Shown here: positions 1-43,872 of the stretch, piece after piece
Position numbering within the stretch: position 1 is the first letter of the stretch
Layout of the letters: every line of letters starts with the position of its first letter
From: Candidatus Hodarchaeota archaeon
GTDB taxonomy: Archaea; Asgardarchaeota; Heimdallarchaeia; Hodarchaeales; Hodarchaeaceae
Assembly: GCA_016839815.1 (NCBI GenBank)
Contig: JAEOTM010000102.1
Location: 1-43,872 of the forward strand
DNA: 43,872 bases
Reading direction: 5' to 3'
Notes under the pieces: model-generated
The model's database searches: none
What the model was told of the DNA's origin: nothing
What the model saw: the letters and a program-made list of their open reading frames with translations, nothing else
Program-made: the position numbers and the translations under genes

Positions 1-2
1 AG

Positions 3-293
3 GAAGGGATTATTAAACGATTTACCATTGAAATAGATCCTAAGAAGCTAGGTTTTGAATTATCCTCGTTTATTGGGTTTGATGCAGATGCTGAGTCCTA
101 TCTTCAAACTATTGAAGAGGTTAAAACCTGGACTGAGGTAAGAAGTATATTCCAGACCAGTTTGGATCATGATTTTCTTATGGAATGTTGGTTTAGAAAT
201 AATGAACATTTAACGATTTTTCTCAGAAAACTTGAAAATCTCTCAGGAATCACAAAAGTTTGTCCTGCCACAGTTATTCAGCGATTAAAATAA
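3..293 (+). CDS. Lrp/AsnC family transcriptional regulator, 5'-partial (C-terminal RAM domain)
   Basis: Own translation of frame 3: EGIIKRFTIEIDPKKLGF...DHDFLMECW...GITKVCPATVIQRLK*, the typical AsnC/Lrp linker and RAM domain. Runs off the window start. Confidence 0.9.
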   Translation, partial: EGIIKRFTIEIDPKKLGFELSSFIGFDADAESYLQTIEEVKTWTEVRSIFQTSLDHDFLMECWFRNNEHLTIFLRKLENLSGITKVCPATVIQRLK

Positions 294-464
294 ACTTTTC
301 TTACTTAATAAACATATAACGGTATTAAATTCTAGATTTTTTAAAAAATCAGCTGAATACACTCACTGAAATATGAGATACAGTATAGTCAGGAAGAATT
401 TAAAGCGAATATAATTCGGAGTGAATCTGCTGGAAGTGAATAATTCCAAATAAGAGGTTCTCAT

Positions 465-1415
465 GTGAAAAAGGGACAAAAAATTGAGCTGTCAAATGAT
501 GATAAGTTTTTACTCAATGAAAGAGCGTCACTGACACATAACTACTGGCTATCAGCTGGAATCATCCCTCAGACAATGGAAAAAGAAAGAGTTAAAGAAA
601 TATTATTAGTAAATCATCAGCGGTTTCCCTCAGAGAAGATTATCTACATACAAGAGGGAAATGAGCTTGTCGCTTGGTTATCATACAGCCGTGAGAATGA
701 AACTACAGTTGAAATTGACAGGTGGCATCCTGCTGTATTGAGATTTGAAAATAAGCAATTAATTTCTGCAATAATAGCTAAATGTGAGGAGATTGTACGA
801 TCCTCTTGTAAGCAAATCCTTGTCAGCTATTCATATGACAAGAGCGATGATCTACAATTTATTCAAAGTTATAGAGAGCAATATGCGAAAATGGGATATA
901 CTACCCTTGAAGAAAGAAATTTTATGACTTTAGAGCAACCTGAGATTCAAAATGAGGAGTTGTTACCTAAACAATATTCGTTCGAGAGTATTAATAGTAT
1001 ATCTTTGTCAGAATTAGGACTCTTAGCTCATAGAATTTTCATCGATGGAAACGATAGGCACATGCGCCTGCCTCAAGCAGAGATGGAGAAAGAAATATCT
1101 TCGAAAATAACTAAGAATTTTATGGAGGAATTTTCTGGAATCATAAGAGAGGATGAAAAATTGATTGGACTTCTTTTGGTTCAGGATAGAGGATTTGACT
1201 TTCACATAGAGGTGATTGGGATAAATAAAGATTATAGAAACGAAGGAATCGGAAGTTCCTTAATTAAACAGGTAATAAAGGGATTACCAATAGAACAAGA
1301 AAAAAGACTATCTTTGGGAGTGGATGTATTAAATGTTAAAGCAGAAAAACTTTACCAAAAATTGGGATTTAAACAACAAAGTACTATAGTTTCATTAATT
1401 AAAAAATTAAACTGA
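465..1415 (+). CDS. GNAT family N-acetyltransferase (tandem GNAT-like domains)
   Basis: C-terminal motif A IGINKDYRNEGIGSSLI and NVKAEKLYQKLGF; degenerate N-terminal GNAT half (YAKMGY). Confidence 0.85.
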   Translation: MKKGQKIELSNDDKFLLNERASLTHNYWLSAGIIPQTMEKERVKEILLVNHQRFPSEKIIYIQEGNELVAWLSYSRENETTVEIDRWHPAVLRFENKQLISAIIAKCEEIVRSSCKQILVSYSYDKSDDLQFIQSYREQYAKMGYTTLEERNFMTLEQPEIQNEELLPKQYSFESINSISLSELGLLAHRIFIDGNDRHMRLPQAEMEKEISSKITKNFMEEFSGIIREDEKLIGLLLVQDRGFDFHIEVIGINKDYRNEGIGSSLIKQVIKGLPIEQEKRLSLGVDVLNVKAEKLYQKLGFKQQSTIVSLIKKLN

Positions 1416-1522
1416 TTCAAATACGCAACCAGAGCCCCTTCTTGGGAAGTGTGAAAGTATGTCCTAGCACTACGATTTAACTGTTAAATGAAGTCTTTAA
1501 TTGTAGGAGAACAATAACAGGC

Positions 1523-2794
1523 TTATTTTGCTCCGAGACGTAGATAGAGGGGTTTATACATTAGTGATTTACTATTACTTTTATTAATTAATACTCGAAG
1601 AATTAAAATTAAACAAAAAACTAGTAATGCTGAAAAAACAAATACTACAGTTAAATTAAAGAATTCCCAGATAGGTCCTAGTACAATTGTGGATGTTGTC
1701 CTACCTAAAGAAACATATACTCCAAATACTCCCAGTGCGACTCCTCGATATTCCTTTGGTGCCCGTCGTGCAGTCTCTCCATTAGCTGCAATATACGCAG
1801 TCAAAATGGTACTATTCGTCAGAATGTAGGCAACTATCAAGAGGATAAAGTTTTCTATGAATACGTAACTAATAACTGTTACACATAGAAGAAATAATGA
1901 AACAGTCATTGCTGAAACAAAGTCAAATCTATCCGTTAACCTTCCCAAGTATGGTTTTATCCAGAAAACTAAAACAAGTGACCACAGCCAGATTGCTGAA
2001 ACATCTGGATTTGTGTACCCCTTTGAGACAATGATTAAGGGTACAAAATAACTTGTTGTAAATTCAATGAATGCTAAAATGAAATGGAAGAAATAAACCT
2101 GCCATAATTGGTTTGTTCTACTCATTTCCCTTAATGAACCAATCATTGAAAACCAAGATATTAGAAGAGCAGATGGGATGTTGTCTACATTTTTTCGGTT
2201 TTCTTTTGCTAGCGATTCTGGTAATATCAGGATCGTTACTATCCCAGAAATTGCTGATATTAATGCAATTGATCCAAAGAGTTCTGATAATGAAAAGTTT
2301 AAACTATCCAGTAAAAAAAATGCGAATATTGAGCCAATTATTGAACCAATATCACTTTGTCGAAATATTCGTCCCTGTGATTCTCCCATACGTTCTATAT
2401 CTATATCACCAAGATAACCAAATATAGCTGGCCAATAACATGACATACCCAGTCCGATAAAGGCTGTACTAAGAAACACAAGGATCCAGTCTGTTGCCAA
2501 ACTCATTAAAAACAGTGCTAACGTATAAGAAAAATGTCCCATAATTATTAATGGTTTGCGTCCAATGATTTGAGATAATTCTCCTAATGGTATTCTCAAA
2601 AAGATCTGGAGGATATTACGTAATGTCCCAATAATTGTTACAATTAAAATTACAGTTACAAGATCTTCTCGTAAAAAAATATTCACATACAATCCATATA
2701 TCAGAAGGGGTAGATTTGCGAATAAAGTTGCCAATCCTGCAGTCAGAGTCGCACGATTGTACGACACATGAGCAGGAGCAATAATTGGTTCCAT
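1523..2794 (-). CDS. MFS transporter
   Basis: About 12 hydrophobic segments; MFS motif A-like GELSQIIGRK and GRLTDRFD; PKEYRGVALG. Confidence 0.9.
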   Translation of the reverse strand: MEPIIAPAHVSYNRATLTAGLATLFANLPLLIYGLYVNIFLREDLVTVILIVTIIGTLRNILQIFLRIPLGELSQIIGRKPLIIMGHFSYTLALFLMSLATDWILVFLSTAFIGLGMSCYWPAIFGYLGDIDIERMGESQGRIFRQSDIGSIIGSIFAFFLLDSLNFSLSELFGSIALISAISGIVTILILPESLAKENRKNVDNIPSALLISWFSMIGSLREMSRTNQLWQVYFFHFILAFIEFTTSYFVPLIIVSKGYTNPDVSAIWLWSLVLVFWIKPYLGRLTDRFDFVSAMTVSLFLLCVTVISYVFIENFILLIVAYILTNSTILTAYIAANGETARRAPKEYRGVALGVFGVYVSLGRTTSTIVLGPIWEFFNLTVVFVFSALLVFCLILILRVLINKSNSKSLMYKPLYLRLGAK

Positions 2795-2863
2795 AAGATC
2801 ACCTTAGAATGGTGAAAATAATAATTAAGATTAGCTAACGCTGTTAATTCTGCTCTTAAGTTA

Positions 2864-3676
2864 TTACCTGTTACGGGAATCAAAGTTACGAATTTCTAGA
2901 GGATCAGCCTTTGATTGTAATACTTCTATTTCCTCTGCAGTTGGTGGTTCTGTGGTTGCTACATCTGCTGGTATATTCAGATCAAACCCAGTATTCTCTT
3001 GTACTTCTTCACCAGACGAAAATTCATGAATCGAGCGAACAGACATCTTACCATCCACTTGATTGAATTCTAGGATCGCGAGATCAGTAATTATACAGCT
3101 AATCCCCTGATAATTGTCTAACCCAACCGTTTTTCTCCATTCTGGAGAACTTCCACGACCAGTGATAAAATCAACCTCAGGTACAAACGTTCTAGTGTCC
3201 TGACGTGGAATATATGCAATAACCCGACTACAAGTATTTGAAATATCTCCAGCAGCTGCACCCCCGGGAAAACGAAATTTGGGATGATTAGGATCACCTA
3301 TGACACTATTATTAATATTCCCAAATTGATCTATTTGAGCTGGTCGGATAAAGCCAAAGGACAAGGTATGTTTGGGCCCTTCCCAGTACTGATAAAGCTG
3401 GGTTAAGTACGAAAAGCTTTGAGCTTTCGAAATCGATTCGGTAAATGCTTCGGTATCTGTCATTATAGTGAATAAATCAACATCAAGATCAGGATTGATC
3501 CAGTATCCTCCGTAGAAAAACTTAAGGTTTGGAGCGTGAATCATTCGTGCTAATTGAACTGCAACAACAGCAGATGGGATTGCAATTCCAGTATAACACG
3601 TTTCGTAATCCTTGATTTCTCGAGATAAAGAAACCACAATTTGGTCAACAGGTGTGTAATCTCTTGCTGTACTCAT
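2864..3676 (-). CDS. CoA-transferase family I fold, beta subunit (GctB/IpdB-like; catalytic Glu absent)
   Basis: AQIDQFGNINNS, RFPGGAAAGD, FVPEVDFITG, IITDLAIL, EVQENTGFDL motifs; 4-nt overlap with the alpha gene. Confidence 0.88.
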   Translation of the reverse strand: MSTARDYTPVDQIVVSLSREIKDYETCYTGIAIPSAVVAVQLARMIHAPNLKFFYGGYWINPDLDVDLFTIMTDTEAFTESISKAQSFSYLTQLYQYWEGPKHTLSFGFIRPAQIDQFGNINNSVIGDPNHPKFRFPGGAAAGDISNTCSRVIAYIPRQDTRTFVPEVDFITGRGSSPEWRKTVGLDNYQGISCIITDLAILEFNQVDGKMSVRSIHEFSSGEEVQENTGFDLNIPADVATTEPPTAEEIEVLQSKADPLEIRNFDSRNR

Positions 3677-4515
3677 TGAATCTCCTCCTGTTTTCCAAAA
3701 ACATACTCTTGAAGATAAGTTTCAAACGTTTCTGGCATTTGAGCCATCCCCGAATAAGTCATGATATGCCCCATGTCACTAGCATAAAACGGTGGAAATC
3801 CTGAAGGCCATGCTCCCTTTGGAGCTTCAGCGATGTAATCTGTATCTATTGAAGAAAACATTATTGATTGACCCTGTTGGATAAGTTTTCTTCCTTCTTC
3901 ATGGGTAATCATTTTTTCGACAGTAACGAAGAGTTCCTTGGCACACTGCGCTGGTAATGTTGAAAATTCATCTAATGCATGATGTTTAGGATAATAAACA
4001 TTTCCAAAGTTATCTGCAGCATAAGCGTGAACAATAGCAAGATCTGGTACAATTGCGGGCACCTGAATATAACTTTTACCTCGATAAGTTACTTCCTCAA
4101 AATCCTCCCGTAATTGTACTAAATCAGAGCCTAATAAAGACCGTAACATTATGGCTGGAGTACCTATTGCTCCAGCTTGAAAGGCTCGTACCATACTCAG
4201 CTCGCTCCACTCCTTAAAAACGACACTTTGCTGTTTTTCTATCGCATTTCGGAAGTTTTTTGCCATTCCAACCATAGGTAATCCTACATAACTTGAATGA
4301 AGCTCTTTAATTGCGTTGACGCCTGGGCCCAGGAGAAGGTCTATATCTACATCACCTATCAATGTGTATATTTTTAAGTCCTTAATTCCTTGGCGAATAA
4401 TTTCTCGTACCACTTCCATAGGTTTTAGGAAAAGAGCTGCTCCACCAAATGAAATTTTTTTGTTAGGAGTGATTACATCCCGAACTAATTCCTTTACTGA
4501 CTTTATGATCACCAT
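3673..4515 (-). CDS. CoA-transferase family I fold, alpha subunit (GctA/IpdA-like)
   Basis: ISFGG..KPM, RSLLGSDL, PDLAIVHAYAADNFGN, EAPKGAWPS motifs. Confidence 0.88.
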   Translation of the reverse strand: MVIIKSVKELVRDVITPNKKISFGGAALFLKPMEVVREIIRQGIKDLKIYTLIGDVDIDLLLGPGVNAIKELHSSYVGLPMVGMAKNFRNAIEKQQSVVFKEWSELSMVRAFQAGAIGTPAIMLRSLLGSDLVQLREDFEEVTYRGKSYIQVPAIVPDLAIVHAYAADNFGNVYYPKHHALDEFSTLPAQCAKELFVTVEKMITHEEGRKLIQQGQSIMFSSIDTDYIAEAPKGAWPSGFPPFYASDMGHIMTYSGMAQMPETFETYLQEYVFGKQEEIQ

Positions 4516-4652
4516 CGTTGCTCAGTCACCTGATTTAGGTATAGTAAATCTAATATTACATCCATATCATCGTTAATACAAACCTTTTCCCCTAAATTCT
4601 CAAACCAGAACACATCTTAAATTATCCATATTGGCATATCAATGCACTTTGG

Positions 4653-5429
4653 GTGTTTTTAATGGACTTAAAATTACTTTCATGGAATGTTAATGGTATT
4701 AGAGCCTGTATAAATAAGGGTAACTTCCTGAAAACTGTTAAACAAAGAGCCCCTGATATTTTGTGCATTCAAGAAACAAAAGCGCAACCAAACCAACTTT
4801 CGTTGTCAATTGATCTTCCAGAATATGAATCCTTTTGGAATTCTGCAGAGAAAAAGGGGTATAGTGGCGTTTTAACACTCACAAAACATTCACCTATCAC
4901 AACTGTGACCAAAACAGGTAAAACTATCCTTGACACTGAAGGACGTTTCCTTCAACTAGAGTTTGAGGAATTCTTTCTGATTAATTTATATTTTCCAAAC
5001 GCCCAACGAGAACTAAAACGTTTGGATTATAAGCAAGAATTTAACCAAACACTCCTACATTATACAGAGAAGTTAAGAAAGAAAAAACCTGTTGTGCTAT
5101 GTGGAGATTTCAATGTTGCGCATAAAGAAATTGACTTAAAGAACCCGAAAACGAACAAGAAGAATGCTGGTTTCTCTCCTACTGAACGAGCCTTCTTTAC
5201 TGAACTTTTAGATCATGGTTATATTGATACTTTTAGAATGTTTAATCAAGAACCGGACCAATACTCATGGTGGACGTACCGTTCAAATGCAAGGGAAAGA
5301 AACATTGGATGGCGAATTGATTATTGGATAGTAACAGAAGATCTTAAAGCAAACGTTAAAGATGCTTGTATTTTACCTGAAGTCTATGGATCCGATCACG
5401 CTCCCGTTGGTCTTAAGCTTTCGTTTTAA
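4653..5429 (+). CDS. xth: Exodeoxyribonuclease III / AP endonuclease (likely start ATG 4662)
   Basis: SWNVNGIRA, QETK, GYSGV, GDFNVAH, GWRIDY, GSDHAPV catalytic motifs. Confidence 0.96.
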   Translation: MFLMDLKLLSWNVNGIRACINKGNFLKTVKQRAPDILCIQETKAQPNQLSLSIDLPEYESFWNSAEKKGYSGVLTLTKHSPITTVTKTGKTILDTEGRFLQLEFEEFFLINLYFPNAQRELKRLDYKQEFNQTLLHYTEKLRKKKPVVLCGDFNVAHKEIDLKNPKTNKKNAGFSPTERAFFTELLDHGYIDTFRMFNQEPDQYSWWTYRSNARERNIGWRIDYWIVTEDLKANVKDACILPEVYGSDHAPVGLKLSF

Positions 5430-5502
5430 TTATGTCCGTACCGTAAAATTCTTATGAGGACTCATTTAGTCGTAAGATAAACTTCGGTGTTGTTCAAGAA
5501 TC

Positions 5503-7020
5503 TTGACGGAAAATTATTCTGATTCCTTAGTTCATGCCAAGGGCCTTATGCTAAATGGAAAATTCAAGCAAGCCCTAGATTTATTGCAAAAAGCACAATC
5601 AAATAATTCTCTGGATCAAGAAACCCAATTTCCATACGATCTTTTAACTAGTACCTTGCACATTAGACAAGGGAAGTATCAATACGCAGTTGAAGAAATT
5701 GATAAACTCCTAGAAGGTTATGGTAAAAATCTCCCTAGAATTGATCTTCTGTTATGCAAAATTGAAGCCTTATACCGGGGTGGAAAATTAACTGATTCTC
5801 TCTCCTTGATTGAAAAAACTGAAAAATTATTACGCACCGTAGAGGCAAAAGAAACAGAAAAAGTGGAGAGAATCGCTGGTTTGTTATACCGATCTGCAGT
5901 TATACATCGGAGTAGTGGAGATTTGGATCAGGCTATATATTTTGCTGCACAGAGCCTTATTCTTCAGGAAACAAACGAGTTACATCAAGATAGTGCCTAT
6001 ACGCACAATATTCTAGGTATAATTTATTTTCAAAAGGGTAACTATACTAAATCTCTTAATCATTACCTAAAGAGTCTTGATATTAACAAAAACTTTGGTG
6101 ATCGACAGTATATCGCAAAAAACCTGAATAATATTGGAGAAATTTATCGTTTCAAAGGGGATTTGAACAATGCTCTTCAATACTATCAGTCCAGCTTCGA
6201 GCAATTCCAGCATTTAGGAAATAAACAAGACCTTGCTCATTCATACCATAATCATGGGTTAATCTTTCAGGCAAAGGGAAATTACCTCTTAGCTAAGGAA
6301 AATTTAGAAAAAGCGCTGGCTTTAATTAATGAAGCTGTAGACAATGACATTGATAGAGCAGACACTATTTTTAATTTGATTTCTGTCTCACTTGACCTTT
6401 CCCTGCTAGATGAAGCTCAAAACCATTTAAAAGTTCTAGAACAGTTGGTTGAACATAATAAAATCAATAGAGTCATCGCCCATAGAGCAGCAATAGCCAA
6501 GGCTTTAATTCTTAAGAAAACTAAAAAGCCAGAAAATCTCTTACATTCAAAAGAGATACTGACCGAAATAGTTGAAGAGGACACGTCGTATCATGAATTA
6601 ACGATAACTGCTTTGATTCACTTATGTGATATTCTTTCCCTTGAAATTACTAAAAACGAGGATTATGAAACACTTTCACGCATTGATAAGTATATCACTC
6701 GGTTACAGACTATTGCTGTTGAGTATCACTCACATTTATTACTAGTTGAAATCTATATTCTTCAATCCAGATTTGCTATTATTAAAGGGAAACTTCAACG
6801 ATCATTGAACTTATTAGAAAAAGCAAACTCAATTGCAAAATTAAATAGCTTAGATTCACTGAGTCATAAGCTAGAAGAAGAAATTTATAACTTTGAAGAG
6901 GAGAAAGAAAAATGGGTTGCTCTTATTCAACGTAATGCCCCTCTTGAAGAACGAATTGAGTATGCACGAATTGTTGAATATGTTAATGGGGCCAAGAAGA
7001 TTATCGCTTTATTTGATTAG
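5503..7020 (+). CDS. Tetratricopeptide repeat protein (TPR_12/MalT-like, Asgard-type)
   Basis: Repeats such as HNILGIIYFQKGNYTKSLNHY, LNNIGEIYRFKGDLNNALQYY and YHNHGLIFQAKGNY. Confidence 0.9.
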   Translation: MTENYSDSLVHAKGLMLNGKFKQALDLLQKAQSNNSLDQETQFPYDLLTSTLHIRQGKYQYAVEEIDKLLEGYGKNLPRIDLLLCKIEALYRGGKLTDSLSLIEKTEKLLRTVEAKETEKVERIAGLLYRSAVIHRSSGDLDQAIYFAAQSLILQETNELHQDSAYTHNILGIIYFQKGNYTKSLNHYLKSLDINKNFGDRQYIAKNLNNIGEIYRFKGDLNNALQYYQSSFEQFQHLGNKQDLAHSYHNHGLIFQAKGNYLLAKENLEKALALINEAVDNDIDRADTIFNLISVSLDLSLLDEAQNHLKVLEQLVEHNKINRVIAHRAAIAKALILKKTKKPENLLHSKEILTEIVEEDTSYHELTITALIHLCDILSLEITKNEDYETLSRIDKYITRLQTIAVEYHSHLLLVEIYILQSRFAIIKGKLQRSLNLLEKANSIAKLNSLDSLSHKLEEEIYNFEEEKEKWVALIQRNAPLEERIEYARIVEYVNGAKKIIALFD

Positions 7021-7877
7021 ATTTTTATTTCCCAAAACGACGGATCTTGAATAGAAGGAGGGCATTTATCCCTAGCTTGTGAATAAAATTCCTTTCTTGA
7101 ATATTCAAGAGCGTGAAAGGTTACGGTACTAGTATCTATATCAAGAATCATGAATGAAGCAGCAGGATTTCCATCACGTGGTTGGCCTATTGCACCAGGA
7201 TTTAATATAATTTGGTCCCGAGGAAATTTGAACACCTTTGGGTAGCTTACTGAAGCGTTACTATAACGCTCACCTATATGTGACCACCCTTGAACTCTAT
7301 CCCGATTGATATAAAACCGTTGATGTGTATGTCCAACTATGATTATATCTACATCTTTTGTTCCTGAAAATTGGTGGGCACGGTCAATTGTTTGGCGTAA
7401 GGGTTGAATTGGCGGGGCAGGTAGATATCTAACTATGTTATCTCTCTCTTTTTTAGAAGGTGTCCCATGAGTGAGATGGAATGTCTTTTTTCCTAATCCG
7501 AATTCCTGGAAAAATGGTAATTCTTCCAAAAAGTGATACTGAGATTCTGAAATTCCCTTTGCATTTTGACTGAACATCGATTTAGCTGCAGGTCGTACTT
7601 CTTCCATTGAAAAGAGTTTCAAATCATCCTTACATGATTCTTGTTCGAATTGTTGGCAGTATTCATATCTTACTCCAACATCGTGATTTCCAAGGCAGTT
7701 ATAAGTAGGTAACGAGTAATCCATGATAGCTTCTAGACATTCTTTTGGTTGAAATCCGTAGCCAACAAAATCACCTGCACAAATTAAAGCATCTATTTTA
7801 TCCCTTAAGTATTCTAGTACGATTTCCAGAGCAAAGAAATTGGAATGAATATCTGAAATAATGCCAACAGAAACCAT
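7017..7877 (-). CDS. Calcineurin-like metallophosphoesterase
   Basis: DIHSN, GDFVG, GNHD, THG, GHTH and NPGAIGQPRDG motifs. Confidence 0.92.
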   Translation of the reverse strand: MVSVGIISDIHSNFFALEIVLEYLRDKIDALICAGDFVGYGFQPKECLEAIMDYSLPTYNCLGNHDVGVRYEYCQQFEQESCKDDLKLFSMEEVRPAAKSMFSQNAKGISESQYHFLEELPFFQEFGLGKKTFHLTHGTPSKKERDNIVRYLPAPPIQPLRQTIDRAHQFSGTKDVDIIIVGHTHQRFYINRDRVQGWSHIGERYSNASVSYPKVFKFPRDQIILNPGAIGQPRDGNPAASFMILDIDTSTVTFHALEYSRKEFYSQARDKCPPSIQDPSFWEIKI

Positions 7878-7966
7878 ATACTTACCCTATTAGTCAGTGA
7901 TTTCGGATAATAAATATGAATAATCTTTAAATAACCATTGGTTCTGAAAAATACTGAGAGATCACT

Positions 7967-8542
7967 ATGAATTTAGAATACCTTATGATTTATCAAGCTT
8001 CTGGTCTTCCTATCTTTAGTAAATGCTTTAAAGGATTCTGTGCTCTCAATGTACAGGATCCAATGATGTTAAGTGGATTTTTAACCGCCTTACAGTCATT
8101 TAGTACTCAAATCACTGATAATGGAAGTGGAGGTCATTCATCATTGGAAGCTGTCAAAATCGGCCCTACAGTCATGCGATTTAGTAAAGTTCTCCCTTCA
8201 GGTCATAATATTGTAATTGGTCTTTCTGAGGATTCACCTTCTATGGCGAAAGAAATTTTTGATGGGATTGAATCTTTTATTAGAGAAGATTATGCGGATA
8301 CAAATTGGACAATTATAGATACGCTTTTTGGAGAAAAATTTGGTGAATTATTAATTAGAAATGTCTTAGCTCCATTATTTCATAATAAAGGTGGGTGGGA
8401 AGATACTTGCCCATTAGGAGATGCATGTGCAATGAAAGCACTCCCTGTTGAACCAAAAGAAGAAAAAATCTCACTATGGAATGCAATTAAAAGAAAGTAC
8501 CGAAGAATCTGGAAAAAGAAAGGTTTGAGTCATAGCATATAG
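7967..8542 (+). CDS. Longin/roadblock-like domain protein with Cys pairs and basic C-terminal helix
   Basis: YLMIYQASGLPIFSK and DPMMLSGFLTALQSFS resemble the longin beta1-beta2-alpha1 pattern seen in Asgard proteins. Confidence 0.65.
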   Translation: MNLEYLMIYQASGLPIFSKCFKGFCALNVQDPMMLSGFLTALQSFSTQITDNGSGGHSSLEAVKIGPTVMRFSKVLPSGHNIVIGLSEDSPSMAKEIFDGIESFIREDYADTNWTIIDTLFGEKFGELLIRNVLAPLFHNKGGWEDTCPLGDACAMKALPVEPKEEKISLWNAIKRKYRRIWKKKGLSHSI

Positions 8543-8650
8543 GTTTTTGTATTGATAAATCAGGTGCTTTATCATCGTAACCTCTCCCCTACTCATTCGT
8601 ATCGCGAGAACTTCGAATTCTGATAAAGAAAAATTAAGATTGACAGAATT

Positions 8651-9856
8651 TTGTCTTTTGTTATGGTTATACGCAACCTAACAGCCGACAACGATTTAGA
8701 AAGTTATAAAGATATGTTTGATATTTCTCTTGGTACAAATTATACTGGATTATTGTTCCCCAGTGAGAAATTTCCGATACCTACTGAAAATATTTTTGGA
8801 AAGTTTGTGGGAGGAAAACTCGTATCAGCATTATTTCTTGTAGATTATGATATTAAGCTACGTGGTAATAAATTTAGAATGGCGGGAGTAGAAGGGGTTA
8901 CTACTCTTCCTGGTTTTCGAGGAAAAGGATTTTCAAAAGAGATATTTACACACATATTCAAAGTGATGAATGAACGACAACAATATCTTTCTGTTCTTTT
9001 TCCGACTTCTCATTATCTTTATGAACGTAGAGGGTATGGAATTGCTGATGAACAAGTCTTCTACCAATTTGACCTAAGTAATATTAGAAAGAAAACCTTT
9101 CCTCAACATTCCTTCATTCCAGTCAAGAATTTTACTACTGGAATTAAACAATTTTACAATGAATGCACAAGAAAATTTGATTTTATAGCTTTACGTGATG
9201 AATTCAGTTGGAAGCTGAAAGCTGAGCAGGCTGATTTTTATTTTGAAAGTAAAGATGTGAATGAAGATACAGTAGGGTACTGTTTACTGAAATTCCTCAA
9301 GGCCCATTACTTATTTAAAGACCCCTCTAATACTATTCATATCGTTGAAGCATTCTGGAAAGATCGAACAACAAAACATGCCCTCTTTCAAGATTTTCTT
9401 CCTTCCTTTAGTGATCAAAGGAAGTATGGGTCTGTCGTTCTTCCTTTGGATGAAAACTTTATCGCAATGGTGTATAATCCAATTTTACCAACAAGAACAA
9501 TAAAAGTCTCCTCTAGAATTCGAGTAATCAACGTGAAAAAGGTTTTGAAACAATTATCCTATTCAGTCTCCTCTTTTAGTATTTCAATAAAAGTTTCAGA
9601 TCCATATTGTGATTGGAATAATAAAACATTCAACTTATATAAAAATGAAACCCAAATAAATGTAGAAGAAACTGAACATATTGATGGACAAGTTGATCTA
9701 GTAATTGACATTGTCGCTTTTGCAGAACTCATTGTTGGAAGTAAATCTATTCAGGATCTCTCCGAATTTCCTGGTTGCTTAGTAAATTCTGGTTCATTAG
9801 AATTATTGCAAGAATTATTCCCTAAACAAAAGAACTACTTTAGAGACTTTTTCTAA
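8651..9856 (+). CDS. Eis-like GNAT acetyltransferase with C-terminal SCP2-like domain
   Basis: GVTTLPGFRGKG, LFP...YERRGY; C-terminal DPYCDWNN and DLVIDIVAFAELIVG; ends YFRDFF as Eis-family proteins do. Confidence 0.88.
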   Translation: MSFVMVIRNLTADNDLESYKDMFDISLGTNYTGLLFPSEKFPIPTENIFGKFVGGKLVSALFLVDYDIKLRGNKFRMAGVEGVTTLPGFRGKGFSKEIFTHIFKVMNERQQYLSVLFPTSHYLYERRGYGIADEQVFYQFDLSNIRKKTFPQHSFIPVKNFTTGIKQFYNECTRKFDFIALRDEFSWKLKAEQADFYFESKDVNEDTVGYCLLKFLKAHYLFKDPSNTIHIVEAFWKDRTTKHALFQDFLPSFSDQRKYGSVVLPLDENFIAMVYNPILPTRTIKVSSRIRVINVKKVLKQLSYSVSSFSISIKVSDPYCDWNNKTFNLYKNETQINVEETEHIDGQVDLVIDIVAFAELIVGSKSIQDLSEFPGCLVNSGSLELLQELFPKQKNYFRDFF

Positions 9857-9921
9857 TGTATTTGTCAAGTAAAATAGGAGAAAAGAAGGAAAGAAAGGCA
9901 TTACTGAATTTTTAATCCAGC

Positions 9922-12828
9922 TCAAACTTTCTCCAAGAAATTGAGATACCGGCGTAAAACTGCAATATATCGCTGTGTATCAATTTGGCCTTCTGAGTAT
10001 TTGTTTGATTGCGTTTCGTACAATGATTGCCATTTCTGATTCTCTTCAATACTCATATCTAAATTCAGAGTGAGTGATGAAATCTTCTCCTGTAATTTTT
10101 TAATTTCATCCGATGAAACACTATCTACGACTGTTTTCTGAGGTGTCTGGACTTCTTCAACATGTTCTGGAGTAGTTTGCATCTTCTCAATTACAGCATC
10201 GATATCAAATTCTGCTGGTTTATAGAAGCTTCTTGCTGTTTTGAGTTCTTTACGACCTGAAATAGCTGCAATAATATTAGTTTGAGATGCCCGTCTTGCA
10301 GGAACCCATGTACTCGCTAATGTAACTAACCCAGCAAGACCTACCCATAGTATAAACATCGCTGTATCAACAAGAGAGTTAATAGAAACATCCACAGGTA
10401 TACTCTGCCCAATATACCAAGATATTAGCTCTGCTCCTAAGAAGGAGTTAAAAATCCCTAATATAACTCCAGTAAATCCAAGTACACTCGCTTCAAATAA
10501 AAACACAAAAAATACCCTTCGCGTTGACATTCCGATTGAGCGAGTAATTGCAACATCTCTTTCCATTCTTATGGTTGAGACCAAGATGGCTATAAATTGA
10601 GTTAATCCTGATAGAAAGAATGAATGGACAAATATCAATTGGATGAACGACCCCTGAACTCCCAGACTTGCCTTAATCATAGAATGATAATCAAAGATTG
10701 TCATCACTGATTTAAGTTCAGGATAGTTCGCTTCTATATCCCGTACTACACTAACCTTAGGAAAGGATTCATCATAATCTCCCCAAAACCATTTAGAGGT
10801 ATCTTTACCCCAAAGTTCCTGAAACATCACAGTATCGATAAAAATGTATTCCCCATTCCTGATGAAGGGATTTCCATGAAGGATTCCACTTACCACTCCG
10901 CGAATGTTGGTACCATTGGCAGCACCAATCCAGACCTGATCATTTAGTGCTAGATCGAATTTTTCTACAATTGCGTCGGTGACAACAACATTAGGAGAAG
11001 AATCATCAAGTAGATTAGAAATCGTAACCTCGGAAGGTGAAGTAATAAATTCATCCACAAAATACGCTATCGACGATCTATCGACACCAAAATAGTGCAA
11101 ATTTCCCCCTATTTCGAAGGAGGATCGTTGTTCCTGTATAAAACTAGTCTGTTGGATCCATTCTAAATCAGCTTTGAGTGTTTCTGTAAAATCGTTGGGT
11201 TTTTCCAAGTGATCCCAGGTTTCAATCACAATATTCAAATTATCTCCAAAACTTTCTTCATAAAAAGCTGGAACAGCATCAAACAATCCACTACTCACCA
11301 TGCTAACAATTAGAATTAAACTTAGGGAAAGCGCTGCTGTGAATATAGTAATCATAGCTTTCTGCATGTCACGTTGAATATCCTTTGTAGCAAGAAGCAT
11401 TGGAGCTTTTGTGGAACGAACCAATACTCTAATCGCTATCTTTGGGACAAATGTGACTAAAGCTCCTTCGATCGCAAGGGTTCCTAAGAAAATTGCGGCG
11501 ATAACTATTGCCTGTGTGGAGCCAATTTCAAAACCAAGAAAACTTGATTCCTCTATTACGCTCATAGTTATGAATCCTGCACCTACTAGTAGGACCCCTA
11601 ATACAAGAGAAGATTTCCATGTAATAAATCTACGACGAGATTTCCTGAATATTCGAGCACTGTGAATAGTTTGGACTACTGGCATACTCATTGCGATCCA
11701 TAAAGGCCATAATCCAGAAAGGATTGTAACAGTAATTCCAGTAAAAAGAGACATCCCAAAAGTCGTAGGTGATATCACTAACGATGAAAGACTTGAAACA
11801 CCCAGAGTATACCTAAATACCATCAAAAGGAAAGTGGCAAAACCTAATCCAGCAACACCACCAATCAGACTTCCTCCAAGTCCTATCAAAAATGCTTCTG
11901 TGAGTATAAGTAATACTACTTGTCTTTTACCTGTACCAACAGATCGGAGTATACCAAATTCCCGAGATCTTTCTTTCATACTAAATCCAAAAATATTCGT
12001 GATAAAAAGAAATTCAATAGCATATGAAGCAATAATTAGGACTGTCATTGCAGTAGAGTAGGTTCGAAGACCCGTTGCTTTTAGTTCATCAATATTCTTT
12101 TCTCGAATAATTATGTAATCATCATAAGCATCGTTTAACTCATTCGCAATATCGTTTAATTTCAGAAGATCAGGTACCATCATAGCAATGTACGGTTCAA
12201 TGGATGAAGTATCATCAAAGAGTGATAGCAGATAATCAATTTCGAAAACGATATAAGCCCCTGGTCGATTTCCAAAGGGATAGGCCTCATCAATAATTGC
12301 AGAAACAACAAAACTTCCTCCTAAAAAGTGTTCCGAAGGTACAGCATCCATAACGAAGTTATCTTCTGGGTCAAGCAAATATAGTCTAGCAATTTCTTCA
12401 GACATTAAGATCTTATTATTTTCAAGTGATCTAGATCCAGCTACTCTATCAAACCTCGAAAAATCTGGATGATCTGTCGTAATTCCATAAATGTAAGTAT
12501 CTCCAAGATCGTTTGGCAACTGGAGTAGGGTAGATAAATTTAAAGTAACAGCTGGAGAAACTCCTTCAACTTTAAAAGAGTCTTGAATTTGAGGGATTTG
12601 AGCTCTTATATCTGCTAATGTTTGATTCTCTTCTCCATACATCGTAATATCAGTATAATTATGATTCCGATTTGTTTGTATAAAATCTTCCTTTAGAGAA
12701 TCAACAGAAATTGCAATACCAATCTGCAATGACACTGTAAGTGCCACTCCAGCTAAAAGCATATATGAACGCATCTTGGATCTTTTAATATTTCTAATGG
12801 ACAACATAACAAATGGGAAGCGAGCCAT
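9922..12828 (-). CDS. FtsX/MacB-like ABC permease (duplicated)
   Basis: Two FtsX domains: ERSREFGILRSVG...EAFLIG and ERDVAITRSIG...EASVLG; PARRAS. Confidence 0.92.
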   Translation of the reverse strand: MARFPFVMLSIRNIKRSKMRSYMLLAGVALTVSLQIGIAISVDSLKEDFIQTNRNHNYTDITMYGEENQTLADIRAQIPQIQDSFKVEGVSPAVTLNLSTLLQLPNDLGDTYIYGITTDHPDFSRFDRVAGSRSLENNKILMSEEIARLYLLDPEDNFVMDAVPSEHFLGGSFVVSAIIDEAYPFGNRPGAYIVFEIDYLLSLFDDTSSIEPYIAMMVPDLLKLNDIANELNDAYDDYIIIREKNIDELKATGLRTYSTAMTVLIIASYAIEFLFITNIFGFSMKERSREFGILRSVGTGKRQVVLLILTEAFLIGLGGSLIGGVAGLGFATFLLMVFRYTLGVSSLSSLVISPTTFGMSLFTGITVTILSGLWPLWIAMSMPVVQTIHSARIFRKSRRRFITWKSSLVLGVLLVGAGFITMSVIEESSFLGFEIGSTQAIVIAAIFLGTLAIEGALVTFVPKIAIRVLVRSTKAPMLLATKDIQRDMQKAMITIFTAALSLSLILIVSMVSSGLFDAVPAFYEESFGDNLNIVIETWDHLEKPNDFTETLKADLEWIQQTSFIQEQRSSFEIGGNLHYFGVDRSSIAYFVDEFITSPSEVTISNLLDDSSPNVVVTDAIVEKFDLALNDQVWIGAANGTNIRGVVSGILHGNPFIRNGEYIFIDTVMFQELWGKDTSKWFWGDYDESFPKVSVVRDIEANYPELKSVMTIFDYHSMIKASLGVQGSFIQLIFVHSFFLSGLTQFIAILVSTIRMERDVAITRSIGMSTRRVFFVFLFEASVLGFTGVILGIFNSFLGAELISWYIGQSIPVDVSINSLVDTAMFILWVGLAGLVTLASTWVPARRASQTNIIAAISGRKELKTARSFYKPAEFDIDAVIEKMQTTPEHVEEVQTPQKTVVDSVSSDEIKKLQEKISSLTLNLDMSIEENQKWQSLYETQSNKYSEGQIDTQRYIAVLRRYLNFLEKV

Positions 12829-13011
12829 ACCTTGTTTCTCCTAATAAAACGTATTTGATAAAAATTTAAAATGTCTGCTTACAGAAAGACACTTTTAGTG
12901 ATTATGGCACAAAGCTTTTCGTTAGTTTATTAATTTTAATCCATCTAAAGAACCCTCAGATTTTGTAATGTTAAATCTACCTTGTAATTACTTTACCATC
13001 GTTAAAATCCT

Positions 13012-13656
13012 CTATCTACGTACTATTAGAAACTGAAAGAGAATCCATAATGCAAAACAGAATGATGTCACTTTTTGAATTAATGGCTCTATCTCTGAAA
13101 ACACTCCTAGTATGAATAGAATTTCAAATAATACTATTGAAATACCTGCAATTCCACTATAGTTTGGGTAATCAGGTTCAATGAATATCGCGAGTGAGTA
13201 ACAAAATAGGGAAACTGAAATAGTCAGATAATAAGCAACAGAAAACATAGCATGAAGATCAAGCCATAAATTTATTGGGACTAAAGCAATTCCAAATAAA
13301 GTAGGTATGGCGAACATTCCAAATATCGATCCTAACCTTCCGATATCCCTTGCGCGTGATGAATGGAAAAAAATTGTATAATACGTCAACCAAAAGGGAA
13401 TAAAGAGAAAACCTGTAATAATTGTACCTAATATAAAGAAAATTAAAGAAAGAATATTGTCATTTCCTTCTGGTGTTACAGTTCTTCCCAAATCACTATA
13501 ATAATGGGTAAAGAAATCATACCCTCCAGGATAAAACATTGCTGCAGTTAGAATAGAGCCATAGTAAAGAATAAAAGCTATTATAGCTAAAATACATGCA
13601 TTCCGAATTCTATTAATGGTTTCATTTTTTTGGGAAGTATTTTTAATCAAATTCAC
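13012..13656 (-). CDS. DUF998-like membrane protein
   Basis: YPGGYDFFTHYYSDLG motif, about 6 TM segments, conserved His (LHAMF), QK near the C-terminus. Confidence 0.7.
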   Translation of the reverse strand: MNLIKNTSQKNETINRIRNACILAIIAFILYYGSILTAAMFYPGGYDFFTHYYSDLGRTVTPEGNDNILSLIFFILGTIITGFLFIPFWLTYYTIFFHSSRARDIGRLGSIFGMFAIPTLFGIALVPINLWLDLHAMFSVAYYLTISVSLFCYSLAIFIEPDYPNYSGIAGISIVLFEILFILGVFSEIEPLIQKVTSFCFALWILFQFLIVRR

Positions 13657-13812
13657 TTCATCTTCGCCTGTTTAATAATTTGTGTTCAATGTCTACTCTT
13701 ATCTTTTGTTGAGGAGAGAGTGAAAAGTTTATTAAAACAAGAATCAATTCACTAGGAAATTGAATAATAATTCATTACATATATCTAAAATCTTTGATCA
13801 CCTGGACTGGAA

Positions 13813-15360
13813 ATGAATCAGAAGAAGCTAGAAGATCTCTATATAACTGGAAATTATTCAGCACTTTTAGAAGAAATCTCTCTCTTAAACTACAACAGTC
13901 CATCAACGACGTTTAACAACCTTGAAAGAGCTATTTGTTTATCTTACCATAGTAGAACCTTAATTCGACTTGGAAAAATTAATGATGCTGAGAAACTCAT
14001 CCAAAAAGTTGTAAATAAAAATTTAAAAAGAGATTTCTCTATTTCAGAACTGATTCACCAAACTACTATAATTAATTTGCAAATTACTAGAGGAAATACT
14101 TCCGAATCGATTGATAATGGATTAAGCACGTTATCATTGATTGATGAGAATTTGGAAATATTATCTGAATATCCTCGGATATTTTCTTTTTGGAGCATAT
14201 TTCTGTACTTCCTCATTGGAATGGCATATTTTTATCAATTTCAGAATGATCAGGCAAAAGAGTTTTTTCAGAAATGCCTGGGTGACGATCATACAAACCT
14301 CTATGTAAAAGCTAAGAGTTTATACTACACAGCATTTCTTGAACTAGAGAAGGGCGAGTTAACTGAGTTTTTCAAATATCTTGAAAGAAGTTTAAGGATT
14401 TATCACTCTATTGATGCCAAACAAGGAATTGCTTGGGTGAAAGCATGGTTAGGAAATTACTATCTTCAAAAAGGGGATCTAAATACCGCACAGATAAATT
14501 TTACTGAAGCATTGGATCTTTTTGGAAAGATCAAAGAACAACAGGGTGTTAATTTAGTTAATTCTTTAATAGGACTAATGTTATATCAGCAAGGGAAGTT
14601 AGAACAGGCAAGAGATGTCTTAGAAAGAAGTTTTACTTCATCTATTGAAATTGGGAACCCAATGATTACTTCTTATTGTCTTATTCCGTTGGTTTTGCTT
14701 CATATTGAATTGGGAAGCCGATCAAAGGCAGAAAAATATATTCAAGAATTCAAAAAATTAAGTAAGTCTCAAAGCAGTGATCGTGTAAAAGTGCATCGCA
14801 TTGCAACTGAGGCCATATTTTTAAAATCCAGCCCTCGTTTGATTGATAAAGCCCATGCGCAAAAGCTTTTCCTTCAATTATTACAAGATAAAGATGAGGA
14901 AATTCAATCTCATGGATCTTATGTGTGGATCACCTCAGACAAATTTTTCTCATTCTTTGTGATTTTTCATCTTGCAGAACTATACTTAGATGAGTTTAAA
15001 CTCTCAGAGGACAATGTAATTCTACAGGAAGTCCAAGATTTAATCAATGATGAACTTCAGAGTGCCCGTGACCAAAAGTTTTCCCCTGAATATATAGAGC
15101 TGTCACTATTACAAGCGAAATTAATGATCATTGAAGGAAAGATCAAAAAAAGCTTATTAATCCTTGAAGAAATCAAACAAATTGCTGATATCAATGATTT
15201 TCATCGTTTGAAAGAAAAAATTGGATTAGAGATTAAGCGGATTGACAGAGAATTTACAAAATGGGATTCAGCCGTTTCTGTTAAAGAGAGAATAAAACAA
15301 GTAGAAATTGAGAAATATCTGAAAGAAGTACAGAAGTTTTTGACCTTTCATCATCAATAA
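13813..15360 (+). CDS. Tetratricopeptide repeat protein (paralogue of 5503..7020)
   Basis: WLGNYYLQKGDLNTA and LIGLMLYQQGKLEQA repeats; C-terminal KW...ERI...EKY motif shared with the first TPR gene. Confidence 0.88.
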   Translation: MNQKKLEDLYITGNYSALLEEISLLNYNSPSTTFNNLERAICLSYHSRTLIRLGKINDAEKLIQKVVNKNLKRDFSISELIHQTTIINLQITRGNTSESIDNGLSTLSLIDENLEILSEYPRIFSFWSIFLYFLIGMAYFYQFQNDQAKEFFQKCLGDDHTNLYVKAKSLYYTAFLELEKGELTEFFKYLERSLRIYHSIDAKQGIAWVKAWLGNYYLQKGDLNTAQINFTEALDLFGKIKEQQGVNLVNSLIGLMLYQQGKLEQARDVLERSFTSSIEIGNPMITSYCLIPLVLLHIELGSRSKAEKYIQEFKKLSKSQSSDRVKVHRIATEAIFLKSSPRLIDKAHAQKLFLQLLQDKDEEIQSHGSYVWITSDKFFSFFVIFHLAELYLDEFKLSEDNVILQEVQDLINDELQSARDQKFSPEYIELSLLQAKLMIIEGKIKKSLLILEEIKQIADINDFHRLKEKIGLEIKRIDREFTKWDSAVSVKERIKQVEIEKYLKEVQKFLTFHHQ

Positions 15361-15399
15361 GATAGGAAACTCGAATTGGAATGAAGGAGGTGATTATGA

Positions 15400-15792
15400 T
15401 TGACAAGTTTGAAAGATTCGATTGATAGTCTATGGAAAGAATATGCTGCAGCTGTTGTTGCTAGTGATATCGAACGCTGGATATCTTTGTGGATTGATAA
15501 AGGAATTCAAATGCCACCAAATGCTCCTGTAAATATTGGTAAAGAAAAGATTAAAGCTTTCACACAAACTCTTATGAATGGACCTCCAGTATCTAAAATG
15601 GTCGTCAATAGTGAAGAAGTTAGAGAAACTAGTGATTGGGGATTTTCTCGTGGAAACTATTGGTTTGAAATGACTCCGAAAGAAGGAGAAACAGTAAAAG
15701 TGATAGGGAAATTTACTACAATATTTGAAAAACAGGAAGATGGGTCTTGGAAGATTGCTCGAGATTGTTTCAACTATGATACGCCGCTTTAA
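15400..15792 (+). CDS. SnoaL/NTF2-like (DUF4440/YybH) protein
   Basis: QMPPNAP..GKEKI and GKFTTIFEKQEDGSWKIARD; GGAGGTGA RBS upstream. Confidence 0.88.
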   Translation: MTSLKDSIDSLWKEYAAAVVASDIERWISLWIDKGIQMPPNAPVNIGKEKIKAFTQTLMNGPPVSKMVVNSEEVRETSDWGFSRGNYWFEMTPKEGETVKVIGKFTTIFEKQEDGSWKIARDCFNYDTPL

Positions 15793-15887
15793 CTAATTCT
15801 TGTGGAAAACAAAAGAAAAAGAATTAAAATTAGCAATATTAATCGAGAAAAACGTGAAAATTTAAAATTCGAGAATAAATTTCACAT

Positions 15888-15920
15888 AAAAAAAAAGAGG
15901 AGCTAACTATCGTCAGCTCC
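15888..15920 (-). terminator. Hairpin plus U-tract terminator of 15930..16451
   Basis: Minus strand reads GGAGCTGAC-GATA-GTTAGCTCC (9-bp stem, one G-U) followed by TC-T9. Confidence 0.75.
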
Positions 15921-15929
15921 AATTATCAT

Positions 15930-16451
15930 TTAATAAAGGAAACCCCTTACGTAAATGTCCCCCTGTAACCCTACATCTGGAGCACCAGGACCCCAGAATA
16001 TACCTCGTCCATTAAGGTTTTCTAATTCTCCTGTTCCACTTTCAATTAACCATTGACCGTCCCATTCGGAAAATCCATCGGGTCTTGAACCCCAAAAATA
16101 CATCAATAAGGTCCCTGATTCCCCGTTGACTTCACCCTCAAAAAAGACAAAACCAACAACCGACCATGCTCCAGAAGCAGATATCACTACAACATCTTGT
16201 TCTGTCGATGTCCCTTCAAAAGTTCCTGACCAAACTGCATCCTCTCTTGTCCTCATAATCGTATCGCCATTTATAACCTGTACATCTAGAATCTCAGGTG
16301 TATATTGCCAAAGGCTATTGGCAAATGTAAACCTATGTCTCCCAACTCTGCCTGCATTAGCGGATAATAAGGGTGCGACTAATACAATGAGAAACAGGGA
16401 AAATAAGAAAACCTGTGCTTTTTTATTAACTTTAATCTTATTCACATCCAA
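15930..16451 (-). CDS. Secreted beta-barrel protein, DUF3224/allene-oxide-cyclase-like
   Basis: Signal peptide ending LSANA; WSGTFEGTS, FEGEVNGESGTL and GTGELENLNGRG motifs. Confidence 0.65.
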   Translation of the reverse strand: MDVNKIKVNKKAQVFLFSLFLIVLVAPLLSANAGRVGRHRFTFANSLWQYTPEILDVQVINGDTIMRTREDAVWSGTFEGTSTEQDVVVISASGAWSVVGFVFFEGEVNGESGTLLMYFWGSRPDGFSEWDGQWLIESGTGELENLNGRGIFWGPGAPDVGLQGDIYVRGFLY

Positions 16452-16480
16452 ATTTCAATCTCAATTAAGATACAATTTAC

Positions 16481-16529
16481 ATTACATCTTAATAGTTACT
16501 ATTGTATCATAATAACATTTATAAGTTTT
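16481..16529 (-). promoter_or_regulatory. Promoter/operator element copy A (BRE-TATA plus palindrome)
   Basis: 39/49 ungapped identity to 18975..19023. Minus-strand AAAC-TTATAAAT TATA-like box; perfect AATAGT-N-ACTATT palindrome at 16491..16503. Confidence 0.7.
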
Positions 16530-16599
16530 ACCATAGTTAATGAAATGCTATACATAAAAATACCTATAACAATTAACAACCAATATTATTTTACGAAGG

Positions 16600-17172
16600 T
16601 TGAATTGCGTTTCTTTTGTTGAGAAATGGTGCAATCCCATGGCTAAAGACGATGAGAAACTACAAAAGCTACCCATCCGAGTAGATCTTGATGATGAAGA
16701 CGCAAAAAAGTTTAAGTACATTCAAAATAATTTTAAATTGAAGAACAAAGCTGAAGTTTTACGTTTTTGTGTTAATAAAGTCTATCATGGGATAGCGTTA
16801 GAAATTGATAACGATATGTACAACGAAATTCATAAGATCATTTCTAGTAAATCAATAAAGATCAAGTACGCAATAACCAGTGTTGATGATTTCATTAAAC
16901 GCGCAATGAGCGAATTTTTGACTATATTGAAAGAAGAATGGAGTCTACGAAATTGGAATATGCGACAAACCCTTTCTGAAGAAGAGAATGATACTGCTTT
17001 AGCACTTCTTGAATTACAACTTCAAAAAATGCCAGGAGTCACCATTGAGGATTTAGCTCGGCACATGAAGAAAGATAAAGATCTGTTAACCAAACATCTT
17101 GAAAAATTCATGACAGATGCACTCCTCGATTTTAGAGAGTCTCATGGTAAGATTTATTATTATGTCCAATGA
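16600..17172 (+). CDS. DNA-binding protein: two ribbon-helix-helix-like units plus C-terminal winged HTH (likely start ATG 16639)
   Basis: IRVDLDDEDAKKF...NKAEVLRFCV (CopG-like), LEIDNDMYNEI...SVDDFIKRAMSEF, then VTIEDLARHMKKDKDLLTKHLEKF...GKIYYY. Confidence 0.65.
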   Translation: MNCVSFVEKWCNPMAKDDEKLQKLPIRVDLDDEDAKKFKYIQNNFKLKNKAEVLRFCVNKVYHGIALEIDNDMYNEIHKIISSKSIKIKYAITSVDDFIKRAMSEFLTILKEEWSLRNWNMRQTLSEEENDTALALLELQLQKMPGVTIEDLARHMKKDKDLLTKHLEKFMTDALLDFRESHGKIYYYVQ

Positions 17173-17942
17173 CAAATGAAAAATTGGGTATTGATTTCAT
17201 GAAAAAAATTCTCATTCATAGTTATAAAGGTGGTACAGGTAAAACTACGGTAGCTGTTAATCTAGCTAGTATCCTGTCGCAGAATACGAAAGTTCTTTTA
17301 ATAGAAAATGATTTCAGTATGCCCTCCTTTGTTAATATCTTTAAACACGAACCAAATGCTTTTTTCAATGATTTTTGTACTGGAAGTGCAACTTTTAGCG
17401 AAATAATTCAGTCTAATCTCAAACCAAGTCTAGATATAATCTTTGCTGACACTCAATTTAATCCTTCAGCAGAGATTATGGGATCAAATCAAGCATGGTT
17501 CCTTAAACTACTAGAGAAGATGATGGAAAATCTCAAAGCATGTGAAGAGATATACGAGTATGTCATTTTTGATACACCACCAGGATGGCAACTCATCCTT
17601 GTCAATCTGATTGCTTTAGCAAATGTGGCAATTCTCCTGCTTAGACCCAATTCATATGAAGTAATGGGTACTAAAAGATTGATAGAAATCCTTTACAAGA
17701 GAGCAAAACCATCAATGAATTTCGATGTAAATCTTCTTTTCAATCAAGTACCAGAAGTAGATATGATAAAAGATCTCGAGGGATGGGCGGAAGAACTTCA
17801 AATTGAAGGAATAAGTTATTTAGGTCACATTTCTTGCTCATGTCAGACGGCCTATGAGATGGCACATGAGACAACAATATTTCCCCTTGAACATGAATTT
17901 TCTCAATCATTACAACAAGTTATAAGTAATTTAAAGATATAA
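17169..17942 (+). CDS. ParA/MinD family ATPase
   Basis: Deviant Walker A HSYKGGTGKTT, VLLIEND, Walker B YVIFDTPPG, LLFNQV; ATGA overlap with the upstream gene. Confidence 0.92.
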   Translation: MTNEKLGIDFMKKILIHSYKGGTGKTTVAVNLASILSQNTKVLLIENDFSMPSFVNIFKHEPNAFFNDFCTGSATFSEIIQSNLKPSLDIIFADTQFNPSAEIMGSNQAWFLKLLEKMMENLKACEEIYEYVIFDTPPGWQLILVNLIALANVAILLLRPNSYEVMGTKRLIEILYKRAKPSMNFDVNLLFNQVPEVDMIKDLEGWAEELQIEGISYLGHISCSCQTAYEMAHETTIFPLEHEFSQSLQQVISNLKI

Positions 17943-17990
17943 ACTTCTTATTAGAATTATTTTGTCAAAAAAAGGAAGTAATGGAGTTTT

Positions 17991-18917
17991 CTATCGTCTC
18001 CGCTTACTTATGTGGTAAATGCTAACCATAACGATAACTAAAACTACTCCAAGATCTAATCCAGTAGTCTCACGTGTGGAGGTTATAGTAGTAGTTGTAT
18101 CCACAGAAGTTGGTGGTGCGTCTGTAGACGTTTCGGTGGGTGTTGTAGTGGTTGTCGTAGTAGGTGATAGATGATCTTCAACAGTAAGATTATCGAATGA
18201 AATTTCTCCTTCAAATAAAGCAAACTCAAAAATTTCTGATGTAGTGATTTCATTATTAGTAACTTGAAATAAGCGTTCTGAATCAAGATCGACACTAAAT
18301 TCTCCTGAAGGAAATTTACGTGTAATGTTCATATGATGGGAACCCACCAAATCATTAGGGGAAGAGGGACGGTACATCCAGAGAGCTTCATAAATATCGA
18401 AGTCGCCCTGTGTGTGGTGTTCTCTTCCAATCCAGAGCCATAAAGATATTGTATTTTCTCCCAACCAAAACGCTTTTCCAGGTGAGATATAAATGATGTA
18501 TGACTTCATAGCGGCTTTAAGCTCTTGGTACGTTATTCCTGTTAGGTCAATGTTATCCCCACCATAATTGTTCCCAATGAACATTATCCCAAAAACAGTC
18601 TTATCAATCTGATCATTAGCTATATGGAAGTCAAAACTCCAGGTTCCATACGCTACTGAGCTATTATGAATAGCATCAGCTAACATTTGACAATTTGGAA
18701 GTGGTGCTTGCATGTTTAAGGATCCATTAGTAATAATTGGGGTATAATTCATTGGTTGAAATGGGTCGACATATCCTCCAGCATCATAACTGAGTAGAAA
18801 CCAATCGTCATAGGGCGGATTCTCGAAGTCCTCGTCCCATACAAGAACAGCAGAAGTTTGGTTTATAGTTGAGATAAGAATTAGAATTACCAAGCTTAAT
18901 ATCAAGTTTTTTTTCAT
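17991..18917 (-). CDS. Secreted/surface protein (ConA-like beta-sandwich) with Thr-rich linker and C-terminal anchor
   Basis: Signal peptide; VWDEDFE...AYGTWSFDF...ISFDNLTV; poly-Thr; hydrophobic tail plus KRRR. Confidence 0.75.
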   Translation of the reverse strand: MKKNLILSLVILILISTINQTSAVLVWDEDFENPPYDDWFLLSYDAGGYVDPFQPMNYTPIITNGSLNMQAPLPNCQMLADAIHNSSVAYGTWSFDFHIANDQIDKTVFGIMFIGNNYGGDNIDLTGITYQELKAAMKSYIIYISPGKAFWLGENTISLWLWIGREHHTQGDFDIYEALWMYRPSSPNDLVGSHHMNITRKFPSGEFSVDLDSERLFQVTNNEITTSEIFEFALFEGEISFDNLTVEDHLSPTTTTTTTPTETSTDAPPTSVDTTTTITSTRETTGLDLGVVLVIVMVSIYHISKRRR

Positions 18918-18974
18918 TTTTCCTCTTAACTCACTTTTACCTCATAATAAATGTATAGACAATATCAGAATTCT

Positions 18975-19023
18975 ATTATATCCTAATACTTACTATTGTA
19001 AAATAATAGCACATATAAACTTT
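18975..19023 (-). promoter_or_regulatory. Promoter/operator element copy B
   Basis: 39/49 identity to 16481..16529. Minus-strand AAAGT-TTATATGT TATA-like box; AATACTTACTATT palindrome with one mismatch. Confidence 0.7.
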
Positions 19024-19125
19024 GTGATATTAATTGCTAGGTAAACTTTAATCCTATCTTCCTTACTAAAAGATTTTAGACTGGATAAGAATCATTTTCA
19101 GTCCAAGAGATTGAGGTCAAGTCAT

Positions 19126-20577
19126 ATGCCTTTGAAAACGCCAGAAGAATACTTAGAAAGTATCAAGCGAGAAACTAACTTGTATATGTTTGGAGAAAGA
19201 ATTTCCAAGTTCTGGGACCATCCATATTATAAAATCATTGAACCTTCCATAAACACTGTAAAAAAGATTTATGAATTAGCACAACAGGATGAATTCAAAT
19301 ATCTAATGACTGCGCAGTCTCATTTAACTGGTAAAATTGTTAACCGTTTCACACATATCCATCAATCCATTGACGATTTACTATTAAAAGTTGAAATGCA
19401 ACGTTTGTTAGGGCAGAAAACCGCTTGTTGCTTTCAACGATGTGTTGGTTTTGATGCTGCTAATGCGCTTTACAGTATTACCTGGGAAATTGATAATAAG
19501 TTTAAAAGTGATTATCACAGTAGATTCAAAGATTATTGGATTGAAATTCAAGAGAATGATCTTTTTGTTGCAGGTAGTATGACTGATTCAAAAGGAGATC
19601 GAGGTAAACGACCCATTGATCAAACCGATCCTGATGCGTTTTTACATATTGTTGATGAGAATAATAAAGGGATTTTTGTATCAGGAGCTAAAGTTCATCA
19701 AACTGGATTTTTGAACTCTCATCAAGCTATCGTTATGCCTACATTAGCATTACGGAAGGGAGAAGAAGCTTACGCGGTAAGTTTTGGAATTGATACTACA
19801 GCTAAAGGTCTCACGATGGTCTATGGTAGGCAAACCTCCGATACTCGAAAACTAGAAGAAGGCATTCTTGATATTGGAAACTTTAAATATGGGGGCCAAG
19901 AAATTTTTGTCATTTTTGATAACGTTTTTGTACCAAATAAACAAATCTTCATGAAAGGAGAAACAGAGTTCACTGGAGGTCTTGTGAATCGATTCGCAGG
20001 CTATCATAGACAATCTTATGCATGTAAAACTGGTGTCGGAGATGTACTCATTGGTGCAGCAGCATTGATAGCACGATATAATGGAGTAGAGAAAGCTTCT
20101 CACATCAGGGATAAGCTTGTAGAAATGATTCATCTGAATGAAACTTTATGGAGCTGCGCAGTGGCTTGCTCCACTAAGGGTTTCAAACGTGATGCGGGTA
20201 ATTATGAGATGGATATGCTTTTAGCCAATGTAAATAAGCAAAATGTTACAAGATTTCCATACGAGATTGGGAGGTTAGCTGAAGATTTAGCAGGAGGGAT
20301 TATTTGCACATTGCCAAGTCAGCAAGATATGGAAAATCCAGACATTGGTTCTCTTATTCAAAAATATTTGTCAACCTGCGCTGATGTACCAGTAAATGAT
20401 AGGTATAAACTCCTACGGTTTATTGAGAATCTTTCCATGGGTGTAGCGTCCTTAAGTTATAAAACTGAATCTTTACATGGAGCTGGCTCTCCTCAAGCCC
20501 AACGAATCATGATTTCCAGGCAAGCAAATCTTGAAGACAAAATCAATCTGGTTAAAGAGATCTTAGATCTATCTTAG
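19126..20577 (+). CDS. abfD: 4-hydroxybutyryl-CoA dehydratase / vinylacetyl-CoA isomerase
   Basis: QKTACCFQRCVGFDA (CX3C), MTDSKGDR, YHRQSYACKTGVGD, ESLHGAGSPQAQRI; ATG at 19126 (the track starts at TTG 19111). Confidence 0.88.
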   Translation: MPLKTPEEYLESIKRETNLYMFGERISKFWDHPYYKIIEPSINTVKKIYELAQQDEFKYLMTAQSHLTGKIVNRFTHIHQSIDDLLLKVEMQRLLGQKTACCFQRCVGFDAANALYSITWEIDNKFKSDYHSRFKDYWIEIQENDLFVAGSMTDSKGDRGKRPIDQTDPDAFLHIVDENNKGIFVSGAKVHQTGFLNSHQAIVMPTLALRKGEEAYAVSFGIDTTAKGLTMVYGRQTSDTRKLEEGILDIGNFKYGGQEIFVIFDNVFVPNKQIFMKGETEFTGGLVNRFAGYHRQSYACKTGVGDVLIGAAALIARYNGVEKASHIRDKLVEMIHLNETLWSCAVACSTKGFKRDAGNYEMDMLLANVNKQNVTRFPYEIGRLAEDLAGGIICTLPSQQDMENPDIGSLIQKYLSTCADVPVNDRYKLLRFIENLSMGVASLSYKTESLHGAGSPQAQRIMISRQANLEDKINLVKEILDLS

Positions 20578-20680
20578 CTGATCGATGCAAATCTGAAGAA
20601 ATGTATTTAATAGTGAACAATTCTGACTAGCGCATTATCTAGTATAGTCTTTTTTAATTACATAAGAGGAGGTAAATGAG

Positions 20681-22387
20681 ATGAAATTTAAATATCTTAA
20701 AATAATTCTAATAATACTTTTAATTCCTGTCTCTACTGGATTATTGATGACCGTTGGTGTTAGTAAGCCAACAGACCAATCAATTACTTCTGAATTAATT
20801 TATTCAAGTTTTTTAGGTTCAAGTAATACTGATGCCTGTCATGATATAGTAATAGATAGTTATAACAATATTTACCTGTCGGGTTGTACTCATTCGAGCG
20901 ATTTTCCAACGACTTTAAATGCTTATGATGAATCGTATAACGGGGGAAGTGATGTATTCGTAAGTAAGATATCAGCAGATGGGTCAGAAATTATCTTCTC
21001 GACTTTTCTTGGGGGTAGTGGAGATGATTATGGAGATTATGATGTAAAATATACGGCAATTACACTAGATAGTGAAAACAATATCTATCTCCTTGGGACA
21101 ACAAGGTCGAGTGATTTTCCAACAACATCTAATGCTTATGATCAAGACCATAATGGTGAGCAAGATATTTTTATTGCGAAAATCTCCGCAAACGGATCGA
21201 AACTTCTATATTCGACGTATCTAGGTGGAATATCAAATGAGATGAGTCTTAAACTTGTACTGGATAATGCGAATAACGCTATAATCGCAGGACGTACAAT
21301 TTCCCCTGATTTTCCACTGGTAAATCCTTATGATTCGGCACGCTCTGGGTACGAGGGGTTTGTTGCAAAATTGTCTGCAGATGGATCAGAACTCCTGTAT
21401 TCATCCTTCATTGGTGGTGAATCCTACGACGAAGTCTGGGCACTTACAGTCGATAATGAGAACTGTATCTACATCGGTGGTACTACTGGTTCATCCGATT
21501 TTCCTATTGTGAATGCTTATGATTCAACATACGCTGGTGGTCAGGATGCTTACGTCGCAAAACTCTCTGCAAATGGATCAGAACTCCTATATTCCACATT
21601 TCTTGGTGGTTCAGGTGAAGAAAACTTAGGTGGGATTACACTAGATGGTTCAAACAATGCTTACGTTACTGGGTGGACTGGTTCGAGTAATTTTCCTGTA
21701 GTTAATGCCTATGATTCTACTTATGGTGGTGGACTTGGGGATATCTTTCTCGTGAAACTTTCTCCAGATGGTTCCGAAGCTGATTATGCCACATATTTAG
21801 GAGGCAGTGGAGACGAAATTGGGCTCAAAATTGTATTAGATGATTCGTATAATGTTTTTTTCTCAGGTACAACTTCTTCAAGTAATTTCCCTATGGTGAA
21901 TGCGTATAATGCAACATATGGTGGTGGTGAAATTCAGTATGGTAATGGTCTTGAGGTTGGCGACGGAATTATGGGAATCATGTCATCAGATGGTTCAGAA
22001 TTGTTGTATTCCACCTTCTTAGGAGGATCTGGAGTTGATGGTTGCCAATCTATCAAACTTGATGGTGATTACAACGCATACTTGGTTGGATTAACTTCCT
22101 CCTCCAACTTTCCCATCTCTTCGAATGTGTTAGATACGACATTTAATGGAGATTTTGATGCATTCATAAGTAAATTCAAAATTACAGGGATTATACCAAC
22201 TAGCACCACCACTACAACCACATCAATACCCAACACCACAACCACTCCAACGTCTACTGTGTTACAAACTACTGAGGATACAACTAGCACAACCACTACT
22301 GCTATTGGTTTTGATTTGATAACTGTTTTTGTATTTTCAGTAACCTTTGGTATTCCTGTATTATTAACTAAGAGAAAGACGCCGTGA
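20681..22387 (+). CDS. SBBP-repeat (seven-bladed beta-propeller) surface protein with Thr-rich linker and C-terminal anchor
   Basis: About 7 repeats of LxYSTFLGGSGxD...D...N.Y..G.T.SSDFP..NAYD; GAGGAGGT RBS. Confidence 0.9.
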   Translation: MKFKYLKIILIILLIPVSTGLLMTVGVSKPTDQSITSELIYSSFLGSSNTDACHDIVIDSYNNIYLSGCTHSSDFPTTLNAYDESYNGGSDVFVSKISADGSEIIFSTFLGGSGDDYGDYDVKYTAITLDSENNIYLLGTTRSSDFPTTSNAYDQDHNGEQDIFIAKISANGSKLLYSTYLGGISNEMSLKLVLDNANNAIIAGRTISPDFPLVNPYDSARSGYEGFVAKLSADGSELLYSSFIGGESYDEVWALTVDNENCIYIGGTTGSSDFPIVNAYDSTYAGGQDAYVAKLSANGSELLYSTFLGGSGEENLGGITLDGSNNAYVTGWTGSSNFPVVNAYDSTYGGGLGDIFLVKLSPDGSEADYATYLGGSGDEIGLKIVLDDSYNVFFSGTTSSSNFPMVNAYNATYGGGEIQYGNGLEVGDGIMGIMSSDGSELLYSTFLGGSGVDGCQSIKLDGDYNAYLVGLTSSSNFPISSNVLDTTFNGDFDAFISKFKITGIIPTSTTTTTTSIPNTTTTPTSTVLQTTEDTTSTTTTAIGFDLITVFVFSVTFGIPVLLTKRKTP

Positions 22388-22470
22388 TTCAATCAATGTA
22401 TGATAATAACATATCATCAAAGCTCAGAAACCAATAATCATCTATAAGAAAATAATAGGACATATCATCC

Positions 22471-22500
22471 TATGTCGTCAAAGTTGGATTTGACGTCGTA
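22471..22500. terminator. Inverted repeat between convergent genes
   Basis: TATGTCGTCAAA-gttgga-TTTGACGTCGTA (10/12 arms, 7-bp perfect core). Confidence 0.45.
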
Positions 22501-22516
22501 TTAAATAATTATGCTT

Positions 22517-25303
22517 TTATTTGATAAAGTATTTTTCTACCATCGTTTTTGTTGGTTCAAACGGTTCAGAATCACTTATCATATCGGTTTTGAGTTCTCT
22601 CTCGTGTAAAGTTTCAAATTCAGAAATGATTTTTTGCATTCGATTTCTTATCGATTTCTCCTCATTTCTAATCAAGATGGCTAAAATTATATATTCTCCT
22701 TCCTCAAGCATGATACAATAATTTTCTTGTTTTATTAGCTTTACGTGAGCTGCTTGCGTAATTTCACTCGCCATAGAGGAAATACCAACAAGAGCACCCC
22801 CTGCAAGAACAACATCGGCTTTCAATTCGTCTTTTTGCAGTGATTGAGAATATAATGGCAAGCCAGATTTGGTTAGCACTAATATATGTTCAATTTTTCC
22901 ACGCCAACTTACTGATCTTCTATATAATAATGAACTGCTTATCAATAGTGCAATAAGAATAAGGACAGATAGTATTGGAATAATATCAGATGGATTATCA
23001 CTCGTAGTAAATTTGAATGTTGATTTCGCCCAATTCCCAGCCTCATCTTGAGCATAAACCGTCAATAGATGTTCTTCATCACCAGTCACTAACAAAAGAT
23101 CATATGGTGATTCTAGAGTACTATTCTCGCCGTTATCCCAATTAAAAAATACTCTGGTAATTTCATTGTCATCTACTACAGTTAAGTTAATTGAGGTTCC
23201 TGATCGCAACTTTGCATTGTGTTCTGGATTATTTAATATAATTTCTGGGGCAGTATCGTCTGTGATAAAATAATATGATACATAAATTTCATTACCTGCT
23301 GAATCGTTTAAATACAAATTCAATTGATGAATTCCATCACCAGAAGGCAAAACTGGGGAATACGAAATACTGGAAGTCACATTTTGGGAAGTATCCCAAT
23401 GATAGATCAAATTTTCCTCGGTTCCTGAGATAAACAATTGAATAGGAGTGCCAGATTGAAAAACAGATGCGTTTAAAATATTCTGCAATTGAATATCAGG
23501 AGGAGTATCGTCGGTATAAAAAACTAGCTTGAATTTAGCTTTATTCCCAGCAGTATCATTAGCATTGACGATCAGGATATGTTTTCCTTCTGGAGAAATA
23601 AGGGGAATTTTGTAAGGAGGAGAAATTGTATTTGCAGTTTCATTATCATCCCATGTGTACCAAACATGAGAAATTCCAGCTAAATTATCAGTTATATTAA
23701 GCTCAATAAAGGACGCAGATTTTTGGAAACTATTATTGGTATAACCACTATTAAGGATGGATGGTATCACGTCATCTACATAAAAACAAAATTGTCGAGT
23801 ATGCCATCGTAAAAAGCTATCTTTGGCATAAACGGTTAACGTATGCATTCCATCCACAGGTGGTAGAGGATAAGCAATAGTATAACTTGAATTGAAACCC
23901 CATAGAATAGTAGCGTTACCGTTTCCATTCCAGTTATATTCTACTTGTTCAAGGATAATTGGAAGACTTATTTTTATACTGACAACAGCCGAAGAGTTGA
24001 GATAGTTGGAATTAAGAGGATCTATTAAATTTATATACTGGACAACAAAATATTCTACCAGTGAGAGATTATCAGTACTGTTAGCATGGCCTTCAATATT
24101 ATAAGGAGTATCTACTATTAAATTTCCATCGATATCTGGATTAGTCCAATCATCCCAGTAATTATATGCAAAAATATTATCTGAAGTATTATCATACGCT
24201 TGAACTCCAGCGCCATTATTGTTAACGAACTCATTTCTGTCTATATAATTACTACCACTTGCAGATAAGAAAAGAATACCAAAATCAACATTCTGTGTAG
24301 CAAGATTATAACTGAAAATATTATTGTTAGAATTGATTGGGAGATTAAATCCATAATAGTTCATCTTTGCTGTATTATTTGTACAGATATTCGAATCCGA
24401 TCCTGAAAGAAGAAAACCAGAATTTCCATTATTGGATGCAATATTCCTATCAAGAGTGTTTGAATTGGAAACTATCAAACAAATTCCATAAACCGAATTT
24501 ATGAAAGCTTTATTCTCCAAAAGAGAATTTGAATCAGAACCTGACAAAAAGTATCCATAACTACTATCGGTTGCTGTGTTGTTAATCAGAGTATTTGATT
24601 GAGAGTTACTTAAGTGAAAACCATAGTTGCCATTAGTAGCTGTATTATTTACCAAGGAATTAGCTTGAGAATTTCTAACATAATATCCGTTAAAATTCTG
24701 GTCAGCTATGTTATTACTAAAGGAGTTATATTGAGAATTCCATAAATAAAATCCACTGTTACTCTGTATGGCCGTATTATTAATTAATACCCCATTTGAG
24801 ACGTTTTCAAAATAAAAAGCTCCTGAACCAGGATTATCTGCACCTTCCACGAGCACATTCTCGATGATAAAAAAGGAATCAGTGTTCGATATATTTACTC
24901 CAGAGGTACCATTAGTGACAATGTGAAATCCATTAAAGCGGAATGGATTCTCAACCGTTCCTAATCCACTCCAATCACTGTTATTAACAAAATCGGAATT
25001 TCCATTGATAACAACAGGGTTATGGGAAGGTAAATTTTCTATACTAGCTGAAGCCGTATAAGATTCATTTTTTGATTCGATAAATTTAGAAAATTCTTCC
25101 TGAATCTCACCTGGGGAATCTAAGTTAACATTATTGTCAAGATTTTTAAGTGAATATAATCTTGGTTCGTCCAAAATGCTGTGCATTGGGAAAAGTGAAT
25201 ATTGGTTACTCATATTAGATTGAAAGAATAGAGAAATTAAGAGAACTAAGGTTAAGGTAGGAATATTAGAGGTTCTTGTTAGTAATCTTCTCAAATGGTT
25301 CAA
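22517..25303 (-). CDS. Single-pass membrane protein: NosD/right-handed beta-helix, Ig-like repeats, TM, cytoplasmic longin-like domain
   Basis: N-rich repeats GFxLxxSxxNxLxNNTA; repeats ending YAxDxAGN / DDTxP; TM IIPILSVLILIALLISSSLLY; tail IEHILVLTKSGLPLYS...LAGGALVGISSMASEI. Confidence 0.82.
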   Translation of the reverse strand: MNHLRRLLTRTSNIPTLTLVLLISLFFQSNMSNQYSLFPMHSILDEPRLYSLKNLDNNVNLDSPGEIQEEFSKFIESKNESYTASASIENLPSHNPVVINGNSDFVNNSDWSGLGTVENPFRFNGFHIVTNGTSGVNISNTDSFFIIENVLVEGADNPGSGAFYFENVSNGVLINNTAIQSNSGFYLWNSQYNSFSNNIADQNFNGYYVRNSQANSLVNNTATNGNYGFHLSNSQSNTLINNTATDSSYGYFLSGSDSNSLLENKAFINSVYGICLIVSNSNTLDRNIASNNGNSGFLLSGSDSNICTNNTAKMNYYGFNLPINSNNNIFSYNLATQNVDFGILFLSASGSNYIDRNEFVNNNGAGVQAYDNTSDNIFAYNYWDDWTNPDIDGNLIVDTPYNIEGHANSTDNLSLVEYFVVQYINLIDPLNSNYLNSSAVVSIKISLPIILEQVEYNWNGNGNATILWGFNSSYTIAYPLPPVDGMHTLTVYAKDSFLRWHTRQFCFYVDDVIPSILNSGYTNNSFQKSASFIELNITDNLAGISHVWYTWDDNETANTISPPYKIPLISPEGKHILIVNANDTAGNKAKFKLVFYTDDTPPDIQLQNILNASVFQSGTPIQLFISGTEENLIYHWDTSQNVTSSISYSPVLPSGDGIHQLNLYLNDSAGNEIYVSYYFITDDTAPEIILNNPEHNAKLRSGTSINLTVVDDNEITRVFFNWDNGENSTLESPYDLLLVTGDEEHLLTVYAQDEAGNWAKSTFKFTTSDNPSDIIPILSVLILIALLISSSLLYRRSVSWRGKIEHILVLTKSGLPLYSQSLQKDELKADVVLAGGALVGISSMASEITQAAHVKLIKQENYCIMLEEGEYIILAILIRNEEKSIRNRMQKIISEFETLHERELKTDMISDSEPFEPTKTMVEKYFIK

Positions 25304-26694
25304 TTGACATCCCCTTTGATTTCGATATAGGGAAGTTTCACAATGAAAGAGGATCCATACCCTACCCCTTTACTTTCAGCTCGAACTTCTCCACCTAGGT
25401 TATTTACAATCTGACGTGCAACATAAAGTCCAATACCTGTACCTGTTGAGGAATACTCGGTTTGAATCGATACAAATTGATCAAATATTATTTCCAAATT
25501 CTCAGAAGCAATCCCAGCTCCATTATCTTCAATAATAACGCGTAAAAATCCTTCTACTTTGTCCAAGATGATAGAGATATTCCTCTTTTCTCTGGGAGTG
25601 TGTTTAAGGGCATTTTCAAGAATATTAATGAACACCTGTGAAAGTCGATCTCGATCTCCAAGGATCAGGTGTTCTTTATCACTTAGTAAATTGTGAAAAT
25701 CTAGGATATTTGTTAAGCTAGATTGATAAGGCTTAAGAAAATCTTGGAAATAGTAGTTAAAATCAAATTTTTCCTTTTTGATCTGGAAAATACCTCGTTC
25801 AATTTGATCAACATCTGAAACTTCTTCAATTAACCGTTCCAGTCGACTTACATTATTACTAATATTGCCCAGAATTGAGATTTTCTGTTGATCAGTGATT
25901 CTGTCATAATTTGCGAGTAACCACTCGTTATACCCTTTGATAACAGTGCAAGGATTTCTTAATTCATGATTAGTCATAAAAACGAATCTATCACGTTGAC
26001 CTTTGAATTCATCCTTTAGTTTATCTAATTGTCCCCGATAAAGAATACCAATGCTTGTGATAAATGCGATAATTAGTAAGAAAATGATCTTTGGTGTAAT
26101 CCAACTGAGTGGATATTCAGATACGAAACCATAGAAAACAACCAATTCAACTTCACTGACCAATGTGAAAATGAGCGTTCCTTTCATTGAATAAATGATA
26201 CCTGCAAGTAAAATACCCAAGGAAAATATCATCATAGGGTTAATAATTACTAAATCAGCATTCTCATTTTCCCAATAAAGGCCTATAGCCGTCAATGGTT
26301 GGATAATCGGTACCAAAAAAATAGCTGTGAGTGCATAGTTATAATAAACTGTTCTACCTAGAAACAGAAAAGTAAGTGCAACTATAGAAAATAGGAGGGA
26401 TTGAATAAACTCCCAAGTTAGTAATGGTTCAGAAAAAAAGAGAAAAAGAAAAACCCTAAGCAAAAATAGTAAATTAGAGAATATAAAGAAAAAAAAGACT
26501 GTGGAATTAAAAAATCGAATCTTTAAACGTATTTCATCTTCTAAAATCTGAGGAGAGGGTTCAGTTATTCGAAAATAATACCGTTTTAGATCTGTAATTA
26601 GTCGATCCCAAGTCCTAAGAGATGACATCTGATGGAAAATTACGTTCCTAATATTAAAACATAAGTGAATAAGTGATAAATAATGTGTTGACAC
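25300..26694 (-). CDS. Membrane-bound sensor histidine kinase
   Basis: About 6 TM segments; H-box TNHELRNP, N-box NILENALKH, DNGAGI, F-box, GTGIGL, GSSF. Confidence 0.94.
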   Translation of the reverse strand: MSTHYLSLIHLCFNIRNVIFHQMSSLRTWDRLITDLKRYYFRITEPSPQILEDEIRLKIRFFNSTVFFFFIFSNLLFLLRVFLFLFFSEPLLTWEFIQSLLFSIVALTFLFLGRTVYYNYALTAIFLVPIIQPLTAIGLYWENENADLVIINPMMIFSLGILLAGIIYSMKGTLIFTLVSEVELVVFYGFVSEYPLSWITPKIIFLLIIAFITSIGILYRGQLDKLKDEFKGQRDRFVFMTNHELRNPCTVIKGYNEWLLANYDRITDQQKISILGNISNNVSRLERLIEEVSDVDQIERGIFQIKKEKFDFNYYFQDFLKPYQSSLTNILDFHNLLSDKEHLILGDRDRLSQVFINILENALKHTPREKRNISIILDKVEGFLRVIIEDNGAGIASENLEIIFDQFVSIQTEYSSTGTGIGLYVARQIVNNLGGEVRAESKGVGYGSSFIVKLPYIEIKGDVN

Positions 26695-26728
26695 CTCTTA
26701 TAAGCCAATTTATTCCGATAGAAATACT

Positions 26729-27822
26729 TTATGATGTTCCAGGTTCCTTAGAGATTGGTAATTTCTTTGAATATCTGAGAAACTTCATCACACTCTTTCT
26801 ATTGGATGGTTTGTACGTTTCTGAGACGTGAACTTTGTCATAAATGTCTGGGAATACTGTGTCTGCAGAATACTTTGTTCTCAGTTCTTTGTACCAGTCA
26901 TAATCATATATATTCCAAAATTCTTCTCTAGAATAATAAGCATGAGCATAGAGTATCTTTTTTCCATCTAACCGCATGGCCTCAGCCTCAAGTTCGCGAT
27001 TTACTTTTAGAAAATCAATTTCATCTGGTAAACGGCCCCAAACTCCGATATTCACTATTAACTCAGATTCTGACAGTGTTGGCGATAATTTTGTTTTTTG
27101 TTCTGGTTTTAACGGACAAATCCATAATGGATAGATATTTAGATTTGTGTCAGTCCACTGCATAAATTCCAAAACATTCTCTTTTGGAAAACTAATATCT
27201 TGGATCATAAAGTTTTGTGAAAGGTTACCTGCATGTAATGCACCATACAATCTCCTTGTTTTAAAAACGGGATTTAAAAGCGCTCTGGTTATCCGATTAA
27301 ATGGTATTCGAGCTCCTCTAAAACCGTAAAAACCAACCCAAAATCCACCTCTGTCATATCTAAAAAGGTAATCACGGATAGGCACTAATTCTTCATGTTC
27401 TTTCCTTTTTTTAGTAACTTTCTTTGCATGTAGATAAAACCATTCATCACGGGCTTTTGTGAAGGTTTGAATCGGCAATTTCTCCTTGTTTGACTGGTTA
27501 CCTACCATTATGACTCCTAGATTCTTACTAAACATAATTCCATCAATATAATCGACCTTTTCCTTTGATTTTTTCTCCACTAGTGCAATTGCTTCTTCAA
27601 AACTAGTCACTCGATAATATTTCAGACGAATGAATTCCTTGGCTGGAATTAAAGGTAACTTCCCAAGAGTCATTATTCCTAAACTTCCATAAGAACAAGC
27701 AGATCCATGGAATTAGTAGTTGAATGATAAATACGAACTTTCTTTTGTTGTTTAAAGTTCTCTTTCATTTGAGTCGCTATTTCTTTCACATAGGAATCGT
27801 GCTGATTCATTATCATAGTCAT
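26729..27822 (-). pseudogene. Delta24-sterol-reductase(DHCR24)-like FAD oxidoreductase with internal deletion
   Basis: Short ORF 27679..27822 reads M(TMIM)NQHDSYVKEIA...VRIYHSTTNS, the family N-terminus. It is joined out of frame to *FHGSACSYGSLGIMTL...DYLFRYDRGGFW...QDI...YPLWICP...NRELE...KILYA. Confidence 0.8.
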
Positions 27823-28061
27823 TTGCTCCAAGAATAAGGAGTATAATGACACTTTCAGAAATTTACCCTTCTTAATTCGAGTAAGAAAATCGGAAGGTTA
27901 GATCAAAACTGAAATTTGTAATGAAACCTGAAAACTATGATTTTTGTGGTGTTTACTTACGAGATTGGAATTTATTTTCTAAATGTTAATAAGCTAGAAC
28001 TAGGATAAAATTACTGTAATTTTTGATATCTATTAAAATTTTATTGGAGAAGGCTGAATTT

Positions 28062-29102
28062 ATGGGATTTTTTAACAGAATATACACTAATCGGGGAATC
28101 AGATCAAAATTATTAATTGGAATGTTAATTGTGGGATTAGGACCCTCTAGTTTAGTAATGATTATTACAACAACGGGCACAGCCGATTTATTCCGCTATA
28201 CACAACCATTAGTATCATCAGAAGAAGGAGATAAAATTTACGCTCGTTACCAAGGAATTATGTTCAGAAGTGGAATAACGATTACAGCTTCTATTGTAGT
28301 GTCAATCATTATCGCGTTGCTACTCAGTCGTCTGCTTATAAGGCCGATTAAAGAATTAGGGAGAGTAGCTGATAGAATCTCAAGTAATGATCTAACAGAG
28401 TTACCAGATAATCCAAGTTCTGCAAGTAATGATGAAATCGATAATTTATATACCTCCTACTCCACTGCAATAGTAAGTCTCCGCGAAATAATTGCTACCG
28501 TTAAAAAATCATCATTCCAAGTCGATGAGTCTTCAACTGAGCTTTTAACATTGAGTAATGAACTCAATTCCCTCAGTACAGAAATTTCCCTTTCTATCAC
28601 TCAAATCTCTCAAGGTGCAGCTCACATCTCCGAGGTAGCCAATCAGGGATTTAAGGATGTCGTTCACATGTCGAAATCGGTGGATGAGGCTTTTGTGGCT
28701 ATAGAAAATACTTTAGGTACAATAAACGACATCGCATCCCAAACTAACATTCTTGCCTTAAATGCAGCCATAGAAGCTGCAAGAGCAGGTGAATTCGGAC
28801 GAGGATTCGCAGTCGTAGCTGATAATGTTCGTAGACTAGCAGAGGAAACCCAATCTCATAGTAAGGATATTGGGGAGATTACTAACTCTTTTACACAAAA
28901 TATTAGTGGGTCTGCTACAAAAATCCAGGAAGCTTTTCAGAATTTTTCTACTCAAGCTGAAGAATTCTCTGCAAGTAGTGAGGAAGTTGCTGCCGCCAGT
29001 GAGGAGCAAATTGCCTCAATGAATCAATTTATTTTAGCTGCTCAGAATTTACAAAGTATGAGTAACATCTTGGTGAAAGATGTAAAGAAATTTAAGACCT
29101 AA
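28062..29102 (+). CDS. Methyl-accepting chemotaxis protein (2 TM, HAMP, short signalling domain)
   Basis: [38 protein letters not shown]; HAMP RPIKEL...DEI; ATG at 28062 (the track starts at 28023). Confidence 0.94.
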
Positions 29103-29217
29103 GAGTAGATAAAATCGAAAAATCCTAGGGAAATAAGAATAGATACGTTACTAATGTTATGGTTGTAAAGGATAGATCCACCATATTATTTTTGTATAAA
29201 AAAGATATGTAAAATTG

Positions 29218-29257
29218 AAAAAAAAAGAAAGGAGAGCTAAAAAGCTATCTCCTTTTT
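29218..29257 (-). terminator. Hairpin plus U-tract terminator overlapping the stop of 29245..30342
   Basis: AAAGGAGA...TCTCCTTT arms, followed on the minus strand by T9. Confidence 0.55.
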
Positions 29258-30342
29258 CGTACGGCGATAATGGTAGCTAGAGTGCCTAACAGAGATATTA
29301 AGGTAAAGCTAGGAGTTGAAGATGCGCTTTCTTCTTCAGCGATAGACCACAAGCTGAAATGTGTGGTATTGCAGTACAAAGTATCACCTTCCAACCATTG
29401 ATTCATGGGTGCTTCCCATTCATCGGAAGTTTCATTGAAAAACATGAATTTTAGTTTCTCCATGTTCTTTACGCCCATTTGGTTTCGAGTTTGATTAGTA
29501 AATTGGTAAGAAAAGGTGGCGTTTATCCCTGCGGAACAATTGAGCTCAACTTGCATCGTTTGGGTTCGAATTTGGTGCCTATGTCGATTCATTGCTCGTG
29601 GAGAATCTTCATATTCAGTAACGGTTACTTGTGCACTTTTATTGAGCTGTAACTGTATGGAAAATCCGCTTTGGGTCTGGACTTTGTATAGATGTCCTGC
29701 TTGGAGTTCAAATTTTGTACCATTTTTAGAAGCATAAGGACTATCTGGGTTTGGTTTATCTATTGGTGGGGCTTCTTCAACACTTGGTGCAAGGATCACC
29801 CATGTGGAAAAGTGAGTTGTATTGCATAAGACTGCAGCTCCATCAGGACGATGTTCCACCCAATTTTCATAGGCGTATTGCCATTCAAAGGATTCTTCAT
29901 TGTAATATGCCCATCGGAAAGTGGAGACATTGCCTAAACCACTTATTTCAACATTGGTAAAGTTATGGAACATTGTAGCATTCATTGCAGTAGTGCCATT
30001 TAGCTCCACATTCATGAATTTAATAACGTTTCTCGTTTTATTAGGAAGAGGCCCTTCTGGATTATTATTTGATTCATTCACTCTAAGATAAACATTTTCT
30101 TGAGTTCTTAGTTGGATCTGAGTTCCATTTCGGGTTCTTAATTGAGTACGATTTCCTGCAGTTATATTTACTCTGACACCATTCTCAACATTCATCCAAC
30201 CATCAGCATGGGGATTAGTATCAGCAACTGCTCTTTTAATCTGATACTTACTAGCAGCGATGCTTGGACTTACTGAACTGAGAAGAAGCATCCCGAGTAG
30301 AATTATTAAGGGAATACTTAGGATTTTTTTCATTTTTATCAC
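29245..30342 (-). CDS. Cell-surface protein with two tandem domains ending CNTTHFSxW and a PGF-CTERM-like anchor
   Basis: Signal peptide; duplicated ~150-aa unit (YYNEESFEW...CNTTHFSTW / FFNETSDEW...CNTTHFSLW); tail STPSFTLISLLGTLATIIAVRKRR. Confidence 0.75.
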   Translation of the reverse strand: MIKMKKILSIPLIILLGMLLLSSVSPSIAASKYQIKRAVADTNPHADGWMNVENGVRVNITAGNRTQLRTRNGTQIQLRTQENVYLRVNESNNNPEGPLPNKTRNVIKFMNVELNGTTAMNATMFHNFTNVEISGLGNVSTFRWAYYNEESFEWQYAYENWVEHRPDGAAVLCNTTHFSTWVILAPSVEEAPPIDKPNPDSPYASKNGTKFELQAGHLYKVQTQSGFSIQLQLNKSAQVTVTEYEDSPRAMNRHRHQIRTQTMQVELNCSAGINATFSYQFTNQTRNQMGVKNMEKLKFMFFNETSDEWEAPMNQWLEGDTLYCNTTHFSLWSIAEEESASSTPSFTLISLLGTLATIIAVRKRR

Positions 30343-30522
30343 AACGATTTTTCTGAACTTAACTCATAATCTTTTGATTAAGTCATGAAACCCTTATTCT
30401 TAATGGTATTAATTATTTGAGGAACACTTTTTTGGAGTTTTCATTATGCTACGTCAGTTGTATACAAACGTGTCATATTTATGTCTCAATATCCGATAAA
30501 CAAATACGAAATATTTAACATA

Positions 30523-32025
30523 TCAGTTTGATTGACTACGTCTTTCAAGGGCTGATTTGAGAATAGAAATTTTTTGAGTTTCTAGGAGGTATCTATTCCC
30601 ATTTGAATGAATTAATTTGATTTGCTCCAATTTCTTTAAATGATACCTTACAGATTCTTTCGATTGGCCAAGATAGTCCGCTAGAGCACCAATCTCCCAT
30701 GAATGAACTCTCGAAAATGCTTGTGCAATCCGATATCCACCACTTGATATAATAGAGAAATACAATTCTAAGAAGCCTGGTTCTGGTATTCGTCTAATAA
30801 GGTAGTAAATTTCATACTGGCCGAATACTTGTCGATCTATTAAACGAAAATCTTCGAGAACTTGCAGATGCCATCTAAGACTTGAAGTTCCAATGTTTAA
30901 TTCTCTTTTCAGCTCTCGAAAATGTAAGAATTCCTTTTCATCTAGTACATTCAATATTTGATTTCGATATTCGTTTTCTAGCACATCATATGAATCTATA
31001 CGTCTAACAATTGGGGGATAGAGAATTTGACCAATAAGAAATAACGGTGTAAGAAGGTATGCGAGAATGGTTTTATCTTTTGGTATTTCGAGATTGGATC
31101 TGGGTGTCATAATCGCTTTGGAAACAAAATAACCAAATGCCACAAGTAAGAGAGATATGCTAGTAAAGGTTATTCCTAATTCTAGATCTTCATTAGTAAA
31201 AAGAAATAAGATTTTATCCTGTGGTGAAGATGTATCTTCCGTTGAAAGATTTTGATTGGACTCTATGATCTCCAAGCCAGAGGATGTGATTGATGACACA
31301 AACTGTGCCAAGTTTGTCAAGGATGGAGAGATTTGAATGGGTGACAATGGTAAAGCAAATATGAAACCAGATTTATATTCAAATGCGTTAAAACTAGTAT
31401 TCCCAAAGGGGGGATTAATACTGGAAGCTACTTGAAATGATGGATTGGTTGTTTCTGCTATTCCTACTCCTGCTTCTAGTGAAAAAGATGTATTTTCAGA
31501 ATAACTGAAGGGATTGGTTAATAAAGTTTCATTAATAATTGAGACATCTATTGTATCTGATATATTTCCCATAGGATATTCTTTCTGTCCCTGCATGGTA
31601 ATATCTAAACCCAATAATTCATGGAACGATGAATTGAATCTCCAAATTTGTGTGGAAATAATCCCGAATAGGTTTCCCTGACTCACAAAATTCTCCAATT
31701 CAGAGATATGGGTAACATCTAATGGCATTGAAATCTGGTTTAGAATGAGTATAATGGAGTCGTATGTTTCAGTGTAATTTCCTGTGAGAAATAACTGATT
31801 TAAATCTTCATTAGTCTTTATATCAACAATTACCGCGTTAAGATCCATTGTTTGATTAACTGTTGAGGCCAGCTCATAATCTGCATTGTTATTGGTAATA
31901 AAAAGAATTTTTGGTTCACTATTCTTAATAGAGGGGTTCGATCGCACATTAGTGACAGAATATAGCGCTAGTATGAGAAAACACGTAAGAAATATGTTAA
32001 AAATAATTTTATTATGTTTTTTCAA
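30523..32025 (-). CDS. Membrane-anchored transcriptional regulator (extracellular domain, TM, double winged HTH)
   Basis: N-terminal signal/TM, second TM at about aa 285-305, then VLENEYRNQIL...LHFRELKRELNIGTSSLRWHLQVLE and LADYLGQSKESVRYHLKKLE. Confidence 0.82.
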   Translation of the reverse strand: MKKHNKIIFNIFLTCFLILALYSVTNVRSNPSIKNSEPKILFITNNNADYELASTVNQTMDLNAVIVDIKTNEDLNQLFLTGNYTETYDSIILILNQISMPLDVTHISELENFVSQGNLFGIISTQIWRFNSSFHELLGLDITMQGQKEYPMGNISDTIDVSIINETLLTNPFSYSENTSFSLEAGVGIAETTNPSFQVASSINPPFGNTSFNAFEYKSGFIFALPLSPIQISPSLTNLAQFVSSITSSGLEIIESNQNLSTEDTSSPQDKILFLFTNEDLELGITFTSISLLLVAFGYFVSKAIMTPRSNLEIPKDKTILAYLLTPLFLIGQILYPPIVRRIDSYDVLENEYRNQILNVLDEKEFLHFRELKRELNIGTSSLRWHLQVLEDFRLIDRQVFGQYEIYYLIRRIPEPGFLELYFSIISSGGYRIAQAFSRVHSWEIGALADYLGQSKESVRYHLKKLEQIKLIHSNGNRYLLETQKISILKSALERRSQSN

Positions 32026-32254
32026 TTGTTTTCTCCTACTTATGCTCTTCTATTCTTAAGAAATGAGACCTGACTACCATTATCTACTGATCTTCTGATT
32101 ATATTCAAATAAATACTTTTTAGGTACGCTTTTTTGGATTCTGTTACACATCACTTGAGTTTGAATTTAACCTAATATTTAGCTATTTACACTGATATAA
32201 TAATTCAATTATATGAAAAAGATATGTAAAGAGCGTGAAACTCACTAATATTAA

Positions 32255-32631
32255 TTAAAATTCCTGGTTTAATTGTGAAATGAATTTAGAATCATTATTA
32301 ATAACGATGATTTCACAGATCTTATCCTTTTCTATTCTTACATACTCTGTCCAGCAAACCTTGAAGAATCTTCCATCTACCATAATAGAATAAGAAACAA
32401 TTGAATCCCACCATTTACTTTCTTTATGATTTTAACACTTTCTAATCCTTCAGAATAAAACCAACATACATCTACAAATTCTTTTGCATTGGAGAATGAT
32501 TCTTGAGGACTACTAAAAGTAAAATGATCATTAGAAAGATATTGAACTACATTTTTCTTATCCTGTCTCGCCCAACTCTCATAGTATTTTCTTGCAATAG
32601 ATTTTGGGGTTTTCATTTTCATCCACAGCAT
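32255..32631 (-). pseudogene. SnoaL-like protein pseudogene
   Basis: KSIARKYYESW..QD...FTFSSP is followed by an in-frame TAG (32377), then MEDSSRFAG, then a frameshift into EYVRIEKDKICEIIVINN...QEF* (ends 32255). Confidence 0.7.
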
Positions 32632-32644
32632 TTATTGACAAATT

Positions 32645-33382
32645 CTACACTCTTTCTTCCCAATTTATTGAGCGTGGGTTATATCGTGGTTTAATTATGA
32701 TTTCGGCTGTATTTACAGAATCAGACTCGGTAACTAGAAACCCAACAGCATGTGCGATATCTTCAGGTTCTAATGACCATTCCACATAGTCCACCTCTTT
32801 CCCTCCAAATCCAGTAACTACACTACCAGGGCATACAGCTGTCACTTTTATTCCAAATTCTTTGATATCCTCTCTTAACGACCATGTGAATCCTTGCACG
32901 GCATGTTTTGAGGCGGAATACAATGATCCACTCTTGAACCCATTTTTACCTGCAATACTACTGACATTAATAATATGGCCTGATTGTTGAGCAATGAGAT
33001 GAGGAACAATGTACTTAGTGAGTAGAAAAAGTCCTTTTACATTTAAATCAAATATAAAATTGTAATCATCAATTGTAAACTCATCAATTCGCTTGAATTT
33101 TCCAACTCCAGCATTATTCACTAGAATATCAATATGCCCATACTGAGCTAGTGTCTTATCAACTAGAGTCCGGATTTCGGTTTCTTTTGTTAAGTCTATT
33201 GATAATATATGAATTTCCCCTGTTCCTAAGCCAGATATTTCTTCTTTAACTTTTTCTAGTAATGATAAATCACGTGATACAAGCATCAAATTCATATTCA
33301 GAGCTGCTAATTTGTGACTGATCGCTCTTCCAATTCCCTTTGAAGCACCTGTAATAATTGCTACTTTATTATTAGATTTCAT
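32645..33382 (-). CDS. Short-chain dehydrogenase/reductase
   Basis: TGASKGIG, NNAG, SS, YSASK, CPG; ATG at 33382 preceded by AGGTGA (the track starts at 33436). Confidence 0.95.
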   Translation of the reverse strand: MKSNNKVAIITGASKGIGRAISHKLAALNMNLMLVSRDLSLLEKVKEEISGLGTGEIHILSIDLTKETEIRTLVDKTLAQYGHIDILVNNAGVGKFKRIDEFTIDDYNFIFDLNVKGLFLLTKYIVPHLIAQQSGHIINVSSIAGKNGFKSGSLYSASKHAVQGFTWSLREDIKEFGIKVTAVCPGSVVTGFGGKEVDYVEWSLEPEDIAHAVGFLVTESDSVNTAEIIIKPRYNPRSINWEERV

Positions 33383-33489
33383 ACTATCACCTAAAATGAT
33401 TGAAGTAAATTGATAATGAGAGGGAGAAATTGCCATTCAAAATAACTTTCTCTCAGAATCTCGTTTTCTTTACTTTCGTAATAGTCTCT

Positions 33490-36400
33490 CTAAGGGAAAA
33501 TTTGGTTGTTAGGCAGCAAATCCGTAAGATTCGACCTAGTGAAAGGAGCTATAGTGTCCAGTTCCTTTGTCAAGAAGAATAGTAATCGGTACGTTAACAT
33601 TTGCCCTGGAAGAATCTGTTCGGAATTTGTGATCAAATCTAACATAATAATCTTAAGATTCGGAGCATAAGGATACGCAAATTCATTTTTATTTAGTGTT
33701 GGAATGACCGCAGCGATGTAATAATCATTCTCTTCCCTTTTGTACGCACTCCATTTTGGTTGTGGATCTCTTTCAAGCCAAACAGTACTTTCCCAATCCT
33801 GTAGCTTATATTTGAGAAATTTCTGTGGGGCCTTTTCGTCCTCCAGATAGTACATATCTTGACTAGATTTAGAGGTTTCCATCTTTCCCTCGATTTGAAG
33901 GGAAAATTTGCGAATTATTTGAGAATGGTTATACACATGGGTCTGTACAAGTAAAAATGGAGAGTTTGGGAGTGTTACATATTCTGTGGCAATTTGTAAA
34001 CCTTTGAGCTTGGGTGAATAATCAATAATATCAGATTTAAAACCAATCCCTTTCCATTTACCAGCGGAGGGATGATAGGATTCATATGAGAGCTTATTGA
34101 AGTTTTCTATATCTCTCTCACCTTCGGGTTGAAGAATAGGTCCGATACCTCCATAAAACTGGTTATACCAAAGAAAAGGCCCTATTTGAGGGTATGGTGT
34201 TATACCATAATGAAGAAGATTATTTGTATTCTCATTGATTGAGAGATGATATACACTTCCACGATATTTTTCACTTCCTTTGAATGTTAAAAATCCATTA
34301 TTAATAATAAAGGCATTTTCCTTTTCGTTTTTCTCAACTGAAATGTTACCTGCTGAATTATACATTCCTAATGTTATAGGATACTCAAAAATTCGGGTCA
34401 AAGAATCAAAAGACAGTTTCCCTTTTAATAACAGTTCTCCTTTGAGAAAATCAAGAGTGAAGGGATACTCAAAAGTATGTTTTTTTACTTCTGGCAGATT
34501 TGTTTTAATCTTCCTGTCTATAGAGTCAAACTCTAGTGCAAGTGATCCTTTAAAGGTTGTTTCTCGATGAGTATCGATGGCTATCTCTAAGCTTTTGTTT
34601 TTATGATCCACAAATAGGCCATGTGCAATTGTTTTTCCTTCGAATGAATTTCTTAAACCGATTTGCTTAAGCGAAGCAGCAGTTTTTGAATATTCAACCT
34701 CATTTCTTGGAGATGGAGCATATTTATCCTTCCATTCTTTCCTTATTGCCTGCCAGCTGTCTGCAAATGTCAAGAAGATAGGTTCAGTTTGAACCTGTTC
34801 TCCACTAGCCAAATCAGATATTTTAATATCAATATTAGGCTGTGCTCGTCCAATTGTGATCTTATCGATAGAATCAAGTTTAAATAAAATTCCAAATGCA
34901 CCTGTACTATATTCAGCAGCTTGCCATCCTTCTTGAAAAAGAGTGGGATCATTTCCTAAGTCAACAGGAAACGCTGTTAAATCTAATTGCCTTATACCGG
35001 ATTTTAATGGAAGTATTCGGTTCTGAAGCTGTATAGTAGATGGCCACCAATATGTGTGATTGACCACTCCAAGTTTGTTATACTTCTTTTCAGAACTATT
35101 CTTTACTTCCCATTGCACAGAAAGAGAATTACTATCATCAGAGAGGAATATTTTGCGAGTTACTTCGATTCCAGGTTTCAAATCAGACTTTGCAGTACTC
35201 GAAAGACAAATTCCTGCCTCATTATCTAGAATTTGATGCTCGTGATGCTTTGTGTAAAACTCGGTTCCTTCTACATCGAATGGATATCCGAGTACAATAG
35301 GTAATCCGAATACTTGTAATTTTCTAAGCTTATCGGTCACGAAAACCTCATTACTTCCTGGATGTGGTTGTTCGTATATTGAGATACGAAGATTTTTGTT
35401 TTCTATATAGATCTGCTGATTTGATTTGTAAGAAAGAGATTTACTCTCGTTAAATATAATTACAGGGATTTTTTCTTCTGTAAGGAGCTTTCCATCCATT
35501 GTGTTAACGGTAACTTCAATATAATCAACTGAGCTTGGTGTGGTACTGGTTTTCGCATTGAATTCTACTTGAGAATCGTATTTACTTAAAATAACTTCTT
35601 TTTTATGCTCTGAAAATGCAATTCTCTGACTATCTTTTACTTCAAGTATAACTACAGATTCTTCTCCAACATTATTTTGTAGAGATAAAGGAATGGAAAA
35701 AGTAGAATCTGGACGTACTACAAAATTAACAGGATCAGAATCCACTTTCACAGCTTTACCGGGAATTTTCCCAACTGTTAGTGGAATAATCCTGTTTTCA
35801 GTAGTGATATTAAAGATAATTCCATGATCGGTAAGTGTATGTGTATGAACCTTGGTATCGAGCTCATCTGTATCTGCAAGAAAAACTCCTTGGATTTCAA
35901 ATGTTTTTGACTGATTTTTCGATAAAGTGATCGAATTCCTCTTCTTTGGATCAAGTACCTGAATTTTAGATGAATGATCAATCTCAAAATTCATTATTAG
36001 ATCAGTTTTCGATTTATTCGTGACAAGTAAGCTTGAAGTAAACTCTTCTGATCCAATAAATGCTTTAGAATCTCTAGTTAATCCCCTAATCAAGAGATCT
36101 TTATTCTGAGCCTTTATATGAAATCCAGCAATCTTTCCGATAGCTCTATCCACCCAGACAGTTAGGCTTTGATTCTCATCTTCAAAGCAATATTCGTAAA
36201 TTTGCATCTGTTCTAATAGCAGATCATTTGGTTCTTGATCAATAATAGGAGAGAATGCCTCATACCACGACTTAGAAAGAGTAGAGAAAAATTCTTGGAA
36301 ATAAGGAAACTTAAGTATTTGTGGAAGATAACTCTCCATAAAAACCGAGGTATTTGGTCTCCACTTGTAACCTTGCCGCTTATATAAGGGCATAGCTTTT

Positions 36401-36822
36401 AAATTTCCACCCCACGTATGTAATGATATCATATTAGCATTAAGCTCGGATACATAGGATGTAGCCTGCAAAAGAAGAGCTTTTCCAAATTTCTGTCCTT
36501 GGTACGCTGGATCAACCCCAAGTAGCTGTACATAATATGAATTAGGACTATTCCATGACTTTCCGATAAAACAAACTCCAACTATTCTGTCTGGATCATC
36601 AGGAGCTATTACTACAAAGTGTCCATCCAGATTTTGCTCTTTCATGCCTTTTTCTATAAATTCTCCTGTAAAGACACGAGTCCCTCCAAAACCGCCAGGC
36701 CAGCTTTCGGGATCTTTGAATGAATTATAACATCGTGCAAGTCGATCGAAATCATCTCTTGTACGTGTTAATGGCCGAATATACTCTGAGTTCTCACTAG
36801 AGATTGAAGTTTCATATTGCAT
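33490..36822 (-). CDS. Large (1110 aa) protein with N-terminal GNAT domain and beta-rich C-terminal region
   Basis: LLGVDPAYQGQKFGKALL and TWGGNLKAMPLYKRQGY; the remaining ~950 aa are beta-sandwich-like and unassigned. Confidence 0.78.
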   Translation of the reverse strand: MQYETSISSENSEYIRPLTRTRDDFDRLARCYNSFKDPESWPGGFGGTRVFTGEFIEKGMKEQNLDGHFVVIAPDDPDRIVGVCFIGKSWNSPNSYYVQLLGVDPAYQGQKFGKALLLQATSYVSELNANMISLHTWGGNLKAMPLYKRQGYKWRPNTSVFMESYLPQILKFPYFQEFFSTLSKSWYEAFSPIIDQEPNDLLLEQMQIYEYCFEDENQSLTVWVDRAIGKIAGFHIKAQNKDLLIRGLTRDSKAFIGSEEFTSSLLVTNKSKTDLIMNFEIDHSSKIQVLDPKKRNSITLSKNQSKTFEIQGVFLADTDELDTKVHTHTLTDHGIIFNITTENRIIPLTVGKIPGKAVKVDSDPVNFVVRPDSTFSIPLSLQNNVGEESVVILEVKDSQRIAFSEHKKEVILSKYDSQVEFNAKTSTTPSSVDYIEVTVNTMDGKLLTEEKIPVIIFNESKSLSYKSNQQIYIENKNLRISIYEQPHPGSNEVFVTDKLRKLQVFGLPIVLGYPFDVEGTEFYTKHHEHQILDNEAGICLSSTAKSDLKPGIEVTRKIFLSDDSNSLSVQWEVKNSSEKKYNKLGVVNHTYWWPSTIQLQNRILPLKSGIRQLDLTAFPVDLGNDPTLFQEGWQAAEYSTGAFGILFKLDSIDKITIGRAQPNIDIKISDLASGEQVQTEPIFLTFADSWQAIRKEWKDKYAPSPRNEVEYSKTAASLKQIGLRNSFEGKTIAHGLFVDHKNKSLEIAIDTHRETTFKGSLALEFDSIDRKIKTNLPEVKKHTFEYPFTLDFLKGELLLKGKLSFDSLTRIFEYPITLGMYNSAGNISVEKNEKENAFIINNGFLTFKGSEKYRGSVYHLSINENTNNLLHYGITPYPQIGPFLWYNQFYGGIGPILQPEGERDIENFNKLSYESYHPSAGKWKGIGFKSDIIDYSPKLKGLQIATEYVTLPNSPFLLVQTHVYNHSQIIRKFSLQIEGKMETSKSSQDMYYLEDEKAPQKFLKYKLQDWESTVWLERDPQPKWSAYKREENDYYIAAVIPTLNKNEFAYPYAPNLKIIMLDLITNSEQILPGQMLTYRLLFFLTKELDTIAPFTRSNLTDLLPNNQIFP

Positions 36823-36997
36823 TTTTTCTACCCTATAATGATGGAGTTGAATGTAAAATCAGGAGAATCTTCTGACTATCCCTTTACCACAAAAATCATG
36901 GTACACCTAACTTGTAACCTGAATTACCGTTACTTTATATTCAAAATGGTGTTGGCAAAGATAGCAGCGAAAGCTTTGTTTCCCTCTGATGAGAAGA

Positions 36998-37762
36998 TTA
37001 CTTTTTTTCGTAATAAGTATAAGTATACCAGTCATCTAATCCGAGCTTTCTGTAGAGTTGTCTTGCAGGTGTGTTTGTTCGTTCTACCTGAAGAAATATG
37101 AAATTTGCTTTACTTCTTCGTCCCCATCTAATGGTATGTTCCATTAAGCTTGTTGCTATACCTTTATTACGATGATCAGCTTCTACTGCTAAATTCATGA
37201 CCCCCATGTATCCACCATCGATGATTGCCAATACTACACCAATTATTTCTGAATCAAATTGTGAATAGAAGAATCCTTTTTGCGGAATAGTTACTCGGTC
37301 AATTATCTCACCAATAATTTTCATCTTATATGAGGATCGGTTAGGACTAAGACGAGTTAAGGCAGAGGTCCATTTGGGGTCACGATGATCAAAAAAATGA
37401 AAAGTATAGTCATTATCACTGTTTTTCAGATTGAAATCGTCAAGTTTTTTGCCCATAACATGTGTTGGCATAACTGGTTGATAGGATAAATCAGTAAGCG
37501 CAGGAAGTAATTCTGGTGGACTATGATGATCATGAAGCATAAATTTTGAAGAAGTGCTGAAGTTTCTATATATCTCTTCCACTTTAGTTATATCTCCTTG
37601 TAGATTCTTCCCCCAATAATTTAAAGGAAGAACAGAGTTTGCTCTCCAAGTTACTCCTTTACAAAAACGTAGAATCCATCCATTTAACAAATACGAAAAT
37701 TCAGTAGGCCAAATATTATTTGCTCTTTCCTGAACAGTTCTAATATTTTCTTGGTCAAGCAT
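36998..37762 (-). CDS. GNAT family N-acetyltransferase
   Basis: GWILRF..GVTWRANSV N-terminal motif; LAVEADHRNKGIAT; LQVERTNTPARQLYRKLG. Confidence 0.92.
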   Translation of the reverse strand: MLDQENIRTVQERANNIWPTEFSYLLNGWILRFCKGVTWRANSVLPLNYWGKNLQGDITKVEEIYRNFSTSSKFMLHDHHSPPELLPALTDLSYQPVMPTHVMGKKLDDFNLKNSDNDYTFHFFDHRDPKWTSALTRLSPNRSSYKMKIIGEIIDRVTIPQKGFFYSQFDSEIIGVVLAIIDGGYMGVMNLAVEADHRNKGIATSLMEHTIRWGRRSKANFIFLQVERTNTPARQLYRKLGLDDWYTYTYYEKK

Positions 37763-37905
37763 TCTTACTATCTCAGATATTTTCTAAATAAGGATAGATG
37801 AAGCTGCAGGTGATCTTGATATAAAATTTCTCATTCTGACAATTGAATAGATTCATATATCCTCAAAATGGTAAATTCACCATAAGAATAATTGAGAGAT
37901 ATTAG

Positions 37906-39051
37906 ATGACTGAAGGTGCTAAAAATAATACTGGTACACCCCGAGAACTCGGTGAAGAGCTAAAAAAGATTATCTTAGAAAAAAAAATCTTAAAAACAAT
38001 TAAACCATACTTTGAAAAAGTAGGTAACTTTGATCCTGCATCTGGGGTGACATTGAACGAATATAAGAATTATCTTCATGATCACGGTTATAACGCGTTA
38101 AGAGACCAATTTATTCTTGATGTGAAAGCTAAAATTGACAAGAGAACGGGAGAATTAGATAAAATGAGCCGTAGAAAGGCTCAAAGTAAGAAAGAGCAAG
38201 AACAGCAAGAAGCAGATGCGTACCTAAAAGCAAGATTAGAAATATACGAAGATTCAGGTCAAGTACCAGTAGACGTTGAGGTAGGAGATGGAGGGATTGA
38301 ACAGCTAAAACAAATCTTACTCATCCCTTCATGGGGAAAACTCCTTGGTACGGGTCCCTTTAATGGCTTCTATCTGAATCAACCTGTTTACGAAATAATC
38401 CATGATAATGTCATTTTTCTCCCTGATTTTGCAGTAACTGGTTTTGAAGAAACCAAAGGAGAACCTTTTATCTTTCTAAGTGGTGTGGGTGTTTACTATG
38501 TACAATTTCGACTAAGTCCAGGAGAGGTTATTACAGATTATCGGGAACTCAGTGGAATTGTACTCCCAATGGATATGTATGATAAAGCACAAACAGCAGA
38601 ATCACTGGTAAGTTCGAAAGATTTACTGATGACTGAATTGATGACAACAATCCCGTTTGCGTTATTTCAGGCAGAACAAACAAAGCAAATGTACCTTCGA
38701 GGAGTAGTGGCTCGAAATATTTTCCATCCATACCGTGAAGCATTTACTCAATTAGTCAAAGTATGTATGAATCCCGACTCTCTCTCGGAAGAACAAGGAT
38801 TAAAGGTACTTTCTGGAGGATTAAACGCAGAGATTCCTATGTACACGAATGAAATTCTCACAGAGATCCCCCAACCAGTTGAATACTCCCGATTAACTGC
38901 TGGGTTAAAAAATATTCAGCCTAAGCTAGAGAAAATAGTTACCGATCTTCAGATTGATGGATTAAAGAAACCTATCTTTGAGAAGATCGTTCTTATAAAG
39001 AAGGAATTTGCAGAGGTTGGTTATCCAAAGCTACTTGATTGGATGCCCTGA
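37906..39051 (+). CDS. Hypothetical soluble protein with N-terminal coiled coil
   Basis: 381-aa ORF with normal composition; no motif recognised. Confidence 0.7.
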   Translation: MTEGAKNNTGTPRELGEELKKIILEKKILKTIKPYFEKVGNFDPASGVTLNEYKNYLHDHGYNALRDQFILDVKAKIDKRTGELDKMSRRKAQSKKEQEQQEADAYLKARLEIYEDSGQVPVDVEVGDGGIEQLKQILLIPSWGKLLGTGPFNGFYLNQPVYEIIHDNVIFLPDFAVTGFEETKGEPFIFLSGVGVYYVQFRLSPGEVITDYRELSGIVLPMDMYDKAQTAESLVSSKDLLMTELMTTIPFALFQAEQTKQMYLRGVVARNIFHPYREAFTQLVKVCMNPDSLSEEQGLKVLSGGLNAEIPMYTNEILTEIPQPVEYSRLTAGLKNIQPKLEKIVTDLQIDGLKKPIFEKIVLIKKEFAEVGYPKLLDWMP

Positions 39052-39086
39052 AGCACTTATCTACACTCGAAATGATCCAGGTATAA

Positions 39087-39293
39087 TCAGCGTTGGTAGT
39101 ATTCTGCTTCTATTTCCTCTTCTTCAATAAGTAAGGCAATTAGGTTGTGTGTAATTCTATGATGTTCTAGGTAACAGCTCTCATGAATAATTTCTGTACA
39201 ACTGTCACAAGATGTTAATAACACAAAACCGAATAAATCCTGTCGTAAGAGGAGTTTATTACAAACTGAACAATACCTTGGATCATTTCTCAT
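39087..39293 (-). CDS. Small zinc-finger protein (PHD/RING-like ligand spacing)
   Basis: CSVC-x17-CDSC-x4-H-x2-C-x3-HH-x3-H and an acidic tail; ATGA overlap with the upstream ORF. Confidence 0.72.
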   Translation of the reverse strand: MRNDPRYCSVCNKLLLRQDLFGFVLLTSCDSCTEIIHESCYLEHHRITHNLIALLIEEEEIEAEYYQR

Positions 39294-39436
39294 GTTGCTC
39301 GTACCTCACTGGCATTTCTAGCCAATAATTGCTCTTCTGACGCCGCGAGTTCACGTTTCTTACAATTGACGCAAACACCTAGGCTATCAGCATCTTTGGG
39401 TGGGGATAACACTGTTCCACATTCGTCGCAAAACAT
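39290..39436 (-). CDS. 48-aa zinc-ribbon protein (not in ORF track)
   Basis: Own translation MFCDECGTVLSPPKDADSLGVCVNCKKRELAASEEQLLARNASEVRAT*; GGAGGT RBS upstream; stop overlaps the next ATG. Confidence 0.8.
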   Translation of the reverse strand: MFCDECGTVLSPPKDADSLGVCVNCKKRELAASEEQLLARNASEVRAT

Positions 39437-39694
39437 TTTTCTAAATACCTCCGTTTCTGTTCCTATACACCCAGGAATTGTAAGGAATTTTTGGTTTACA
39501 TAAAATAGCGTTGTGTGACAATAAGAATACCAATCTTAGGGCACCAAATATGCGCCATTGTGGATTTCATTATATCACATCAGATATCGACAAAAGCTTC
39601 CTGGCCTTTTGTCATTTAAATTTCTCTTCAAATGTTTTTAAAAGCCTTCCTCTTTGTGCATCTAATAACCATGTATGCAGCTTGGAAATTAAGG

Positions 39695-40750
39695 TTACAG
39701 ATATTCTTTAAATGTAGAATTTAATATCTCGATAACTTTCTCAATATCTTCTCGTGAAAGTCCAACGTGAGTCACAAGACGTTGGTAGTAACCCTTATAT
39801 AATCCTAAAACACCTTTTTCGACCAATGTATTATGAATTTCCTCTGTAGGAGCAGATTCTGAAAATGAAAAATTGATTATATTTGTCTCAGGCATCGTGA
39901 CAGAAATTTGTTCATTTTCCTCTTGTATTGCCTTCGCTAATAGCTTGGCATGAACATGATCAGTTGCTAATTGCTTTCTCCAATCGTGTTCCAATGCAAT
40001 AAGTCCCATGATGGCAATAACTCCCGCTTGTCTCATACCTCCACCAAGCATTTTTCTAAATTTCCGTGCATGAGCAATAAACTCATGGGATCCTGCGACC
40101 ATAGAACCAACTGGACAGGCCATACCCTTGGAAAGACAAAACATAATCGAATCAGCTTGATCTGTAAAACGAGATACGGGAGAATCTAATGCTACAGCTG
40201 CATTAAAAATACGAGCACCATCTATATGTAGCTTCATATTATGGTTCTTGGTAAATTTTGCTAATTTTTCTAATTCTTGAGGCTTAATTACTTTTCCCCC
40301 ATGTGTATTATGAGTATTTTCTATTGCTAGCATTGTTGTCCATGGTTGATGAACATCATCTCTTGGACGAAGCATGGTACTGAGTTCATTCACATCAGGA
40401 ACCCCAGTTGGTGATTTAAACGGTTTAACTGTCAAACCACCAATTCTAGCGGCACTACCGACTTCATAAAGAGAGATATGACTTTTTTCCTCAATAATTA
40501 TTTCTTCACCGGGATGTGTATTGCATAAGAGAGAAATAAGATTTCCTTGCGTACCAGAAGTTACCAATAATGCAGCTTCTTTATTCATTAATTTTGCAGC
40601 ACGGGCTTCTAATTCATTAACTGTAGGATCTTCTCCATAGACATCATCCCCTAAATGAGAATTATCCAAATTTTTTAATGCCTGCCACATATCTGGAGTA
40701 GGTTTTGTGACAGTATCAGAGCGTAGGTCAATTATTGGTCTTTTTGACAT
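39695..40750 (-). CDS. ltaE: Low-specificity L-threonine aldolase
   Basis: IDLRSDTVTKPT, GDDVYGEDPTV, SGTQGN, ENTHN, HIDGARIFN, CLSKG, GGGMRQAG. Confidence 0.95.
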   Translation of the reverse strand: MSKRPIIDLRSDTVTKPTPDMWQALKNLDNSHLGDDVYGEDPTVNELEARAAKLMNKEAALLVTSGTQGNLISLLCNTHPGEEIIIEEKSHISLYEVGSAARIGGLTVKPFKSPTGVPDVNELSTMLRPRDDVHQPWTTMLAIENTHNTHGGKVIKPQELEKLAKFTKNHNMKLHIDGARIFNAAVALDSPVSRFTDQADSIMFCLSKGMACPVGSMVAGSHEFIAHARKFRKMLGGGMRQAGVIAIMGLIALEHDWRKQLATDHVHAKLLAKAIQEENEQISVTMPETNIINFSFSESAPTEEIHNTLVEKGVLGLYKGYYQRLVTHVGLSREDIEKVIEILNSTFKEYL

Positions 40751-40836
40751 GTTTTTCTCAACCCGATTTTGTTTTGAGCAAAATTAATTACGATTCTAGG
40801 TTTAAGTGTATACATCACTTAATATTTGTGGTTACC

Positions 40837-41316
40837 ATGCGAGGTATTCGAAGAAAGGAAAAAGCAATCACTTCTGAGGCTGAACTGAAAGACATCTTAG
40901 GCTCCACTAAATTTGTTACTTTAGCGATGTGCCATGGCGACGATCCGTATTTGGTAACCGTGAGTCATGGATATGATAAATCGGATAATGTCTTATACTT
41001 TCATTGTGCCTCTGAAGGAAAAAAAGTGGATTATCTCTCCAAAAACAACAAAGTATGGGGCCAAGCTCTTGTTGATGAGGGTTATGCTCTTGGAGAATGT
41101 AATCATCATTATTCTACCGTTCAATTTTCTGGTGAAGTTGAATTTTTGTCAAATTATGATGATAAGTTGAAAGCATTAACAGTAATGATCGATCAATTGG
41201 AAACAATTCAGTCATTACGGCAAACTGTGAAGGAAAAGCAATTAACAAAAAAAGCAATTACTAAGGTACATATTGGTAAAATTAGAATTAATTATTTATC
41301 AGGAAAAAAAGGATAA
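40837..41316 (+). CDS. Pyridoxamine 5'-phosphate oxidase-like / NimA-like flavin-binding protein
   Basis: MRGIRRKEKAI, PYLVTVSHGY, LYFHCASEGKK, ends SGKK; ATG at 40837 avoids overlap with ltaE. Confidence 0.88.
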   Translation: MRGIRRKEKAITSEAELKDILGSTKFVTLAMCHGDDPYLVTVSHGYDKSDNVLYFHCASEGKKVDYLSKNNKVWGQALVDEGYALGECNHHYSTVQFSGEVEFLSNYDDKLKALTVMIDQLETIQSLRQTVKEKQLTKKAITKVHIGKIRINYLSGKKG

Positions 41317-41342
41317 AGAGGAGAGATACTTCACAATACCAT

Positions 41343-42491
41343 CTATAATTTGGTAAAACTCTCCACAGTAGGCCAATCAAGTTTCTTAATCATTTGTACC
41401 ATTAAATTGATACTCGCTTCCACATCTTCAAGGTCTAAGATTCCATGGTGAGAATGAATATGTCTGGTTGCTGTTCCACAGAATAATGAAGGAGCTCCCA
41501 TCCCTGTGATATGAATTATTCCGGCATCAGTTCCACCCATTTTAAGAAAAGCGGGTTGATAGGGTATCTCTTTCTCCTCTGCCAGTTCAATAGCAAATTT
41601 CCTTAAACGTGGATTTGGAATCATAGATCCATCACCAGCGGAGATACAAACACCCTTACCCATTTTTTGGACTAGACCTTTGGTTCCTGGAACATCACCA
41701 GAGATATCGACATCAAGAGCAAAACCTACATCAGGTACAATTTTTTGAGCTGAAGTGCGTGCACCTCGTAACCCTACTTCTTCTTGAGTCGTTGACACAC
41801 AGTAAACCGTATTAGGATGATCTATATTTCCTTCTGCTAACCTACGAAGCACTTCAAGAATTATAAATACACCAATTCTATCATCAAAGGCCTTTGCAGC
41901 AGCTAGCGTAGTAGGCTTAGTCTTCTCATCTGCCTTATTCTCGGAGTCAGTTTTTTCAACTTTTTTCTTACGTTGCATTGTACGGAAAAACGCATATGGA
42001 ACAGCTGGATCACCAATACGAATACCTAACTCTTTAACTTCTTTGTCAGAGGAACAGCCAATGTCAATATGCATTTTGTCTTTTGTAACAACTTGGGTTC
42101 GTTCTTTTGGAGAGAGAATGTGGGGGGGCTTTGCTGCAATTATTCCAATTATCTTATCCCCACCTTTGAACGGACGAATTAGTACCTCTTGAGCAAGAAG
42201 ACTTTGATCTGGCCATCCTCCTAGTTGATGAAAAGTGAGGAATCCATTCTTTTCTATTCCTGTGATAACAAAGCCAATTTCATCCACATGTCCTGCCAAC
42301 ATGATTTTGGGGCCGTCTTCTTTCCCTACTTTTTTAAAAATAACGCTTCCCATTCGATCGAATTCAATACTGGTAGCGAAATTTTTTCCATATTCATGCA
42401 CTATCTGTTGTGCTTCCTGTTCATGACCACTAGGTCCAAAAGCGTTACATAATTCTTCTAATAATTTTAAATTTAATTGCGTTTTTGTCAT
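41343..42491 (-). CDS. M42 family (TET) aminopeptidase
   Basis: GPSGHE, AGHVDEIG, KAFDDRIG, QEEVGLRGA, GGTDAG, RHIHS. Confidence 0.95.
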   Translation of the reverse strand: MTKTQLNLKLLEELCNAFGPSGHEQEAQQIVHEYGKNFATSIEFDRMGSVIFKKVGKEDGPKIMLAGHVDEIGFVITGIEKNGFLTFHQLGGWPDQSLLAQEVLIRPFKGGDKIIGIIAAKPPHILSPKERTQVVTKDKMHIDIGCSSDKEVKELGIRIGDPAVPYAFFRTMQRKKKVEKTDSENKADEKTKPTTLAAAKAFDDRIGVFIILEVLRRLAEGNIDHPNTVYCVSTTQEEVGLRGARTSAQKIVPDVGFALDVDISGDVPGTKGLVQKMGKGVCISAGDGSMIPNPRLRKFAIELAEEKEIPYQPAFLKMGGTDAGIIHITGMGAPSLFCGTATRHIHSHHGILDLEDVEASINLMVQMIKKLDWPTVESFTKL

Positions 42492-42648
42492 TGACTATTC
42501 TCTCATCGTTAAATAAGGTCTTATAAATTTAAAAGGAGTTTAACTAGTGTTTTAGAGCCTGTATGGCTAGATTTTAAGTGTTATCTTCCTCTTCCCCAGA
42601 AAGACTTAAGAGATCGTATGGTTGCTAAGATAATTTAAATAGGAGATT

Positions 42649-42849
42649 TTGTTATTGGATGACAAAACGTTTTCTTATAAGAATAAAACCTGTGGAGAAT
42701 GTGCTTACTTAACTGAAAAGGCACCAATTCATGTGAGTGGAGATATAGCTGATCAAGAAAAGGGTTTATGCCGATTGCTTATTCTTCATAACAATTTTGC
42801 AATTATGTTAAAGGGAGAATCTGCTTGTCCCGAATTTGTATCCAAATGA
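42649..42849 (+). CDS. Small Cys-rich, probably metal-binding protein
   Basis: TCGECAY...GLCR...ACPEF (4 Cys); AGGAGA RBS before the TTG start. Confidence 0.6.
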   Translation: MLLDDKTFSYKNKTCGECAYLTEKAPIHVSGDIADQEKGLCRLLILHNNFAIMLKGESACPEFVSK

Positions 42850-43045
42850 GAGAAGAGGGTGCTACAGGCGTCTAGATTGATGTCTATTTCCACTTTGATG
42901 TTAAGAGTATATTTTCCCTATTTAAAAATTCTAATAAGTCAGTATTCATAAACACAATTAGCAAAAACTCCGATATTCGAACTACGAAATAAAAAATTAC
43001 CCTTACAATTACCCATAACCGAAGAAGAGGAAGAAAAACAGATTG

Positions 43046-43872
43046 ATGCGAATCCGAATCCTTCCACTATTGGTTCTATCTATAATTATTCTGACTATAG
43101 GTTCCACACTTTTTTTTATTCCTCCAATGGTAGAAGTGGATAACAGTAAAGTACTTCCTAGGATTCAAGGGGAAAAACCAGACGTAATCTCTTCCTCTGG
43201 TTCTCCCAAACAAGTTTTTGAAGATAAAGAAGCAAGAAAATCTTCAGATGAAGATCAACTGTCAGATCAATTTCCAATTCGATTTGACATGGGAGGAGGA
43301 AATGAAGATGATGTCGATAATAACCTATCAAACGTCGATGGTGTTTCAGATATTGGGATCGAAACAGATTTTTCAAATGTTCAGGGTACTGTAGCAGATA
43401 CAACATTTATGACCCTTGAAGAAGACCTCCTACCAAGTATGAATGTTACTGTAGATTCAGTATCTACCACTTTCAGTGATTCGACCACAGTTAATGTTAA
43501 TCATACGGTCTCAGGATCAAATCGACTTTTATTAGTATTTGTTCAAACTTATATGGGAGAAAGAGTTTCTAGTATATCTTTCAATAGTATAGGGATAACA
43601 TATGAAACACATGTTACACACAGTTCCAAAGGTAGACCTTCTGCCGAAATCTGGAGTATGGTTGCTCCACCAATTGGGACCTATGAAGTATCAGTTACTC
43701 TTGCAGTTACGGACAATTTTAGAGTCGGAGTTGTGTCTTATACTGGAGTGAACCAGACTCATCCATTTGATCAACCAGTAACATTAACTGGATATGGCTC
43801 ACCTACTTCAATGACCATTAGCTCTAGATCCCCAGATCTAGAGCTAATGGTCATTGAAGTAGGTGAGCCATA
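43046..43872 (+). CDS. Large secreted/surface protein, 3'-partial (not in ORF track)
   Basis: Own translation: open frame MRIRILPLLVLSIIILTIGSTLFF...DDVDNNLSNVDGVSDIG...HTVSGSNRLLLVFV...EIWSMVAPPIG...SYTGVNQTHP to the window end. Confidence 0.85.
   Translation, partial: MRIRILPLLVLSIIILTIGSTLFFIPPMVEVDNSKVLPRIQGEKPDVISSSGSPKQVFEDKEARKSSDEDQLSDQFPIRFDMGGGNEDDVDNNLSNVDGVSDIGIETDFSNVQGTVADTTFMTLEEDLLPSMNVTVDSVSTTFSDSTTVNVNHTVSGSNRLLLVFVQTYMGERVSSISFNSIGITYETHVTHSSKGRPSAEIWSMVAPPIGTYEVSVTLAVTDNFRVGVVSYTGVNQTHPFDQPVTLTGYGSPTSMTISSRSPDLELMVIEVGEP

Follow-up and report, generated by a model that had tools for sequence, protein, structure and literature searches.

What do two similar noncoding sequences do when they flank a gene pair of the kind known from DNA partition? 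We analysed a stretch of 43,872 nucleotides from a Candidatus Hodarchaeota archaeon (the window) in which a preliminary description had noted such a locus, and considered whether the repeats control a regulon of secreted proteins, serve partition or delimit an exchangeable cassette. Hodarchaeales are the closest known archaeal relatives of eukaryotes, and to our knowledge gene regulation and DNA segregation are almost wholly uncharted in the Asgard archaea. The locus offers a defined protein pair, a cis element of ~90 bp whose DNA and RNA parts can be separated, and a small set of target genes. Pair, element and targets are accessible in vitro through synthetic DNA and recombinant protein, independently of culture. 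Should the pair prove to be a regulator, it would exemplify the recruitment of a ParA-type ATPase to the control of secreted-protein genes; should it serve segregation, it would be the first such candidate from this lineage. The main features are the following.

15930..16451, minus strand: gene for a DUF3224 secreted protein of 173 amino acids, with a TTG start and a signal peptide, driven by copy 1
16481..16542, no strand assigned: module copy 1, lying ~128-158 nt 5' of the regulator gene in most loci of the genus
16639..17172, plus strand: gene for the DNA-binding protein (the regulator gene), 177 amino acids, with AF2 models
17199..17942, plus strand: gene for a small ParA/MinD-superfamily ATPase, 247 amino acids from the conserved start
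17991..18917, minus strand: gene for a surface-anchored secreted protein of 308 amino acids, driven by copy 2
18975..19036, no strand assigned: module copy 2 (profile match E 1.5e-12), with its dyad at 18985-18997

The two copies first noted (16481-16529 and 18975-19023) are identical at 39 of 49 positions without gaps, as had been claimed, and when extended to 16542 and 19036 they agree at 46 of 62. Searching with blastn-short returned as its best match a 26-nt core with an E of only 0.9, and an exhaustive ungapped scan was substituted for it. Across both strands of the 4.24-Mb assembly, the runner-up reached 32/49 for the 49-mer and 38-39/62 for the 62-mer, so the similarity of the pair lies far beyond the AT-rich intergenic background that might have produced it. 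An nhmmer profile matched copies 1 and 2 only, genome-wide. Each copy stands 5' of a minus-strand signal-peptide gene (15930-16451 and 17991-18917), also as described. The copies do flank the gene pair, but the bracketing that had been emphasized is incidental, as copy 2 is the promoter of 17991-18917, which is convergent with the ATPase gene.

Direct repeats on either side of the pair plus one gene could also delimit a 2.5-kb cassette that is mobile or exchangeable, acting as recombination or attachment sites, as the preliminary description had suggested. That orthologous loci carry differing secreted genes behind one module (DUF3224 in genomes G000 and G018, family B in G011 and G016, none in G005) would fit such exchange. 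However, it is the secreted gene beyond copy 1 that varies rather than the interval from one copy to the other, and in G018 this interval holds three extra paralogs with its ends unchanged. The copies are old, since they are ~80% identical and equidistant from the orthologous copies in other species. Genes for an integrase, transposase or recombinase were not detected around the locus in the window, nor a deletion product in any relative, and we regard exchange through the repeats as very improbable.

Within the copies and their flanks we located the following smaller elements.

16464..16493, minus strand: leader stem-loop of copy 1, 13 bp, with arms 16464-16476 and 16481-16493 and the RNA loop GUAA
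16491..16503, no strand assigned: dyad AATAGT-T-ACTATT, a putative part of the operator, at the predicted minus-strand start site
16517-16524, minus strand: TATA box TTATAAAT, an invariant block in the consensus of 15 promoters
16525-16532, minus strand: BRE-like element GGTAAAAC beside the copy 1 TATA box
16530-16536, plus strand: half-site ACCATAG, overlapping the end of the BRE-like element
16582..16595, plus strand: proximal TATA-like block AATATTATTTTACG, conserved in 17/17 loci, even those without the copy-1-type sequence
16628-16631, plus strand: Shine-Dalgarno sequence GGTG of the regulator operon
18961..18990, minus strand: leader hairpin of copy 2, 11 bp with 3 G·U, in the same place as that of copy 1 but in another register
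19012-19019, minus strand: TATA box of copy 2, TTTATATG

Read in the sense of the secreted gene, the module opens with an ACYAT half-site, followed in turn by a GTAAAA that resembles a BRE, the TATA box, a series of ATT/AAT triplets phased at 10 bp and, predicted at the extreme 5' end of the mRNA, a 13-bp stem-loop. The TATA-like box and dyad that had been reported were found in each copy, the dyad of copy 2 reading AATACT-T-ACTATT. In the consensus of 15 promoters, the last two triplets form the dyad AAT-NN-TAA-NN-ATT where transcription is predicted to start, a position that we infer from its distance to the TATA box. Conservation in this short, AT-rich putative operator is limited to the outer AAT/ATT and the TAA at the centre of the dyad, so part of it could reflect core-promoter or initiator demands. 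The regulator operon is probably transcribed from the proximal block at 16582..16595.

The second stem-loop arm of copy 1 (16464-16476) falls outside the 49 bp first noted and had been overlooked. The copy 1 stem-loop, whose base lies 24 nt downstream of the TATA/BRE block, folded at -8.4 kcal/mol in RNAfold (z -2.7); the copy 2 hairpin folded at -11.6 kcal/mol with a weak z of -1.45, and the ortholog in G018 also folds there. Among 12 loci, the stem-loop cells on the sense strand of the secreted gene comprised 140 Watson-Crick, 12 G·U and 4 mismatched pairs (97.4% paired on the minus strand), as against 140, 1 and 15 when the opposite strand was read. This restriction of G·U variation to the sense strand indicates an RNA structure and minus-strand transcription. 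Three pairs were double-compensated, a number equalled by 2 of 500 shuffles. TATA-like words 5' of 764 Shine-Dalgarno-led ORFs showed no sharp positional peak; the genome-wide promoter geometry was thus unusable for orienting the boxes, and the stem-loop was used instead. Of the 49-bp promoter/operator originally proposed, the promoter/operator character stood, whereas positions 16481-16493 turned out to be the 5' arm of the RNA stem-loop and not operator. The best explanation of the two copies, at slightly better than even odds, is that they are two instances of one promoter-operator-leader module for minus-strand genes of secreted or surface proteins.

The two genes behind the copies encode unrelated proteins, in agreement with the earlier reading (BLASTP E 0.26; hhalign probability <1%). 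The product of 15930-16451 belongs to Pfam DUF3224 (E 2.7e-9), has a signal peptide by a crude test, and is 83% identical to an ortholog at the same position in G018. The 308-aa protein combines a signal peptide, a Thr-rich linker and a C-terminal membrane anchor; it matched no Pfam family, and the ESM Atlas gave only a ConA/LamG-like lead. In G018 the ortholog of copy 2 stands ahead of the first of three tandem paralogs. Paralogs of the 308-aa protein in G005 carry the module too, and three further Sec308 paralogs checked in G000 are all without it.

We ran a sequence-only model of the module against 22 genomes of the genus and obtained 1-3 modules per genome. Every match was a site 5' of the regulator gene, copy 2 of G000 or G018, or one of a handful of orphan sites. 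Weak profile matches at G004:C235 (within a long ORF), G003:C204 and G007:C42 (in another orientation) were held doubtful. Because the matches are confined to sites upstream of the regulator gene or to signal-peptide genes, the module is no generic promoter motif. In most loci of the genus the copy-1-type sequence precedes the DNA-binding gene in constant orientation; it is thus not the locus-specific element that it had seemed, but a divergent promoter that is conserved at the regulator operon throughout the genus. Three loci without a divergent gene (L014, L021 and L043) are without the module and keep the proximal TATA block. The orphan copies, identical in relative orientation and far from any regulator/ATPase pair, lie in front of two genes of the Sec308 family, one of the 'ANYGEV' family and one that encodes another signal-anchor protein. 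In total, module-fronted genes fall into at least five mutually non-homologous families (hhalign probability <7%), all of whose genes are signal-peptide-like, compared with a background of ~15% of ORFs. An exception is a family in three other loci (L016, L024 and L028), which is module-driven with a structured leader and not signal-peptide-like; Rfam gave no match for these loci. A metagenome search contributed five further loci only, and more distant family members were sought by a phylum-wide genome search. In another locus (L032), a paralog pair of 24% identity faces a signal-peptide gene whose promoter has a TATA box, an ACTAT/ATAGT dyad and a leader hairpin. Its layout matches that of the other loci, and its promoter sequence differs from the module.

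These results bear on whether the module needs the linked pair at all. It might be a self-contained expression signal, a strong promoter with a stabilizing or translation-tuning 5' stem-loop that works with general factors or an unlinked regulator, the pair controlling itself or being unrelated. The best-supported conserved feature is the RNA stem-loop, which requires no DNA-binding protein, and both the orphan copies without an adjacent pair and the three loci with the module on a non-secreted gene with a structured leader agree with this idea. Against it, secreted genes are generally without the module, which occurs in only 1-3 copies per genome; its position and orientation beside the regulator gene are fixed in at least 12 loci with four partner families; the distant paralog pair repeats the layout with a different sequence; and triplets phased at 10 bp between the TATA box and the start are unusual for a core promoter. 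We consider a self-contained signal unlikely.

The DNA-binding protein had been described as an RHH-RHH-wHTH protein, and structure prediction by AF2 with comparison in VIA-align supports this architecture. The models have a disordered basic N-terminal tail (pLDDT <50 for residues 1-12 in one model and 1-4 in another), predicted RHH units at ~10-53 and ~50-105, and a winged helix at 103-177. For residues 103-177, VIA-align returned winged helix-turn-helix proteins, including PefI, TFE-alpha and the Fur and MarR families, at Z 9-10.3 and an rmsd of 1.4-2.0 A. This part is accordingly modelled as a winged-helix fold, with its three-helix bundle and beta-hairpin wing. MarR_2 was matched in 10 of 25 family members, in all cases below the cut-off. 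For residues 7-56 and 50-105, RHH proteins dominate the list at modest Z scores of 4-5.7, among them the centromere-binding ParB of pCXC100, omega, NikR and Arc, as well as the relaxosome proteins TraM and NikA. The helix pairs and the extended segments 13-17 and 52-57 match RHH structures, with DSSP calling no strands in the monomer models. Small RHH_1 proteins match each N-terminal unit, so that the link to RHH_1 is transitive; we found no direct Pfam match to RHH, and searches of Pfam, NCBIfam and PDB sequences with the 177-aa protein gave no family, none reaching the Pfam cut-off. Foldseek returned only weak winged-helix rows for the full model (E ~0.01), VIA-align being informative on the whole model and on its N-terminal half.

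The ATPase carries a deviant Walker A motif, KGGTGKT, as previously noted; it lies close to the N terminus, and the protein is without an N-terminal DNA-binding domain. In Pfam it matched AAA_31 (E 7.8e-22) as well as CbiA and ParA, and its closest solved relative is Soj (6iub, E 3.8e-12). It scored below all NCBIfam cut-offs, including that of ParA_partition (NF041546, 55.8 bits against 180). By sequence, we classify it as a divergent small ParA. Assignment to MinD was rejected (44.6 bits against a cut-off of 201.75 for TIGR01969, with TIGR01968 also far below), as was BY-kinase, the record name of some relatives (TIGR01007, 53.2 bits against 108; no Tyr in the last 25 residues). An alternative ATPase ATG at 17169 overlaps the regulator stop (ATGA, 17169-17172), and the pair had been called translationally coupled on this basis. 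As the conserved N terminus begins at 17199, an operonic arrangement is safe and coupling is only possible.

The ATPase gene adjoins the DNA-binding gene in every sufficiently flanked locus bar one distant paralog. In all loci of the genus the DNA-binding gene comes first; in family f5 the genes are divergent. They are neighbours in two families of Heimdallarchaeia, f1 and f5, despite the change of orientation. In f5 the pair is single-copy within housekeeping synteny and no secreted gene lies nearby, which confines the link to secreted proteins to one genus.

Such a pair could instead be a type-Ib-like partition or positioning system, as in pSM19035 omega/delta, with the RHH-RHH-wHTH protein as adaptor, the ATPase as motor and the modules as centromere-like operators. 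The parts match, a small deviant-Walker-A ATPase and a predicted RHH protein with a disordered basic N-terminal tail. The sites are few per genome and clustered at the operon, the single-copy pair of the sister family f5 sits amid housekeeping genes, and promoter-overlapping sites of RHH ParB proteins are established (PMC9499535). However, promoter or leader function covers each conserved part of the element, and where no divergent gene is present, the pair persists without the element and hence does not depend on it. Orphan copies stand at secreted genes far from any pair. The pair was detected in only 12 of 21 genus genomes, although these are MAGs, with up to three paralogs in some, and the closed genome G009 places it >1.3 Mb away from the nearest Orc1/Cdc6 gene, which is a weak point. 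The gene order is opposite to that of type Ib, and there are no arrays of at least four contiguous repeats. We therefore view partition as rather unlikely. Between the regulon and the partition system that had been offered as options, the restriction of the module to 1-3 copies at regulator and signal-peptide genes favours the regulon.

We thus propose, with a probability of roughly 0.55, that the locus belongs to a regulon of secreted proteins whose promoters carry operators and which a type-Ib-Par-like pair controls. Copy 1 would be a conserved promoter, divergent from and partnered with the operon for the RHH-RHH-wHTH protein and the ParA-type ATPase, and copy 2 would place a second, unrelated secreted-protein gene under common control. 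The RHH-RHH-wHTH protein, the candidate binder, may occupy the phased half-sites around and past the TATA box, thereby blocking or tuning initiation, and would probably act also on its own promoter. The ATPase may modulate this protein through the disordered basic N-terminal tail, for which omega or ParG with their type Ib ParA partners would be the model. RHH ParB sites can overlap promoters, and ParA is contacted by the N terminus of these proteins (PMC9499535). Most module copies lie beside the regulator gene, which makes the argument from adjacency partly circular. The module loci are, moreover, related to one another.

A more speculative, and quite unlikely, extension is that a ParA-type ATPase taken from partition would, with the RHH-RHH-wHTH protein, switch a portable surface-gene expression site in a dedicated surface-variation system. 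The expression site in this case would be the promoter, operator and 5' stem-loop, with genes swapped between species and copied within genomes.

Several known systems resemble parts of the proposed regulon. TraY-type proteins contain tandem RHH units in one polypeptide. The predicted protein likewise has two units per chain, which could form an intramolecular pseudo-dimer, and TraM and NikA were among its structure matches; unlike TraY, it has an added winged helix and no conjugation context. In the AspA-ParB-ParA system of pNOB8, a winged-helix protein binds a palindrome 5' of an operon whose last gene is parA. ParB serves there as a separate adaptor and brings the components to three, whereas here a single fused RHH-RHH-wHTH protein is predicted and an adaptor gene is absent. 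The SegAB system of Sulfolobales pairs an archaeal chromosomal ParA-like ATPase with an RHH-type site-specific DNA-binding protein, and resembles the present locus as a chromosomal ATPase/RHH pair with sites beside the operon (PMC8682754, PMC12139799). It differs in that its ATPase gene comes first, SegB is one RHH without a winged helix, and it occurs in other phyla. Searches of the PDB by phmmer and profile returned no SegB or SegA chain (E up to 10 for the DNA-binding protein and 0.001 for the ATPase). Type Ib ParABS systems (pSM19035 omega/delta, TP228 ParG/ParF and pCXC100 ParB) share a small deviant-Walker-A ParA without an N-terminal HTH, what is here a predicted RHH partner with a flexible basic N-terminal tail, and short iterated sites over several promoters (PMC9499535). 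By contrast, the DNA-binding gene comes first here, two RHH units and a winged helix are predicted per chain, phased triplets and dyads around a single TATA box make up the sites in place of contiguous heptad arrays, the targets are chromosomal secreted-protein genes, and there is no family membership at the sequence level. The type Ib operon order parA-parB with an iterated centromere array does not apply to this locus, in which the order is reversed and the array absent. Finally, MinD ATPases of the FleN/FlhG type modulate the transcription factor FleQ. Although the transcription factor family is unrelated, flagellar genes are absent and the homology holds at the superfamily level only, an ATPase of this superfamily that tunes a regulator of envelope and surface genes may serve as the working analogy for the regulon proposed here.

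Two copies of one element, here called the module, lie in the window, with 39 of 49 positions identical, or 46 of 62 over an extended stretch. When each copy was compared with every position on either strand of the assembly (G000, a 4.24-Mb MAG with 36% G+C and 89.5% completeness), the next best scores were 32/49 and 38–39/62. The repeat reported in the preliminary description therefore stands above the AT-richness background and is not an artefact of it. A profile of the element matched only copy 1 and copy 2 in this genome, and the two secreted proteins downstream, described earlier as non-homologous, proved to be unrelated. The source organisms given for near-identical proteins assign the window to Hodarchaeales/Heimdallarchaeia within the Asgard archaea. 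The features around the locus, in order, are:

Strand -, TM protein gene
Strand +, TPR protein gene
Strand +, SnoaL/DUF4440 protein gene
15930-16451, strand -, DUF3224 secreted protein gene
16481-16542, module copy 1 (49-bp part, 16481-16529)
16639-17172, strand +, 177-aa DNA-binding protein gene
17199-17942, strand +, ParA-type ATPase gene
17991-18917, strand -, gene for Sec308, a 308-aa surface-anchored secreted protein
18975-19036, module copy 2 (49-bp part, 18975-19023)
19126-20577, strand +, HpaB-like enzyme gene

Sec308 gave a ConA/LamG-like lead in the ESM Atlas, and its C-terminal design (Thr-rich linker, one membrane helix and basic tail) is common to the beta-propeller (SBBP) protein encoded at 20681-22387. 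Terminator-like hairpins with a T-run end both secreted genes on the minus strand (15899-15920 and 17983-18001); their common CTATCGTC loop (13/16 match) may be due to chance.

Homologs of the DNA-binding protein occur in 12 of 21 same-genus genomes, frequently in two copies and always with a ParA gene next. The 49-mer matches best (30–44 of 49 positions), in most of these loci, at a site 128–158 nt before the start of the DNA-binding gene and with unchanged orientation. We searched 22 genus genomes with a sequence-only covariance model built from 14 copies and found one to three sites per genome. These were the regulator-upstream sites just described, copy 2 (in G000 and in G018, its closest relative) and a few orphans. 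All genomes compared are MAGs, and the loci are related, which makes counts non-independent.

Three loci that have no gene divergent from the regulator pair (L014, L021 and L043) lack the module but retain ATATTATTTTACG, a proximal block some 45 nt ahead of the Shine-Dalgarno sequence GGTG. This indicates a division of labour, with the proximal block working for the regulator operon and the distal module for the divergent gene. Alignment of 15 promoters, each read on the coding strand of its divergent gene, gave the consensus ACYAT-N-GTAAAA-N-TTATAAAT-N3-ATT-N7-(C)AAT-NN-TAA-NN-ATTAAGATATAAT, of which the last 13 nt form the 5' arm of an inverted repeat whose 3' arm follows 1–9 nt later. The 49 bp first described thus comprise a TATA box, a spacer, the dyad and one hairpin arm, the other arm (16464-16476) lying outside. 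Just one TATA box stands at a suitable distance, 24 nt before the helix base. With this box, the predicted start site falls within the dyad or directly behind it, and the mRNA would have the stem-loop right at its 5' end.

Summed over 12 loci, the helix cells on the divergent-gene sense strand comprised 140 Watson-Crick pairs, 12 G·U pairs and 4 mismatches, with mismatches at the two loop-side positions only; read on the other strand, the counts were 140, 1 and 15, respectively. A strand-specific G·U pattern of this kind is the mark of an RNA helix and indicates transcription on the window's minus strand. Full compensation occurred at three positions: one changes from A-U to G-C through G·U, one from U-A to C-G through U·G, and one exchanges U-A and A-U. 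Column shuffling equalled the helix in only 2 of 500 trials, and slid registers paired at just 34–46%. RNAfold z was -2.7 for the copy 1 hairpin and -5.2 for its G018 ortholog; the copy 2 hairpins, in the same place, were weaker (-1.45, and -1.78 in G018).

Other conserved features go beyond basic promoter and leader functions. ATT/AAT triplets recur at 10-bp spacing between the TATA box and the predicted start site, an ACYAT half-site just upstream of the BRE completes a bracket around the TATA box, and a related TATTRT-N3-ATAATR dyad adjoins the proximal block in many loci. Sites on one helix face across the TATA box and start site would suit a repressor, and together these features make up a putative operator. 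That the module is read by factors other than the neighbouring pair seems rather improbable.

Scanning relatives beyond the window, as the preliminary description had proposed, recovered regulator-upstream sites and orphans, which front these signal-peptide or signal-anchor genes:

Divergent gene, DUF3224: G000 and G018
Divergent gene, family B (~180 aa): six loci, plus L042
Divergent gene, family C: L026, L027 and L044
Divergent gene, Sec308 relative (402 aa): L025
Divergent gene, another short-read family: L040
Orphan sites, two Sec308-family genes: G005
Orphan site, one family C gene: G021
Orphan site, one further signal-anchor protein: G011

All orphan-site genes are oriented alike with respect to the motif, and profile-profile comparison found no homology among the module-driven families. 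About 15% of background ORFs are signal-peptide-like by a crude test; that five or six unrelated families would all belong to this class has a probability of roughly 4e-4 if they are taken as independent, and chance is an unlikely explanation. The exceptions are L016, L024 and L028, where behind the module come a conserved leader with structure and then a ~380–450-aa protein that has no signal peptide. This element (~65 nt or more; + strand of L016:4725-4960, L024:4650-4900 and L028:4700-4920) has an outer stem, GAUGGAAG/CUUUCAUC, around a AUGAAUGG/CCAUUCAU stem and a CUCCAGAGGG loop; it had no match in Rfam and could represent a novel leader or a small RNA. Orthologous loci (TPR and SnoaL genes followed by the regulator pair) differ in their secreted gene, a point beyond the preliminary description: G000 and G018 have DUF3224, G011 and G016 have family B, and G005 has none. 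The module is kept while the gene behind it changes. It is very unlikely that the copies are instead the ends of a cassette. In G018, three tandem Sec308 paralogs (L013:496-3168, contig C253) stand in place of one in G000; only the first has a module, so the three may share one transcript.

AlphaFold2 models of the DNA-binding protein (pLDDT 70 at full length, 78 for the N-terminal part) contained a disordered basic N-terminal tail, then two helix-helix units with an extended segment leading into each, and at the C terminus a winged three-helix bundle. Winged-helix proteins matched residues 103–177 (Z 9–10.3), and nearly all structure matches to the N-terminal half were RHH proteins at modest Z (4–5.7): NikR, MazE, Arc, AmrZ and SvtR for residues 7–56, and ParD2, pCXC100 ParB, PrpA, TacA, PutA and omega for residues 50–105. 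The models and matches thus support the proposed RHH-RHH-wHTH architecture at the level of fold, without Pfam membership. An exhaustive profile search found full-length homologs in ~75 cluster representatives (E of 1e-10 or better), and many proteins of 45–80 aa, some of them Pfam RHH_1, align to one or other N-terminal unit. Soj, MinD and McdA come closest to the ATPase, which has a deviant Walker A motif and scores below every curated family cut-off.

Among 201 genomes sampled from the phylum, both protein families are limited to two Heimdallarchaeia families, save one pair (L046, 73% identical) on a 6-kb contig (G092:C48) of another Asgard family's genome with 11% contamination; this contig is probably of Hodarchaeales origin and misplaced in binning, not a case of gene transfer. 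In the sister family the two genes adjoin but are divergent, among CDC48, DegV and Pelota genes and with no secreted gene there. G021 carries a paralog of the pair, 24% identical, that likewise lies opposite a signal-peptide gene, for a 479-aa product; the promoter of this gene (L032:4637-4897, contig C180) has the same layout in different sequence: TATA box, ACTAT/ATAGT dyad and 8-bp leader hairpin. About 5 kb upstream of the intact gene in G011, a 42-residue stretch containing an in-frame TGA matches the DNA-binding protein's N terminus (L069, G011:C12:33708-33833) and is probably a gene remnant.

The cis element behaves like a promoter module for genes of secreted proteins. Loci without a gene for it to drive lack it, signal-peptide genes away from the pair have it, and every conserved block has a promoter or leader role. 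Between the regulon and the partition module that the preliminary description had offered, we therefore favour, at a probability of about 55%, a secreted-protein regulon that would be run by the pair through DNA binding and a putative ATPase role. The same three observations count against a dual or purely partition role, which we regard as unlikely despite a matching parts list; the distance of the locus from the Orc1/Cdc6 genes in the closed genome G009 is weak evidence against an origin-proximal centromere. Membership of the pair in SegAB was rejected on sequence. The regulon's proposed regulators match, in their parts list, type Ib Par systems, in which RHH ParB sites overlap promoters and ParA is contacted through the ParB N terminus (PMC9499535).
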